Below, one piece after another: positions 1 through 64,000 of a stretch of DNA of 64,000 bases. The DNA lies in assembly GCA_049115495.1 (NCBI GenBank), contig JAGDZV010000005.1:56901-120900 (forward strand), given 5' to 3'. The notes below the pieces were generated by a model, which saw nothing but the letters and a program-made list of their open reading frames with translations, was not told where the DNA came from and ran no database searches. The translations under genes and the position numbers were made by a program. Source of the DNA: Bacteroidia bacterium. Its GTDB lineage: Bacteria; Bacteroidota; Bacteroidia; CAILMK01; JACPUW01. Each line of letters begins with the position of its first letter. The stretch's first letter is position 1.

Positions 1-156
1 AATCTTCAAGGTCAGGTTTTGGTACAAGAAAACTACAGCAATGTAGCGTCAAATTCATTTGACCTGCAATTGGGCAGCAACTTATCCAAAGGCGTTTATT
101 TCTTAGAAATCACAAACGGTAGCGGTACGCAGGTTCAAAAGATTGTAAAGGAGTAA
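1..156 (+). CDS. 3' end of a T9SS type A sorting-domain protein (gene starts upstream of window)
   Basis: Frame +1 reads NLQGQVLVQENYSNVASNSFDLQLGSNLSKGVYFLEITNGSGTQVQKIVKE*, with the typical CTD motifs GQ.L, L.KGVYFL and KIVKE. Confidence 0.85.
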   Translation, partial: NLQGQVLVQENYSNVASNSFDLQLGSNLSKGVYFLEITNGSGTQVQKIVKE

Positions 157-170
157 ATCTTAATTATTTA

Positions 171-306
171 CGTCATCCCGGACCTGATCCGGGATCTGCT
201 GATTTGGAACTGGGGTTTTGATTTTACCGAGATTCATGATGTTCAAACAAACGAACAGATTGCGCTCTACCGAATAAGTCGGTACTTTCAGAAGTGCGGA
301 ATGACG
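171..306. repeat. CGTC-tagged palindromic REP/MITE-like element (family A)
   Basis: Begins CGTCATCCCGGACCTGATCCGGGATCT and ends CGGAATGACG. Related copies at 29655-29740 and 44919-45000. Confidence 0.75.
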
Positions 307-325
307 TATTCTTTTTTGGTTTTTG

Positions 326-412
326 GTCACAATGAGGTAATAAGGGTCTCCTTCGGGTACAGGCCTTTGCCAAAGAAGTACCCTTGTGAGATGCTTCCTT
401 CGTCAGCAAGAC
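326..412. repeat. palindromic REP-like element (family B)
   Basis: GTCAC...AAGGGTCTCCTTCGGGTAC...GTACCC...GAGATGCTTCCTTCGTCAGCAAGAC. Related pieces at 51922-51980 and 31823-31846. Confidence 0.6.
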
Positions 413-421
413 TTTGCACGC

Positions 422-450
422 CAATCCATAGCTCCCCAAGCTATGGATTG
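422..450. repeat. perfect 12 bp hairpin (REP-like)
   Basis: CAATCCATAGCT-cccca-AGCTATGGATTG. A similar AATCCATG...CATGGATT hairpin lies near 36810-36833. Confidence 0.6.
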
Positions 451-458
451 ATATAATA

Positions 459-580
459 TGCCGTTCTGAAGCTCTAGCTTCTGAACTTCAAGAAGGAAAA
501 GGCGCTCTTGCGCCTCGTATCCATTGGCGCAGGAACGCCTTACGTTTATTTCATTTTGAAGCTGGAGCTTCAAAACGGCA
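459..580. repeat. nested inverted-repeat element (family C, REPIN/MITE-like)
   Basis: Outer IR TGCCGTTCTGAAGCTCTAGCTTC / GAAGCTGGAGCTTCAAAACGGCA; inner IR AAGGCGCTCTTGCGCC / GGCGCAGGAACGCCTT. The right half recurs at 57284-57337. Confidence 0.75.
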
Positions 581-601
581 CTCTGACAACCAAGTAAAAT
601 A

Positions 602-3448
602 CTACAACTTATCCTCTAAATACTTTGCTGTAAAGCTTTCTTCAACTTTAAGGATCTCTTTTGGTGGGCCTTGGAAAACAAGATTTCCGCCGTTTTTACC
701 ACCTTCGGGGCCTAGGTCAATGAGCCAATCGGCGCATTTAATTACTTCTAGGTTATGTTCAATTACCAGGAGGGTGTGGCCTTGCTCAATCAGTTTTTCA
801 AAAGCCGCCAACAGGAACTTTATATCATGAAAATGCAATCCTGTGGTGGGCTCGTCAAAAATGAAAAGCATAGAATCATTTCTGCTTCCTTCGGCTAAGA
901 AATAAGCCAGTTTAATTCTTTGCGCTTCACCACCTGATAGGGTATTTGAAGATTGCCCCAGGCCGAGGTATCCAAGACCAACATCTTGCAAAATTTGAAG
1001 TCTCTTGGTAATGTCTTTATGACCCTCAAAAAACTCAAGTGCTTCGTCAATGGTCATGTTTAAAACATCAGCAATGCTTTTATCCTTGTATTGTGCATCA
1101 AGCATTTCACGCTTAAACCTTGTACCCTTGCATTCGTCGCATTCCAAGTGTAGGTCGGCCATAAATTGCATTTCTACGGTTAAAAAGCCATCGCCTTTGC
1201 AAGTTTCGCAGCGGCCACCATCTACATTAAAAGAGAAGAAAGCGGGAGTGTAGCCACGTTGCTTAGATAATTGCAAACCTGCAAAAAGACTTCTTATGGA
1301 GTCGTATGCTTTAATGTAGGTTACGGGGTTTGATCGAGATGATCTTCCAATTGGGTTTTGGTCAATGTATTCAACCGCTTTTATCTTGCTAAAATCGCCT
1401 TCAAGCGCCATGCAATTTTTGGCTTCGCCTTTGGCATTGCGCATTTTGTTTTGAAGGCTAGGATAAAGCACTTCTTTTACCAAAGTAGATTTTCCAGAAC
1501 CACTAACACCAGTAATTACATTCATTCTAAAAAGCTTCAGGTCAACATCAATTCGTTTCAAATTGTGTTTATAGGCTTGCTTTATTTGAATGCTGTATTT
1601 CGGAGTTGCTTTCTCTTTTGGTATTTCTATTTTAAGATCACCACGCATATAACGAGCGGTAAGGGTAGGGGCTTCAAAATCGAATTCGTGTTTATGACCT
1701 GCAAAAACCACTTCGCCACCATTGTTTCCCGCCAAAGGCCCAATATCAATAACGTAGTCGGCTTCTTTTATAATGTCTTCATCATGCTCAACTACAATAA
1801 CTGTGTTCTTAAGATCTCTTAGATCTTTTAGCACCTTTATCAACTTCTCAGTATCCTTAGAATGTAGTCCAATTGAAGGCTCATCTAATATGTACATTGA
1901 ACCCGTAAGATTGCTACCTAGTGATGTAACCAATTGAATACGCTGCGACTCACCACCAGAGAGTGTTCTCGCATCACGATTTAGAGTTAAATAGCCAAGA
2001 CCAACTTCAACCAGAAATTTCAATCGGCTTTTTACCTCAACCAATATTCTTTTAGAAACGCCTTGTTGGTACTCATTTAGTTCTAAATTGTCAATTAGAA
2101 CATTCAGCTCGTCAATAGGCATAAGCACCATGTCAGTAATGGTTTTGCCTGCCACTTTTATGTAATTGGCGTCTTTTCGCAGGCGGGTTCCTCTACAATC
2201 GGGGCAATTGGTTTTGCCTTTGTATCTAGAAATCAATACACGGTATTGAATTTTGTAAGCCTTTGATTGTAGGTATTCAAAAAATTGATTTATGCCTTCA
2301 AGCTTTCCACGGCCATTCCAAAGTAAATCCCTTTCATCTTCGCTTAATTCAATGTAAGGCCTATGAATTGGGAAACCGTACTGTTGAGATTCTTTGATAA
2401 ACCAATTTTTCCATTCGCCCATTTTTTCGCCCTTCCAGCAGGCAATAGCATTATCATATACTGAAAGCGATTTGTCAGGAACTACCTTGTCTTCATCAAC
2501 GCCAATAACGGTACCAAAGCCTTCGCAGGTTTTGCAGGCACCATAAGGATTATTAAATGTAAAAAGATTAACTGAAGGCTCTTCAAAGGTCATTCCGTCT
2601 AGCTCGTATCTATTACTAAATTCTAGATCTTGGGTGGTTTTATCGGTACTAAAAACTTTTACTTTACAGTTGCCACCACCTTCAAAAAAGGCAGTTTGTA
2701 CTGAGTCAGCTGTTCTTTCTTCGTTTTCTTTATTTCCTTTTTTTACAACAACGCGGTCAATTACCACTTCAAGGTCGCTAAAGGTTTTTAGTGTTTCAGA
2801 AATGCCGCTTTTGTCTTTCTTTTTATCTGTTTCTACAAATTCAAGAACTTCTTCAACCTTAATAATTCTATCGCCATGCATTATTCTTCCAAAGCCTTTT
2901 TGCATAAGCACTTTAAGTTCTTCGGCCAGTTCTCTACCATGCTCCTTAACTAAAGGAGCGAGTACAACTGCTTTGGTTCCGTCTTCATATTCATTTAGCG
3001 ATTTAAGCACATCAGTTACCGTGTGGCGCATTACGGGTTTGCCACTAATTGGCGAAATGGTAACACCCGCTCTTGCAAATAGTAATTTTAAGTAGTCATA
3101 AATCTCAGTGGTTGTTCCAACCGTTGAGCGAGGGTTGCTGGTATTTACCTTCTGTTGAATGGCAATGGCCGGTGATAGACCTTTAATAAAATCAACTTCG
3201 GGTTTTTCAATCTTTCCAACAAACTGCCGAACATAGGCGCTCAAACTTTCTATATACCTGCGTTGCCCTTCAGCAAATAAAGTATCAAAGGCAAGTGAAG
3301 ATTTTCCAGATCCACTTACACCCGTAATAACTACTAACTTATTATGAGGAATATTCAAGTCAATATTCTTCAGGTTGTTTTGTCGAGCTCCTTTTATCTG
3401 AATTTCTCTTATGGCTTTTTTTGCTACACTTATGGTTTCAGGCATCAC
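602..3448 (-). CDS. uvrA: excinuclease ABC subunit A
   Basis: GARQNNLKNID, two GVSGSGKS Walker A motifs, two LSGGE signatures, CxxC zinc fingers. Confidence 0.97.
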   Translation of the reverse strand: MMPETISVAKKAIREIQIKGARQNNLKNIDLNIPHNKLVVITGVSGSGKSSLAFDTLFAEGQRRYIESLSAYVRQFVGKIEKPEVDFIKGLSPAIAIQQKVNTSNPRSTVGTTTEIYDYLKLLFARAGVTISPISGKPVMRHTVTDVLKSLNEYEDGTKAVVLAPLVKEHGRELAEELKVLMQKGFGRIMHGDRIIKVEEVLEFVETDKKKDKSGISETLKTFSDLEVVIDRVVVKKGNKENEERTADSVQTAFFEGGGNCKVKVFSTDKTTQDLEFSNRYELDGMTFEEPSVNLFTFNNPYGACKTCEGFGTVIGVDEDKVVPDKSLSVYDNAIACWKGEKMGEWKNWFIKESQQYGFPIHRPYIELSEDERDLLWNGRGKLEGINQFFEYLQSKAYKIQYRVLISRYKGKTNCPDCRGTRLRKDANYIKVAGKTITDMVLMPIDELNVLIDNLELNEYQQGVSKRILVEVKSRLKFLVEVGLGYLTLNRDARTLSGGESQRIQLVTSLGSNLTGSMYILDEPSIGLHSKDTEKLIKVLKDLRDLKNTVIVVEHDEDIIKEADYVIDIGPLAGNNGGEVVFAGHKHEFDFEAPTLTARYMRGDLKIEIPKEKATPKYSIQIKQAYKHNLKRIDVDLKLFRMNVITGVSGSGKSTLVKEVLYPSLQNKMRNAKGEAKNCMALEGDFSKIKAVEYIDQNPIGRSSRSNPVTYIKAYDSIRSLFAGLQLSKQRGYTPAFFSFNVDGGRCETCKGDGFLTVEMQFMADLHLECDECKGTRFKREMLDAQYKDKSIADVLNMTIDEALEFFEGHKDITKRLQILQDVGLGYLGLGQSSNTLSGGEAQRIKLAYFLAEGSRNDSMLFIFDEPTTGLHFHDIKFLLAAFEKLIEQGHTLLVIEHNLEVIKCADWLIDLGPEGGKNGGNLVFQGPPKEILKVEESFTAKYLEDKL

Positions 3449-3613
3449 AGTAGTTGAATGTTATCAATTTATTTTTTGGTGCAAAGCAGAATAAACTTAT
3501 ATTAGCATCTACTTTTTACCAAAAAATCGCTCAAACTTAATAATTAACACAAGCCTATACGACAAGTTCTACGCTGACTAAAACATTTTTTTAACACCAA
3601 AAAAAGCAACACT

Positions 3614-4192
3614 ATGCGTCAGCAAATCATGAGCGATCAGGAACTTGTATCACTTTACTTATCTGGTCAAGAAAAAGCATTAGCCATGTTGGTTAATCGC
3701 CACAAAGACAAAATGTTTACTTCAATATATATGCTTGTAAGAGAGCGAAGCATTGCCGAAGACATTTTGCAAGATGCCTTTGTTAAAATTGTATCTACCC
3801 TAAAAAGTGGAAAATACAATGAAGAAGGTAAGTTTATTCAATGGGCTATGCGTATTGCCCGTAATTTGGTTATTGATCATTTTAGAAAGGCTAAGAAAAT
3901 GCCAACTGTAAATGACAGTGAGGGAAACGATGTGTTCTCGTACATTAACGTACAAGAAGAAAACCAAGAAGAGTTTGTAATTAGAAACGAACGCGAACAA
4001 AAAGTTAGAAGATTGGTAGAAGAGCTACCACCTGAGCAAAGAGAAGTATTGGTATTACGCCACTATGCTGAGCTAAGCTTTAAAGAGATTGCAGACTTAA
4101 CCAATGTGAGTATAAATACTGCTTTAGGTAGAATGAGGTATGCCTTAAACAACCTTAGAAAGCTAATTGAAGAGCATAATATCGCCTTTTAG
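3614..4192 (+). CDS. ECF-type sigma-70 RNA polymerase sigma factor
   Basis: Region 2 (AEDILQDAFVK, WAMRIARNLVIDHFRK) and region 4 (LPPEQREVLVLRHYAELSFKEIA...INTALGRMRYA). Confidence 0.95.
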   Translation: MRQQIMSDQELVSLYLSGQEKALAMLVNRHKDKMFTSIYMLVRERSIAEDILQDAFVKIVSTLKSGKYNEEGKFIQWAMRIARNLVIDHFRKAKKMPTVNDSEGNDVFSYINVQEENQEEFVIRNEREQKVRRLVEELPPEQREVLVLRHYAELSFKEIADLTNVSINTALGRMRYALNNLRKLIEEHNIAF

Positions 4193-4265
4193 TAAAATAT
4201 TTATTGCTGGGTGTAATAAAGTTCACTTGGCAGCGTTTTGGCTCATGTAACTTTAAAAATGGTAC

Positions 4266-4487
4266 ATGGATAGAAACGTTACTCAAGAAGAACTTATAAA
4301 ATTTGTTTACGGAGAATTAAGCTTTGCTGACACGGCAGATTTGTACGACAAAATTGACGATGATGCCCCTAGTTTAAAAACTCTTGAAACCTATGCCGCT
4401 TTAAAGTTTGAATTAGACAGGTTGGTAATGAAACCATCTAATAAAGTTGAAAAGAACATAATAGAATTTTCGGCAAGTTATAAGTAG
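4266..4487 (+). CDS. small hypothetical protein, possible anti-sigma/sigma partner
   Basis: 73 aa ORF directly after the ECF gene and before a terminator. The EELIKFVYGELS start resembles anti-sigma N-terminal helices. Confidence 0.6.
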   Translation: MDRNVTQEELIKFVYGELSFADTADLYDKIDDDAPSLKTLETYAALKFELDRLVMKPSNKVEKNIIEFSASYK

Positions 4488-4524
4488 TCTAAAGCATTAA
4501 AAGGCTTACAAATCCCAATATCTT

Positions 4525-4551
4525 AAAAGGCCCAAATGCGGGCCTTTTTTT
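4525..4551 (+). terminator. intrinsic terminator
   Basis: AAAAGGCCC-aaatgc-GGGCCTTTT plus T-run. Confidence 0.8.
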
Positions 4552-4622
4552 ATTTATAGTGGATTACTTTTTACAATGAGTTTTATGTAACGGTTATCAT
4601 TGGTGCATCAAGCAGTACAGGT

Positions 4623-5330
4623 ATGTCAACATTTAGCGCGTTAGTAATTACTAAAAGTCCTTCTAATTTTCAAGAATTCATCAGCTATGTTCAAGGCGAA
4701 GGTTGGGGGGCCATTTCCGTAAACGGAATAGATGAATTGAATAATACAGACCTTGAAACCTTTTTTAATCCTGTTGTACTCATTGATGTACACGATTTTG
4801 AGAAAGGAGAAATAAGCAAATTGGTAGATAAGGCCAAACAGCAACACATGCCCTTCTTTTTCGTACTTCAAAATGCTGATTTGAAAACATTTGAAGATTA
4901 CAAACTGTATTTGCCTACAGGTTATTTCACATCGCCAATGAGCACCGTTTCAAGTGTTATTAACATTGAACAATCGCTTCATAATGCATCATCAGCAGTT
5001 GCTAAAAGTCAAAAGCTTGAAGAGTTATTTGTAAAGAATGGTAAAGACTATTTGCGCATAGGTTCTGATGAGATTCTTTGGATTCAGGCCAGTGGAAATT
5101 ACATTGAGATTTTTACAAGTAATGATAGGAGCTATTTGTTAAGAGTTGGACTCAAAGAAATTGAATTGAGACTTCCTGATGATCAGTTTATACGAGTGCA
5201 TAAATCATATATTGTAAACAAGAAACATATTCTAAAATTCAACAGCAACTCTTTGCGTACCCAACAAGGAGAAGTACCTATAGCACGAAGCTATTTCAAT
5301 GCTGTGCTTACTTCATTTACCATAATATAA
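4623..5330 (+). CDS. LytTR-family transcriptional regulator with degenerate receiver domain
   Basis: C-terminal LytTR (EILWIQASGNY, FIRVHKSYIVN, VPIARSY). The N-terminal REC-like fold has SP where KP is usual. Confidence 0.88.
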   Translation: MSTFSALVITKSPSNFQEFISYVQGEGWGAISVNGIDELNNTDLETFFNPVVLIDVHDFEKGEISKLVDKAKQQHMPFFFVLQNADLKTFEDYKLYLPTGYFTSPMSTVSSVINIEQSLHNASSAVAKSQKLEELFVKNGKDYLRIGSDEILWIQASGNYIEIFTSNDRSYLLRVGLKEIELRLPDDQFIRVHKSYIVNKKHILKFNSNSLRTQQGEVPIARSYFNAVLTSFTII

Positions 5331-5762
5331 AGAGCAACTTGCTTAATTAACACATCACATAATAAGCTCTAATCTTGTTGAGCGCTTAAATCATTTTATA
5401 CTTGTTTCGAAATACTTTTCTTAGAAATGAGATAGTTTTTTGGGATTTACGCTGGTTTTGGATTCACAAAGTAAGCTCATCTACAAATTCTTATTATCAC
5501 CCTTTTTTTCATTTTGTTATCGGCTTAGTTCCAATGAATAAGGCAGGTTAGTCGGTAAATTCTCTGATTTTAGGTCTAATCCATCACCTGATACGATATA
5601 GATGGTAGGCTTTGATGTTTTTTTCTTGATGGTTTGTGTTTTTCCACATGGTGGAATAAAAGTGGTCTTTAAAGGGTCAAATCAATAAAAGTTAACTGTG
5701 GATAATTCGTTTTCAATAGAATTTAGGGGGTTAAAGTAAAAATAATCAATTCATGTAGTCTT

Positions 5763-5777
5763 TGGTATAGTGGTTGT
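5763..5777 (+). promoter_or_regulatory. putative sigma-54 -24/-12 promoter of the giant adhesin gene
   Basis: TGGTATAGTGGTTGT has the GG and TTG at sigma-54 spacing, followed by AGTAAGC at the predicted +1 (5788-5794), as at 17340-17370. Confidence 0.55.
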
Positions 5778-5935
5778 CCAATATATAAGTAAGCTAACAA
5801 GGCAGTACTTTGAAAGTCAACACAACACAAAAGGAAATAGAATCTTCGTCGATGAAGGAGTTTATGCTCCAAAACGGCGAAAACAGTAACTATTTAAAGG
5901 TTTCGAACAACACATTATCACAAAACACATTGGAA

Positions 5936-8900
5936 ATGAGAGTGAATTTTACTTATCTGTGGTCCATCGCTAAGACCACCTTTTCGCGTCAATATTGGTT
6001 GATGCTGCTAATTTTGGGAATAACTTCTTTCCCAAATTTGGAAGCGTTTGCCAATTCAGAAAGCCCGGAGATTATTTCATCTGCGCTTTTCACTCCTCAG
6101 ATGCCACCAGATACTGATCCGCCAATTGTACAACTCTATACTTTAGTTGAGGTACCAGTAGATACTTCTAACGTTATCAACTTTGCAAATCCAAATGATT
6201 TGATACAAAGTATTGTAGAAGCAAGCTCTTATGAGATTTTGTACGACACTATTGCAATTGATTGCGATGATGTTGGTCAAACATTTACCATGGGCGTTAA
6301 AGTAAGAGATGCTTTTGGAAATGAATGGAATGGATCAACCACAGTAAAGCCGGTTGATATTACCCCTCCGGTAATAGAATTTAAGAACAAAGTTGTAGTG
6401 CAGCTTGACGCCAATGGAGAAGCAACGCTTACAAAGAGTAATATAGACTTACAGTCTTATGATCTTTGTGTTGGTAACAATAGAAGTGGTTCAGGATTGG
6501 TTTATAACATCAGCCGTACCAGTTTTGATTGTACCGACCTACCAACAGCTCAAGTAACTGTAACGGTTGTAGATGGTTCAGGCAATAGCGAGTCTGATTC
6601 ATATACCAAATCAGTTGTGAGCAATCAATTGGTTTATGTAAAGAATGATGTTATTGATGAATACTCAGTAACTGTAAACATAGATGACTGCTTACCACCA
6701 GTTGCTCTTTGTGATGATATTGAAGTAACTGTTGGTTCAAATGGTTTCGCAAGTATTTCACCTGCCGATGTTGATCTAGGAAGTTACGACAACTGTACAG
6801 GTGTTTGGTACTCTACTTTAACAGATAGTGTTTTTACTTGTGCAGACGCAGGTACAAAGAAAGTTAGCTTAAGTGTTTATGACTTTGCAGGCAACATGGC
6901 CTGTTGTCCTGTAGAAGTTACTGTCAACTTCCAGGATGAAAAACCTACCGTAATATGTCAAGACATAACAGTTCAGCTAGACGCTAACGGCGAAGCTGAA
7001 ATAACAGCTGCTGATATTGACGGCGGCTCTTTTGATGATTGTGGTATTGAAACCATGACCATTGATAAGACATCTTTTACTTGTTCTGATATAGGAGACA
7101 ACTTCGTAACGCTTACGGTTTGTGACAATCAAGGTCAGTGCAGTGAATGTACAGCTACGGTTAAGGTAATTAGCACAAACGGAGTTGATCTTGATATTGA
7201 TGTAAACAATATTTCTTGTTTTGGTGCCAATGATGGTTCAATTAGCATTAGCGCTACTGGTTTAAGCCTAACATGTGATGGTTTTAGAACACAAACACAA
7301 GGTGGGTGGGGCACATCATGTAATGGTAATAACCCTGGATGTTATAGAGATGCGAATTTCGTTACGGCATTTCCAAGTGGTCTAACAATAGGTTGCACAG
7401 GCGGAAATTCTGCAACATTTACAACTTCTTCGGCTATTCAAAGCTTTTTACCTGCTGGTGGTTCACCGGGTGCTTTAAGCTCAAATGCAATTAATGCAAC
7501 ATCAACATCTGCTGGCGTTTTGGCTGGTCAATTAGTAGCATTAAGTTTAAGTGTAGGTTTTGATGCCGCAGATCCTTCTTTTGGATCTTCACCAGCGAGT
7601 CTTAGTAATCTAAAGATTATTGCAAACGGTTCGCCATTTGATGGAATGACTGTTGGGGAATTCTTAGTTATAGCAAATGAGGTAATTGGAGGTTGTAATA
7701 CGAGTTACTCGTTCTCCGATGTTAACGATATTGCTTCAATGATTAATGAAAACTTTGTAGATGGAACCACCAACAAAGGTGACTTAGAGATTCCATCAAG
7801 TTTTGTTTGGTCAAATGGAGCGACTTCAAATGAAATAACTGATCTAGGTCCTGGAAACTACTCTGTGACCGTTACAAATTGCGGAATTTCTGATTGTCCG
7901 ATTGTTAAAACATTTACAATTTCAGAACCCACAGAGCTTACTGCTACAATTGAGAAAACTGATGCAACATGTGATGGCGAAGAATTAGTTGCTTGTAGTG
8001 TTTCAAGATATAATAGTTCAAGCCACGCCATATGGTTGCCAAACCTTGCAAATGGAGTTTCAAATAAGTTTTGGTTCGAAAATGGAGCAGGTAGCTTTGT
8101 ACAGTACCCTGATGGAACAGCTCACTTAACAGGTGAAATTTATAACGCAAACGATGCTGGAAAAAGATTTGATGTTAGTGTTTGGTTCTATAACAAACGA
8201 GATTGGGCTCAATGGAGCGCTCTTGGAAGAGGTGTAAAGGGAAATTCAGGTACGATAAATGGAAACAATGTTGATTGGACATTTTATGAAATGGATCCAA
8301 ATAAGCAGAATACATTAACGGGCAAATCGGATTATCTAGGGGATGTTTTATACCTTACTCATAAACCAGCCAATCTCAATTATGCGTTTCAAATAGGTGT
8401 TGCAGCAAATGATAAAGATGCAGATTATGGAATGAGTGGTTGGTTTAATTATACTGGTAGCTGGAGTGGTCATGGAGATTTTAATTTTGACGCATCTTGC
8501 ACAACTTTTGAAGCTTGTGATGGTATAGCTACCGTTTCGGTTTCAGGAGGCACAGCACCTTATTCATATTCTTGGTCAAATGGAGCAAATAGTGAGACTG
8601 CAGAATTTCTTTGCGCAGGAACTTATTCTGTAACAATAACCGACGCTAACGGGTGTACAACCACGCAAACAGACATAGTTATTAACGAGCCAAGCGGTTG
8701 TAACGTAACCGATGGTGGTTCAATTGATGGTGGTCAAGCCAATTGTGGTTCATTTGACCCTGTTCAATTTACAAGTATTACTTCTCCAAGTGGTGGCTTA
8801 GGTGCTTTAGAATATAAGTGGATGAGCAGTACGGTTAGCGCTACCTATACCGCTGGAGATAACAATTGGATTGAGATATCAAACTCCAATTCTGAAGACC

Positions 8901-11900
8901 TTGATCTAGGTCTTATTTCACAAACCACGTATGTTGTAAGATTATCACGAAGAGCAGGAAACACTGATTATACAGGAGTGTCTAATGTTATTACTTTAAC
9001 TGTTTACCCTATACCAAGTGTTTCAATTACAAAAAACAATGACATTACATGTTTTGGAGCTGGCGATGGATCAGCAACAGTAAATGTATCATCAGGTACT
9101 GCACCATATTCATACTCGTGGTCATCAGGTTCAACTACAGCTGATGCTGATAATCTTACTGCAGGCACATATACAGTAACTGTAACAGATGCCAACGGTT
9201 GTTCGGCAACTGAGCAGGTGATAATTACTGAGCCCACAGAACTAACCGCAACAGTTACTTCTACCAATCCAACATGTAACGGAGGAAATGATGGAGCAGG
9301 AACTTGTGCAGCTTCAGGCGGAACAGCGCCATACGCTTATGCATGGAGCAATGGCAATAACACAGCAAACGCTCAAAATTTAACTGCCGGAACTTACAAT
9401 GTTGCTGTAACCGATGCCAATGGTTGTTCAGTTACTAAAACTGTTATAATCACTGAGCCATCTGATATAAATGTTTCTGTTGTAAGTAGCGATGTAACTT
9501 GTGGTGGTACAGTAGTAAAAACTTGTACCGTATCAAGATATAATAATAATAGCCATGCGATTTGGCTACCAAACTTGCCAAACGGAGTAAGTAACAAGTT
9601 TTGGTTTACCAACAACGCTGGTACTTTAACCCAATACCCTGACGGAACAGCGCACTTAACAGGAGAAATCTACAATGCTAGCGATGCTGGAAAAAGATTT
9701 GAAGTAAGTGTTTGGTTCTACAACAAAAGAGATTGGGCACAATGGAATGCTTTAGGAAGAAGTATTAAAGGAAATACCAATACTATAAACGGAAACAATG
9801 TTGATTGGACTTTCTATGAGATGGATCCAAACAAACAAAATACTTTAACAGGTTTATCAGACTACCAAGGCGATGTACTAAACCTAACCCATAAACCATC
9901 TAATTTAAATTTTGCATTCCAAATTGGAGTTGGCGCAAATGATAAAGATGGCGATTTCGGTATGAGTGGTTGGTTCAACTATACAGGAAGCTGGAGCGGC
10001 CATGGTGATTTCAACTTTGATGCAAGCTGTTCAGACGATAGCCAATGTGATGGTAGTGCTGTAGCAACAGCTTCAGGAGGTACATCACCTTACACCTATT
10101 CATGGTCAAACGGCGGCAATACAAATACAATTGACGAGCTATGTGAAGGTACTTATACTGTAACTGTAACTGATGCCAACGGGTGCATAAAAACAGAAAC
10201 AGTAACCATTTCTGCACCAGCAGCTCTTACAGCATCAATCAATGCAAACGACCCTGATTGTTCAGCCGGAAACAATGGATCAGCTTCAGTAAGCGTAACA
10301 GGAGGTACATCACCATATACCTACTCATGGTCAAATGGTGCAGCTGCAACATCTATTAGTGGCTTAAATGCCGGAATGTATTCAGTTACAGTAACCGATG
10401 CAAAGGGTTGTCAAACAATAGTTTCAACTACCCTTACATTGCCTTCATGTTGCAACGTAACAAATGGCGGTACCATAAGCGGCAACCAATCTAACTGCGG
10501 ACCATTTGATCCTAATCCAATTACTAGCTTAACATTACCAAGCGGTGGTCTTGGTGGCGTAGAATATGTTTGGTTACAAAGCAACACCTTAGTTCCAAAT
10601 ACAGTAGGTAATCCATATTGGACAGAAGTTCCAAATTCAAATAGTGAAACTTTTGATCCAGGATTAATAACTGAAACTACATACTACATCCGTTGCTCAA
10701 GAAGCATTGGTTGTACTTTTTATGCTGGAGAATCAAATGTTATAACCATTACAGTAAACGCTGCCCCTAGCATATCAATTACAAAAAACAATGACATTAC
10801 ATGTTTTGGAGCTGGTGATGGATCAGCAACAGTAAATGTATCATCAGGTACTGCACCATATTCATACTCATGGTCATCAGGTTCAAATTCAGCAGACGCT
10901 GATAACTTAAATGCAGGTACATATACAGTAACTGTAACAGATGCCAACGGTTGTTCAGCAACTGAGCAGGTAACCATTACCGAGCCTAGCCAATTAGTTG
11001 CTACCACTTCTAGCGTTGATGGTTCATGTTTAAATGCAAATGATGGATCAGCGACAGTAAGTGTAAGCGGTGGTACTTCACCATATAGCTATGATTGGTC
11101 AAATGGCGCAACAACGGCAACAATTAATAATGTAGTGGCCGGTACTTACTCGGTATTGGTAACTGATGCTAATGGCTGTGCTACAACAAAATCGGTAGTT
11201 GTAGATTTTGACGATAATGTAGCTCCGGTAGCTAATTGTAAGAATATTACAGTTCAATTAAGCTCAAATGGAACGGCAACAATTGTAGCTGCAGATGTGA
11301 ACAATGGCTCTACTGATAATTGTGGCATCGGATCAATGACCGTATCGCCAGCAAGCTTTGATTGCTCAAACGTTGGAAGCAATACAGTAACGCTTACCGT
11401 TACTGATGTTAATGGTAATACAGCAACATGTCAATCAACAGTAACAGTTGAAGACAATGTAGCACCAAGCGTATTATGTAAAACGGCTGTTGTTTATTTA
11501 GATGCAAGTGGTAAGGCTCAAGTAACCGTAAGTGATGTAGATAACGGATCTTCAGATGCTTGTGGAATTGATGCCATGTCGGTAAGCCCAACTCAATTTG
11601 ACTGTTCTCATGTAGGAACACCTCAAAGTGTAGTATTATCAGTAACTGATATTTACGGAAATACATCAACTTGTACTACTACTGTAAGTGTTGAAGATAA
11701 TTTGGATCCAGTAGCCAATTGTAAGAATGTAACAGTTGTACTTGATGCCAATGGCAACGCAAGCATAGCTGCTTCTGATATAAATGATGGCTCAACTGAC
11801 AACTGCGGAATAGCAAATTTGAGCTTATCTCAAAAAGATTTTGATTGCTCTCACATAGGAAATAATAGCATTACACTCACGGTTGAAGATGTTAACGGAA

Positions 11901-14900
11901 ACATTTCAACTTGTGCATCTACTATAACTGTAGTTGACGATGAAGACCCTACGATTTCAGGTGTTCCGGCTACAGTTACTGTTACGGCAAACGCCAACGA
12001 CTGTACACCATCAGTTTCATGGACTCCACCTACAGCGAATGACAACTGTACAGTAAGCCTTACATCTAATTACAACCAAGGTGATGATTTCCCAATTGGT
12101 TCAACAACGGTAACTTATACTGCCGAAGATGGTTCTGGAAATACGGCAACTGCTTCATTTAATGTTGTAGTAAACGCATCTCCAATAGTGGTTAATGTAA
12201 ACACTAGCGATGTAAGCTGTAATGGCGGTGCTGATGGTTCTGCAACAACAACTGTTAGTGGTGGTTGTGAGCCATACTCTTACTTGTGGTCTACAAATAG
12301 TACATCAACAAGTATCAGCGGATTATCGGCAGGAAATTATTCAATAACCATAACAGATGCCAATGGTAATTCTAAATCTGTAAACTTTACAGTGGGCGAA
12401 GCAAGTAAATTGGTAGCTACTGTTAGTGGTTCTGACCCTACATGTGCAACGGGTACTGATGGCTCTGCGACAGTTAACGTTAGTGGTGGTACATCTCCTT
12501 ACTCATATACATGGAGCAATAATGCCACTACATCAAGCATTAGCGGCTTAAGTTCAGGTACCTATAGTGTAACAATTACAGATGCTAATGGCTGTACAAC
12601 AACAGGTTCAGTTTCAATTGCACGTCCATTATGTTGTAACGTAACAAGTGGTGGTACCATTGGTAACGGTCAAGAAAATTGCGGTCCTTTTAATCCTGCA
12701 GCAATAACAAATACAATTAGCCCATCAGGGGGTCTTGGAGCACTTGAGTACTTATGGTTGCAAAGCAATGTAAATGTTCCAAATACAGTTGGAAACAGCG
12801 CATGGTCTCCAATTCCAAATTCAAATGCGGCTACTTATGATCCAGGTCAAATTACTCAAACTACATACTACATAAGATGTGCAAGAAGAGTAGGTTGTAC
12901 AGATTGGATAGGTGAATCTAATATTATAGCAATGATTGTTAACCCAGTACCAACAGTAAGCCTACAGGCACCGGCTACAGTATGTACAGGTGGAAACGAT
13001 GGAACCATTGACCTTACGGTTGGTAGCGGTACAGCTCCTTTTACTTATGCTTGGACCAAGAATGGTTTGCCATTTGACAATACTGAAGATTTAACCAATC
13101 TTGATGGTGGAATTTACGAAGTAACTGTTACCGATGCAAAAGGATGTTCTGCAACGGGTAGTGTTACAATAGGTATACAAGATGCTTTTGATCTTGAGGC
13201 AGTAATTGATGATGTAAACTGTTTTGGTGGAAACACAGGAGAAATTGATCTATCAATAAATGGCTCAAGTACCAACACATCAACAATGACTATTGATGAA
13301 GATATTTGGGTTGAAGACTTTGAAGATCTTGCCCTTTGTGTATCAAATGATAATGGTTCTACGGCTTGGTCTGTTTCAGGCTATGCCACTGGTTATGCGC
13401 AAGTAAAATCAATTAGCGGAAGCAAGGCATTTGATATGAACAATACAGATAATACAATTACTTGGAAGTCTGAATCAATTGATATTTCAAATCACACAGA
13501 TGTTGAGATTTCAGCAAAACTGTACGATTATGGTAATTTAGAGTCAGGTGATTTTATAAAAGTATACTACCAGATAGATGGTGGAAATGAAGTAGCTCTA
13601 ACAAACGGTATACATCATGATGACTTTGGATGTGAAACGGCGACAGCTACTGGTTTGTCAGGTAATTCAATTAAGCTAATTATATACACCAAAAACTCTT
13701 CTTCAAGCGAATATCACTGGTTTGATGATGTAACAGTTTCGGGTTCAAGAACGGTTACATATACCACATCTGACGTTTGGGTTGAGACATTTGAAGATAA
13801 CAGCCTATATGCAACATCTGATAATGGAACAACCGCTTGGCATAGCTGGAAGAACTCTTCAAGTAACTATGCTAAAGTAAAATCAAACAATGCTGGTAAG
13901 GTATTCCAAATGTCAGACGGTGATGCCAAATGGTATTCTGAGAAAATTGACATTTCAAACATGGCCAATGTAAGTGTAGATATTGAATTAGGTTCAGTGC
14001 AAGGAAACGAGCTTGATGCAAGCGGATCTTATGTAGACTGGATTAGAGTTTACTACCGCTTAGACAACGGAAGTTGGGAGTTTTTTGATACCAATTATGA
14101 TACAAAAGGAGAATTAAGCAGTAATAATATTCATGCCACTGTAGCCGGATTAAACGGAGATGACCTTGAACTTAAAGTTTGGGCGCATTCTACAACAACA
14201 AGTGAATACTATTTTGTAGACAATGTAACTGTAACGGCAAACACACCGGGTAACAGTTCAAACTACACCATACTTTGGTCAAACAATGAAACTACTGAAG
14301 ATATTACAGACCTTACAGCCGGAAACTATACGGTAACAGTAACTGATGTAAACGGATGTTCTGTAACAAAACAGTTTGTGGTTACTCAACCAAACGAGTT
14401 AGAGTTAAATGCTAATGTTGCTAAGGTATCTTGCCCAAGTACACCGGCTCAGCCAATATGCGAAGACGGAATCAAGGCTTTAGAAATACTTTTCACAGGT
14501 GCTAACGGAACAGACGTTGTTGTGAAAGATGCTAACGGAATTACCCTAGGGTCGTTTGTTAATGTAGATAATGGCGACATCTTATCTGTAACATCTTCAA
14601 GTGCCATTCAAGGACCAATAGAACTTTGTACCCCTTCTTGTGCAGGCAAACAAAATGGCCAAAATATTGCTCAGGGATGCCAGCCTAGTGTAAATGCGAC
14701 TTTCTCATGTAACAATGAGAGCGTTTATGTTTGTTCATCTAAGGACTTGTCAAATGTTGTATTGAAATTCTCTGACGGCACAGAATATAAATTCGACAAC
14801 TTAAGTGTTGGCAAATGCCATACCTTCTCAGGAAATGGTTCAAATGCTGGCAAAGAGATAGTTGGTGTTTGGATTAAGTCGGGTTGTAATTCTAGTAATG

Positions 14901-17200
14901 ATGGTCCTGGCTACGGAGAGTATGTTAGAAATGCTAATAGCGCAACTTGTCAATCGATTTCTCTTGATTGTACCAATGGTATTATAGGTGCTTCTTCATC
15001 TGATTTTGAAATAGTTTCTTTTGTAGATGTGAACGGAGTAAGCTCTGTTAATCAAACTCCAAATTCAATATGTGAGCTAGGTTTATCGGGTTTGTCGCAT
15101 GGAGAATTAATAACTGGTCAATTTGTATCAGAAGGAACTACAGTGTCAGCTGTGGCGAATGGTGGACACTTGAACGAGCTTATAGTATTTAATACCAATG
15201 AAACAAATACATCTGACCCTGATCTAGAAGTTAATATTGGAAACATATTAATATTTCCAGAAAATAACACGGATAACAATAACGATGGAATCTATGATGA
15301 TCCAGATGATCAAGCACAAGGTGGAACCATTACATTCAATTACTCAAGTCCAAGAGCTATTACATCATTAAAATTTGTTGATAGTGAAAATAGCAATGGA
15401 TGGATTAAGTGTTATGACGCTTCTAATAACATAATTATTAATAAGTCAATAGCAAATGCTGGAGATGCCTCTGTACAGGATATTACGCTGAATGCTTTCG
15501 GCGTATCCAAGATGGTTGTTTATTTCACAACGTCGGGCGGTATAGGAGATATAAAATATGATTGTGCTCAAGATGTTTGTGATGGAGCAATTGACCTAAG
15601 TGTTATAGGAGGAACAGCACCTTATTCATACACATGGAATAATGGCGAAACAACTCAGGATATTTCAGAATTATGTGAAGGAACTTACACTGTAACTGTA
15701 GCAGATGCCAATGGTTGTAGCAAAGAAATTCAGGTAGTAGTTGAAAGAGAAGCATGCTGTAATGTAACAGATGCTGGTAAAATTACCGGCAACCAAAACA
15801 GCTGTGGTGCATACACTCCAAGTCAAATTGAAGACTTAACGTCTGCAACTGGAGGAGCCGGAAACCTTGAATATGAATGGTATTACAGTACAAGTAGCAA
15901 TACATATAACTCAACTGATAATTCATGGAACAAATTCGACGGCGAAACTTCAGCTACACTTCAACCAGGGTTAGTTTCTGAAACTACTTATATAGTGAGA
16001 TTAGCCAAAAGAGAAAACTGTAGCGACTGGTTAGCATCTAATGTTATAAGCCTAATTGTTAAAGATGCGCCTACTGTAAGTATTAATGAAATAGTTGCAT
16101 CTACTTGCCAAGGTGGGTTACCTACAATAGAAGGAACAATAGGTGGCTCTTACACATCTTATCACTGGTTGTTCAATGGAAATAGAACTACTTTTTCTGG
16201 AACAACAATTAGCGATGCAGCACTAGGAGTTTATACTTTGGTGGTAACCAATGCAAGCGGGTGTGAAGTTACCGCTGATTATACATCAGCCGCTCCAGTT
16301 GGTCCAAGTGTAAGTGCAGATATTACAAATTCACTTGCTCAAACAAGTTCTAACTGCGATTGCGAAGGAAGAATGAGAAACTTCACAGTAGTTTACCAAG
16401 GCAATGGAAAAGATGTTACTGTTAGATTATATAACAAAAAGAAAAAGAGTATCAAAAAGATTTTCAACAAGGTTAATAATGGAGATGTATTAAGCTTTGA
16501 TGGCTATGATAAGTCGAATAGACATGAAGCATATGTGCATTTAAGAGTTGGAAGTGGCAGTTTTACTGAAATTCACACTTCTTGTTCAATTGATATTTTG
16601 GGTAACACTTATGGCGATTTCTATGTGCAGTCTTATGTAGATGGTGACGGAAACTCTTGTTCAGTGAACTCAGTATGTACTGGTGATATAGATGTAACAG
16701 TTAACACTGGTATTGCGCCGTACACCTACTCATGGTCAAATGGGGAAACCACTCAAGATTTAACGGATGTTTGCCCTGGAAATTACACTTTAACAATTAC
16801 GGATGCCAACGGATGTTATAGTCAAGAAACCTTTACTGTAGGTACAACATCAGCGAGTTCTACTAGAAGTACAGTTGCCAATAAAGAAACAGCTACTAGT
16901 GGAGAAATTAACAATATGAATGATCAATTCATCAATGCTAGTGAGTTATCAATATCACCAAACCCAACTAACGGTTTTGCCAAGGTTAACTTCATAATTA
17001 ATGAGTCTGCTAATGCCAATGTGTTTATTTCCGATATGGCAGGAAAGCAATTATTGAATGTATACGACGGGTTTACCGAAGGTGGTGTAAGTCAGCAAGT
17101 AAGTGTTGATTTGACCCAACTAAGAAGTGGTATTTACATGGTAGTAATTAGAACTTCAAGTGGTGAGTCTATGGTTCAACGAGTAGTGGTAAGTCGTTAA
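5936..17200 (+). CDS. giant mosaic T9SS-secreted surface protein/adhesin (SprB repeats, HYR-like repeats, several inserted domains, type A CTD)
   Basis: The ORF is open from 5810 (TTG), but ATG 5936 gives a signal peptide (MRVNF...LLILGITSFPNLEAFA). Many GGTAPYSYSWSNG...GTYTVTVTDANGC repeats, PVA.CKNITV.LD..G repeats, and C-terminal SPNPT...SGIYMVVIRT...QRVVVSR. Confidence 0.9.
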   Translation: MRVNFTYLWSIAKTTFSRQYWLMLLILGITSFPNLEAFANSESPEIISSALFTPQMPPDTDPPIVQLYTLVEVPVDTSNVINFANPNDLIQSIVEASSYEILYDTIAIDCDDVGQTFTMGVKVRDAFGNEWNGSTTVKPVDITPPVIEFKNKVVVQLDANGEATLTKSNIDLQSYDLCVGNNRSGSGLVYNISRTSFDCTDLPTAQVTVTVVDGSGNSESDSYTKSVVSNQLVYVKNDVIDEYSVTVNIDDCLPPVALCDDIEVTVGSNGFASISPADVDLGSYDNCTGVWYSTLTDSVFTCADAGTKKVSLSVYDFAGNMACCPVEVTVNFQDEKPTVICQDITVQLDANGEAEITAADIDGGSFDDCGIETMTIDKTSFTCSDIGDNFVTLTVCDNQGQCSECTATVKVISTNGVDLDIDVNNISCFGANDGSISISATGLSLTCDGFRTQTQGGWGTSCNGNNPGCYRDANFVTAFPSGLTIGCTGGNSATFTTSSAIQSFLPAGGSPGALSSNAINATSTSAGVLAGQLVALSLSVGFDAADPSFGSSPASLSNLKIIANGSPFDGMTVGEFLVIANEVIGGCNTSYSFSDVNDIASMINENFVDGTTNKGDLEIPSSFVWSNGATSNEITDLGPGNYSVTVTNCGISDCPIVKTFTISEPTELTATIEKTDATCDGEELVACSVSRYNSSSHAIWLPNLANGVSNKFWFENGAGSFVQYPDGTAHLTGEIYNANDAGKRFDVSVWFYNKRDWAQWSALGRGVKGNSGTINGNNVDWTFYEMDPNKQNTLTGKSDYLGDVLYLTHKPANLNYAFQIGVAANDKDADYGMSGWFNYTGSWSGHGDFNFDASCTTFEACDGIATVSVSGGTAPYSYSWSNGANSETAEFLCAGTYSVTITDANGCTTTQTDIVINEPSGCNVTDGGSIDGGQANCGSFDPVQFTSITSPSGGLGALEYKWMSSTVSATYTAGDNNWIEISNSNSEDLDLGLISQTTYVVRLSRRAGNTDYTGVSNVITLTVYPIPSVSITKNNDITCFGAGDGSATVNVSSGTAPYSYSWSSGSTTADADNLTAGTYTVTVTDANGCSATEQVIITEPTELTATVTSTNPTCNGGNDGAGTCAASGGTAPYAYAWSNGNNTANAQNLTAGTYNVAVTDANGCSVTKTVIITEPSDINVSVVSSDVTCGGTVVKTCTVSRYNNNSHAIWLPNLPNGVSNKFWFTNNAGTLTQYPDGTAHLTGEIYNASDAGKRFEVSVWFYNKRDWAQWNALGRSIKGNTNTINGNNVDWTFYEMDPNKQNTLTGLSDYQGDVLNLTHKPSNLNFAFQIGVGANDKDGDFGMSGWFNYTGSWSGHGDFNFDASCSDDSQCDGSAVATASGGTSPYTYSWSNGGNTNTIDELCEGTYTVTVTDANGCIKTETVTISAPAALTASINANDPDCSAGNNGSASVSVTGGTSPYTYSWSNGAAATSISGLNAGMYSVTVTDAKGCQTIVSTTLTLPSCCNVTNGGTISGNQSNCGPFDPNPITSLTLPSGGLGGVEYVWLQSNTLVPNTVGNPYWTEVPNSNSETFDPGLITETTYYIRCSRSIGCTFYAGESNVITITVNAAPSISITKNNDITCFGAGDGSATVNVSSGTAPYSYSWSSGSNSADADNLNAGTYTVTVTDANGCSATEQVTITEPSQLVATTSSVDGSCLNANDGSATVSVSGGTSPYSYDWSNGATTATINNVVAGTYSVLVTDANGCATTKSVVVDFDDNVAPVANCKNITVQLSSNGTATIVAADVNNGSTDNCGIGSMTVSPASFDCSNVGSNTVTLTVTDVNGNTATCQSTVTVEDNVAPSVLCKTAVVYLDASGKAQVTVSDVDNGSSDACGIDAMSVSPTQFDCSHVGTPQSVVLSVTDIYGNTSTCTTTVSVEDNLDPVANCKNVTVVLDANGNASIAASDINDGSTDNCGIANLSLSQKDFDCSHIGNNSITLTVEDVNGNISTCASTITVVDDEDPTISGVPATVTVTANANDCTPSVSWTPPTANDNCTVSLTSNYNQGDDFPIGSTTVTYTAEDGSGNTATASFNVVVNASPIVVNVNTSDVSCNGGADGSATTTVSGGCEPYSYLWSTNSTSTSISGLSAGNYSITITDANGNSKSVNFTVGEASKLVATVSGSDPTCATGTDGSATVNVSGGTSPYSYTWSNNATTSSISGLSSGTYSVTITDANGCTTTGSVSIARPLCCNVTSGGTIGNGQENCGPFNPAAITNTISPSGGLGALEYLWLQSNVNVPNTVGNSAWSPIPNSNAATYDPGQITQTTYYIRCARRVGCTDWIGESNIIAMIVNPVPTVSLQAPATVCTGGNDGTIDLTVGSGTAPFTYAWTKNGLPFDNTEDLTNLDGGIYEVTVTDAKGCSATGSVTIGIQDAFDLEAVIDDVNCFGGNTGEIDLSINGSSTNTSTMTIDEDIWVEDFEDLALCVSNDNGSTAWSVSGYATGYAQVKSISGSKAFDMNNTDNTITWKSESIDISNHTDVEISAKLYDYGNLESGDFIKVYYQIDGGNEVALTNGIHHDDFGCETATATGLSGNSIKLIIYTKNSSSSEYHWFDDVTVSGSRTVTYTTSDVWVETFEDNSLYATSDNGTTAWHSWKNSSSNYAKVKSNNAGKVFQMSDGDAKWYSEKIDISNMANVSVDIELGSVQGNELDASGSYVDWIRVYYRLDNGSWEFFDTNYDTKGELSSNNIHATVAGLNGDDLELKVWAHSTTTSEYYFVDNVTVTANTPGNSSNYTILWSNNETTEDITDLTAGNYTVTVTDVNGCSVTKQFVVTQPNELELNANVAKVSCPSTPAQPICEDGIKALEILFTGANGTDVVVKDANGITLGSFVNVDNGDILSVTSSSAIQGPIELCTPSCAGKQNGQNIAQGCQPSVNATFSCNNESVYVCSSKDLSNVVLKFSDGTEYKFDNLSVGKCHTFSGNGSNAGKEIVGVWIKSGCNSSNDGPGYGEYVRNANSATCQSISLDCTNGIIGASSSDFEIVSFVDVNGVSSVNQTPNSICELGLSGLSHGELITGQFVSEGTTVSAVANGGHLNELIVFNTNETNTSDPDLEVNIGNILIFPENNTDNNNDGIYDDPDDQAQGGTITFNYSSPRAITSLKFVDSENSNGWIKCYDASNNIIINKSIANAGDASVQDITLNAFGVSKMVVYFTTSGGIGDIKYDCAQDVCDGAIDLSVIGGTAPYSYTWNNGETTQDISELCEGTYTVTVADANGCSKEIQVVVEREACCNVTDAGKITGNQNSCGAYTPSQIEDLTSATGGAGNLEYEWYYSTSSNTYNSTDNSWNKFDGETSATLQPGLVSETTYIVRLAKRENCSDWLASNVISLIVKDAPTVSINEIVASTCQGGLPTIEGTIGGSYTSYHWLFNGNRTTFSGTTISDAALGVYTLVVTNASGCEVTADYTSAAPVGPSVSADITNSLAQTSSNCDCEGRMRNFTVVYQGNGKDVTVRLYNKKKKSIKKIFNKVNNGDVLSFDGYDKSNRHEAYVHLRVGSGSFTEIHTSCSIDILGNTYGDFYVQSYVDGDGNSCSVNSVCTGDIDVTVNTGIAPYTYSWSNGETTQDLTDVCPGNYTLTITDANGCYSQETFTVGTTSASSTRSTVANKETATSGEINNMNDQFINASELSISPNPTNGFAKVNFIINESANANVFISDMAGKQLLNVYDGFTEGGVSQQVSVDLTQLRSGIYMVVIRTSSGESMVQRVVVSR
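9023..10987 (+). repeat. near-identical intragenic direct repeat (9023-9235 and 10775-10987)
   Basis: One SprB module occurs twice 1752 bp apart, with only 2 mismatches over the first ~110 nt. Confidence 0.85.
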
Positions 17201-17222
17201 CACACATATATCATTCTTTGTA

Positions 17223-17261
17223 AGAAAAGCTTTGCCCTTGTGGTAAAGCTTTTCTTTTTTT
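17223..17261 (+). terminator. intrinsic terminator of the giant adhesin gene
   Basis: AGAAAAGCTTTGCC-cttgt-GGTAAAGCTTTTCT plus T-run. Confidence 0.85.
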
Positions 17262-17339
17262 GGGAGACCCTAATTCATATTTTATTTACACAAGTATAAA
17301 ACAGTAAAATCAGCACCTTTTACTTATTGTTTTTGCTTT

Positions 17340-17354
17340 TGGCACGGTACTTGT
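17340..17354 (+). promoter_or_regulatory. putative sigma-54 -24/-12 promoter
   Basis: TGGCACGGTACTTGT is a near-perfect match to TGGCACG-N4-TTGC. Confidence 0.7.
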
Positions 17355-17363
17355 AAAAACTAT

Positions 17364-17455
17364 AGTAAGCAATCAGAATTAAAATTTAGCCCAATAATCG
17401 AAGCCTAGTTAGCCTGAAGAGCCCACGGTTCCCAAAACCTGGGCTTTTCTTTTTT
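17364..17455 (+). ncRNA. candidate ~90 nt sigma-54-dependent small RNA
   Basis: Lies between a sigma-54-like promoter and a plus-strand hairpin + U-tract (AGCCCAcGGTT-cccaa-AACCTGGGCT-TTTCTTTTTT). No ORF; four AGCC motifs. Confidence 0.55.
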
Positions 17456-17483
17456 AAAAGAATTATTTTAGGTGCTGCTTATC

Positions 17484-18671
17484 TTATCTCATTAGAATAC
17501 TACTATCGCCATAGCTTAAAAATCTATAGTCATTATTTATCGCATGCGAGTAAATGGTTTTCCATTCATTACCAACTATAGCTGCAATTAGCGCCAATAG
17601 CGTGCTTTTGGGTTGATGAAAGTTAGTAATTAAACCATCAATCATTTTAAAACTATATCCTGGCATTGTAAATAATGCGGTAGTTGCCTTAAGTTCCTTT
17701 TGCCCTTCTTGCTCTAATCTGTCTATTAAAATACTAATGGCTTCTTGTTTGCTAATTTTTGCTTCAAGTTCATAAGAATCAGAGGTAAATAGTTGGTTTG
17801 CTAACCGGCCTTGTTTTTTAGATTTTAAGGCAAGCCAGTAAAGGCTCTCAAGTGTTCTTAGGCTAGTGGTGCCAACAGCTATTATCTTATCTTTTTTCAA
17901 AAGCCATTTAAGAAAACTTATACTTACAACAATATGTTCGTGGTGCATATTGTGTTTGTCAAGCGTTTCGGCTTTTACAGGTTGAAAAGTTCCAGCACTT
18001 ACATGAAGCGTTACATAGTTTTGTTCAACCCCAGCATTAGACAGCTTTTGCAATTGTTCGTCGGTAAAATGGAGTCCTGCGGTTGGCGCAGCAACAGCAC
18101 CATTATTTTGAGCGTAAACGGTTTGGTATCTTTTCTTATCGTCTTCAGTTGATTTTCTGTTAAGGTAAGGAGGCAATGGCACCTCGCCAGCTGCATTAAG
18201 TATATGAGCAAATGCCTCACCGCTATCCCAATCAAATTGAACCAAAACACTATCGTTAAGTCTTTTGTAAATCTTCGCCTTTAAGATTCCTTTAGTCGTG
18301 GCATATTCAAGTGTATCATGGTCTTTAAACCTTTTAAGGTTACCCACCATGCATTTCCAAATGGCACTTTTGGTTTCTTGCATGGCCACGTTAATTTCAG
18401 TTTCAAAAGGTTCAAGACAAAAAACTTCAATTTGAGAGCCTGTTGCTTTAGAAAATTTTAACCTGGCGGCTACCACTTTGGTATTGTTCATAACCAAACA
18501 AGCATTGGGCGGCAAAAACGATTCAAGGTTACTAAAAATAGCATCCCTTATTTGGCCATTTTCATAAACCAGCAACTTTGAGCGATTGCGTTGTTTTAAT
18601 GGATATTTAGCAATTCTTTCATCAGGAAGATTGTAATCAAAATCATTAATAGAAAGTGCAGGAATACTCAT
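17484..18671 (-). CDS. queA: S-adenosylmethionine:tRNA ribosyltransferase-isomerase
   Basis: FDYNLPDERIAKYP, PLPPYL.R, YQTVYA, AVAAPTAGLHFT, TNFHQPKSTL, YRFLSYGD. Confidence 0.95.
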   Translation of the reverse strand: MSIPALSINDFDYNLPDERIAKYPLKQRNRSKLLVYENGQIRDAIFSNLESFLPPNACLVMNNTKVVAARLKFSKATGSQIEVFCLEPFETEINVAMQETKSAIWKCMVGNLKRFKDHDTLEYATTKGILKAKIYKRLNDSVLVQFDWDSGEAFAHILNAAGEVPLPPYLNRKSTEDDKKRYQTVYAQNNGAVAAPTAGLHFTDEQLQKLSNAGVEQNYVTLHVSAGTFQPVKAETLDKHNMHHEHIVVSISFLKWLLKKDKIIAVGTTSLRTLESLYWLALKSKKQGRLANQLFTSDSYELEAKISKQEAISILIDRLEQEGQKELKATTALFTMPGYSFKMIDGLITNFHQPKSTLLALIAAIVGNEWKTIYSHAINNDYRFLSYGDSSILMR

Positions 18672-18675
18672 GCAG

Positions 18676-18683
18676 CAAATTTA
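18676..18683 (-). promoter_or_regulatory. Bacteroidota -7 promoter box for queA
   Basis: TAAATTTG on the minus strand, 4 nt before the ATG. Confidence 0.55.
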
Positions 18684-18739
18684 TTGGGCCAATCTATATC
18701 TGGTATATGGTAGTTGAATTCATAGCCGTTTTCATTAAA

Positions 18740-18747
18740 TAACTTTG
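18740..18747 (+). promoter_or_regulatory. Bacteroidota -7 promoter box
   Basis: TAACTTTG upstream of the 18762-mutL-rhomboid operon. Confidence 0.55.
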
Positions 18748-18761
18748 TAAACTTGTAAGTC

Positions 18762-19130
18762 ATGATTTTTTCGAAATCAAAACAAATTCAACACCGCAGA
18801 TTTTCTTATGAACCGCGCTATGCTAAGGGTGATAATAAGGAAAAAGTAATAAGCTTTAGAGAAGAAGGTGCTTTTTTGGCGCGTAAAGAAGAAGTAGCCG
18901 GCAGCATGCGAAACCTTAAATATGCAAAAAGAACGCCCAAGCGATCAGTACATAAGTTTACCAAGTTTATTCTTCTAATTGCACTAATGGGGGTTATTTA
19001 CTTAATGTATTCTGATGCATTTGTGATTTCTGAGGCCTGGGGTGGTGAGCTTACCAAGGTGATGTTTGGTTTTGCCATTCTTTTTGTCTTTTTGGTTTAT
19101 TTTATAAAGAAATCGAATAGCAGCATTTAA
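18762..19130 (+). CDS. small membrane protein (hypothetical)
   Basis: RRFSYEPRY N-terminal motif typical of the ORF preceding mutL in Bacteroidota. Two TM segments; TAATG overlap with mutL. Confidence 0.7.
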   Translation: MIFSKSKQIQHRRFSYEPRYAKGDNKEKVISFREEGAFLARKEEVAGSMRNLKYAKRTPKRSVHKFTKFILLIALMGVIYLMYSDAFVISEAWGGELTKVMFGFAILFVFLVYFIKKSNSSI

Positions 19131-20983
19131 TGTCGAGTATAATCGAATTGTTGCCAGATGCCATTGCAAATCAAATTGCGGCTGGTGAGGTAGTACAGCG
19201 TCCAGCTTCAGTTGTTAAAGAAACATTAGAAAACGCTCTTGATGCTGGGGCTACAGAAATTCAACTTTCAATTCAAGAAGCAGGTAAGTCAATGATACAG
19301 ATCATTGACAACGGTAAAGGCATGAATGAAACTGATGCGCGTATGTGCTTTGAGCGCCATGCCACTTCAAAAATCAAAAAGGTTGATGATCTTTTTAATA
19401 TTCACACTTTTGGGTTTAGGGGTGAGGCCATGGCATCAATTGGTGCAGTAGCAAGGGTTGAGCTTAAAACTAAACAAGCACATGATGAACTTGGTACTGA
19501 GATTTTAATTGAAGATTCAAGGGTTTTAAGTCAGCAGCCGGCAGCAACAAAAAATGGAACATGCATTACAGTTAAAAATCTTTTTTTTAATGTACCTGCC
19601 CGAAAAAACTTTCTAAAATCAAACAAAGTAGAAATAAGGCATATTTCAGACGAGTTTGTAAGAGCAGCCTTATCTAGGCCAGATGTAGCTTTTAAATTTT
19701 ATATCGACAATGATTTGACCTACGACTTAAGGTCGGGGAATTTTAAGAAGCGAGTTATTCAACTATTTGGTAAAGCCTACGAAAAGGCAATGGTTGAAGT
19801 AAAAGAAGACTCAGCAATTGTGAAAATTAGCGGATATGTAGCTACACCTGAAATGGCAAAAAAAACACGGGGAGATCAATTTTTTCTTGCCAATGGTCGT
19901 TTTATAAAAAGTCCATATTTCAATCATTCGGTAGTTGGCGCCTTTGAAAAGCTTATACCTGAAGGTTATTATCCAGCTTATTTCTTAAAGTTTGAGTTAG
20001 AGCCTTCAAAACTTGATGTAAATGTGCACCCAACAAAAACCGAAGTAAAGTTTGAAGATGATAAAGCCATTTACGCCATACTTAGCGCGGCTATTAAAAA
20101 GGCCTTAAACGATTTTCATGTAGCGCCCGTAATTGATTTTGACCAAGATAAAGCCAACTTAGAGCATTGGATGCAAGGTTCCAATTCAAGTAAAAATATT
20201 GGCTTTTCTGCTCACGCCAGTAGCAAAGAATCATTAACAAATAAGGTGAGTTCAATTTGGACACCTCCGGCATACTTAAACCAGCAACCGGCCCAAGGCG
20301 CCAGTAATTGGAAAAGCCTTTATCAGGGTTTAGAAAATACTGGTCATGAAAAAGGAAATCACCTTCAAAATGTAGAACGTGAAAAGCCATCGGCCAGTCT
20401 AAAGAGCCTAGTTGATTTTGAAATTGACAAGAAGCCCTTTCAATTGGCCAATAAGTATTTGGTGAGCACAATTAGGTCGGGCTTGTTGCTTGTGCATCAA
20501 AATAGAGCTCATGAAAGAGTACTGTATGAAAAGTTTAGCAAGAGTATAAAAGAAGGAAAGTCAAAAACCCAAAAAAAGCTTTTCCCTGAAGTGGTTCAAC
20601 TCAATGCCAATCAATACAAAGCCATTATGGCTTGTTTAAATCAAATAAATGATATTGGTTTTGAGCTTTCTTCTTTTGGTAATAATGCCATTCTAGTTAA
20701 TGGTTTGCCAGAAGAAGTAAGTGATGATAGCTGCGAACTGGTGGTACGCAAAATGGCCGATGAATTTAGTAAAGATAATACCGATGACACCTTGTCATTA
20801 AAAGATAGCTTGGCAAAATCTTTGGCAAAGGGTGCTGCAATTAAAACAGGCAAAACCTTAAGCCAGCAAGAAGTGTTGGCCATTATAGAACAATTGTTTG
20901 CCTGTAAAGAACCATATTATTCAATTGATGGTAAGCAAACTCTACAAGTAATGTCAATTGATGAGCTCGATAACAAATTTTAA
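19130..20983 (+). CDS. mutL: DNA mismatch repair protein MutL
   Basis: NQIAAGEVVQRPASVVKE, ERHATSKI, FGFRGEAMASI, DVNVHPTKTEVKF. Confidence 0.97.
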   Translation: MSSIIELLPDAIANQIAAGEVVQRPASVVKETLENALDAGATEIQLSIQEAGKSMIQIIDNGKGMNETDARMCFERHATSKIKKVDDLFNIHTFGFRGEAMASIGAVARVELKTKQAHDELGTEILIEDSRVLSQQPAATKNGTCITVKNLFFNVPARKNFLKSNKVEIRHISDEFVRAALSRPDVAFKFYIDNDLTYDLRSGNFKKRVIQLFGKAYEKAMVEVKEDSAIVKISGYVATPEMAKKTRGDQFFLANGRFIKSPYFNHSVVGAFEKLIPEGYYPAYFLKFELEPSKLDVNVHPTKTEVKFEDDKAIYAILSAAIKKALNDFHVAPVIDFDQDKANLEHWMQGSNSSKNIGFSAHASSKESLTNKVSSIWTPPAYLNQQPAQGASNWKSLYQGLENTGHEKGNHLQNVEREKPSASLKSLVDFEIDKKPFQLANKYLVSTIRSGLLLVHQNRAHERVLYEKFSKSIKEGKSKTQKKLFPEVVQLNANQYKAIMACLNQINDIGFELSSFGNNAILVNGLPEEVSDDSCELVVRKMADEFSKDNTDDTLSLKDSLAKSLAKGAAIKTGKTLSQQEVLAIIEQLFACKEPYYSIDGKQTLQVMSIDELDNKF

Positions 20984-20986
20984 AAA

Positions 20987-21682
20987 ATGAATTTTAGACT
21001 TCCTGATATTGTAAAAAACCTATTAATAATAAATGGGCTTTTCTTTTTAGCGCTTTCATTGTACCCAGACTTTATGTTCGAAAAGTTCGCACTTTACTTT
21101 CCAAAGTCAGAGTATTTCATGCCACATCAATTCGTTACACATATGTTTATGCATGGTGGCTTTAATCATATTTTGGGTAATATGTTTGGTCTGTTCTTTT
21201 TAGGCCCAATGCTAGAGTATAGAATGGGAGCTAAAAGATTTTTAACCTATTACATAATTACTGGCCTTGGGGCTGCGGCCTTGCATTTAGGCGTAGCTTA
21301 TCTTCAATACTTTAGCTATGTAGGCGAGTTAGGAACTGATGTGGCTAATGAAATAATGCAACTGGGCTACGATTATAGATTTACAAATGATCTTGAGGTT
21401 TCATTTCTAAAATTCCTTTACACGCCAACTGTAGGGGCCTCAGGTGCTGTTTTTGGTATTCTACTGGCTTTTGGTATGTTGTTTCCCAATGTAGAATTAA
21501 TGATGATCTTTATACCCATTCCCATAAAGGCAAAATACTTTGTTTTGGGTTATGGCGTGCTTGAGCTTTTTCTAGGGCTTAGCAATAACCCTGGAGACAA
21601 TGTGGCGCATTTTGCGCATTTAGGTGGTATGTTGTTCGGGTTTTTCTTAATCAGGCAATGGCGCAGTAAGGGTTTTATTTAG
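20987..21682 (+). CDS. rhomboid family intramembrane serine protease
   Basis: MFMHGG..HI..NM, catalytic GASG, VAHFAHLGG. Confidence 0.93.
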   Translation: MNFRLPDIVKNLLIINGLFFLALSLYPDFMFEKFALYFPKSEYFMPHQFVTHMFMHGGFNHILGNMFGLFFLGPMLEYRMGAKRFLTYYIITGLGAAALHLGVAYLQYFSYVGELGTDVANEIMQLGYDYRFTNDLEVSFLKFLYTPTVGASGAVFGILLAFGMLFPNVELMMIFIPIPIKAKYFVLGYGVLELFLGLSNNPGDNVAHFAHLGGMLFGFFLIRQWRSKGFI

Positions 21683-21720
21683 AGAATAGGTATTTTCGAA
21701 AAACAATAAATAGGCTGGCG

Positions 21721-22809
21721 ATGAGTAACATATTTGAGATTGACGGTGAAATAGAAGACAACTTTGACGAAAACGGAGACGATAAAAACTCCAAAAAGGA
21801 TAAGAAGAAAGAAAAAAAGAAAAAAGATACCCCGCCTATCGATAATTCATCGGCCGATGAATCAACTGCAAATGCTGATAAAGATGAATCGACAACTAAT
21901 GATGATACGCATTGGTACGATAAATATTTACCAGAAGAGGATGGCCCTGAGAATAACAGTTCTAGCGAAGATGTAAGTGATGAAATAAGCGCTCCAGTTT
22001 TTGAAATTGAGAACGATGAACCTAAAACGGAGGGTGATGAAAGTGATTTACCATCTGTAGATGATATTACGCAAGAAGAAATTGATGAAGTTTTGGCCGA
22101 GATTGATGAAGGTGAAAAAGAATTGGCCGCATCTGATTTTTCTGATGATTATGTTGAAGAAGAGGAAACAATAGGTCAAGGCGAAGATGAAGAAGTTCAT
22201 GAATCTTTTGATGAGATTTTTCCTCCAAGAAATAAAAAACCAGTAGCAATTGGCACCTGGATTTTCTTGACACTGTTTTTAATTTCCCTTACATTATTAG
22301 GTTATTATCAGTTTTATGATGGCAAAAGCTTTTCAATAGACTTTGCGCATAGAAGCAGCGGCAATGTGAGTCAACTCGATTCCATTACCGAAAAATATTC
22401 GGCGCAAGTAAAGGAACTTGAAGATCAGCAAAAGATTATAGAAGAATTAACTACTAAAATTCAAGAGCTAAATGCTGTGAGCTTGGAGTTGGCAAAGGAT
22501 ACGGTTTCAGAATCGAAAGTGCTTAGCAATAATGGTACACCAGCATTTGAAGGTGTAGATTTAAGCAAAGGCACTTATTACCAAGTACAGCTAATAGCAC
22601 TGCAGCAGTACCACCCTTCTTTTGGCAAAAGCGAAAATGCGTTTTATGTTGATAAGGAAAACGGATATAGTAAAATGCTAATGGGTGCTTTTGATGATGA
22701 AAGCCAGGCCAAAATGCTTTACGAAAAAGTTAGAAAGGCAGGTTTTAACGATGCATTTATAGTTAAGAAAGAAAACGGTAAGCGGGTAGAATACAACCCT
22801 TTTGAGTAA
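21721..22809 (+). CDS. single-TM protein with long acidic N-terminus, coiled coil and C-terminal SPOR-like domain
   Basis: ~165 aa D/E-rich region, one TM (IGTWIFLTLFLISLTLLGYY), and C-terminal YYQVQLIA...KMLMGAF...A...VRKAGFNDAFIV. Confidence 0.75.
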   Translation: MSNIFEIDGEIEDNFDENGDDKNSKKDKKKEKKKKDTPPIDNSSADESTANADKDESTTNDDTHWYDKYLPEEDGPENNSSSEDVSDEISAPVFEIENDEPKTEGDESDLPSVDDITQEEIDEVLAEIDEGEKELAASDFSDDYVEEEETIGQGEDEEVHESFDEIFPPRNKKPVAIGTWIFLTLFLISLTLLGYYQFYDGKSFSIDFAHRSSGNVSQLDSITEKYSAQVKELEDQQKIIEELTTKIQELNAVSLELAKDTVSESKVLSNNGTPAFEGVDLSKGTYYQVQLIALQQYHPSFGKSENAFYVDKENGYSKMLMGAFDDESQAKMLYEKVRKAGFNDAFIVKKENGKRVEYNPFE

Positions 22810-22818
22810 ATAATCCGA

Positions 22819-22826
22819 TACCTTTG
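22819..22826 (+). promoter_or_regulatory. Bacteroidota -7 promoter box
   Basis: TACCTTTG(CA) upstream of thiL. Confidence 0.65.
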
Positions 22827-22853
22827 CAGGCTATTTAAAAAGGTATCACAGTA

Positions 22854-23903
22854 ATGGAAAGCCCAAACCCTAGTTTTACTCCACTAGCAGAACTTGGAGA
22901 GTTTCAAATTATAGATAGAATTGAGAAAAGGTTTAGGCAGCGAAATGCCAGTAGCTTAAAACTAATTGGCGATGATGCTGCTCAAATTTTTTACCCCAAC
23001 GGTCATTCATTAATAAGCACCGACATGTTTGTACATGGCGTGCATTTTGATCTTGACTATTTTCCGCTTCAACATCTGGGTTACAAAGCAATTGTAGCAG
23101 GTATATCTGATATATATGCAATGAACGCAAAACCAAGACAAGTTTTTTTGTCTTTGGCCCTTTCAAGTCATTTTTCAGTTGAGATGCTCGATCTTTTTTA
23201 TGATGGAATTGAACAAGCATGCGAAGATTATAATGTTGACCTAGCAGGTGGCGACCTTACCACCGTGCAGCGCGGAATGATTATAAATGTAACCGCCATA
23301 GGTGAAGCCGAAAAAGAAAAAGTAGTTTACCGTAATGGTGCTCAAACTAACGATTTAATTTGCGTTACGGGAGATTTAGGCGCCGCATATCTTGGACTAC
23401 AGCTTTTAGAAAGAGAAAAGAAGGTTTACATAGCAAACCCAGAAGTACAGCCTGAGCTTAAAGAAGAGAACCAGTATTTGTATCAGCGTTTTTTAAAACC
23501 AGATACGCGCGATGATATCATCAAGTTTTTTGCAGAGAAAGAAATTGTACCAACGTCAATGATTGATATTAGCGATGGTTTATCTTCAGAAATTATGCAT
23601 TTGGCTTCTCAATCATCTAAAGGGGCGCAGATTTATGAAAACAAATTACCACTGCATCCATCTACAGTTGAGGTTTCAGAAGAGTTTCAGTTAAACCCAA
23701 CTACTTGCGCGCTCAACGGCGGAGAAGACTACGAGTTGTTATTTACAGTAAATCCAGGCCATTACGCCGCATTAGCTGAGAAAAAAGATATTAGCATAAT
23801 AGGACATATTACAGATCAAAACGGTATTTGCAATTTGGTTACGAGAAACGAAAATGTATTCCCATTAAGGTCGCAAGGTTGGGAAGCATATGGTAGCGAA
23901 TAG
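22854..23903 (+). CDS. thiL: thiamine-monophosphate kinase
   Basis: LGEF..I, IGDDAA, GVHFD, GGD.T, MIDISDGLSSE, GGEDYELLFT. Confidence 0.95.
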   Translation: MESPNPSFTPLAELGEFQIIDRIEKRFRQRNASSLKLIGDDAAQIFYPNGHSLISTDMFVHGVHFDLDYFPLQHLGYKAIVAGISDIYAMNAKPRQVFLSLALSSHFSVEMLDLFYDGIEQACEDYNVDLAGGDLTTVQRGMIINVTAIGEAEKEKVVYRNGAQTNDLICVTGDLGAAYLGLQLLEREKKVYIANPEVQPELKEENQYLYQRFLKPDTRDDIIKFFAEKEIVPTSMIDISDGLSSEIMHLASQSSKGAQIYENKLPLHPSTVEVSEEFQLNPTTCALNGGEDYELLFTVNPGHYAALAEKKDISIIGHITDQNGICNLVTRNENVFPLRSQGWEAYGSE

Positions 23904-23955
23904 TCTCTATATCAATAATTAGGAACTCAAATATTTGTTTATTGCATTTAAAAAA

Positions 23956-23963
23956 TACCTTTG
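23956..23963 (+). promoter_or_regulatory. Bacteroidota -7 promoter box
   Basis: TACCTTTG(CA) upstream of ndk. Confidence 0.65.
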
Positions 23964-23991
23964 CACCGATTTTTTAGAAGATTAGCACAAA

Positions 23992-24408
23992 ATGAGCAAC
24001 ATTACATTTACAATGATTAAGCCTGATGCTTTTGCAGAAGGACACACAGGCAAGATTTTAGACATGATCTTAGAAGCTGGATTTAGCATTAAGGCCATGA
24101 AAACAGTACAACTAACAGCCGCAACCGCCGGATCTTTTTACGAAGTACATAAAGAGCGTCCTTTTTATAACGACTTGTGCAACTACATGTCTTCAGGGCC
24201 AATTGTAGCTGCTGTATTAGAAAAAGATAACGCCGTGGCTGACTTTAGAACACTTATAGGTGCTACGAATCCTGCCGATGCTGCTGAAGGAACAATTAGA
24301 AAGAAGTTTGCAAAATCTATAGAAGCAAACGCTGTGCACGGATCAGATTCCGACGAAAATGCTCAAATTGAGGCTAATTTCTACTTCTCTCAATTAGAAA
24401 GGGTATAA
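23992..24408 (+). CDS. ndk: nucleoside diphosphate kinase
   Basis: [33 protein letters not shown]. Confidence 0.97.
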
Positions 24409-24450
24409 TCTTTTTTCATATTTTTGGCGAAAACCTGAATAAAACGGTTT

Positions 24451-25431
24451 ATGAGCACTGAAGAATACAACGACAACGAAGAATTCGAACCACAAGATTC
24501 TTACGAATCAGACTACGAGGAAGAAGAAGAGAAGCCAAGAAAAGGTTCTCGTGTAGTTTTAATTATTGCGGTTGCAGCGCTTGTAGGGCTTAACGTATTT
24601 CTAGGGTGGAATATTTATAGCCAAACAGAAAAGCTGAAAGAAAAAGAGGCTGAAATTGCAGAGCTTGATTCGCAAAGGGTTATGTTATTAGCCAAAGTAG
24701 ATAGTCTAACTTCTCATGTAGAAGTTTTAGATAGCGAAGCAGCACTTAAAGATAGCACACTAGCACAATTAAAAGAGTCGCTTGAAACACTCAAATCACA
24801 ACTCTCAGATAAGGACTCGTACATTTCTACCCTTGAGCAATACAGGGATATGTACAAGAAATACAAGGGTTATGAAGAAAAGTATAATCAAGCACAAAAA
24901 GACATTGAGCTACTGAAACAAGAGAAAGAAGAGGCCTTAGCGCGTGCGCAAGAAGCAGAGAACGCAAACGATACGCTCACTCAACGTTTAAACGAAATGA
25001 ACGATGCTAGAGAGCAACTCGAAAACAAAGTAAACCTTGGTAAAAGACTTTCTGGTAACATAAAATCACTGGTAACAATTAGTGGTAAGAAAAGTGCTAA
25101 ACCAACAACAAAGGCAAGCCAAGCAGCAAAGCTTCAAGTTAAGTATACAGTTGCGGCAAACGCTATAGCCGATAAAGGAACAAAGACAGCTTATATAATT
25201 GTAAAGCCAAAATCAGGTGGAGACGTTTTTACCACTGAAGGCTTTGAATTTGAATTAGATGGCGGAAAGAGAATTTCTTATACTCATAAAGACGAATTGA
25301 AGTACAACGGTAAAGAAACATCATCTAACCCAACCTTTGCTCTACCAGAAGACCTTGCTAAAGGAGATTACACTGTAGACATTTATCTTGACGGAAAGGT
25401 ATTGGCTACTAGTGCTTTCAACCTTAGATAG
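24451..25431 (+). CDS. membrane-anchored coiled-coil protein with C-terminal Ig-like domain (hypothetical)
   Basis: Acidic N-terminus, one TM, ~140 aa heptad-rich region, and C-terminal beta domain ending GDYTVDIYLDG. Confidence 0.7.
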   Translation: MSTEEYNDNEEFEPQDSYESDYEEEEEKPRKGSRVVLIIAVAALVGLNVFLGWNIYSQTEKLKEKEAEIAELDSQRVMLLAKVDSLTSHVEVLDSEAALKDSTLAQLKESLETLKSQLSDKDSYISTLEQYRDMYKKYKGYEEKYNQAQKDIELLKQEKEEALARAQEAENANDTLTQRLNEMNDAREQLENKVNLGKRLSGNIKSLVTISGKKSAKPTTKASQAAKLQVKYTVAANAIADKGTKTAYIIVKPKSGGDVFTTEGFEFELDGGKRISYTHKDELKYNGKETSSNPTFALPEDLAKGDYTVDIYLDGKVLATSAFNLR

Positions 25432-25487
25432 GCTTTCACCATTACATATTAACCCCAATACACGAAGACGAATAGAATTTGTAGCGA

Positions 25488-27680
25488 ATGGCAACTATTG
25501 GTAAAATTAGACAGCGCTCAGGTGCGCTTATATTCATTATCGCCGCGGCATTATTGCTGTTTTTATTGAGCGATGTTCTGAGCAACAATCAGAGTTTATT
25601 AGGTCCTAGCATAGAAACATCTGTAGGTACTATAGACGGAAGAGAAGTTGACGCAAGGTATTTTGAGCAACTGTATGACAGATATCTGTCTAATGCCAAG
25701 AACCAAAGAAACACCAAAGAGCTTTCTACTGCTGAAAGAACTCAGGTAAACAATCAAACATGGCAATACATTGTAGAAGATCAGCTTCTTACCCAAGAGT
25801 ATGAGTCATTAGGTATGAGTATTACTGAAAAAGAGATGAATGATGCCGCTTATGGCGTTACACCTCATCAGTACTTTACTCAAATTCCTGCTTTTCAAAA
25901 CGAGGCTAAACAGTTTGATCCCGCTAAGCTGAGAGAGTTTGTAAATAACTTTGATCAAGTGCCATTAGAAAGTCAAATTGCTTGGAACGATCTTTTAGAA
26001 GACGTGAAGAATGATAAGATTAGAACCAAGTATTTTTCATTGATTTCTAAAGCGCTTTATATGACTGACCTTGAGGCTAAAGATGAGTACCTAGGTCAAA
26101 ACAAGCAATCTTCAATCAAATTTGTAAGGCTAAAAACAGCTGATCTTGATGATGAAAATTTCGAAGTAAGCGAAGAGGAAGTTAGAAAGTATGCTCAAGA
26201 AAACGATAAAGTTTACGAAAACAATGAGCGCAGCATTCAGTATGTAAGTTTTACGGTTGATGCCAGTAAAGAAGACACAACGGCAACTCAAAATGAGGTA
26301 AATACACTAGCTAAAGAATTTGAAACAGAAGAGAGAGCTGGTTCTTTTGCAAGATTAAATAGCGATGGTGAAACTGGTGGCGATCAATTTTACAGCATTG
26401 CAGATCTTTCAAAATCTGGCATAGTTGCTCAAGATGTAGCTGAGCAGATTTTCACTGATTCAATTGGAACTGTGTATGGCCCAACCTACGAGTTCGGTAC
26501 CTACAAAATTGTTAAGGTTTTTGAAGAAGAAGCTCAAGCAGAAATTGAAGTTGATGAGAGAGATGCCGAAGGAAACGTAATTGGCAAAAAATCTGAGTTA
26601 AACTTTAATACTAATTTTAGAGCTGCTCACATTCTTATTAAGCCAGAAGGCGATACCGATGCTGATACGGCTACTGCAATGGCTGAGGCACGCAAGATTT
26701 TGAATAGAGCCAAAAGCGGAGAAGATTTTGCAGAACTGGCCAAAGAATTTGGTACTGATGGCACAAAGGATAAAGGCGGAGATCTTGGATGGTGGCAAGA
26801 TGGCGGAATGGTTAAGGCTTTCCAAAATGGAGTAAATAGTATGAGCAAAGGAGACTTGAAAGTAGTTAAGTCGAGATTTGGTGCCCATGTTATTAGCCTT
26901 ACTCATGATCCGGTAAACGTTAGAAGAAAAATTGCCGTAATTGAAAAACAGATTATCCCATCAGAACAAACAGAAAAGAATGTTTATGCCAAGGCAGCAG
27001 AATTTTGGGATAAAGCGCAAACAGCTGAAGAGTTTATTAATACTACCCGTGAGCTAAATTTAAATATTGGTGTTGCTGAGAACATTAAGCAAGACGATAA
27101 TACGATTACCGGTTTTACAGATGGTAAAAGATTGGTTTCTTGGGCATTTAAGCAAGAAGCAGTTGATGCTATTACTAAAGATATTATGACAATTGATAAC
27201 TCTTATGTAATTGCAATGCTTACTGAAATAAAGGTTGAAGGAGATCTAAATATTGTAGATAACCAAGCTGATATTGAGGCCAGCGTAATTCGTGAAAAGA
27301 AATTAGATGAGCTTGAAACAAAAATGAACGGTGCATATACTGCCGATCTTGATGCCATAGCATCTGCTTTAGGTGTTGAAGTTGAAACAGCTTCAAATGT
27401 TAATTTCAATACACCTTTAATTGCCAATTTGGGTAGCGAGCTCAAGGTTATTGGTGCAGTTTCAGGTTTAAAAGATGGCGCAGTTTCAAATGTAATTCGC
27501 GGATCTGAAGGCATTTATGTTGTAATGCTTGAAGGCGCATCTGAAGTAGAACTACCAGAAAGCTTTGCCGAATACAAAGGCAATCAGATTAGCAGTAAAG
27601 CAACAAGTTCAAGATTTGATGTTTTACCTGCACTTAAGAAAACCATTGAGATTGCAGATAGACGTTACAACTTCTATTAA
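25488..27680 (+). CDS. PpiD/SurA-type peptidyl-prolyl isomerase chaperone
   Basis: MATIGKIRQR plus TM, SurA N-domain, and parvulin motif AAHILIK...GEDFAELAKEF..D...KGGDLGW...FGAHVI. Confidence 0.9.
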   Translation: MATIGKIRQRSGALIFIIAAALLLFLLSDVLSNNQSLLGPSIETSVGTIDGREVDARYFEQLYDRYLSNAKNQRNTKELSTAERTQVNNQTWQYIVEDQLLTQEYESLGMSITEKEMNDAAYGVTPHQYFTQIPAFQNEAKQFDPAKLREFVNNFDQVPLESQIAWNDLLEDVKNDKIRTKYFSLISKALYMTDLEAKDEYLGQNKQSSIKFVRLKTADLDDENFEVSEEEVRKYAQENDKVYENNERSIQYVSFTVDASKEDTTATQNEVNTLAKEFETEERAGSFARLNSDGETGGDQFYSIADLSKSGIVAQDVAEQIFTDSIGTVYGPTYEFGTYKIVKVFEEEAQAEIEVDERDAEGNVIGKKSELNFNTNFRAAHILIKPEGDTDADTATAMAEARKILNRAKSGEDFAELAKEFGTDGTKDKGGDLGWWQDGGMVKAFQNGVNSMSKGDLKVVKSRFGAHVISLTHDPVNVRRKIAVIEKQIIPSEQTEKNVYAKAAEFWDKAQTAEEFINTTRELNLNIGVAENIKQDDNTITGFTDGKRLVSWAFKQEAVDAITKDIMTIDNSYVIAMLTEIKVEGDLNIVDNQADIEASVIREKKLDELETKMNGAYTADLDAIASALGVEVETASNVNFNTPLIANLGSELKVIGAVSGLKDGAVSNVIRGSEGIYVVMLEGASEVELPESFAEYKGNQISSKATSSRFDVLPALKKTIEIADRRYNFY

Positions 27681-27688
27681 TCACAACT

Positions 27689-28198
27689 GTGTCTGAAGAA
27701 ATCAGAAATCGGGTTGCCGAGAGTGGCATTATAAATTTAGACCCGGCCGATTTTTATCCAAAACAAAACATATTAGAACTTGATATCAAACCCTGGTTAT
27801 TCCAGGGTTTGTTGTTGAAAGAGAAAGACTTTAGAAAGTACCTTGCCGATCACGATTGGAACCAGTACAATCAAAAGTGTGTAGGTGTTTATTGCAGCGC
27901 TGATGCCATTATACCACAATGGGCTTATATGCTGCTGGCATCTTATTTACATGAAAGTGGCGCTGAGTTTTATGTTGGTAATAAAACCAAAGTGGCACGG
28001 CAGATTTTGGCAAAAAACATTGCCATACATAACTACGAAAAATACTTAGATTCAAGGATAATAATTAAAGGATGTGGAGAATACCCTATTCCTGATAGTG
28101 CTTACTTAGAGCTAACAAAAAGATTAACCCCATTTGCAAAATCTGTAATGTACGGTGAAGCTTGCTCTACCGTACCCATCTATAAAAAGAAAAAGTAA
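27689..28198 (+). CDS. DUF2480 family protein
   Basis: [47 protein letters not shown]. Confidence 0.85.
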
Positions 28199-29592
28199 TG
28201 GAATACCGTATTGAAAAAGATTCTATTGGTGATGTAAAAGTACCCGCTGATAAGTATTGGGCAGCACAAACACAACGTTCGCTTGAAAACTTTAGAATTG
28301 GCGATATTAAAATGCCCACAGAGATTATACATGCATTTGCTATTCTAAAAAAGGCCGCAGCACAAACCAATGCAGACCTTACTGATTTTTCTCAGGAAAA
28401 AGCAGATGCAATAGCTAAAGTGGCTGCTGAAATACTTAACGGTGAGCTTGACGATCAATTTCCGTTGGTGGTTTATCAAACTGGGTCAGGTACTCAGAGC
28501 AACATGAATGTGAATGAAGTTATAGCTAACAGGGGTCATGTTGTTAAAGGCGGTACTCTTGCCGATAGTGATAAATTTCTTCATCCTAATGACGATGTAA
28601 ATAAATCACAGTCTTCAAATGATACTTTTCCTACAGCAATGCACATTGCTGTATATAAAAGTGTGGTAGAAGTATGTTTGCCAGGCATGCGTACCTTAAG
28701 AGAAACGCTTAACGAGAAGGCCGAGGCCTTTATGCAAATTGTTAAGATAGGCAGAACCCACTTTATGGACGCAACGCCGCTTACTTTAGGTCAAGAATTT
28801 AGTGGTTATGTATCTCAGTTAGACCATAGTATTAAGGCTATAGAAAATGCCCTTGAGCATGTTGCGGAATTGGCCCTTGGCGGAACAGCTGTAGGTACAG
28901 GGCTAAATACACCTGAGGGTTACTCTGAGAAAGTTGCTGCTTACATTGCTGAGTATACGGGTTTACCCTTTGTAACGGCTCCTAATAAGTTTGAAGCACT
29001 TGCAGCACATGATGCAGTGGTTGAGATGAGCGGAGCGCTTAAAAGGGCTGCCGTAAGTTTAATGAAGATTGGTAACGATATTAGAATGTTGTCTTCAGGG
29101 CCTCGTTGTGCTATAGGCGAAATTTTAATTCCTGCAAATGAACCTGGTTCTTCAATTATGCCTGGTAAAGTAAATCCAACTCAATCCGAAGCATTGACTA
29201 TGGTTTGTGCTCAAGTAATTGGAAATGATACAGCAGTAACCGTTGGAGGGTTAAATGGCCATTTTGAATTAAATGTGTTTAAACCAGTAATGGCCTACAA
29301 TACATTACTTTCTTCAAGATTAATTGGTGAGGCCTGCTTGAGTTTTAATGAGAATTGTGCTGTAGGTATTGAGCCTAACAAAGAGCGAATTAATGAGCAC
29401 TTGTACAATTCATTTATGCTAGTAACTGCATTGAACACCAAGATTGGATATGACAATGCGGCCAAAATAGCTAAAAAAGCATATGCTGAAAATAAGACCT
29501 TAAAAGCGACTGCTATTGAGCTAGAATTACTTACTGCCGAGCAATACGATGAGTGGGTAAGACCAGAAAAAATGGTTGGTAAAATAGGATAG
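28198..29592 (+). CDS. fumC: class II fumarate hydratase
   Basis: [35 protein letters not shown] signature. Confidence 0.97.
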
Positions 29593-29603
29593 AATTTAAA
29601 TAT

Positions 29604-29642
29604 ACACCAAAGTTCAAACTTGAATTGAACTTTGGTGTTTTT
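29604..29642 (+). terminator. intrinsic terminator after fumC
   Basis: Perfect 14 bp stem ACACCAAAGTTCAA / TTGAACTTTGGTGT plus T-run. Confidence 0.75.
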
Positions 29643-29654
29643 GTACCATTAATA

Positions 29655-29740
29655 CATCATCCTGAACTTCTCGTCTCGATTGATTCGGGATTCAAGATCT
29701 GGTGATTTTGAGTATTTGAAAGCTCAAGCTCGGGATGGCG
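29655..29740. repeat. degenerate family A palindromic element
   Basis: CATCATCCTGAACTT[insert]GATTCAAGATCT ... TCAAGCTCGGGATGGCG. Confidence 0.6.
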
Positions 29741-29757
29741 TAAAACATTAAATACAA

Positions 29758-30840
29758 ATGAGCTATAGCATAATGGAGCTTGAAAAAGCTCTTTCAACGG
29801 TAATTGATCCAGACTTTAACCAAGATATAGTAAGCCTAAAAATGGTTGAAGATATGGAAGTGAATGGCGATATTTTCAAATTCACTTTTGTTTTAACCAC
29901 GCCAGCTTGCCCTATAAAAGGTCAATTTGAAACAGATGTAAAAGATGCTGTGGCCAAAATATACCCTGAGTTGGAAGTTGAAATAAACTTTACTTCAAGG
30001 GTTACTACAGTACGCGATACCAATTCGGCAGAGCTTTCAAATATTAAAAACATAGTGCTTGTTTCTTCTGGAAAAGGCGGTGTTGGAAAATCGACAGTAG
30101 CTTGCAATTTAGCTGTTGGTTTGGCTCAAAAAGGTGCCACAGTAGGTATTCTTGATGCTGATATTCATGGCCCATCATTACCAACACTTTTTGGTGTTGA
30201 AGATGAAAAACCAGGAATGGTACAAGAAGGGCAGAAGTATAAAATGATTCCGGTAGAGAAATACGGTGTAAGTATTATCTCAATGGGAATGATGGTAGAT
30301 AAGAATCAGCCTTTAGTATTTAGAGGCCCTATGCAAGCTTCGGCGCTACGCCAACTTTTAATGGACGTAAATTGGGGTGATCTAGATTATTTATTCATTG
30401 ACTTGCCTCCAGGCACTGGTGATATTCATCTTTCTTTGGCACAACAGTTTCCTGTTACAGGGGCAGTAATTGTTACCAGCCCGCAACAGGTTTCAGTTTC
30501 AGATACTCGAAAGTCTATTGAGATGTTCATTAACCCACAAACTGCGGTTAAGGTTATTGGTATTATTGAGAACATGAGCTGGTTTACGCCTGAGGAGCAT
30601 CCTGATGAGAAATACTACCTTTTTGGAGAAGGTGGTGGCAACACCTTGGCCGGAGAATACAATCTTCCGCTTATTGCGCAGATACCACTAATTGTAGGGG
30701 TAGATAGAAGAAGCGACAATGGTGTGCCTGCCATTTTAAACAGATTGCCATTAATGAGCGAGCCTTTTAAAGACATGGTAGAAAAAGTGGCCCAACGCAT
30801 AGCGATAGCAAATGCTCAGTTGGTAGCTGAAAACGCTTAG
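29758..30840 (+). CDS. mrp: Mrp/NBP35 family Fe-S cluster carrier ATPase (ApbC)
   Basis: LTTPACP, SGKGGVGKST, DADIHGPS, DLPPGTGD, GIIENMS. Confidence 0.93.
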   Translation: MSYSIMELEKALSTVIDPDFNQDIVSLKMVEDMEVNGDIFKFTFVLTTPACPIKGQFETDVKDAVAKIYPELEVEINFTSRVTTVRDTNSAELSNIKNIVLVSSGKGGVGKSTVACNLAVGLAQKGATVGILDADIHGPSLPTLFGVEDEKPGMVQEGQKYKMIPVEKYGVSIISMGMMVDKNQPLVFRGPMQASALRQLLMDVNWGDLDYLFIDLPPGTGDIHLSLAQQFPVTGAVIVTSPQQVSVSDTRKSIEMFINPQTAVKVIGIIENMSWFTPEEHPDEKYYLFGEGGGNTLAGEYNLPLIAQIPLIVGVDRRSDNGVPAILNRLPLMSEPFKDMVEKVAQRIAIANAQLVAENA

Positions 30841-30860
30841 GGGTTTATATTTGATACCAC

Positions 30861-31115
30861 ATGACAGTTGAAGAACACAAACAACTTATAGATAAAGTTC
30901 AGATTGCGCTTGAGAGCATAAGACCTTTTTTGCAGCGCGATGGGGGCGATGTTGAGCTTATAGATGTAAGCAAAGAGTTTGAAGTTAGCATAAAGCTAAC
31001 AGGTACTTGTGCAAGCTGCAACATGAGCGGCATGACTATGAAGAATGGCATTGAAGAAAGCGTAAAAAGAGCGGTGCCTGAGATTAAGAATATTGTAGAA
31101 GCCGTTGGAGAGTAG
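30861..31115 (+). CDS. NifU/NfuA-like Fe-S scaffold domain protein
   Basis: IRPFLQRDGGDVEL...GTCASC. A TATATTTG -7 box lies at 30846-30853. Confidence 0.92.
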   Translation: MTVEEHKQLIDKVQIALESIRPFLQRDGGDVELIDVSKEFEVSIKLTGTCASCNMSGMTMKNGIEESVKRAVPEIKNIVEAVGE

Positions 31116-31140
31116 GATATATCAACAAATATGAAAACAT

Positions 31141-31174
31141 AAAAAAGGGGTGAACAATTGTTTCACCCCTTTTT
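31141..31174. terminator. bidirectional intrinsic terminator
   Basis: AAAAAAGGGGTGAA-caattgt-TTCACCCCTTTTT. Confidence 0.85.
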
Positions 31175-31195
31175 GCTACAGTAGAATTAAGTCTT

Positions 31196-31442
31196 TTATT
31201 TATCCGGCTTTTTGCTTTTTTGAACCAATTCAATAAACTCGTTTCTAGAGCCATCATTATTTAAACCCATTGCATTTTTAGCCCAATTCTCAATGTCTTT
31301 GTAGTTAGATGTTCCTTTATAATCTGAATCTCTGAGCAACAAGCTCCAAGATGCTACCGTTGCGGCAAACCTAAATTCATTACTGGCATCTTTAAATTCA
31401 CGGTACAAAACAATGTAAGAGCAGTTATTTCTTTACTCTCGG
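31196..31442 (-). pseudogene. C-terminal remnant of a YfbK/DUF3520-type vWA protein
   Basis: F..AS.EFRFAATVASWSLLLRDS.YKG......WA..A.G....G.R.EFI.LV matches the YfbK C-terminus. There is no vWA domain or good start, and the upstream sequence is replaced by the 193 bp repeats. Confidence 0.7.
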
Positions 31443-31828
31443 CCCATGGCTGGTGCGAGCTTGCAGCTCGTATCTCACAAACCATGAATAATTTCTGTCC
31501 ACTTGCTTAAGTCAAGATTATTAATAAATGGCTTACTGATACTTATGTTAATGAGAGTGGTTTATCTACATTTTGCAAAGCACGAGCTACAAGTTCGTGC
31601 TAGCAGATGGGTATTATGATTATTCCACAAGATCTCCCATAGCTGGTGCGAGCTTGCAGCTCGTATCTCACAAACCATGAATAATTTCTGTCCACTTGCT
31701 TAAGTCAAGATTATTAATAAATGGCTTACTGATACTTATATTAATGAGAGTGGTTTATCTACATTTTGCAAAGCACGAGCTACAAGCTCGCGCTAGCAGA
31801 TGGGTATTATGATTATTCTACAAGATCT
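31443..31828. repeat. tandem duplication (2 x 193 bp) of a REP-doublet/MITE-like element (family D)
   Basis: Units start at 31443 and 31636 with 5 differences. Each has terminal IRs CCCAT.GCTGGTGCGAGCTTGCAGCTCGT / GCACGAGCTACAAG.TCG.GCTAGCAGATGGG. Confidence 0.92.
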
Positions 31829-31990
31829 CTCCTACGTCGAGATGACCATTTCGAAAGTTGATTTTGGTTGGAAGTAGTTTATAACTCAAAACTCAACTAA
31901 TCTATAGTAAAGGTTTATTCACTATAGATTTTTGGTTAACACTAACGTTCAAAAGAGATATTCAAATTTTGACATTTTCAAATTCTTAGA

Positions 31991-33478
31991 TCATGCCTTT
32001 TCCCAACGGCTACCATCTTTACCATCAAGAATCTTATAACCTAACTCTGTAATTTGATTTCTGATTTTATCGGCAGTGGCCCAGTCTTTATTCACTTTGG
32101 CATTGTTTCTAATATCAATGAGCAATTGCATAAGACCATCAACAGAGTCGGTGCCTTGGGCTGCTTTTTCTTCATTTATTAGACCAAGAATATCAAAAAC
32201 AAAAGCATTCATCAACTCTTTAAACCTTGATAGGTCAGTTTCATTAAGCTGAATTTTACCATCGTTTAATTGGTTAATGATCTTAACGCCTTCAAACAAG
32301 TTGGCTAATAACTGTGCGGTATTTAAATCGTCATCAAGCTTCGCAAAACTGTCTTTTTCCCATTCCGCTAAATTCCAACCGCTTTCTTTACCTGGCTTTA
32401 TGTTTTCAAGCAAATCAAGGCTATTCATTAATCGCTGATAGGCTTTATGAGCAGATTTTAAAGCATCATTAGAAAAATCTAATGTAGAACGGTAATGCGC
32501 CATTAAAATGTAAAACCTAATGGTCATTGGCGTGTAGGCTTGCTCAAGCAATGCATGATCTCCACTAAAGAATTGGTCAAGGTTAATACCGTTGCCGTAT
32601 GATTTACCCATTTTTTTACCATCAAGGGTAATCATGTTGTTGTGCATCCAATACTTCACCGGGTTTTGGCCGGTGGCAGCTTGTGCTTGTGCTATCTCAC
32701 ATTCGTGGTGCGGAAACTGCAAGTCCATTCCACCACCATGAATATCAAATGGATAATCTAAATATTTTCTACTCATTACCGAGCATTCCATATGCCAACC
32801 AGGGAAACCCAGTCCCCAAGGCGATTCCCAACGCATAATGTGCTCAGGCAATGCATTCTTCCAAATGGCAAAATCGAGCGGGCTGCGCTTTTCTTTTTGC
32901 CCATCAAGGTTTCTTGTATCATCTCTATCGCTGCCCGCAATAAGATCTTCAAGTACTTTACCCGATAACTTTCCGTAATCATTGGTTTTAGCGTATTTCT
33001 CAACATCAAAATACACTGAGCCATTACTTTCATAGGCTAGGCCCGCTTCCAAAATTTCTTCAACCATCTTAATTTGCTCAGGAATATGACCTGCTGCTGA
33101 TGGTTCTATGCTAGGCGGCGTATTGTTGAGCGCACGCATAGCATCATGAAAACTATTGGTGTACTGCTGCACCACTTCCATTGGCTCAAGTTGTTCAACC
33201 TTAGCTTTTTTAGCAATTTTATCTTCGCCTTCGTCTGCGTCGTTTACCAGATGGCCTACATCGGTTATGTTGCGCACATAGCGCACTTTGTGACCTAAAT
33301 ATTTAAGATATCTAAAAAGTACATCAAAAGTGATGTAAGGACGAGCATGACCCAAATGCGGATCGCCATAAACCGTAGGACCGCACACATACATGCCTAC
33401 AAACGGCGGCTTAATAGGTTCAAACAACTCTTTTTGCCTTGTATAGCTGTTGTAAACGTGTAAGTTGTGCTTTTTCAT
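31991..33478 (-). CDS. cysS: cysteine--tRNA ligase
   Basis: [40 protein letters not shown]. The likely start is ATG 33478, downstream of a TACTTTTG box at 33500-33507. Confidence 0.97.
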
Positions 33479-33665
33479 GGTTAAAAAATTATGAGCCTGC
33501 AAAAGTAAAAAGCATTGCGTCCAATAAATCGTTCTAAATGGGTGAAATTATGTTTTTGAGGAGTTACCTACGTTTATAGGTAATGCCCGCGCTACTTTTA
33601 TATAGAATAGAAAAAGGGCTTTGCAGTAGCTAATTATATGAAAAGGCCTAATTAGTTAATGTGAA

Positions 33666-34310
33666 CTATTTAATCCAACTCACTTTTTCTTTGGCTATTT
33701 TCAGTTTGTCTTCTAGTTCCTTCATTTTCAATAAAGTTTCTTTTGGCGCATCAACAATAAACATAGAAACTATCCAAGCTGGCAAGCCCTCAGGATCTGA
33801 TACAAACTGGTAGGTAACATCAGTTTTATTTTCGCCAATTTCAGTGAACTTCCAAAATCCCCTTGCTGTTTTCATTCTTACTAAACCGTCTTTTTCCGAC
33901 ACATAATCAGGGTCGGCATACATTTTAATAATCGCCGTTTTGTTTGTTTTATCAAAACTGGCTTCAGTTTTACTTACAATGTCTCTATTGTCAAGAGGCC
34001 AAGGCATTTCAACTTCTGAGTAAACCACTTTTTGCGTAGGTGTTATTTCTTTAATTAGCTCGCTTCTTTTTACGCCATGTACAAAATCTGCCTGATTTTT
34101 AGCATTATCTATTAGTGCCACCACCTGTTCGAGCGGTGCGTTTATGGTTGTAATCCCTTTAAATTCTGACAAGCCTTCGGCAGAGTTTCTTGTATAAACA
34201 TTTATATCGCTGCTATTGTAAGCAAGTTTCCAATCGTTGGTATTGGTATTAAAAGAAAAGAGGGTTACTACTATAAAAAAAATGGCGCCCTTGTATATTG
34301 ATTTAAACAT
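33666..34310 (-). CDS. START/SRPBCC lipid-binding domain protein, secreted
   Basis: Signal peptide, DWKL....INVYTR, MPWPLDNRD, DP.GLPAW. The start may be 34310 or 34337. Confidence 0.85.
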   Translation of the reverse strand: MFKSIYKGAIFFIVVTLFSFNTNTNDWKLAYNSSDINVYTRNSAEGLSEFKGITTINAPLEQVVALIDNAKNQADFVHGVKRSELIKEITPTQKVVYSEVEMPWPLDNRDIVSKTEASFDKTNKTAIIKMYADPDYVSEKDGLVRMKTARGFWKFTEIGENKTDVTYQFVSDPEGLPAWIVSMFIVDAPKETLLKMKELEDKLKIAKEKVSWIK

Positions 34311-34383
34311 TGGTGAAGGTTTAAGGGCTAACTCCAAATAGCCTTTTTATGTTTTGATGAAAATCAGAAAAATTCTAAACGTC

Positions 34384-35052
34384 TCAAAAAAGCACCTTCT
34401 TTTCGTTAACCCATTTACTGGGTAGCTCAATTTGCTTATAGTTACTAATTTGTTTTTGCCCCAAAAACTCTACATCATTGAATTGACCCAGGTGTTTTAT
34501 TATGTAGTCGTATTCGTGATAAGTTCGCTCAGCGCCGCTTGATAAATTGAAATCGTACTTACCATTAATTGAATATCTAATAAAACTTCCTGGTCTTAAC
34601 TCAGCTATTTTATGGTTTTGCCGCGTAGGTTTTCCAATAGTGCCTTTGTGATTTTGGTAGTCTAAGTAAACTTCAATATTGTCGTTCGCTATTTGCTTAA
34701 AATTCAGAATTTCAACCCTGCAAATTGAGCTTGTGTTTTGAAAAAAGTAATGCTCTTTTACTTGCTTTATCTGTTCTTGTATTCTGTTTTTATACCAATC
34801 AGGTAAATCTTTTCTAAGATACTTTCTTAATTGTGCTTCTTTGTCAAACCCAATAATATCATTTATTATAATCAGGTTGGCTTTTTGGGCGTCTTGATTA
34901 ATTATAAAGTTAGGTAGAACTAATGTCCTATCTTCTATGGACCCATTCTTGGATTCTATCGCTTTTGGCCATTCGTAGTTGGCTCGCCACTCTTTGTAAT
35001 TGTGTTTAAAAAGGCGATTGAAGTTGGTGAAAACTTGAATGGCGGTGGGCAT
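34384..35052 (-). CDS. hypothetical protein
   Basis: 222 aa ORF with an upstream TAAATTTG-type box. No recognised family. Confidence 0.65.
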   Translation of the reverse strand: MPTAIQVFTNFNRLFKHNYKEWRANYEWPKAIESKNGSIEDRTLVLPNFIINQDAQKANLIIINDIIGFDKEAQLRKYLRKDLPDWYKNRIQEQIKQVKEHYFFQNTSSICRVEILNFKQIANDNIEVYLDYQNHKGTIGKPTRQNHKIAELRPGSFIRYSINGKYDFNLSSGAERTYHEYDYIIKHLGQFNDVEFLGQKQISNYKQIELPSKWVNEKKVLF

Positions 35053-35154
35053 AGTTCTTTATGATGGCTAAATGTCTTTTCCAAATTTACAAAGGTGGAC
35101 GCAGGAGCGCCCATTGAAGTTTCATCACCACGTGGGAACGTGGCGATAGAAAAT

Positions 35155-35183
35155 AAAAAATCCCGCCCTGTGAGCAGGATTTT
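35155..35183 (-). terminator. intrinsic terminator after pepD
   Basis: AAAAAATCC.GC...GC.GGATTTT hairpin with U-tract on the minus strand. Confidence 0.65.
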
Positions 35184-35220
35184 CCATTAACTATTTTCCA
35201 AATAACTAATAACCAATTCG

Positions 35221-36690
35221 CTAGTCCATGTGCGGAATGTGCTCCAAGGTATTTTGTAAGAACTTCCAGAATTTATCTACTGAATCAATTTTCACTTTCT
35301 CGTCAGGTGAGTGAGGGCCTTTAATAGTTGGGCCAAAAGAAATCATATGCATTCCAGGAAAATGCTTACCCAAAATACCACATTCCAAACCTGCATGACA
35401 AGCCAACACATTGGCATCTTCATTAAACATATTGGTATAAAGGCTATTCATTGTTTTTAGAATTGGTGCATCTGGTAATGGTTCCCAACCTGGGTATTCG
35501 CCGCCTTGTTGCACGGTAGCACCAATGAGTTCAAATGTTGATCTAATGGCGTTAGCCAAGTCCATTTTAGCCGACTCGGTTGAGCTACGGGTTAAACATT
35601 GACAAGTAAAATCACCATTACTTACAATAATTCTCGCTAAACTGTTTGAAGTCTCTACCAACCCTGCTACTTCTGGGTGCATGCGGTAAACGCCTTGTGG
35701 AAGTGCAGAAACGGCATTGATCAATGCATCTTGTGCAGCATTGCTCATTACTTTACCTGGTAAATCAGCATTTACAAGGCTTATTTCTAGATCGGGGTCA
35801 GTTGTTTTGAATTCAGCTTTTATTTCTTCGGTCATTTTGTTTACATGGGCTGTAAACTCACTTGGTTTGTGAACGGCCAATATGGCTTCCGATTCTCGTG
35901 GAATAGCATTGCGCAAACCACCGCCATTAATGCTTCCTACTTTTACCCCAAAAAGCTCACGGCTTTTGTATAGAAGGCGGTTCATTATTTTATTGGCATT
36001 GCCACGTTGTAGAATTATATCCATACCTGAGTGGCCACCTACCAAACCTTTAACGGTAAGTTTCATTCCTGTACCTGCGGCTTCAGCTTGATCGTAATTC
36101 CAGCTTACGTTGGTATCAATTCCACCAGCGCAACCAATGCACAGCTCATCATCATCTTCGGTGTCAAGGTTTAGCATTATGCTTCCTTTTATTCCTAAGA
36201 TGTCATTATTTAAATTAATAGCACCGGTCATGCCTGTTTCTTCGTCAATGGTAAAAAGAGCCTCAATGGCAGGGTGCTTAATATCGGTTGAAGATAGCAC
36301 TGCCATGGTACCCGCTACGCCCATTCCGTTGTCAGCGCCTAGGGTTGTGCCTTTAGCTTTTACCCATTCTCCATCAATATACGATTGTATGCCTTGGGTT
36401 AAGAAATCAAAATCGGTATCGTTATTTTTTTGGTGAACCATATCTAAGTGGCTCTGCAAAACCACGGTTGGTCTATCTTCCATGCCAGCAGTGGCTGGCT
36501 TTTTTATTACTACGTTTCCTAAGCCCGGAGCAACACAATTGTCGCATACCGTTTCAAGGCCAAGGCTGTTTCCAAATTCCATCATCCACTTTACCACAGC
36601 TTCTTCTTTTTTTGAAGGACGTGGTACAGCATTTAAGTCTTCAAAATGGTTCCAAACTATTTTGGGTTCCAGGTTTCTTACTTCGCTCAT
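35221..36690 (-). CDS. pepD: aminoacyl-histidine dipeptidase (M20C)
   Basis: PRPSKKE, LQSHLDMV, TTLGADNG, DEETGM.GA, GGHSG, HAGLECG, HSPDE. Confidence 0.95.
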   Translation of the reverse strand: MSEVRNLEPKIVWNHFEDLNAVPRPSKKEEAVVKWMMEFGNSLGLETVCDNCVAPGLGNVVIKKPATAGMEDRPTVVLQSHLDMVHQKNNDTDFDFLTQGIQSYIDGEWVKAKGTTLGADNGMGVAGTMAVLSSTDIKHPAIEALFTIDEETGMTGAINLNNDILGIKGSIMLNLDTEDDDELCIGCAGGIDTNVSWNYDQAEAAGTGMKLTVKGLVGGHSGMDIILQRGNANKIMNRLLYKSRELFGVKVGSINGGGLRNAIPRESEAILAVHKPSEFTAHVNKMTEEIKAEFKTTDPDLEISLVNADLPGKVMSNAAQDALINAVSALPQGVYRMHPEVAGLVETSNSLARIIVSNGDFTCQCLTRSSTESAKMDLANAIRSTFELIGATVQQGGEYPGWEPLPDAPILKTMNSLYTNMFNEDANVLACHAGLECGILGKHFPGMHMISFGPTIKGPHSPDEKVKIDSVDKFWKFLQNTLEHIPHMD

Positions 36691-36840
36691 TGAGTCGTTT
36701 TATTTTAGGTGTCCAAATTACAGGCTTTAATATAGCTTGAGCAATAACGTATATCATTTTTTAGATAGGCGGCATCAATAGCTGTTAGATTAAACCCACC
36801 GCCTGCCAAAATCCATGATTTCAACCATGGATTGAATCAC

Positions 36841-36874
36841 AAAAAAAATCCCGCCAGCTGGGCCAACGGGATTT
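36841..36874 (-). terminator. intrinsic terminator after SPFH gene
   Basis: A8-TCCCG...CGGGATTT. Confidence 0.65.
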
Positions 36875-36901
36875 ACAAAAGGCATTATGATATGAGATAT
36901 T

Positions 36902-37747
36902 TTATTCTTCTAACATCACAGGCATTTCGCCATTGCTAATTATAACTTTTGCATTGGTGCTTTGCGCAAGTTTTAGGTAGGCTTCAATCATTTTAAATCG
37001 AAGTACTTCATCATTTAAACTTTCAGCTACAATTTCTTGAGATTTGGCCGCGCCTTCAGCTTCAATTATTTGTGATTCGGCATTACCTTTTGCTGCAATA
37101 ATCTTGGCGTCGGCAATACCTTTTGCTTCAATTTGCTTTCTTTCTATTTCTTGTTTTTCTCTTTGAAGCACAAACTGCATTCTTTGAGCTTCTTGCTCGG
37201 CGGCAAGTTTTTCTTCTATGGCTCTAGTAAGCGTGCTTGGTAGAATAATTCTTTTTAATAATACTTTTTCAATAAATATTCCTTTTTCTTTTAAGGTTTC
37301 GAGCATTAGCTCTTTTACTTGGTCTTCAATAACAGCACGCTCTCCGGTATGCATGTCTTTGGCCATAAACCTTGAACTTACATCAGCCAATGCCGACCTA
37401 AATACAGGTGCAATTAAATCTTCTTCGTATTCGGTACCTACTTTTCTAAGAAGCTCTTTAATCATGTCAGGATTTACTCGGTAAAGAATTGAAGCTTCGC
37501 AGCTAATAGTTAACCCTTCTTTAGACGGAATATCAAGGTTAATTTTTTTATTGATAATTCTGATGGGAACCGTGAGGTAGGTTGAAATAAATGGGTTGTA
37601 GAGTCTGGCACCTTCACTAACGGGTTCACCTATTAATTTACCTACGCGTCGTTTCACGGCAATTTCGTCTTGCTGTATAACAATGCAGCTACTGGTGAAT
37701 AAAATAGTGAACACTAAAAAGGCAGAAAGGGTAATGAATTTTGGCAT
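36902..37747 (-). CDS. SPFH/prohibitin (band 7) family protein
   Basis: SKEGL.I....SILYRV, AIEEKLAAEQEAQRMQFVL, IEA.G repeats. The likely start is MPKF (37747), with an FTSSC lipobox-like segment. Confidence 0.9.
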   Translation of the reverse strand: MPKFITLSAFLVFTILFTSSCIVIQQDEIAVKRRVGKLIGEPVSEGARLYNPFISTYLTVPIRIINKKINLDIPSKEGLTISCEASILYRVNPDMIKELLRKVGTEYEEDLIAPVFRSALADVSSRFMAKDMHTGERAVIEDQVKELMLETLKEKGIFIEKVLLKRIILPSTLTRAIEEKLAAEQEAQRMQFVLQREKQEIERKQIEAKGIADAKIIAAKGNAESQIIEAEGAAKSQEIVAESLNDEVLRFKMIEAYLKLAQSTNAKVIISNGEMPVMLEE

Positions 37748-37846
37748 AGGATATGATTTTAATGGATTAACGAGTTGATATAAGGCCTGTTTATGCTTTA
37801 ACATCTTTTTTTCTTGATTAATGAAATGTTAATGCTTTTGTATTTA

Positions 37847-37861
37847 CCAAAAGCTGTGCCG
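37847..37861 (-). promoter_or_regulatory. possible sigma-54 promoter for the SPFH gene
   Basis: Minus strand CGGCACAGCTTTTGG (GGCAC-N5-TTG). Confidence 0.4.
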
Positions 37862-37881
37862 AAGGCGATTCTTGATTTAGA

Positions 37882-37907
37882 GCAACCAATAGCTTCGACT
37901 TGACGTA
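37882..37907 (+). promoter_or_regulatory. possible ECF sigma promoter for the PorP/SprF gene
   Basis: GCAACC-N16-CGTA fits the generic ECF -35 AAC / -10 CGT layout, 20 nt upstream of the ATG. Confidence 0.4.
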
Positions 37908-37927
37908 ACAAATGGAAAATTATCTAA

Positions 37928-38815
37928 ATGAAAAAACTAACTCATCTAATTCTATGTTTCACGCTATTTCAAGTAGTTAATGGTCAAAGCCCTTATTTCA
38001 ATAATTTTTATACTGCGGCAACTTATACTAATCCGTCTTTCGCAACTTTAAGTGAAACACCGCTTGCATCTTTTTCTTACAACAACAACATGAATTTGTG
38101 GACAGGAAATCTGCTACAAGTAATTAAGCCATTAAAGAAAGGGGCCTTATTTGGCTCTTTTTTAAATGATGCTTCTGGAAACCCTACTTCTGTTGTTTTT
38201 CGTGAATTTAATATTGGTTATGCACACAAACTTGAGATGAATGATTGGGTGATTTCTGCTGGTGCTGGATTTGTTGCAAATAGAACAAGAATAAATGTTC
38301 ATTTGCCAGGTGTTGATTCATCGTATTATGGAGCGGCATTTTTGCAAGGAAACTTGGGGCTGAGTTTAAAATACAAAGGAGTGCAATTGGGCTTTTCAAG
38401 TAAAAATATTCACTTATTACACTTAAATGAGTACCCAGTAAAAAGGCAACCGAGTTTAATAATGAGTTATAATTTCAGTTTGGTTCATAGGATTGATTTT
38501 TCAGATATAATTCAATTTAATTATGCCCTTGTATTTTCTAGGCACAGAGGGTTAACAAAAAATGATGCTTACGCGGCTCTACGGATAAAAAATTTAGATT
38601 TGGGCTCAGGGTTTCAATTTGTTTTGCCAGAAGGTGAAACATCAAATGGTGTAATACTTTATCCAAGGTTTTATGCCGGTTATAGCGTTAAAAAAATAAG
38701 ACTTACTTACAGCTACCTTGGTAGAAATAGTATGATTCCATGGCATGAGCACGAAATCGGTTTACAACTCGCCTTTAATACCAAAGGGAAAGAAGTAAGC
38801 TTTTTGCCTTTTTAA
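37928..38815 (+). CDS. PorP/SprF family T9SS outer-membrane beta-barrel (divergent)
   Basis: Signal peptide, Q.PYF..FY....YTNPSFA, alternating beta strands, YSY...HEHEIGL end. Confidence 0.78.
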   Translation: MKKLTHLILCFTLFQVVNGQSPYFNNFYTAATYTNPSFATLSETPLASFSYNNNMNLWTGNLLQVIKPLKKGALFGSFLNDASGNPTSVVFREFNIGYAHKLEMNDWVISAGAGFVANRTRINVHLPGVDSSYYGAAFLQGNLGLSLKYKGVQLGFSSKNIHLLHLNEYPVKRQPSLIMSYNFSLVHRIDFSDIIQFNYALVFSRHRGLTKNDAYAALRIKNLDLGSGFQFVLPEGETSNGVILYPRFYAGYSVKKIRLTYSYLGRNSMIPWHEHEIGLQLAFNTKGKEVSFLPF

Positions 38816-39288
38816 TTGATCCTTAATTGCCAACCACTACTAGAAATTACATAATTGCTATAGTGATTTTTATACTTTTTACTAATCAAATAGCCCAGGC
38901 CGCCTATGGGCAATCCTAACATAAGCAAATAAGTTTCTCCCATATCAACAGGATAAGTACCCATTAATAATAAGGCTGTAAAACCGGCTGTGGCCATTGA
39001 GAGTGTGCTTGCTCCATAGCATGTATTAGCCCCGCTTCTTTTGGCTCTTGAATTAATCATCACAATTTTTATATCGTCTATTGCAACTAGAGTATTAGAG
39101 ATTCGAATTGAATCCCGAAAACATTCAATTTTGCCTGTTATGGTGTCATCTTCATTAATTACAACCTTAATCAAATCATCTTTGCTAACCTTAATTACTT
39201 GCATGGTATCATGACTTAAAACATAGAGATTTTGACAAAATCCATTTTTAAATAAGGCTATGAAGAATACGAAAAAGTAGATTTTCAT
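38812..39288 (-). CDS. hypothetical membrane protein
   Basis: Signal peptide, small beta domain and two C-terminal hydrophobic helices. Confidence 0.65.
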   Translation of the reverse strand: MKIYFFVFFIALFKNGFCQNLYVLSHDTMQVIKVSKDDLIKVVINEDDTITGKIECFRDSIRISNTLVAIDDIKIVMINSRAKRSGANTCYGASTLSMATAGFTALLLMGTYPVDMGETYLLMLGLPIGGLGYLISKKYKNHYSNYVISSSGWQLRIN

Positions 39289-39291
39289 TAT

Positions 39292-39891
39292 TTATTCGTC
39301 AAGTATCTCAAAAACTTCATCAAGGTCTAACTCAAATCCTGGTAAAATCTCAGTTCTAATAAAATCGCCACGGGTTAAGAGCTTTGACGGTTGGTATTTG
39401 CCGTTTACCAAGGTGTAAACCATAAAACTTTCGTTTTCAATATTTACAATCCAATATTCTTTTACACCTGACTCTTCGTAAACTTCGTATTTGTTTTGAA
39501 GTTCTTTTTTTGAGTTGCCCTTTGAGAGTATTTCAATAACAATATCAGGTGCGCCTATGCAGCCTAAATCATCAAGCTTTTCCTTATCACATATTACACA
39601 AATGTCAGGCTGTACCACGGTAAAGATTTTATCGTTCTTTTTTGACTTAAGTGGAAGCCTTACATCAAATGGGGCTTCGTAAACTTCGCATTTATGACCA
39701 TATAGGAAATTGTATATTTTATTAAAAATTATTCCAGACGCCTTCTGATGAAAACGCTTTGGAGCGGGACTCATCTTAAACAGTTTACCTTTTATAATCT
39801 CAAATCGTTCTTGAATGGTCCAAGTTAAATAGTCGGCATAGCTGTAGGGGCCACCGTAGGTTACATCTGGTTCTTTTACCTCGTTTTCCAT
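39292..39891 (-). CDS. Uma2 family (DUF820) endonuclease-fold protein
   Basis: YSYADYLTW, ER.EII.G, MSPAP..H, VQPDICVICD, GAPD.VIEILS, YEE.GVKEYWIV. Confidence 0.93.
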   Translation of the reverse strand: MENEVKEPDVTYGGPYSYADYLTWTIQERFEIIKGKLFKMSPAPKRFHQKASGIIFNKIYNFLYGHKCEVYEAPFDVRLPLKSKKNDKIFTVVQPDICVICDKEKLDDLGCIGAPDIVIEILSKGNSKKELQNKYEVYEESGVKEYWIVNIENESFMVYTLVNGKYQPSKLLTRGDFIRTEILPGFELDLDEVFEILDE

Positions 39892-39982
39892 TAAACCAAA
39901 TTTAAGAATTTAACTCTATAGCTTATAGTTTAAACCCAGAGCTATTGAACATTAAAACAATTTCATAACCTTTGAATAACAC

Positions 39983-40267
39983 TTGAAGCCAAAATTTTTG
40001 AAAATTCAAAAACGTAAAACGCAAGCTGACAAGCCGCGAGAAACTGAAAAACCCAAGGCTCAAAAGCAAGATCCTATGCATGGGGTTAAGCTTAAGGATA
40101 TATTAGAATATTTGGTGGCTCAGTACGGTTGGCGAGAAATGGGTAAGCGAATAGATATTAGATGTTTCAAATTTGATCCGTCAATAAAATCGAGCCTTCA
40201 TTTCTTGCGAAGAACGCCTTGGGCGAGGGAAAAGGTTGAAGAGTGGTATAGGAGTGATAAAAGCTAA
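39983..40267 (+). CDS. VF530 family (DUF2132) DNA-binding protein
   Basis: DP.HGVKL..ILE.LV..YGW, I.CF..DPSIKSSL.FLR.TPWAREKVE. Confidence 0.9.
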   Translation: MKPKFLKIQKRKTQADKPRETEKPKAQKQDPMHGVKLKDILEYLVAQYGWREMGKRIDIRCFKFDPSIKSSLHFLRRTPWAREKVEEWYRSDKS

Positions 40268-41490
40268 TTTGGGTAATAAATGCAATCGTATATCCATTGT
40301 GGCCTTCCTTTATCACTTAGATTATTATGCTTCCATAATATTTGATTGTTTTTAAGATTAACCAATATCGCTTGACCTGGGACAGAATAAGTGACTAATA
40401 ATAAGGAATCATTAATTGACTGCTGTCGTCCCATCCAGTTGGTAAAATTTGACTCCCCAGAGTCTGATTTGTGAAAAATAGTTGAATAATGGTCACTGTT
40501 TACATCTAGCTTTACAACTCTACTTGAACGTTGTTTAAGAGTAGGATTTGAAGTGAAGCAATTATCGAAAATTGAAACTTCGTTTCCCGATAAAAAATCA
40601 GGATCGTGTTGGGATTGAAAGCCGCCTTGTAATAAATGAGTTATTTTGTTTTTAGCAATATTTAAAACCAAAACCATATGCAGATTTTTTACTGAAATCA
40701 AAATATCATCTTTTGAAAAAAGACCAGCTGAGTCACTTAAGGTATATGGCTCTACATCATTAATATGGAATGGGTCCCAAATATTTTTGGAGTTTGGAAA
40801 TGCATGACCAGATTTACCATTACTAAGAAATAACTCCCTAATAGACCATTTTTTAATTATTTCACCATTTTGAAGAGTCAAATTGATTATGTTTTCGTCA
40901 CCCCAACATTCTTCCTTAAAAGCTGATTTTTCAAAAAAATTACCACCACAAACCCATATTGAACTATCTAAACCCATATTAATAGAATGATGGGTGAAAA
41001 TTCCTCTTGTCCATAAAATAGAGTCGTTTTTATCCAGACAAACCATGCCTTCATATTCTATATTAAAAATCAACCTACCATTATTAAGAAGGACTATCCC
41101 GTTTATTAACGGGTTAGCGTATTTATGTGTTGGTTTAAATCTATCGCGATCTTTATCCTCCTTAAATAATTTCCTATATTTCGTGAAGTCCACTTGTACT
41201 TCTCTTAAAAGCTCTCCTGATGTTGAATAAACCCTAATAAAACTATTGTTCTCTTTATCTCTTTCTGCAAAAACAAGTTTGCCATTTACCACGAAATTAC
41301 CTTCAAACTTTTGGTCCTTTCCTCTTTGATTAATAATTAGAGAGCCAAGTTCAGAAGCAGCTCTAATTCCGTTTTCTATGTGATTTTTGGGAAACATGCC
41401 CCATTTATTAACAGCATATCCAAGAATAAAAAAGCTTGTTACAAGTAAAAAGTATTTGAAAATTTTGTATAAAAATTTTGACGTATTCAA
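40264..41490 (-). CDS. arylsulfotransferase (ASST)-like beta-propeller protein
   Basis: THHSI, DPFHINDVEP, ILIS.KN, QHDPDF, IFDN motifs and an N-terminal TM. Visibly AT-rich. Confidence 0.8.
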   Translation of the reverse strand: MNTSKFLYKIFKYFLLVTSFFILGYAVNKWGMFPKNHIENGIRAASELGSLIINQRGKDQKFEGNFVVNGKLVFAERDKENNSFIRVYSTSGELLREVQVDFTKYRKLFKEDKDRDRFKPTHKYANPLINGIVLLNNGRLIFNIEYEGMVCLDKNDSILWTRGIFTHHSINMGLDSSIWVCGGNFFEKSAFKEECWGDENIINLTLQNGEIIKKWSIRELFLSNGKSGHAFPNSKNIWDPFHINDVEPYTLSDSAGLFSKDDILISVKNLHMVLVLNIAKNKITHLLQGGFQSQHDPDFLSGNEVSIFDNCFTSNPTLKQRSSRVVKLDVNSDHYSTIFHKSDSGESNFTNWMGRQQSINDSLLLVTYSVPGQAILVNLKNNQILWKHNNLSDKGRPQWIYDCIYYPN

Positions 41491-41722
41491 ATCGAACTAG
41501 TACTTTTTTAGCGAAATTACGCCTTTAGAATCCTAATGTAAATAGAATCTCTCTTTGTGGCAAAGTGCTATTTGGTTTGGTATAAAAACTCTATTCAGTT
41601 GAACGGCTTTTTTTTATTGATTTATTAACCAATCTGATTTGCGAAAAGATGCTGGGTTAAGTGTTTAAGGTCAATTATTTTCACTTGAAATTAACCTAAC
41701 GGAAATGAACAATATAGGGGTT

Positions 41723-41758
41723 GCGGCGGCTCATAATTGGGTTGCCGTTCTCTTTTTT
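41723..41758 (+). terminator. plus-strand intrinsic terminator with no plus-strand gene upstream
   Basis: GCGGCGGCTCA-taat-TGGGTTGCCGT-TCTCTTTTTT. Four G-U pairs make the stem plus-strand specific. Confidence 0.6.
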
Positions 41759-42911
41759 AATCAAACCAACCTCGAAATCTTTCTGGTGTTTTTGCTACAC
41801 CGTAATTTCTACTATAACCAAAACCTGAAAACCCAATTGAAAAGGTTAAAAGCCTTGGCTGATAATAATCGAAATAGTTGGCAACAGTATAATCTACTTT
41901 AAACCTAAGGTTTACATGGTAATGTTGGTTGTCTTTAAGCTCGGGGGCGAACATATCCCAGTCAAAAGCAATTGATGGGGTGTAAGACCACGTCCAAAAT
42001 AGTGGTCTGGTTGCAAACTGTAAATACGACCCACCACCTGCCACATAGAAACTCATTCCAAACCGAGTAGTTTGGAATATTCTTCTTCCTAAATATAGCT
42101 GTAAGTCACCTTGGGTAATATAGGCTTCTTCGCTAGGCATGTTTAACCCCATTTTTTGTATAAGAACAGGCGTTGCAGTGTTGCCATTTGCACCTAATCT
42201 CATTCCAGCCGAGTTCTTTTTGTACACTCCACCAGCAATCATTGAAAAGTGAATATTTAAGGGGTATTTTACATATAAAGGAGTGGCAGGAACCCATGAA
42301 GCCGTGCCTAGTTGTAAATCAAATTCACCACCAAAGTCTGACTTAATATTTAAGGCATATTTATTATAATCTCTGTAAACTTTAAATAGGCTGTCAACTT
42401 TGTTTCTCCAAAAAGGTCTAAAGTTAACTCTGCCTCTGCCATTATAGTCTTGAGCCAGTTTTTCTGTTATAAAATTATACCAATCAAAAGCACGTTCTAT
42501 AACAATCCGCGCCTTTTCAGCATCGTATTTCCCACCACTTTTTGTAATTGAGTCAAGTTTGTATCTTGCCTTTCTAGCCCCTAATTCGTATAAATTAAAA
42601 GTGTGGTTTATGCGTTCTAAATTATCGGTGGTTTTAGCTTCAGGTTGAACATAGCTAGACGCTTTATTTAAGTAAATGGTAATCTGTATTTTCGGATTTT
42701 CACCTTTTTTGCCGCCAAGATTAGAAACGGTTTTCCAAGAGTTTAAACTCCAATCGTAACCCTTGCCAGTAGGGTCTTCTAAAAAGTGATTCCAAGTTAG
42801 TTTTAAACCCCATTTCCAACGTACGGTATCTGATTGGGCTGATACGGCGGTTGTAAGCAAAAGCAGTATTGAAACAATTAGAATCGTGAGTTTACTATTA
42901 ATATGCATCAT
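41757..42911 (-). CDS. DUF922-like N-terminal domain fused to a putative outer-membrane beta-barrel (paralog 2)
   Basis: Signal peptide from M42911; W....KLTW..F...P and HTFNLYELGARKAR; C-terminal amphipathic beta strands. Confidence 0.65.
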   Translation of the reverse strand: MMHINSKLTILIVSILLLLTTAVSAQSDTVRWKWGLKLTWNHFLEDPTGKGYDWSLNSWKTVSNLGGKKGENPKIQITIYLNKASSYVQPEAKTTDNLERINHTFNLYELGARKARYKLDSITKSGGKYDAEKARIVIERAFDWYNFITEKLAQDYNGRGRVNFRPFWRNKVDSLFKVYRDYNKYALNIKSDFGGEFDLQLGTASWVPATPLYVKYPLNIHFSMIAGGVYKKNSAGMRLGANGNTATPVLIQKMGLNMPSEEAYITQGDLQLYLGRRIFQTTRFGMSFYVAGGGSYLQFATRPLFWTWSYTPSIAFDWDMFAPELKDNQHYHVNLRFKVDYTVANYFDYYQPRLLTFSIGFSGFGYSRNYGVAKTPERFRGWFD

Positions 42912-42918
42912 TTGTATT

Positions 42919-43584
42919 CTAACCGTTTTTGGTAGAAATGTAGATTTCATGACCATATTTAGGTGAAACAATTTTTATTTCTTTTTTATGTCTGTTTTGA
43001 ATTATGACCTTTAATTCTTTTTGATACATGGTTTCGTTTTCGCGTTTGTAGATTTCCTGATTTTCACCTTCACATAATTCATATTCCTTTTTTATGATCA
43101 TTTTACCAGTTGATAAATTATAATCTATGTCCTTCCAGTATTCACAAATTTTTCCTGATTTACTGGTGTAACCAATTAAATAGAATTCATCATTTTGATA
43201 ACGGTATTTGTCAGTAAACCCCCATTTCCAGCTGCTACCCCCCGATTGTGAAATCAAAAGAATACCATTAATAATTTCAATCTTTCCAAAAGGGTCACCC
43301 ATCATTCCACCATCTCTACTACCATAAAGCGCTTGCTCAGACCTTTTCCATTCAATCCATTTATCATTTTTCAGCTTGTAAATAACCAATAAGCGTTGTA
43401 CACCTTCATATTTAGTTTCTTTACCAACGTTGTAAGCTACTACTAGCTCGCTCACCTTGTCTTTATTCAGATCACCAACTATCGAATCAACTAAGTATAG
43501 ACCATGAGGGATTGCTAGTGTTTGACCAAAAGATCCTTTGGCCAAGGAAAATGCAATTAAAGTTATTAAAAGTGATATTCTCAT
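42919..43584 (-). CDS. secreted hypothetical protein
   Basis: Signal peptide; GDLNKD, GGMMGDPF, GGSSWKW, YRYQN..FYLIGY motifs of a widespread unnamed periplasmic family. Confidence 0.75.
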   Translation of the reverse strand: MRISLLITLIAFSLAKGSFGQTLAIPHGLYLVDSIVGDLNKDKVSELVVAYNVGKETKYEGVQRLLVIYKLKNDKWIEWKRSEQALYGSRDGGMMGDPFGKIEIINGILLISQSGGSSWKWGFTDKYRYQNDEFYLIGYTSKSGKICEYWKDIDYNLSTGKMIIKKEYELCEGENQEIYKRENETMYQKELKVIIQNRHKKEIKIVSPKYGHEIYISTKNG

Positions 43585-43585
43585 T

Positions 43586-44713
43586 TTACCTAAATCTCAT
43601 TGGTGTATTGGCTCTATTATACCTTGTTGAATAACCATGAGAACCAAGTCCCAAGGTTATTATAAAAAGTTCTTGATTATAGAAATAGGTAAAATTGGCT
43701 CTAGTGTACTCTAATTTGAGTCTAAGGTTTAGTTCCATATAGGGTACATTGGGTTTGCTTTTGTCAAAAGCATGAAAATCAAAAACTACTCCTGCACCAT
43801 ATCCAAGCGTTCTTGTGGTTGCATAGTTTATTGAACCTACCGAAGATAAGCCACCCATGAGTTGCGTTGAAAAACTCAACCTATTCCCTTCAAATAACCT
43901 TCTACACCAGTAGAGATGTAGATCAGTTGTGCTTAATTGATCAGGCTCATCAAGCTCAAAGTTAAGTCTATGTTTAAGCTCGGGATATGCCATATTATTG
44001 GCTACCGATAGTTTAAGCCCTATAGTTGACCTTTTAAGAACTAATCCAGAGAAAAATGCACCGCATACAGCAGCACTGTTTTGCACTAGTTGATCATTTC
44101 GGTTAAGCCAAAAGGCAGGACCCGCATCCATATAAAATTCAAACCCAACATTGCCCGTAGGTGCCTTAATATATCTGTTGTATTCCTTGTAAACCCTAAA
44201 AAGGCTATCAATTTTACGCTCCCATTTTGCAACCTGACCTGTGCGTCTTGAGTTGTTATAGTCAGCATACATTTTATCGGTCATTCTATCATACCAATCA
44301 AATGCAAGCTCAATGTAATCTTTGGCATCGCTGTAATAATATGAGCCGCCAGATGTTACTACAGAATCTAGAAAAAACCTGGCTTTTCTGGCGCCCAATT
44401 CGAATAGGTCAAAGCGGTTTTGAAGTTTCAGAAGGTTCTCTGTTGTTTTCCATGAATCATGGGCCCATGAAATGTTTCGCTCAAAGTAAACGAGCACATT
44501 TATTTGCGGATTAAGGTGTTCGTCAGATCCGCTAAGATCTCTATAAGAATAACGCATGCTCATGCTGTGGGTTAGGGATTGATATGCTGAGGGTTCAGCT
44601 TTAAAATCGTCCCAAGTAAGTTGTTTATTCCATTGCCAGGTAAGGGTGTCAGTTTCAGCATATGCACCCATGCATAGGTAAATTGTAGGTATAAGTAGGA
44701 GTAATTTTTTCAA
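43586..44713 (-). CDS. DUF922-like N-terminal domain fused to a putative outer-membrane beta-barrel (paralog 1)
   Basis: Likely TTG start at 44713 (LKKLLLLIP signal peptide); WQWNKQLTWDDFKAEP, SW, NRFDLFELGARKAR; beta-rich C-terminus. Confidence 0.65.
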   Translation of the reverse strand: MKKLLLLIPTIYLCMGAYAETDTLTWQWNKQLTWDDFKAEPSAYQSLTHSMSMRYSYRDLSGSDEHLNPQINVLVYFERNISWAHDSWKTTENLLKLQNRFDLFELGARKARFFLDSVVTSGGSYYYSDAKDYIELAFDWYDRMTDKMYADYNNSRRTGQVAKWERKIDSLFRVYKEYNRYIKAPTGNVGFEFYMDAGPAFWLNRNDQLVQNSAAVCGAFFSGLVLKRSTIGLKLSVANNMAYPELKHRLNFELDEPDQLSTTDLHLYWCRRLFEGNRLSFSTQLMGGLSSVGSINYATTRTLGYGAGVVFDFHAFDKSKPNVPYMELNLRLKLEYTRANFTYFYNQELFIITLGLGSHGYSTRYNRANTPMRFR

Positions 44714-44900
44714 AAAAGCACAATAATTTACTGCAATGTAAAAAGAGAAATTTGATCTTAGAAATAAACCAATTGTAATGAGCACATTGGGCACTCACTT
44801 GATAGGTAACGGCACAATTTCCATTCTACGTTATTGTTGTGTTTACCCGCAATCTGTTGATTTTTAAGGAAATAACGATAATATTTCAAATGAACAAGAA

Positions 44901-45022
44901 GCTGTCTATAAAGTCATACATCATTCCAAACTTGATTTGGAATCTGCTTGTACGTGTTGCATTTCAACTTTCAAGATCCTGAATCAAGTTCAGGTTGACG
45001 TTTTTTCATCTTTTTAGACAGC
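44901..45022. repeat. family A palindromic element with outer inverted repeat
   Basis: CATCATTCCAAACTTGATTTGGAATCT ... AGATCCTGAATCAAGTTCAGGTTGACG (44919-45000) within GCTGTCTA / TAGACAGC. Confidence 0.75.
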
Positions 45023-45041
45023 ATCGTCATAAAACTGGTGG

Positions 45042-45953
45042 CTAATTCTTATCACTTACCTTAAACAAGATATCGCGTTCTCTTTTGCTTAAGCTATCGT
45101 ATCCGCTTTTTGAAATCTTGTCTAAAATGGCATCAATTTCTTCTTGACTCACGGCATTGCTAAACGAGCTTTGACTTTTGCCACTAGATGCTTTGCCTGA
45201 TGGGTTGCTATGAACCTTGAATTTTGATTTTTCTTTCGGTTTAAAAAAGGCCAACACAGCTTGATTAAACCTTGAGATCCAAGCGCCAAAATCATTTCCA
45301 TTTTTGAGTTGAGTTACAAATAAGTAACCTGTTAATCCACCGGCTAAATGCGCTATTCTACCTCCAGTGTTTTCAGCAATAAATATTAGGTCTCCAACCA
45401 CAAAAAATGCTGCTATCATCCAAATTTTAACATCGCCAAAAAATAATAATCTAATGCTATAAAGCGGGTTTAGTGTTGTTGCTGCTAAAATGAACCCGGT
45501 TACGGCGCCTGATGCACCAACCAAGCGGTTTTCAGGACTCATGGTGGGTAGTATATTGGCTGCTATCATAAATGATAAACCACCAACTAAGCCAGAAAGT
45601 ACGTAGAGCTGAATAGACCTTTGATTACCCATTAGTGAATGAAAAATTCTACCAAACCACCAAAGAAAAAGCATATTCCAAAGTATGTGTCTAATACTAA
45701 AGCTATGCAAAAAAAAGTGTGTTACGAGGGTCCAAGGCCGGGTAAGAAGTGTAAGAAAGTCTCCGGGTAAAAACATCCACTCTCCAAAACCTTCGTAGGC
45801 ATTTTGCATACCGTTTACGCCAAAAAGCCCAACCAGCCCTACTGGAATGGCCATGCCCAAAAAAGCCACTACATTAATGGCTATTAGGTGAATCAAAGAG
45901 TTTTGGCTCCCAATTATTCTAAATTTTATATCGTTCCAAATGGTCTGTCTCAT
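45042..45953 (-). CDS. rhomboid protease with C-terminal DUF6576-like domain
   Basis: RPWTL.TH.FLH, HILWNML, GASG, AHLAGG; C-terminal EIDAILDKISKSGYDSLSK.E...L. Confidence 0.92.
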   Translation of the reverse strand: MRQTIWNDIKFRIIGSQNSLIHLIAINVVAFLGMAIPVGLVGLFGVNGMQNAYEGFGEWMFLPGDFLTLLTRPWTLVTHFFLHSFSIRHILWNMLFLWWFGRIFHSLMGNQRSIQLYVLSGLVGGLSFMIAANILPTMSPENRLVGASGAVTGFILAATTLNPLYSIRLLFFGDVKIWMIAAFFVVGDLIFIAENTGGRIAHLAGGLTGYLFVTQLKNGNDFGAWISRFNQAVLAFFKPKEKSKFKVHSNPSGKASSGKSQSSFSNAVSQEEIDAILDKISKSGYDSLSKRERDILFKVSDKN

Positions 45954-45956
45954 TTC

Positions 45957-47852
45957 TTAATTGTTAGCGCAGTTATTGGCTTCAATAAATTGTTCAACAC
46001 CTTGTGCTCCTAATTGTTCCGCACGTAGTAGGTCACTGCATGCTTTTTCACGATTATTAAGCTTTAAGTATACAAATCCCCTGAATTTGTAGGCGTCAGG
46101 ATCGTTTGGTACCAACTTTACAGCTTTGTCATAATCTTTAATAGCATTATTGTATTCTAAAATGCTGGCATACACACTTCCTCTGTTTCTAATCGCTTCA
46201 GCATAATCGGGCTTAAGGTCAACTGCCTGATTATAATATTCCAAAGCGCTTACATAATTGTTGAGGTTATACTCACACCCTCCTAAAAAATTGGCTAAGG
46301 TAAAATGAATTCCGAGCAGCGTTTCAGCTTTTTTAAAGTCATTTCGAGCTTTTTCGTATTGCGCTAGGCGAAAATAGATTTGCCCCCTATTGTAATAGCT
46401 TTCGCCTTCGTTGCTACGCAATTCTATAGCTTTACTTAAATCGGCCAAAGCACTACGGCTATCTCTGTTTCCCTCTTTTATGGCGGCCCTTATGCCATAA
46501 GCTCGTGCCAAATATTCGTGCTCATGATTCTTTTCTATAATATCGGTAACAAGGCTTTCGGTGGTATTCCATACCTTGTTTCTGCTATAAGTAATTACAC
46601 TTAAAATCAAACTCCAGATTACAACGGTAGTAAGTAGATTACTCGCTCTTTTTTGCTCTTTTACATTCTTAGATTCTCTTAGATTAGCAATGTAGGAGGC
46701 TAATATGAAGGCGAAACCCACGTACGGCAAATACACATACCTGTCGGCCATCATAAACAATCGCGAAGGCACTATTTGTAGCGTAACCGAGACTACAAGA
46801 GCGAAAAATCCTATACCAAATAGAAGTTCTCTATTTTGTCTGTTCTTATACACCCAAAAAGCTAACACTGCAAACAGCACGGGAGCAGCGTAATATAGCA
46901 TGGGCAAGGTACCGCCATCTTTTACCGGATATACATGAATGGCCGATAAATGAAACGGAGCAAAAAACTGCACTAAATAATGACCAAAACTGTAAATTGA
47001 AAGCAAAAGACCTTCAAATAGGTTGAACTCATTGCTGCCAATGTCTAAATTTTCTTGTGTACCAGAGCCGCTCAATGCTACAAGCCCAAAGGCTATAGAC
47101 AATCCAAAAAAAGGCAGTTTTTCAAGTAGCACCTTAGTATTGAATTTTCTTTTTGGCAATAAAGAAAGTTCACCCGGCTCAAGGTTTGGATCTGGGAGTT
47201 TAATCCAAAACCTTTTAGCATACCAATCAAAAAGCAAAAGAACAATTGGTAATGGAAGTGCATTGGCTTTACTAAAAAATGAAAGTGTAGCTAGTAAAAA
47301 AGCGAAACCTAACCATTTTATATTATGCTTTTGGGGTTCAGTAATGTATTTCCAATACACCAAAAGTGCCGCCATAAAAAAGCAGGAGTACATTACGCTG
47401 CTTCTGGCCGAAATCCAACTTACGGCCTCAGTATTCATGGGGTGTATGGCAAATACTAAAGCTACAACAAGGCCCACCAAAGTTTTGCGGCTTAAGGTTT
47501 TAGCTAGTAAATAAGCAAGTAAAATGTTTATGAGATGGAACAAGAAATTGAATAAATGATAGGGCAGCGGATTGAGCTTATGCATATCATACTGCACTGC
47601 GAAGCTTAAAATGGGCAGCGGGTGATACATGATCACGTACTTCTCGGTAAAGTATCGTTTTACATTTTGCCAATTTAGATCAACAATATCAGGGTAATCT
47701 TCAAAGTATTGATTATCGTCAAAAGTTAAAATATCGCCATTAAAATTACTGCTAAATGCTATTATAGAAATTACACAAATAGCTAAAAGCCAAAGCTTTC
47801 GGTTTTCAAATATCAAATCCTTTTTAGGTGCTTTTTTATTCTTTTTAGCCAT
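45957..47852 (-). CDS. TMTC-like GT-C glycosyltransferase with C-terminal TPR repeats
   Basis: FDD motif, YHPL..LSF, FH..N, FAIHPM.TEAVSWISAR, ADRYVYLP, RN.VW, then ~5 TPRs. Confidence 0.85.
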   Translation of the reverse strand: MAKKNKKAPKKDLIFENRKLWLLAICVISIIAFSSNFNGDILTFDDNQYFEDYPDIVDLNWQNVKRYFTEKYVIMYHPLPILSFAVQYDMHKLNPLPYHLFNFLFHLINILLAYLLAKTLSRKTLVGLVVALVFAIHPMNTEAVSWISARSSVMYSCFFMAALLVYWKYITEPQKHNIKWLGFAFLLATLSFFSKANALPLPIVLLLFDWYAKRFWIKLPDPNLEPGELSLLPKRKFNTKVLLEKLPFFGLSIAFGLVALSGSGTQENLDIGSNEFNLFEGLLLSIYSFGHYLVQFFAPFHLSAIHVYPVKDGGTLPMLYYAAPVLFAVLAFWVYKNRQNRELLFGIGFFALVVSVTLQIVPSRLFMMADRYVYLPYVGFAFILASYIANLRESKNVKEQKRASNLLTTVVIWSLILSVITYSRNKVWNTTESLVTDIIEKNHEHEYLARAYGIRAAIKEGNRDSRSALADLSKAIELRSNEGESYYNRGQIYFRLAQYEKARNDFKKAETLLGIHFTLANFLGGCEYNLNNYVSALEYYNQAVDLKPDYAEAIRNRGSVYASILEYNNAIKDYDKAVKLVPNDPDAYKFRGFVYLKLNNREKACSDLLRAEQLGAQGVEQFIEANNCANN

Positions 47853-48876
47853 GGTTCAAATAGTAGTCCTTATCTAAAATTCCTTCTTCAAACAATTCTT
47901 TCAAAACCAACTCGGTCATGTCACTTTTAAAAGCAAATTCGTTTCTAATATCGCTCACATAAGCTTTTAGTCTCATTTTGTAAAACGGAACCCCATCTTG
48001 TACTGTATTAAAAAATAGAACCGTAATTGGCTTATTTAGGTAAATGAATTTTGAAACCTGCGCAGCTTCAACCGCAATTTTTCTTACCAATACGGTATCT
48101 ATATTGGGGGGCAAATAAATCTCAGAAACCACTTGGCAATTGGCTTCGCCAGTATTTGAGTTTGAAACTGCATTGTTCATTACCTCTGCATTGGGTAGGG
48201 TAACCATACTATCATCGGCCGTTGTAATTTTTGTTGAACGCAAGCCAATACGCGTTACTTCTCCATAATGGCTCCCTACTTCAATCTTATCGCCTACTTT
48301 AAATGGATCGTCAAATATGATAACCAAGCCTGCAAAAATGTTTTTTATTACATCTTGAGCGGCTAAACCCACAGCAATTCCAACTGAGGCCAAACTTGCG
48401 ATAAGTGTTTCGCGGGGAGGGTTAAAAATGTTTACCACAATTAAGTAAGCCGCCACCCCCCAAAGTATAATAGCTACTAAGGGAATAAACCCCATTATGG
48501 TAATTCTATGTCTTGTACTGCGCTCGGCAAAAGCGGCCAAAACGCGCTGTATGCTTCTAATTATAAACCAATTAAAAAACAGCACCAAAATGGCGAGAAG
48601 AATATTTCTGAACGTAAAAATTGTAGCGCCGGCCAGTTTTCCGAGATCATCTCTTGGGCTGGTGTTTTCTTCATTTGGTCTTAGTGCATTGCTTCTTGCG
48701 TCAATAATTGAGTCTAGTTTTTTAATAATCGATTTTTCTCCGGGCCCAGGGTTTGTTTGAATTTCTTTAAGAATGCTATTGCTATCACTCAAAACGGCCG
48801 TAGTATCAGTTGCGTTTGGTTGTGCAATAGGGTGCAAACCAATAAGCAATGCCAATATGGTTAATCCAGCTCTCAA
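47845..48876 (-). CDS. MscS family mechanosensitive channel with N-terminal signal/periplasmic extension
   Basis: GIAVGLAAQDVIKNIFAGLVIIFDDPFKVGDKIEVG...GEVTRIGLRSTKI.T.D...VTLPN. Confidence 0.92.
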   Translation of the reverse strand: MRAGLTILALLIGLHPIAQPNATDTTAVLSDSNSILKEIQTNPGPGEKSIIKKLDSIIDARSNALRPNEENTSPRDDLGKLAGATIFTFRNILLAILVLFFNWFIIRSIQRVLAAFAERSTRHRITIMGFIPLVAIILWGVAAYLIVVNIFNPPRETLIASLASVGIAVGLAAQDVIKNIFAGLVIIFDDPFKVGDKIEVGSHYGEVTRIGLRSTKITTADDSMVTLPNAEVMNNAVSNSNTGEANCQVVSEIYLPPNIDTVLVRKIAVEAAQVSKFIYLNKPITVLFFNTVQDGVPFYKMRLKAYVSDIRNEFAFKSDMTELVLKELFEEGILDKDYYLNHG

Positions 48877-48877
48877 T

Positions 48878-51832
48878 TTAGTGTATTACATTTCTTTTGT
48901 TCATTGCATTTACAGCGCTCCAATGCAATAATGGGTTAATTTTAAGAAAATCGTCATTATTTTCTACCACACCATCTTTTTCTAATGCCGAAAGCAGATT
49001 TCTTGTTTTGCTAATATGAAAGTTGAGTACTTCATTTAACTCTCTAATGCCCAGGCCATCATGCAAAACCAAAGCGTGCAAAATGCTAAGTTTATTACTC
49101 TCTAAACCACGAAGCACATCGTTTACAGGTACCAACGAATTAACCTGTAGGCTTTGTTTGTCTATAGCGTTTATTGACAACACCCATAGCAATAAGGCCA
49201 AGCCTAAACTTCCTTCGGCCATTTTTGTGAGTTTTTCAAAATACAAGTTCTCTAAGTATTCTTGCTTTTCTAAAGAATTCATTTTTGAGAGTTTGGCCGC
49301 TTTGGGTGCAATACCATCTGTGTAAATGAGTTTAAAACCACTTACAAGATGTCTTTTCATAATAAGCTGTTTTACTTGTTTTTGATTAAGCGGTTGTAGA
49401 TGAATATTCCAAGCAAAAAATTCGTGAATTGAGGTGGTTTTTCTAAGGTAATTGGCACTGATTTCTGCCAGGTTAACCACCCAAAAAACTTGGTCTTGAC
49501 TTATTCTAATAACCTTTTGTAGTTCGTTTAGTATTTCAAATCCGTTTACCCTGCGCAAAAAGAAACGCTGAAACTCATCTATTAGCACTACACGCTTAAT
49601 GCCACAATTCACTAAATAATTGGCAACATCTTCGCTATTCTCAAACTTACTTTGGTTAAAGGTGCTTTTTAATAGTGCAATGAGCTGTTGTATGTTAGAT
49701 ATGTTTTGTTTGGGTATAATTCTATTTACCTGAATATCGTCAGATAGGTCATCTTCAAACTTGTTGAACAAACTGGTTAATCCACTTCGTTTTGGCCCAA
49801 TAAGTAAGCTACTTCCTATTTGTCCGTTTTCCCAGTGTTCATAAGCCACCTTAAGTTGCTTTAATTCTTGTAATCTGTCAATATAGAAGTTAAAATCATC
49901 AAGTGGTTCTAGCCTAAATAGCAATCTGTAAATAAATGGGAGCTTATCGTAGCTCTGTTTTGCGGTGTTTAAAAAGTTAGCCAACTTATTGTCAATAGTA
50001 GCTGCCTCATTTATTATGAGCGATTTTTCTGTGGTTTTGTAAAGACTTAAGATTTGACGATAATGCTTTCTTATAAAGGCTCCAAGGCGTTTAAGGTTAA
50101 CCTTTATCGCGCTAAAAATTTTGGCTCTATAGCTTTTGGTGCGTTGCCTGGCCTTGCTCTCGAGCAGTTTTACATTAAGCTCAAAAGCGCTATCGGTATT
50201 GTTTAGATATTGTAGGTCGTTATTTAAAATGTTTAGCGCTTTATCTAGCTCTAAAGTGGCGCGCTGGGCAACCTCTAACAATTCAGCTTTTAGGGTTTCT
50301 ATTTTTTCAAAGGTTCGCTCAAAACCTTGTTTTATGGTTTGGTCTATTTCTTTTAAAGATGCGGTGTTGTTTTCTAAGTTGTTAATTGCGGTTTCAAAGG
50401 TGTAGGCATGTATGTTGCTTATTTCAATAATAGAAGGCCTAATTCTGTTATTGAGCTTAACAAGCTCATTGTGCAAATTATCTTTGGCCAGTTGTAGATC
50501 ATCAAAGTACTCAAAGCTTATAATCTCGCTAGGGTTTATGGTGTTTATTTCGTTTTCTCTAAGCTTCTCGTCTACCTTAAAATGTCTTTTTATACTTACT
50601 TGATTACTTATTGCGGTAAGTGCCTTTTCAAAATCTTGATCTAGCGCCAAGGTAACGGTGGGCAAGTTTTGAAAAAGCATCATTTGCACCGAGTTTGGAA
50701 TCAGCTTCTTTTTAAAGTTTCCGCTAATTTTTGATCGCTCTTGTAAAATGGCCGTCTTCAGCAACTCTTTGTCTTCGTGGCTATCTTCAAAAGCGCTGTA
50801 AGATTCACTCAGGTATTTGCTAATTCTATTAAGTTGATTAAAAAGTTGCCTTTGAACTTTATGGTTAAGTCTATCACAAACCTTTTTTGAAGCAAGCTTT
50901 AAACTTTCAAAAAACACATTAATCTCATGGCTAAGTACCCAGTTGTCTTTAAGTATCTTGTGGTTTCTAGCAACACTTTTGGTCCATTTACCGTATTGAT
51001 AATCAATTTGTTGTTCGCGTCGCTTGTTTAATCTTTCACTAAAAAAGCTGGCATTTAGTTCTAAAGTTCCGGCCTTATTTATGGCAATTTGAAGAAGCCT
51101 AAACTCTTGCTCTAGTTTGTGATTAACATCTTCGGTAATATCTTTCTTAATTCCCTCTATTTGGGCCGCCAAATCTTTTAAGCTACCAATATTGTTGTGT
51201 GAAGAGCCATTGGCAAGTGGGTTTGCTGCTTTTTGAGTTACACTTCGGCAAATGGAATCGGCCTGATCAATTATATGTAGTAGGTTATTTTCGGCATTCT
51301 CAAGCATTTCAAGCAAATGTTTCCCTAACCTAATTTTTATGAAGTAGCGGTAGCAACCTTGTAAAGGAATGGTTCTATTAAAGTACTTCTTTTCTCTTTT
51401 CTCTTTTCTAAATACATTGCTTACCCTTTGCCCTGCCCAGCTCATATTTTGGGCAAGCCATTTAAGCCCTTTGGCAGTAGCAATTATTATTACATCGGTG
51501 CTTTGCCTTTTAAAGTGCTCAAGTACTTGTTCTTCAACAAGCTCCTCATTTACTTGGCTAAGCAACGCATCAATAGCGTAGTGGTATGAGGTAAACTCAT
51601 TTTTAAAACTACTGTTAAGCTTAAAGTTATAGTTGTATTCTATTAATCGCTTTACTTGCTCATTGGCTTTTTTGCGCTTTTCGGTTGTATCAACCCCTGT
51701 TGATTCAAAAACGTTAGAAAGCTGCCTAAGCATTGACTTATAGGTGCTAAACCTATCTAACACTGAGCTGAGAAAATACTCTTGAACCGATTGGTTAACC
51801 TTAGCTTTAATCGTTTTTGAAACTTGTGCCAT
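48878..51832 (-). CDS. large helical protein with C-terminal degenerate P-loop NTPase and winged-helix-like end
   Basis: LLIGPKRSGLTS (Walker A without Lys), VVLIDEFQ (Walker B), L.PL....VKQLIMKRH...GF. Lies 1 bp from the MscS gene. Confidence 0.7.
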   Translation of the reverse strand: MAQVSKTIKAKVNQSVQEYFLSSVLDRFSTYKSMLRQLSNVFESTGVDTTEKRKKANEQVKRLIEYNYNFKLNSSFKNEFTSYHYAIDALLSQVNEELVEEQVLEHFKRQSTDVIIIATAKGLKWLAQNMSWAGQRVSNVFRKEKREKKYFNRTIPLQGCYRYFIKIRLGKHLLEMLENAENNLLHIIDQADSICRSVTQKAANPLANGSSHNNIGSLKDLAAQIEGIKKDITEDVNHKLEQEFRLLQIAINKAGTLELNASFFSERLNKRREQQIDYQYGKWTKSVARNHKILKDNWVLSHEINVFFESLKLASKKVCDRLNHKVQRQLFNQLNRISKYLSESYSAFEDSHEDKELLKTAILQERSKISGNFKKKLIPNSVQMMLFQNLPTVTLALDQDFEKALTAISNQVSIKRHFKVDEKLRENEINTINPSEIISFEYFDDLQLAKDNLHNELVKLNNRIRPSIIEISNIHAYTFETAINNLENNTASLKEIDQTIKQGFERTFEKIETLKAELLEVAQRATLELDKALNILNNDLQYLNNTDSAFELNVKLLESKARQRTKSYRAKIFSAIKVNLKRLGAFIRKHYRQILSLYKTTEKSLIINEAATIDNKLANFLNTAKQSYDKLPFIYRLLFRLEPLDDFNFYIDRLQELKQLKVAYEHWENGQIGSSLLIGPKRSGLTSLFNKFEDDLSDDIQVNRIIPKQNISNIQQLIALLKSTFNQSKFENSEDVANYLVNCGIKRVVLIDEFQRFFLRRVNGFEILNELQKVIRISQDQVFWVVNLAEISANYLRKTTSIHEFFAWNIHLQPLNQKQVKQLIMKRHLVSGFKLIYTDGIAPKAAKLSKMNSLEKQEYLENLYFEKLTKMAEGSLGLALLLWVLSINAIDKQSLQVNSLVPVNDVLRGLESNKLSILHALVLHDGLGIRELNEVLNFHISKTRNLLSALEKDGVVENNDDFLKINPLLHWSAVNAMNKRNVIH

Positions 51833-51921
51833 TTACTTAATTGCCAGTGCTAATATAATTCAATGCGCTTGCTACAAAGCAAAGATTAAAAAGAGATGTG
51901 ATTTTGGGAGATCTCGGTATA

Positions 51922-51980
51922 GTCACCCCGACGTAAGGAAGGGTCTCCATCGGGTACTTCATTAGCCCAGGCTTGTACCC
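51922..51980. repeat. family B palindromic element (partial)
   Basis: GTCACCCCGACGTAAGGAAGGGTCTCCATCGGGTAC...GTACCC, similar to 326-383. Confidence 0.6.
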
Positions 51981-52071
51981 CAAAATAGAAATGTCGTTAC
52001 TCAGTTTGACTTGCAGTCAGGTTACAAATCCAAGTGTTTTTTGCAGACCAAACATTTAATTGCAAATAAAT

Positions 52072-52104
52072 TTTGCTTTAAAAAAATGGGGGGGGGTAAT
52101 TTGT
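52072..52104 (+). promoter_or_regulatory. putative -33/-7 promoter with G9 tract in spacer
   Basis: TTTG (52072-75), a 21 nt spacer containing A7 and G9 (52088-96), then TAATTTGT. Confidence 0.45.
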
Positions 52105-52125
52105 CATTAATTAAAAATTATAATA

Positions 52126-53214
52126 ATGAATTTGTATTTGAAAAAATTAGTGGCGTTTTCTTCATTAGCCCTTGTTAGTATTTATTTTTCAGCATGCAAC
52201 AGCTTTGGCCTTAGAGCTTGCTTTGAGCCTGAGCAGGTATCAGAATATGAAACCACCATTTTGTTTAACAATTGCTCACGCAATGCCACTACTTATTTAT
52301 GGAAGTTTGGCGATGGCAAATCCAGCACCGAAGAAAGCCCAACACATAAATACAGAGAAGAAGGTACCTACAACGTAACCCTTACCGCACTAGGAGAGGG
52401 CACCGATGTAGATGGCGAAACCATAGAGCAAGAAGTAGTGGTAAAAAGGCCACGACAATCAATAAACATTACCACCAACACTACGAACATAAACTACCAC
52501 CAACGCCTTAAAATAGATGTTTCAGGTTATGCCAAGGTTAATCGTTTTAAGATCTATGGCTACATTTTTACCGAGCAAGGAGATTCATTTCAAATATTTG
52601 ATACTACTTGTACCGAAACCACTGAGCCACGCTTATTTGAGTACAACTTTTTAAGAGATAAGCGCTTTTACCATGCAAAAAGCACCATAAAGTTTGCCTT
52701 AGACGATCTAGATGGCCATTACATATCAAGTAATTCAGTAGAGCTTACCGCAAATGATAAGTATAATGCCAGCGCAAAGCGTTCAAGCTTTTTTATTGAA
52801 CGTAGAGTAAGCGGCAATGCTTACGGCTTCAGTTTCGAAAAACTAAAAGGTGTAGGCAAAGGCGATGAAAAGTTCATGGATTTTGCCGATGCAACGGATG
52901 CATCAGAGAGAAATTTCTCAGGCGAACTTAAAGCAGGTAAAAACAATGAAGCTACCTACTATTTATTTCCTGAAGGCACCAGAATTGAAGACCTCACCGT
53001 GCAAGATCATGTTGATTCAAAAAATGAAACTTGGACCGACAATATCAAGATAAAACAAGGCTCATTGTTCGCCATGGATTACGAAATAGTTGGCGACTAC
53101 CTATCCGGTAGAAGATGGTATTATCCAATCATTGAGATCACCGAAATAGAAGAAACTGGAGATATTAATTCATCAAAAATGAAATTTAGAGTTCACTATT
53201 TTTCGGTGGAGTAA
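52126..53214 (+). CDS. PKD-domain lipoprotein
   Basis: Lipobox YFSAC; F.N.S.NATTYLWKFGDG..STEESPTHKY...GTYNVTLTA. Confidence 0.85.
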   Translation: MNLYLKKLVAFSSLALVSIYFSACNSFGLRACFEPEQVSEYETTILFNNCSRNATTYLWKFGDGKSSTEESPTHKYREEGTYNVTLTALGEGTDVDGETIEQEVVVKRPRQSINITTNTTNINYHQRLKIDVSGYAKVNRFKIYGYIFTEQGDSFQIFDTTCTETTEPRLFEYNFLRDKRFYHAKSTIKFALDDLDGHYISSNSVELTANDKYNASAKRSSFFIERRVSGNAYGFSFEKLKGVGKGDEKFMDFADATDASERNFSGELKAGKNNEATYYLFPEGTRIEDLTVQDHVDSKNETWTDNIKIKQGSLFAMDYEIVGDYLSGRRWYYPIIEITEIEETGDINSSKMKFRVHYFSVE

Positions 53215-53284
53215 TTTCCTTAGGTAAATTTTGAGTTCAAAGGCCTAAAGCCTATTTTAACACAGTTATATAAAGTATTTCGTT

Positions 53285-56206
53285 ATGGTTGTTTTATGGA
53301 GAAAATTGGTGCTTCTTAGCGTTTTGTTTTTTGTTTTTGCTAATGCTTTTGCAACGCATAATTATGGACATGAAATAACATGGGAGGTAGTTAATAAAGA
53401 TACAATAAAAATCACCCAAACCTATTATACCGATTGTAACTCGACATTAGTTGGTAGTGTAATATTTAAAATATCTGACGGGTCACATACTAAAAGTTAT
53501 GGGAGTCAAACGCGATTTATAAATGATGTTACACCTGTTTGTAAAAAGACATGTAATACTTGTTCATCGTCAAGTTGTTCCTTTAAATATGGTCTTGAAG
53601 CCACTGGAATTACAGTACTTGTAGATCTGTCCTATTGGAGAAATAGAAACTCTAAAACTCTTACCATTTGGGAAGATGGTTACAGTCGCTCCTCAAGTTT
53701 GACAAACGGTGGAAGCGGAGAAGGTCTGACCGTAAAAAATACTCTTGTTTTAGACAGTCAAATGCCGTCTACCCCAAAATATAGAAGTCCATCACCAGTT
53801 TTGAACTGTTTAAATGCAGACATCAAATTTGATTTAGGAGGAGAGAGCGATAATTCGGGCTACTCTTATACTTATCATTTGGTCAATCCACTGGAAATTG
53901 ATACATCGACTTTGCTTAAATATAATAATCCTTATAAATATAACCGACCTGTAAGGTTTCAAGGTTGGCCAAACGAAAACGTTGCCTTACCTGGAGGATT
54001 TCATTTAGATTCAACCAATGGCCTATTGCAATTTAGAGCAAAAAGAATAGAACAAAGCGTTGCTGCAATAGAAGTACGGATTTGGAAAAATGGCAAAGTG
54101 GTGGCAACAACCATGCGCGATTTTTCGATAATTATAATAAAATGCGCCAATAATGATGCTCCAGTTATTTCAGGAACAAATTGCCGCACACCATCATCAC
54201 AAAACTTTGATTTTATTGCTTGTGGCGGTCAATCAAATTGTTTTTCAATCTGTGTAAATGATGCTGATACCGCAGATAGTATAGCGCTACAAAGAATAGG
54301 AGACACCACCTTTGGAAATTTTCAAGTCTATTCACATGGCAATGCCATTGATTCAGCAAAATTCTGCTATACCCCCACCAATGCCGATACTGGTAAGGAA
54401 TTGCAATTGATGCTAAATGTAAACGATAATGTATGCCCAATACCATCAAATAGCAATTATGTATATAGGGTTAAAGTTGTTCCCTATTACGATTCAAAAA
54501 TTAGGATAAAAGTCAATAAATTAGATAGTTGTGGTAGATATGAGTTTGAAGCTTTAGAAGTAAACAACAACCCAATGCAAGAGCTAAGATGGTATTTGAA
54601 TGACACCTTAGAAATTGGACAAGGAACCAAGCTGAAATATAACTTCAATGCCAATGGTAGCCATAAGATTTCAGTGAATCATATTGGGTGTTCAAACAAA
54701 ACATTTGATACCACTCTTGCAATTACTGGTATAGTACCCATTTCAATTTTGGAATATTCTGATACTGTGCTTTGCGCAAATCAAACCCTTGATTTAGGGA
54801 TGAATGCAAAAGATGGTCATGGCACTCTTACTTTACAATGGAACATACCCAACACCATCAATGTAGTAGGCGGTAATAAAAAGTCAGATCAAATTAGCTT
54901 AGGTTTTAATAAACAGTCAACCGTTCAAAATCTGGCATTTAGCTACACCGTAACTGACAGTTTTGGTTGCAAAGCTGAGCATAAGGTAAATGCCACGGTT
55001 AAAAACTATGAAGAAAGAAACCTTGAAATAGATCACAGTTATTGCCTAGATGGTGATACCATTTTGCCACTAGGTTTATTCAACAATGAAACAGGTTGGA
55101 CAGGTGCCGGAGTTAAAAATGATACTTTCAATAGTCACTTAGCACCAAAGCAAGTACTTACCCTGGTTTATCTAAATAAACAAAACGCAAATTGTATAAT
55201 AGATACTGCAGTAATTGAGAATTACGGGGTGCCCACAATCCAATTTATCAAAAGCTTTACCATTTGCAAAGAAGGTAATGACACCCTGCTTAGTGCAAGC
55301 CCAACAGGTGGAACCTGGACTGGTGCAGCAATAAATAGCAATGGTACTTTTACACCAAGCCTAGCCAAAGTAGGCGCCAACTATCTAACCTATTTAGGTA
55401 CAGATAGCAACGGTTGTAGTAGCACCGATAGCTTATTGATTAACGTAGAAGATTATAAGCCAACTCTTACGGTAACAGACTCAGCAATCACTTGCCTAAA
55501 CGGCGATAATCTAGAGATAACAGCCCAGCCCAATGGTGGTACTTGGAGCACTCAGGGTTTTAGTAGTACCAACAATGAAATTAGCCTTGACCCAAGCCTT
55601 TTTGGAGTGGGAAGCTACGAAGTGGTTTACAGCTACCAAGACTCAAACCAGTGTTCAAATGCTGATACAGCAATTGCCATCATAAACGATTTACCAAAAC
55701 CAGCTTTTGATGTTGATTCAGTGGTGTTTCAAAAAGACACTTTAGAGCTCATCAACCAAACCATCGAGGTTAACAGTACCAATTACACTTGGATTATCAA
55801 TGGTCCACAAAACAAAACGGAAACGGGTTTTGAACCACAAATAATTATGGATAGCCTGGGTATGCATAGCATCACTCTAATTGCAACCGATGCTAAAACA
55901 GGTTGTACCGATACCTTGGCATCAGATGATTCTGTGAAAGTGGTGTTGAATACCGGCTTGCTTTTAGGTCAAATAGAAGGCTTAAAAGTTTATCCAAATC
56001 CATTTAGCCAGGAGCTAAACTTTACCAATACTACTGGCCAAAACTTACAATACCAAATCATAGCCCAAGATGGAAAAGTGGTATTTGATCAAAACAGCAG
56101 TCAAGCTACAATCAACATCAACCTTAGCTATTTAGTCAAAGGTGTTTATACACTCAAAACAACTGGAAATGGCTTTGTAGAAGTGCAGCAGGTGGTTAAG
56201 GAGTAA
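53285..56206 (+). CDS. T9SS-secreted protein with Ig/PKD-like repeats and type A CTD
   Basis: Signal peptide then ATH..G.EITW; P.GGTW.G repeats; KVYPNPF...KGVYTL...QQVVKE*. Confidence 0.88.
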   Translation: MVVLWRKLVLLSVLFFVFANAFATHNYGHEITWEVVNKDTIKITQTYYTDCNSTLVGSVIFKISDGSHTKSYGSQTRFINDVTPVCKKTCNTCSSSSCSFKYGLEATGITVLVDLSYWRNRNSKTLTIWEDGYSRSSSLTNGGSGEGLTVKNTLVLDSQMPSTPKYRSPSPVLNCLNADIKFDLGGESDNSGYSYTYHLVNPLEIDTSTLLKYNNPYKYNRPVRFQGWPNENVALPGGFHLDSTNGLLQFRAKRIEQSVAAIEVRIWKNGKVVATTMRDFSIIIIKCANNDAPVISGTNCRTPSSQNFDFIACGGQSNCFSICVNDADTADSIALQRIGDTTFGNFQVYSHGNAIDSAKFCYTPTNADTGKELQLMLNVNDNVCPIPSNSNYVYRVKVVPYYDSKIRIKVNKLDSCGRYEFEALEVNNNPMQELRWYLNDTLEIGQGTKLKYNFNANGSHKISVNHIGCSNKTFDTTLAITGIVPISILEYSDTVLCANQTLDLGMNAKDGHGTLTLQWNIPNTINVVGGNKKSDQISLGFNKQSTVQNLAFSYTVTDSFGCKAEHKVNATVKNYEERNLEIDHSYCLDGDTILPLGLFNNETGWTGAGVKNDTFNSHLAPKQVLTLVYLNKQNANCIIDTAVIENYGVPTIQFIKSFTICKEGNDTLLSASPTGGTWTGAAINSNGTFTPSLAKVGANYLTYLGTDSNGCSSTDSLLINVEDYKPTLTVTDSAITCLNGDNLEITAQPNGGTWSTQGFSSTNNEISLDPSLFGVGSYEVVYSYQDSNQCSNADTAIAIINDLPKPAFDVDSVVFQKDTLELINQTIEVNSTNYTWIINGPQNKTETGFEPQIIMDSLGMHSITLIATDAKTGCTDTLASDDSVKVVLNTGLLLGQIEGLKVYPNPFSQELNFTNTTGQNLQYQIIAQDGKVVFDQNSSQATININLSYLVKGVYTLKTTGNGFVEVQQVVKE

Positions 56207-56240
56207 AATAAAAAAGCATTTAAGTTAAATAACAATAGAA

Positions 56241-56987
56241 ATGAAAAGTAAAACAACTACACTTTTAAGTCTTTCTTTAGCAATTCTCATTTTTTTCTTT
56301 GCAGCAGGTTGTACTAAATTTAATCGCCTGCCAGATGTAACTACTGTTGAAGTTACAGACATACAGTCAAACAAAGCCTTGGTTAGAGGTGAATATCTAG
56401 ATACTTCTTTTGATATTACCTGCGGTTTTTGTTGGGGTACCAAAAAACGTCCTAATTTTAATGACAGTTGCCAAAGAAGCACTCCTTACTTCGAGGGTAG
56501 GTTTGATCGCCACATCAAGGGATTAGCACCAACAACCGAGTACTATGTTAGAGCCTATGTTACAGACGGTGATGTTACTCGATACGGAAATGAGCTGTCA
56601 TTTACCACTGCAGAAAAGCCCGAAGAAATTACTAAATCTTTGAAAGCAAAAGTTGACGATGTCGATTTCAGTGCTTCTAGTATTACAAGGGCTAATCTCA
56701 GCAATGTAATGACGGTTATTGGCACATCGTCCGGGAACGAGTCCATAACATTAGTATTTGATGCTGATATCAAAAAAGGGAAGTACGAAGTAGGTTCGTC
56801 TTCTGGAATTCGCATAAATTTCACCCGAGGGTCGGCATCATCATCCTATACTTCTACATCTGGCACCTTGCAAATTACTAGAAATGACTCTCAACCACGT
56901 GTGATTACGGGAATATTTAGTGCTGAATGTTCAAATGACAATGGTGTAGTCAGCATTACAGATGGTGAATTCACGAGTCTAAAATAA
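56241..56987 (+). CDS. lipoprotein with FN3-like domain and DUF6252-like C-terminal domain
   Basis: Lipobox FAAGC; GFCWGT...P, GL.P.T.YYVRAY...YGNELSFTT; LKAKVD...F, GT..IT, I.G.FS, ITDGEF. Confidence 0.8.
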   Translation: MKSKTTTLLSLSLAILIFFFAAGCTKFNRLPDVTTVEVTDIQSNKALVRGEYLDTSFDITCGFCWGTKKRPNFNDSCQRSTPYFEGRFDRHIKGLAPTTEYYVRAYVTDGDVTRYGNELSFTTAEKPEEITKSLKAKVDDVDFSASSITRANLSNVMTVIGTSSGNESITLVFDADIKKGKYEVGSSSGIRINFTRGSASSSYTSTSGTLQITRNDSQPRVITGIFSAECSNDNGVVSITDGEFTSLK

Positions 56988-57129
56988 TCTATAAATTAGC
57001 GAATAAAAGGATAAAGGTTAAGGTAAAAAAGAAAGGAAATCTCAAAGTGATGTTTAAAACTACATTTTATTTGAATATTGAAAACTTTTTGCTACAGCAA
57101 GCTTTCAACTCATACTTCAGTGCGAAACA

Positions 57130-57281
57130 AAATAATTGCACAAGATAGCAAAGTAGTGTTTGATCAAAACAGCAATCAAGTCACCACCAACATAAACCTA
57201 GGCCATTTAGCCAAGGGTGTCTACACGCTCAAAATAACAGGTAATGGCTTTGTAGAAGTGCAGCAGGTGGTTAAGGAGTAA
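57130..57281 (+). pseudogene. orphan T9SS CTD fragment, duplicate of the 3' end of 53285-56206
   Basis: IIAQDSKVVFDQNS.Q...NINL..L.KGVYTLK.TGNGFVEVQQVVKE*. The last 40 bp (57243-57282) are identical to 56168-56207. Confidence 0.8.
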
Positions 57282-57283
57282 AC

Positions 57284-57560
57284 GGCGCAGGAGCACCTGC
57301 CATTTGTTGCATTCCGAAGCTGGAGCTTCGTAACGGCTCCAGGCTCCTTCCGTAAGGAGTTTATGTGCCAAACATAAACCAACACTGGTGCGAGCTTGTA
57401 GCTCGTGCCTTTCACAATACAACCGGCCATGCGGATTACTGAATTTAGCATTAAATAACCCCTTAGGGAGTTGAACTAAATTAAGAAAAGTCAAATTGAC
57501 CCAAGGCAGCATCGGCTGTTGAATGAACTCCCAAGGGGTTTAAAGCTTTGCCGGCTGGTT
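57284..57560. repeat. mosaic of palindromic elements (families C and D plus others)
   Basis: GGCGCAGGAGCACC...GAAGCTGGAGCTTCGTAACGGC; CTGGTGCGAGCTTGTAGCTCGTGC (57385-57408); IR AACCCCTTAGGGAGTT / AACTCCCAAGGGGTT. Confidence 0.7.
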
Positions 57561-57680
57561 TCAAACTTGGGCACAACATCAAGAATTCTACAAATCAAAA
57601 TACTAAATCATTGAATTTACTAACTCAGCTATTTTAGTTCACATCAATCTGCTACATTCGTTTACCTACACTCGTACTCT

Positions 57681-59660
57681 ATGAATTTTGCTAAACCCAA
57701 GCTTCCAAAAAAGAAGCTAATTGAGCTTTATGAAGGCATGCTTTTGCCTAGAATGATTGAAGAAAAAATGTTGCTACTGCTAAGAAAAGGGCAAATAAGC
57801 AAATGGTTTTCGGGAATGGGTCAAGAGGCCATAAGCGTTGGCGCAACCATGGCCATGCTTAATGATGAGTATATAATGCCATTGCATAGAAACTTGGGTG
57901 TTTTTACCACAAGGCAAGTTCCTTTAGAAAGATTATTTGGGCAATGGATGGGAAAGATGACTGGCTTTACCAAGGGTCGTGATAGATCTTTTCATTTTGG
58001 AACCAACGAGCATCACATTGCCGGAATGATTTCACATTTGGGTCCGCAATTAAGTGTGGCCTCAGGTGCGGCATTGGCTCACAAATTCAGAAAAGAACAA
58101 AAGTGTTCTATCGCTTTTACGGGCGATGGCGGTACAAGTGAAGGAGAGTTTCATGAAGCGCTCAATACAGCAGCCGTTTGGAATTTACCGGTAATTTTTT
58201 TGATTGAAAATAATGGCTATGGGCTTTCAACACCAGTAAACGAGCAGTTTGCTTGCGAGCAGTTGGCACATAAGGCCAAAGGCTACGGAATGGAGGGAAT
58301 TACCATTGATGGTAACAATGTAGTAGAAGTTTTTAGCACTATAGATAAGTATGCAAAGTCAATTCGAAAAAATCCAAGACCTATTTTAATTGAATGCATG
58401 ACCTTTAGAATGCGCGGGCATGAAGAGGCATCGGGTGTTAAATATGTTCCAAAAGAGTTGTTTGAACAATGGGCTAAAAAAGACCCAATTTCAAATTTTG
58501 AAAATTGGCTTTTGAATAAAGGCCTTATTGAGCAATCAACTATTGAGGACTTAAAAGCTGAAAATAAGAAAGCTATTAATGGAGGGTTAGAGAAGGCTTT
58601 TGCTGCTGAGAAACCTGTTCCAAATAAAACAACAGAGTTAGCTGATGTTTATGCGCCGTATAAAGCTATGGGTGTAAATACCAAGGGCGGCCATAGTTCT
58701 GAACTGCGCTTGGTCGACGCCTGCAAAGATGCCTTGCATTTGGCAATGGAAAAACATTCTGAAATGCTTATAATGGGTCAGGATGTAGCTGAATATGGTG
58801 GCGTATTCAAGATTACTGAAGGGTTTATTGATGATTTTGGAAAAGATAGATTACTCAATACGCCTATTTGTGAATCGTCAATAGTTGGTATTGGTGTGGG
58901 TTTATCATTAAAAGGAATAAAAAGCGTAGTAGAAATGCAGTTTTCTGATTTTGTGAGCTGTGCTTTTACTCAAATTGTAAATAACGCCGCCAAGCTTCAT
59001 TACCGCTGGGGGCAAAATGTTGATATGGTAATAAGAATGCCTACAGGTGCAGGCGTAGGAGCTGGGCCATTTCACTCACAAAGTACTGAAGCATGGTTTG
59101 CACATACGCCGGGGCTTAAAGTGGTTTACCCTAGTAACCCTACAGATGCAAAAGGTTTATTGTTGGCCAGTATTGAAGATCCTAATCCAGTGTTGTTTTT
59201 CGAGCACAAAGCCTTATATAGAAGCATAAGTGAAATGGTTCCTACAGAATACTATACCACAGAAATAGGAGTAGCCAAAGTAGTAAAGCAAGGCAATGAT
59301 ATTAGTATAATTACCTACGGTGCAGGTGTGCATTGGGCTTTAGATGCCGCTGTAGAATTAGAAGATGTTTCTATTGAGGTATTGGATCTAAGAACACTAT
59401 TGCCTTGGGATAAGGTTGCCGTTGAAGCATCAGTTAAAAAAACAGGTAAAGTGCTGGTACTGCATGAAGACACCGAAACCTTAGGCATTGGCGCAGAACT
59501 TGCAAGTTGGGTAAGTGAAAACGTATTTGAGTATTTAGATGGTCCGGTAAAGCGTTTAGGCTCGCTTGATACACCTGTACCTTTTGATCAAGAACTTGAA
59601 AAGCAGTTTTTGCCCAAAAGCAGGTTAAAAGAGACCCTTATTGAGCTTTACAACTATTAG
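57681..59660 (+). CDS. fused 2-oxoacid dehydrogenase E1 alpha/beta subunit (probably branched-chain)
   Basis: GQEAI, GDGGTSEGEFHE TPP motif, FRMRGHEE, GQDVAEYGGVFK, NTPICE, GPFHSQS, FFEHK. Confidence 0.93.
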   Translation: MNFAKPKLPKKKLIELYEGMLLPRMIEEKMLLLLRKGQISKWFSGMGQEAISVGATMAMLNDEYIMPLHRNLGVFTTRQVPLERLFGQWMGKMTGFTKGRDRSFHFGTNEHHIAGMISHLGPQLSVASGAALAHKFRKEQKCSIAFTGDGGTSEGEFHEALNTAAVWNLPVIFLIENNGYGLSTPVNEQFACEQLAHKAKGYGMEGITIDGNNVVEVFSTIDKYAKSIRKNPRPILIECMTFRMRGHEEASGVKYVPKELFEQWAKKDPISNFENWLLNKGLIEQSTIEDLKAENKKAINGGLEKAFAAEKPVPNKTTELADVYAPYKAMGVNTKGGHSSELRLVDACKDALHLAMEKHSEMLIMGQDVAEYGGVFKITEGFIDDFGKDRLLNTPICESSIVGIGVGLSLKGIKSVVEMQFSDFVSCAFTQIVNNAAKLHYRWGQNVDMVIRMPTGAGVGAGPFHSQSTEAWFAHTPGLKVVYPSNPTDAKGLLLASIEDPNPVLFFEHKALYRSISEMVPTEYYTTEIGVAKVVKQGNDISIITYGAGVHWALDAAVELEDVSIEVLDLRTLLPWDKVAVEASVKKTGKVLVLHEDTETLGIGAELASWVSENVFEYLDGPVKRLGSLDTPVPFDQELEKQFLPKSRLKETLIELYNY

Positions 59661-59716
59661 AAAGGCAAGATTATTAGGATAGGCTAAAACTCAATTAGCG
59701 AGAATAGAAAAGCTAA

Positions 59717-62700
59717 ATGAAGTGGTTTACTTGGTTTAAGGTTAAATATATTATCGTCTATATATGGTTGTGTGTTCCAATTATTGGAATAAGCCAAGAT
59801 TGTAGAATAAAATTCAACAAAGTAGATGTAGAACAGGGTATTAGCACATCTTATATAAATGATGTGGCAGTAGATGAATACGGATTTTTATGGCTCGCCA
59901 CTCAAGATGGGATTAATAGATATGATGGCGCAAATGCCATTAGCCTTAGGCAGGGGCAAGATACCCTTGGCCTAGCCTTTGAGAGTGTTGCTAGTCTCGC
60001 TTTTATTGAAAAACAAACTTTAATTGTAGGTAGCAACTACGGAGAACTACAGGTAGTAAATCTTGGTACCAATAAAACTGAAACTATAAAATTAGATGAA
60101 CTAAGGGGAGAGAGAATTGAGGGTTTAGAGGTTTCAAAAGATCAAATTTTTGTTGCACAAAGCAATGCGCTATGGGTAATTAACAAAAAAACCTTTGCCA
60201 TAAATAAAGAGCTCTCCATTACCAATACGGGCAAAATCTACTTCTTAAAAAAAGACCTTTTTGGAATGGTATGGATGAGTTGTGATAAAGGGCTTTTTGT
60301 ACAAAGGGGGCAAGGCAAGTTATTTAGGGTGCCCAATTCAAAAGAACTAAAGCTTATTGACATTGCATCTAACGAAAAGGAATATTGGGCCATAAGTAAA
60401 ACCAACATTTATAAAATAAACTCACAGCTTTCTATAAGCCCTTTGCAAATAGAAAACTTTGAGCCCGCGGCCTACAATTTTAAATTAATAGGCTTTTACC
60501 AAAATAAGCTTATGCTTGGCAGCGAAGAGAGCGGCTTTTGGCTTATTGATAAAATAGAAAATGAAGTAACCAATTGTTTAAGTCAGTCAGAAGCTTATCC
60601 TTACTATTCAGATATTACTAGGAGCGTTCAAGATCAAGCGGGCAACCTGTTTATTTGCACTAGTGGAGATGGTTTAATTCACATTGACCTAAAGGCGGTG
60701 TTTTCGCCTTTTAATTTAGTAGCATTAAGCAATAGGAAGTACTACAACGCCCAGGTTTGGTGCTCTGATAGCACGCATAATTATTTGTACTTAGAAAATC
60801 AACTTTTGGTTTTTGACAAGGATTTTAACCTTGAAAAAACAATTAATGTTTATACAAAACAGCCATTTAAGGTAAAGTCTATCACAACTTATGGTGGTCG
60901 GTTTTTCTTAGGAACAACATCTTCAGGCATTGTGGTGCTTGATAATGCTGGTGGTCAGGTAGACCAATGGATGCACAATGCCGAAAATGGACTTACAATA
61001 CCTTCAAATGAGGTAACCAATCTATATGTAAATAATGATGGATTACTTGTAGGAACAACCAAGGGGGTCTCTATTTTAGATATTGCAACAGGAATATCAA
61101 AGACCCTTGAAGATATTGAAGGCTCTGTTAAGTGCATTGCCCAAAACAAAGGTGGCGTTGCTATTTCTACAAACAAGGGGCTTTATTTAAAAAGAGGCGA
61201 TAGAATAATTAAACCCAAAGTTGATGGCCTTTCAGATGGTCAATTGAGTGCAATTACTGCCATACGGTCAGTAGGTAAAGGTATGTGGCTAGGTACCAGC
61301 GGCTATGGTCTTTATAAGCTAAAGAACGAAAAAGGAAATGACTACTTTTTAAACTCTAGTTTCAGATCTGAATTAACAAATAGCCACATTACATCAATAG
61401 TAGTAGATAAAAAAGGAAAGGTTTGGGCTGGTACTCAATACGGGTTAAACCTAGTGCTACTTACCGAAAATAGGGTGGTGCGCTTTTACGAACATAATGG
61501 TTTGGTTAGCAACATTTTTAACGAGCAGCTGGCCTTTGAGCAAGGCAGTAACCTATATTTTGGCACAAGGCGCGGTGTGGTTAAACTTAATCCTGATCAA
61601 CTCAACGCCACGGGCGAAAAAAGCCAGATATTTTTGACTGGAGTAAGTATAGCGGGAAACGAAAGCCTTAGTGCATTTGATGCCTTAAAAATTGATGAAC
61701 TTGAAGTTGATTACTTTGATTTTGGATTTACATTAGAGTTTGCAGCCATTGATTATAATGGAGCTGATAAAGTAAACTACGAATACCAAATGAGCGGCCT
61801 TTCAGAAGACTGGGTTTCTTTAGGTGCAAGCAATGAGGTAACTTTTTCTAACTTAAGCGAAGGTCAGTACGAACTAAAAATTAGAGCTTACGCCAGTTCG
61901 GGCGAGCTTAGCGAAAATCAGATTTCATTATCAATTATTATAAAACCACCTTTTTATAGCGCGCTATGGTTTAGGGTACTAATGGTTGTGCTTATTGTTG
62001 CTGCTGGTGTTGGCATTTATGTATACCGAATAAATAGGGAGAAAGCGAGAAGCCGAATACTTGAGCAAGAGGTAAACAAGCGAACCAATATTTTGCAGAG
62101 GCAAAATACCGAACTTGAAGTGGCCAAAGAGCGTGCGCAAGCATCTGATAAGGCAAAATCTGAATTTATGGCCACCATGAGTCATGAAATTAGAACTCCA
62201 ATGAACGGAATTTTGGGCTCGGTAGGTTTATTGGAGCAAAGTGATCTTGGGAGGGAGCAACGTGATCAATTAAGCATAATCAACGAGTGTGGCGATAATA
62301 TGCTTGCCATTATCAACGAGATACTAGACTATAGCAAAATAGAATCAGGAAAACTACAACCTGTAATTGTGAATTTTGATATAGTTGAATCTATTAAAAA
62401 CACAGTTGAAGGGCACGTTTCAAGGGCCCACGGCAAGGGCTTAGAGCTAACTTGCTTTATTGATGAGGCTATTCCAAGGCAGTTTGAAGGCGACCGAAAT
62501 AGAATTTCGCAGATATTGAATAACCTAATATCTAATGCTGTTAAGTTTACCAAAAAGGGTGAGATCTCGGTAAACGTGGGTTTCTCTAAACAAGAGAGTC
62601 AAGAATATATCAAGTTTGAAATTAACGATACAGGTATTGGTATTCCGAAAGAACGACAAGCAGAAATTTGGGATGCTTTTAGCCAAATAGACAACTCAAG

Positions 62701-63628
62701 CACAAGAGAGTTTGGTGGAACAGGTTTGGGCCTGGCTATTGTTAGAAGCATGACCCAACTTTTGGGCGGCTATTTTAGTCTAACCAGCGAGGAGTATAAA
62801 GGATCTAAATTCACAATAGAAATTCCGTTTAGAGGCGAAAAGCGAAAACCAAAGACCTATGATATTCCAAAGCATAAGTTGCTTATTGCTACCTCTGGCG
62901 CTAAAACCAATAAATTACTTGCGGTTTATGCCAAAGAGTTAGGAATGGAAGCAAACGTTGTAGAGAGTTTAAATGATGTGGGTGCCATAAACGACGATGC
63001 TTCTTATGATGCACTTTTTGTAGATGAGATGTCAATGAGCTTTGATTTCTATAACATTTGGAAAGGACAGGCTAAAAGTGTTTACAAGGTGGTTTCTTCA
63101 AGCGAAAAAAGTAATGAAGAGCAGCCAATAGGTATTAGCGGTACCATTAGCAACCCCGTATGGCGAAACAGTTTTCAGGCCTTTTTTATTGATAAACTCA
63201 AAAAACGAAAAGCAGTAGAAAATAGTGAGGTACAAGATTTAGCCGCATTTGATGGCGTAAGTATTTTACTTGCTGAGGATAATAAGGTAAATCAAATTGT
63301 AACTAAAAAGATATTCAAAAAGCTAGGCCTTGAGCTTGAAATAGCCGAGAATGGCCAGGTGGCTATTGATAAATTTAAAGAGAAACAATATGATTTAATA
63401 CTGATGGACTTACTTATGCCCGAAGTAGACGGTAACCAAGCTACTGAGCAAATTAGATCATTTAAAGAACTTAAACAGCCATATATTGTGGCATTTAGTG
63501 CTAATATTTTTAATAAAGACTTTGCTGAGTTTAAGGCCCAAGGTTTTAACTCAGTGCTAAGTAAGCCTGCTAAGGTTAATGATGTTGTGGGCCTTTTAAA
63601 TGAAGTAGCAAAGCAAATAAGCTCTTAA
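59717..63628 (+). CDS. hybrid sensor histidine kinase/response regulator with beta-propeller and Y_Y_Y sensor
   Basis: [17 protein letters not shown] repeats, Y_Y_Y domain, TM, H-box [13 protein letters not shown] boxes, a degenerate REC and a full REC (LLAEDN...ILMD...KP). Confidence 0.93.
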
Positions 63629-64000
63629 TAGTTTGTTGTTTTGCCCATTGCACCAGCCAATTTTAAATTAAAGCTACAAAGAACCTGTTATTGACTGGTC
63701 TTGCCTTTAATCGACTAAGAAAAGCTAACCTAACGTTGAATTTTCTAGATTACAATGACGCTATTCACGGCTAATTTGAGATGTACTTTGTTGATTAAAT
63801 ATTCTGCTTCTCAAGCACTTAATTTTCAAACCGTTATGCTACGGTTTCATGGCGTAAATAGGTTTGTATTAATGCAATTCATTTTGGTGTTAAGAAAATA
63901 AGCTACCGCATTAGTGCTCCAATTTCACCTACAAGTACCAGACCCTAAAGCCCTTGCTATTTTAATATAGTGGGTCCTTGCTAAAAAACTTATTTTTTGC

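Follow-up and report, generated by a model that had tools for sequence, protein, structure and literature searches.

Introduction

The sigma-54-dependent small RNAs (sRNAs) of the Proteobacteria, such as Qrr1-5, GlmY, CrcZ and NrsZ, are well studied. They are short, non-coding orphan genes with a -24/-12 promoter, an intrinsic terminator and a conserved, exposed working part. A sigma-54 promoter carries GG at -25/-24 and a (T)TGC-type element at -13/-12, with exactly 10 bases between the GG and the GC. Some RNAs, namely the protein sponges CsrB/Rsm and CrcZ, work through a short motif that is repeated along the molecule.

For the Bacteroidota, the only trace of a sigma-54 sRNA that we found in the literature is a table entry: Rfp36, a putative regulatory RNA of Flavobacterium psychrophilum that is placed among the sigma-54 (SM4) promoters in Table 2A of PMC9723704. 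The same article assigns Rfp36 to co-expression cluster B419, together with the gliding operon remFG-sprCDBF, and reports that the sigma-54 promoter of this operon was tested by mutagenesis (PMC9723704). Two sRNAs of Bacteroides thetaiotaomicron, GibS and FopS, are described with a single-stranded conserved stretch directly before a Rho-independent terminator, in an article according to which the Bacteroides phylum uses RRM-1 proteins instead of Hfq (PMC11697453).

Here we analyse a locus at positions 17340-17455 of a 64-kb window (the whole stretch of DNA under study, 64,000 nucleotides) from the genome of an uncultured member of the Bacteroidia (4.7 Mb in 57 contigs, 97.6% complete, 36.7% G+C). 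An earlier, sequence-only reading had proposed that the locus encodes an unannotated RpoN-dependent sRNA, acting either as a protein sponge or by base pairing. Its layout is that of the proteobacterial RNAs: a short non-coding orphan gene with a -24/-12-type promoter, an intrinsic terminator and a conserved part that is predicted to be exposed. It differs from them in belonging to another phylum and in lacking any match to their sequences or structures in Rfam. Moreover, the proteobacterial partners Hfq and CsrA were not found in the genome, and no activator site is recognised at the sRNA promoter.

Results

The unit lies downstream of a giant adhesin gene, and the order of its parts was found to be as the sequence-only reading had described it. 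The adhesin has its own intrinsic terminator at 17222-17261 on the plus strand (a hairpin at 17222-17256 and a T-run), which was recovered by a simple terminator scan. It precedes a sigma-54-type promoter box, TGGCACGGTACTTGT, at 17340-17354 (plus strand), with GG at 17341-17342 and TTG at 17351-17353. The predicted 5' segment of the RNA covers 17366-17386 (plus strand), varies in sequence and length among loci, and would start at about 17366, judging from the position of the box. Next comes the invariant core (17387-17424, plus strand), which is identical in all six loci that we aligned (alignment A3), is predicted to be single-stranded and holds the four AGCC motifs that had been claimed (17388-17391, 17402-17405, 17411-17414 and 17420-17423). 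The last 9 nt of the core are also the 5' arm of the intrinsic terminator, in which a stem at 17416-17449 is followed by a U-tract at 17450-17455 on the plus strand. In the window copy this hairpin folds with -19.8 kcal/mol ahead of TTTTTT; it is bulged, was omitted by the simple terminator scan and is visible by folding only. The minimum-energy fold of the window copy leaves the core unpaired, and the other five copies give no consistent pairing for it, so that only the terminator folds. Outside the unit, the next gene is the convergent queA (17484-18671, minus strand; PF02547, E 7.5e-103).

The stretch of about 90 nt after the box is non-coding, as had been claimed. Our map of open reading frames (ORFs) has no ORF of at least 30 aa within 17201-17483, and the sole ORF of at least 20 aa there is a 20-aa minus-strand frame opening at TTG (17310-17372), beyond the conserved core. 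Read directly from the sequence, all three plus-strand frames contain stop codons. We rejected a small-protein reading because no ORF of at least 20 aa covers the core. A bidirectional terminator serving queA was likewise rejected: the minus strand has no T-run after the hairpin, and the downstream gene, always convergent, varies among the loci (a DUF481 gene in four of six, queA in the window, and a gene without a Pfam family in one). The orientation of the hairpin is thus left unexplained by queA, in line with the sequence-only reading. The locus has a promoter box and a terminator of its own, is non-coding and is not attached to a downstream gene.

The same unit was found in six of six homologous loci: the window, three genomes of the same genus and two seawater metagenome contigs. 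In a BLAST search of 41 relatives, the three same-genus genomes aligned to window positions 17378-17465 only, with 91-94% identity, and no convincing sRNA match appeared outside these three. The two metagenome copies came from an exact-pattern scan, which returned invariant copies only; when applied to the genome collection, it gave the same three genus genomes again. Across A3, 38 nt (17387-17424) and the 10-nt 3' arm of the terminator (17441-17450) are invariant in all six loci, while the 5' segment, the inner stem and the loop are variable. In these six sequences the spacers separating the AGCC motifs vary no more than the motifs do. The neighbouring genes have drifted much further, with an identity of 62-76% among the DUF481 proteins and 28-62% over the last 300 aa of the adhesins. 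The terminator hairpin with its U-run folds in every locus. Of the ten pairs in its outer stem, nine are the same in all loci and one changes (AU in four, UG in one, unpaired in one), so that the stem yields almost no covariation support. The six loci are kin, and multiplying per-locus probabilities would overstate the significance of their agreement. Nonetheless, the joint conservation of box and terminator in relatives, on which the sequence-only reading had staked its case, was found in all six loci, and the conserved locus very likely encodes a real regulatory RNA.

The distribution of the RNA is narrow. A covariance model built from A3 was run against the order (all 25 genomes) and against 151 genomes sampled from the class; it scored 100-112 bits in the four genus genomes only, in each of which the gene is single-copy, and neither set yielded a homologue beyond the genus. 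The weaker matches that we inspected outside the genus were discarded as 3' ends of genes with their terminators, or as an unrelated second element that is described below. Rfam has no family at gathering score anywhere in the 64-kb window, which by this search is free of tRNAs, rRNAs and known riboswitches; around the sRNA site, at E values up to 10, it gave chance-level matches to unrelated families only. There was also no match between the sRNA and the Bacteroides sRNA families in Rfam, GibS and FopS included. In the genomes searched, the sRNA family is restricted to one uncultured Bacteroidia genus.

The second element is located outside the window, at about 256430-256516 (minus strand) of contig C16 (L040), and was also seen at L028, L029 and L020, making four genomes that include a sister genus. 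Its sequence reads ACTTCATA(G)CCCAAAAACCTTTAAATTACTTAATGCC(TAG)CTGAA, followed by a terminator. The upstream region holds the palindrome TCTTAAYG-N4-TTAAKCA and, some 10 nt ahead of the RNA, a conserved CGTT; only one of the four genomes also shows a sigma-54-like box. The element has no Rfam family, and it has the strings CCCAA and GCCTAG in common with the sRNA.

Upstream of the sRNA core, all six loci carry TTGG-N3-G-N4-TTG with exact internal spacing. The box reads TTGGCACGGTACTTGT in the window, and TTGGCACGGACGTTGC, TTGGCCTGATACTTGA, TTGGTACGATAGTTGA, TTGGCACGGCGCTTGT and TTGGCACGAGGATTGT in loci L002, L003, L004, L010 and L011, respectively. Its mean pairwise identity is 0.71, against 0.33 in the 40 nt before and 0.32 in the 14 nt after it. 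Depending on the locus, the core lies 29-39 nt beyond the TTG of the box, and such rigid spacing within the box, combined with a varying distance, fits a promoter positioned relative to a start site, with a 5' segment that varies after it. In shuffled 80-nt upstream stretches, TGG-N8-TTG occurred in 0.6-2.6% per locus. The claim of a near-perfect sigma-54 box holds for the window copy in that it is the only 15/15 match to the textbook consensus TGGCACG-N4-TTG in about 0.83 Mb of non-coding DNA. The shorter pattern TGGCAC-N5-TTG has 28 copies in the 4.7-Mb genome, however, close to the roughly 20 expected by our own arithmetic at 36.7% GC; as it is not enriched genome-wide, the case for a promoter rests on position and conservation, not on the match alone. 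Both the extent of non-coding DNA and the genome-wide statistics depend on our own, crude ORF maps.

The canonical C at -12 is found in one of the six boxes (TTGT in three, TTGA in two, TTGC in one). Its absence from the other five speaks for an origin of the conserved RNA other than the sigma-54-type box, either from a housekeeping-type promoter bordering the core on its 5' side or by processing of adhesin read-through. Indeed, TAAAATTTAG resembles the Bacteroidota -7 element TAnnTTTG, and A(A/T)TTTAG abuts the core in five of six loci. Yet the -7-like element is one base off TAnnTTTG and is lost in L010 (GTATAG), and no -33 TTG stands at a constant distance from it, the spacing being 18-29 nt by our own count. 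As for read-through, the sRNA is always located just 3' of the adhesin gene; however, the adhesin stop codon is followed in all six loci by a strong terminator (a hairpin and T-run recognised by eye), a non-conserved spacer of 75-100 nt and only then the box. An origin without sigma-54 would also leave the exact conservation of TTGG-N3-G-N4-TTG unexplained, and we consider it improbable.

Sigma-54-dependent transcription of the sRNA seems likely to us on the strength of the box and of comparable boxes in the same genome. Sigma-54-type boxes precede four chaperone genes: dnaK (TTGGCATATAGCTTGC, C50:583100), htpG (CTGGCACAGGCCTTGA, C50:534450), grpE (TTGGCAGCAAGTTTGA, C4:228586) and groES (TTGGCATAGAATTCGT, C16:243347). 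They stand at about -46 to -63 from the start codons, with TTGC, TTGA or TCGT as their -12 elements. The dnaK box is kept in a genus relative and in the sister genus (G003 and G004), and in this set of three genomes it stands at -59 to -63. All four chaperone genes appear under the sigma-54 motif SM4 of F. psychrophilum in PMC9723704. These boxes vary after the TTG, which makes a variable base at -12 normal for the lineage; judged by them, TTG(C/A/T) is the normal form of the -12 element in the window's genome. Further upstream of the groES, dnaK, htpG and grpE boxes we observed repeated TGACA/TGTCA motifs, in a layout that for dnaK is kept in G003 and G004. They probably mark the binding site of the activator in a sigma-54 heat-shock regulon that resembles the F. 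psychrophilum one.

The sigma factor itself is encoded: rpoN, without which the sequence-only reading would have fallen, was found in the window's genome (PF04552, 188 bits) and in all three same-genus genomes. Five full-length Sigma54_activat proteins (PF00158, 222-248 bits) provide enhancer-binding proteins. Upstream of the six sRNA boxes and four adhesin boxes, a search for a shared activator k-mer returned none beyond T-runs; some sigma-54 activators need no upstream site. A scan of the genome for other units of a sigma-54 box and a terminator gave 46 raw candidates, none of which resembled the sRNA unit. At C16:496965 (minus strand), a box (TGGTCTAACTTTTGC) stands 149 nt ahead of a good terminator (-15.4 kcal/mol), no frame between the two exceeds 27 codons, and this may be another short sigma-54-type unit.

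The gene upstream of the sRNA (5936-17200, plus strand) encodes a giant SprB-repeat adhesin with a type IX secretion sorting domain, of 3754 aa when counted from a conserved ATG. Its Pfam domains are the SprB repeat (13 stretches, E 1.4e-101), HYR and Por_Secre_tail. The longest ORF has 3796 codons and opens at a TTG at 5810; the real start is probably the conserved ATG at 5936 and not this TTG. The same kind of adhesin gene stands upstream, on the same strand, in all six loci. It has a conserved sigma-54-type box of its own, TTGGTATAGTGGTTG, at 5762-5776 (plus strand), for which the usual -24/-12 geometry predicts a start at about 5789. The pattern TTGGTAYA-N4-TTG was found upstream of the adhesin orthologues in four of the four genomes with a readable 5' end. 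About 17 nt past the box, where the adhesin mRNA is predicted to begin, lies an invariant block, GCTAANAAGGC, at 5793-5803 (plus strand; alignment A4). The composite of box and block occurs once in each of the four genus genomes and in none of the 21 other genomes of the order, a co-distribution that reflects a single clade and is not independent evidence. Taken together, the sRNA gene is coupled physically, and probably also in its regulation, to the SprB-type adhesin gene upstream. Directly upstream of the adhesin, at window positions 3614-5330, we also noted genes for an ECF sigma factor (192 aa) and a LytTR DNA-binding protein (235 aa), which are possible local regulators.

The adhesin block and the sRNA core are partly complementary. 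As DNA, this makes GCTAACAAGGC (5793-5803) and GCCTAGTTAGC (17404-17414) inverted copies with one mismatch, both of them conserved, and the invariant stretch might act as a DNA site instead, bound by a protein or used in recombination, for example to invert an 11.6-kb adhesin segment. An imperfect repeat of 11 bp is short for such a role, and it has two mismatches in one genome. No recombinase gene is adjacent (the neighbours are queA, mutL and the genes for the LytTR protein and the ECF sigma factor), and the promoter box, the terminator and the 38-nt invariance would all go unexplained. We regard a DNA site as highly improbable.

As RNA, the adhesin block could pair with GCCUAGUUAGC of the sRNA, in the window through 6 bp, an A.A mismatch and 4 bp, and the adhesin leader offers additional, lineage-specific pairs to UAAUCGA of the sRNA. 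The predicted leader duplexes have energies of -16.2 to -18.6 kcal/mol; they beat their shuffles (fraction 0-0.036), yet 5-12% of real upstream 40-mers from the same genome do as well. An RNAduplex search of the 210-nt 5' regions of 3641 crude ORFs was dominated by long-loop artefacts, ranked the adhesin 1461 and was thus uninformative. Genome-wide, there are 139 11-mers complementary to the sRNA against 85.5 expected, and over the k-mers the counts are 1.6-2x the uniform expectation. The 10 longest complementary sites that we inspected (all seven 13-14-mers and three 12-mers) are mostly intragenic, with none at a convincing 5' UTR. Pairing between the sRNA and the adhesin leader is, on these predictions, doubtful. 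Besides, an invariance of 38 nt exceeds what a single seed needs, and this counts against simple pairing.

The same excess could be accounted for if the sRNA, still driven by sigma-54, acted as a sponge or decoy that titrates a protein binding AGCC-type motifs in single-stranded RNA. The core has four AGCC motifs within 36 nt in A/U-rich surroundings, where our own arithmetic expects about 0.1, and all of its 38 nt are invariant. The window's genome encodes a single RRM_1 protein, which would be a candidate for such a partner; the RRM-1 protein RbpB of B. thetaiotaomicron binds single-stranded parts of sRNAs according to PMC11697453. In known sponges, however, the motifs are kept while the spacers drift, whereas here the spacers are equally invariant, and the fourth AGCC is part of the terminator stem. 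CsrB/Rsm and CrcZ titrate CsrA and Hfq, and a search of this 97.6%-complete genome found neither of these two proteins. To our knowledge, no protein with a preference for AGCC has been described. We consider a sponge unlikely.

Discussion

The reading that we favour, with somewhat better than even confidence in it as a whole, is that the locus is an independent sigma-54-driven sRNA gene, coupled to the adhesin gene, whose product would act by base pairing in preference to other modes. Its parts differ in strength. That a separately transcribed sRNA exists is a conclusion we would defend with good confidence, given the conserved unit in six loci, the presence of rpoN and the lack of coding potential, and to this extent the unannotated RpoN-dependent sRNA of the sequence-only reading is supported. 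That it acts by base pairing we hold to be an even call. In molecular terms, sigma-54 RNA polymerase and one of the enhancer-binding proteins would start transcription near 17366, some 13 nt past the TTG as counted from its G. The transcript would end at the hairpin and U-tract (17416-17455) with a length of about 82-95 nt, and the invariant, unstructured, AGCC-rich stretch at 17387-17424 would be its working surface. Base pairing with mRNAs would be the mode of action, and a first, weakly supported candidate for a target would be the adhesin mRNA at its conserved 5' end.

Base pairing is favoured by the comparison with GibS and FopS, since a non-coding RNA in which an unpaired core leads into a terminator has the layout of these sRNAs. 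There are differences: as described in PMC11697453, GibS and FopS are multicopy, have another type of promoter and carry their conserved stretch at the 5' end, whereas the gene studied here is single-copy and has its conserved stretch after a variable 5' segment. The likeness to CsrB/RsmZ and CrcZ, by comparison, is confined to a short motif repeated in an otherwise A/U-rich RNA. Their motifs are GGA or the A-rich Hfq/Crc motif instead of AGCC, and the RNA described here displays no motif in hairpin loops and has invariant spacers. A sponge of the CsrB/RsmZ type is further contradicted by an AGCC motif in unpaired sequence and by the missing CsrA, and one of the CrcZ type by the missing Hfq. 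The repeated motif that the sequence-only reading had pointed out still stands, but its comparison with CsrB and CrcZ does not carry over literally.

Another of the closest known kinds is Rfp36. Like the sRNA described here, it comes from the Bacteroidota, has a sigma-54-type promoter and is tied to SprB-type adhesin genes, a comparison made through a table entry in PMC9723704 and not through sequence. Food for speculation is whether the adhesin and the sRNA form one sigma-54 module that answers to the same signal. The RNA would then pair through GCCUAGUUAGC and UAAUCGA with the very start of the adhesin mRNA and set the amount or timing of the adhesin; alternatively, the AGCC array could be a platform for a new RNA-binding regulator of the Bacteroidota. 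We offer this as a guess, and a rather unlikely one.

By its sequence features, the sRNA is a new, narrow-range family of sigma-54-type sRNAs. Its reach is limited, as the sRNA was found in one uncultured genus only. Within this range, the locus is a case backed by comparison, in which promoter, RNA and terminator are kept as a unit beside a gliding-type adhesin that has the same type of promoter. It also provides a defined RNA sequence for searches for targets and protein partners in a phylum that lacks Hfq and CsrA. Finally, the locus points to a possible post-transcriptional arm in the way sigma-54 controls the Bacteroidota cell surface.
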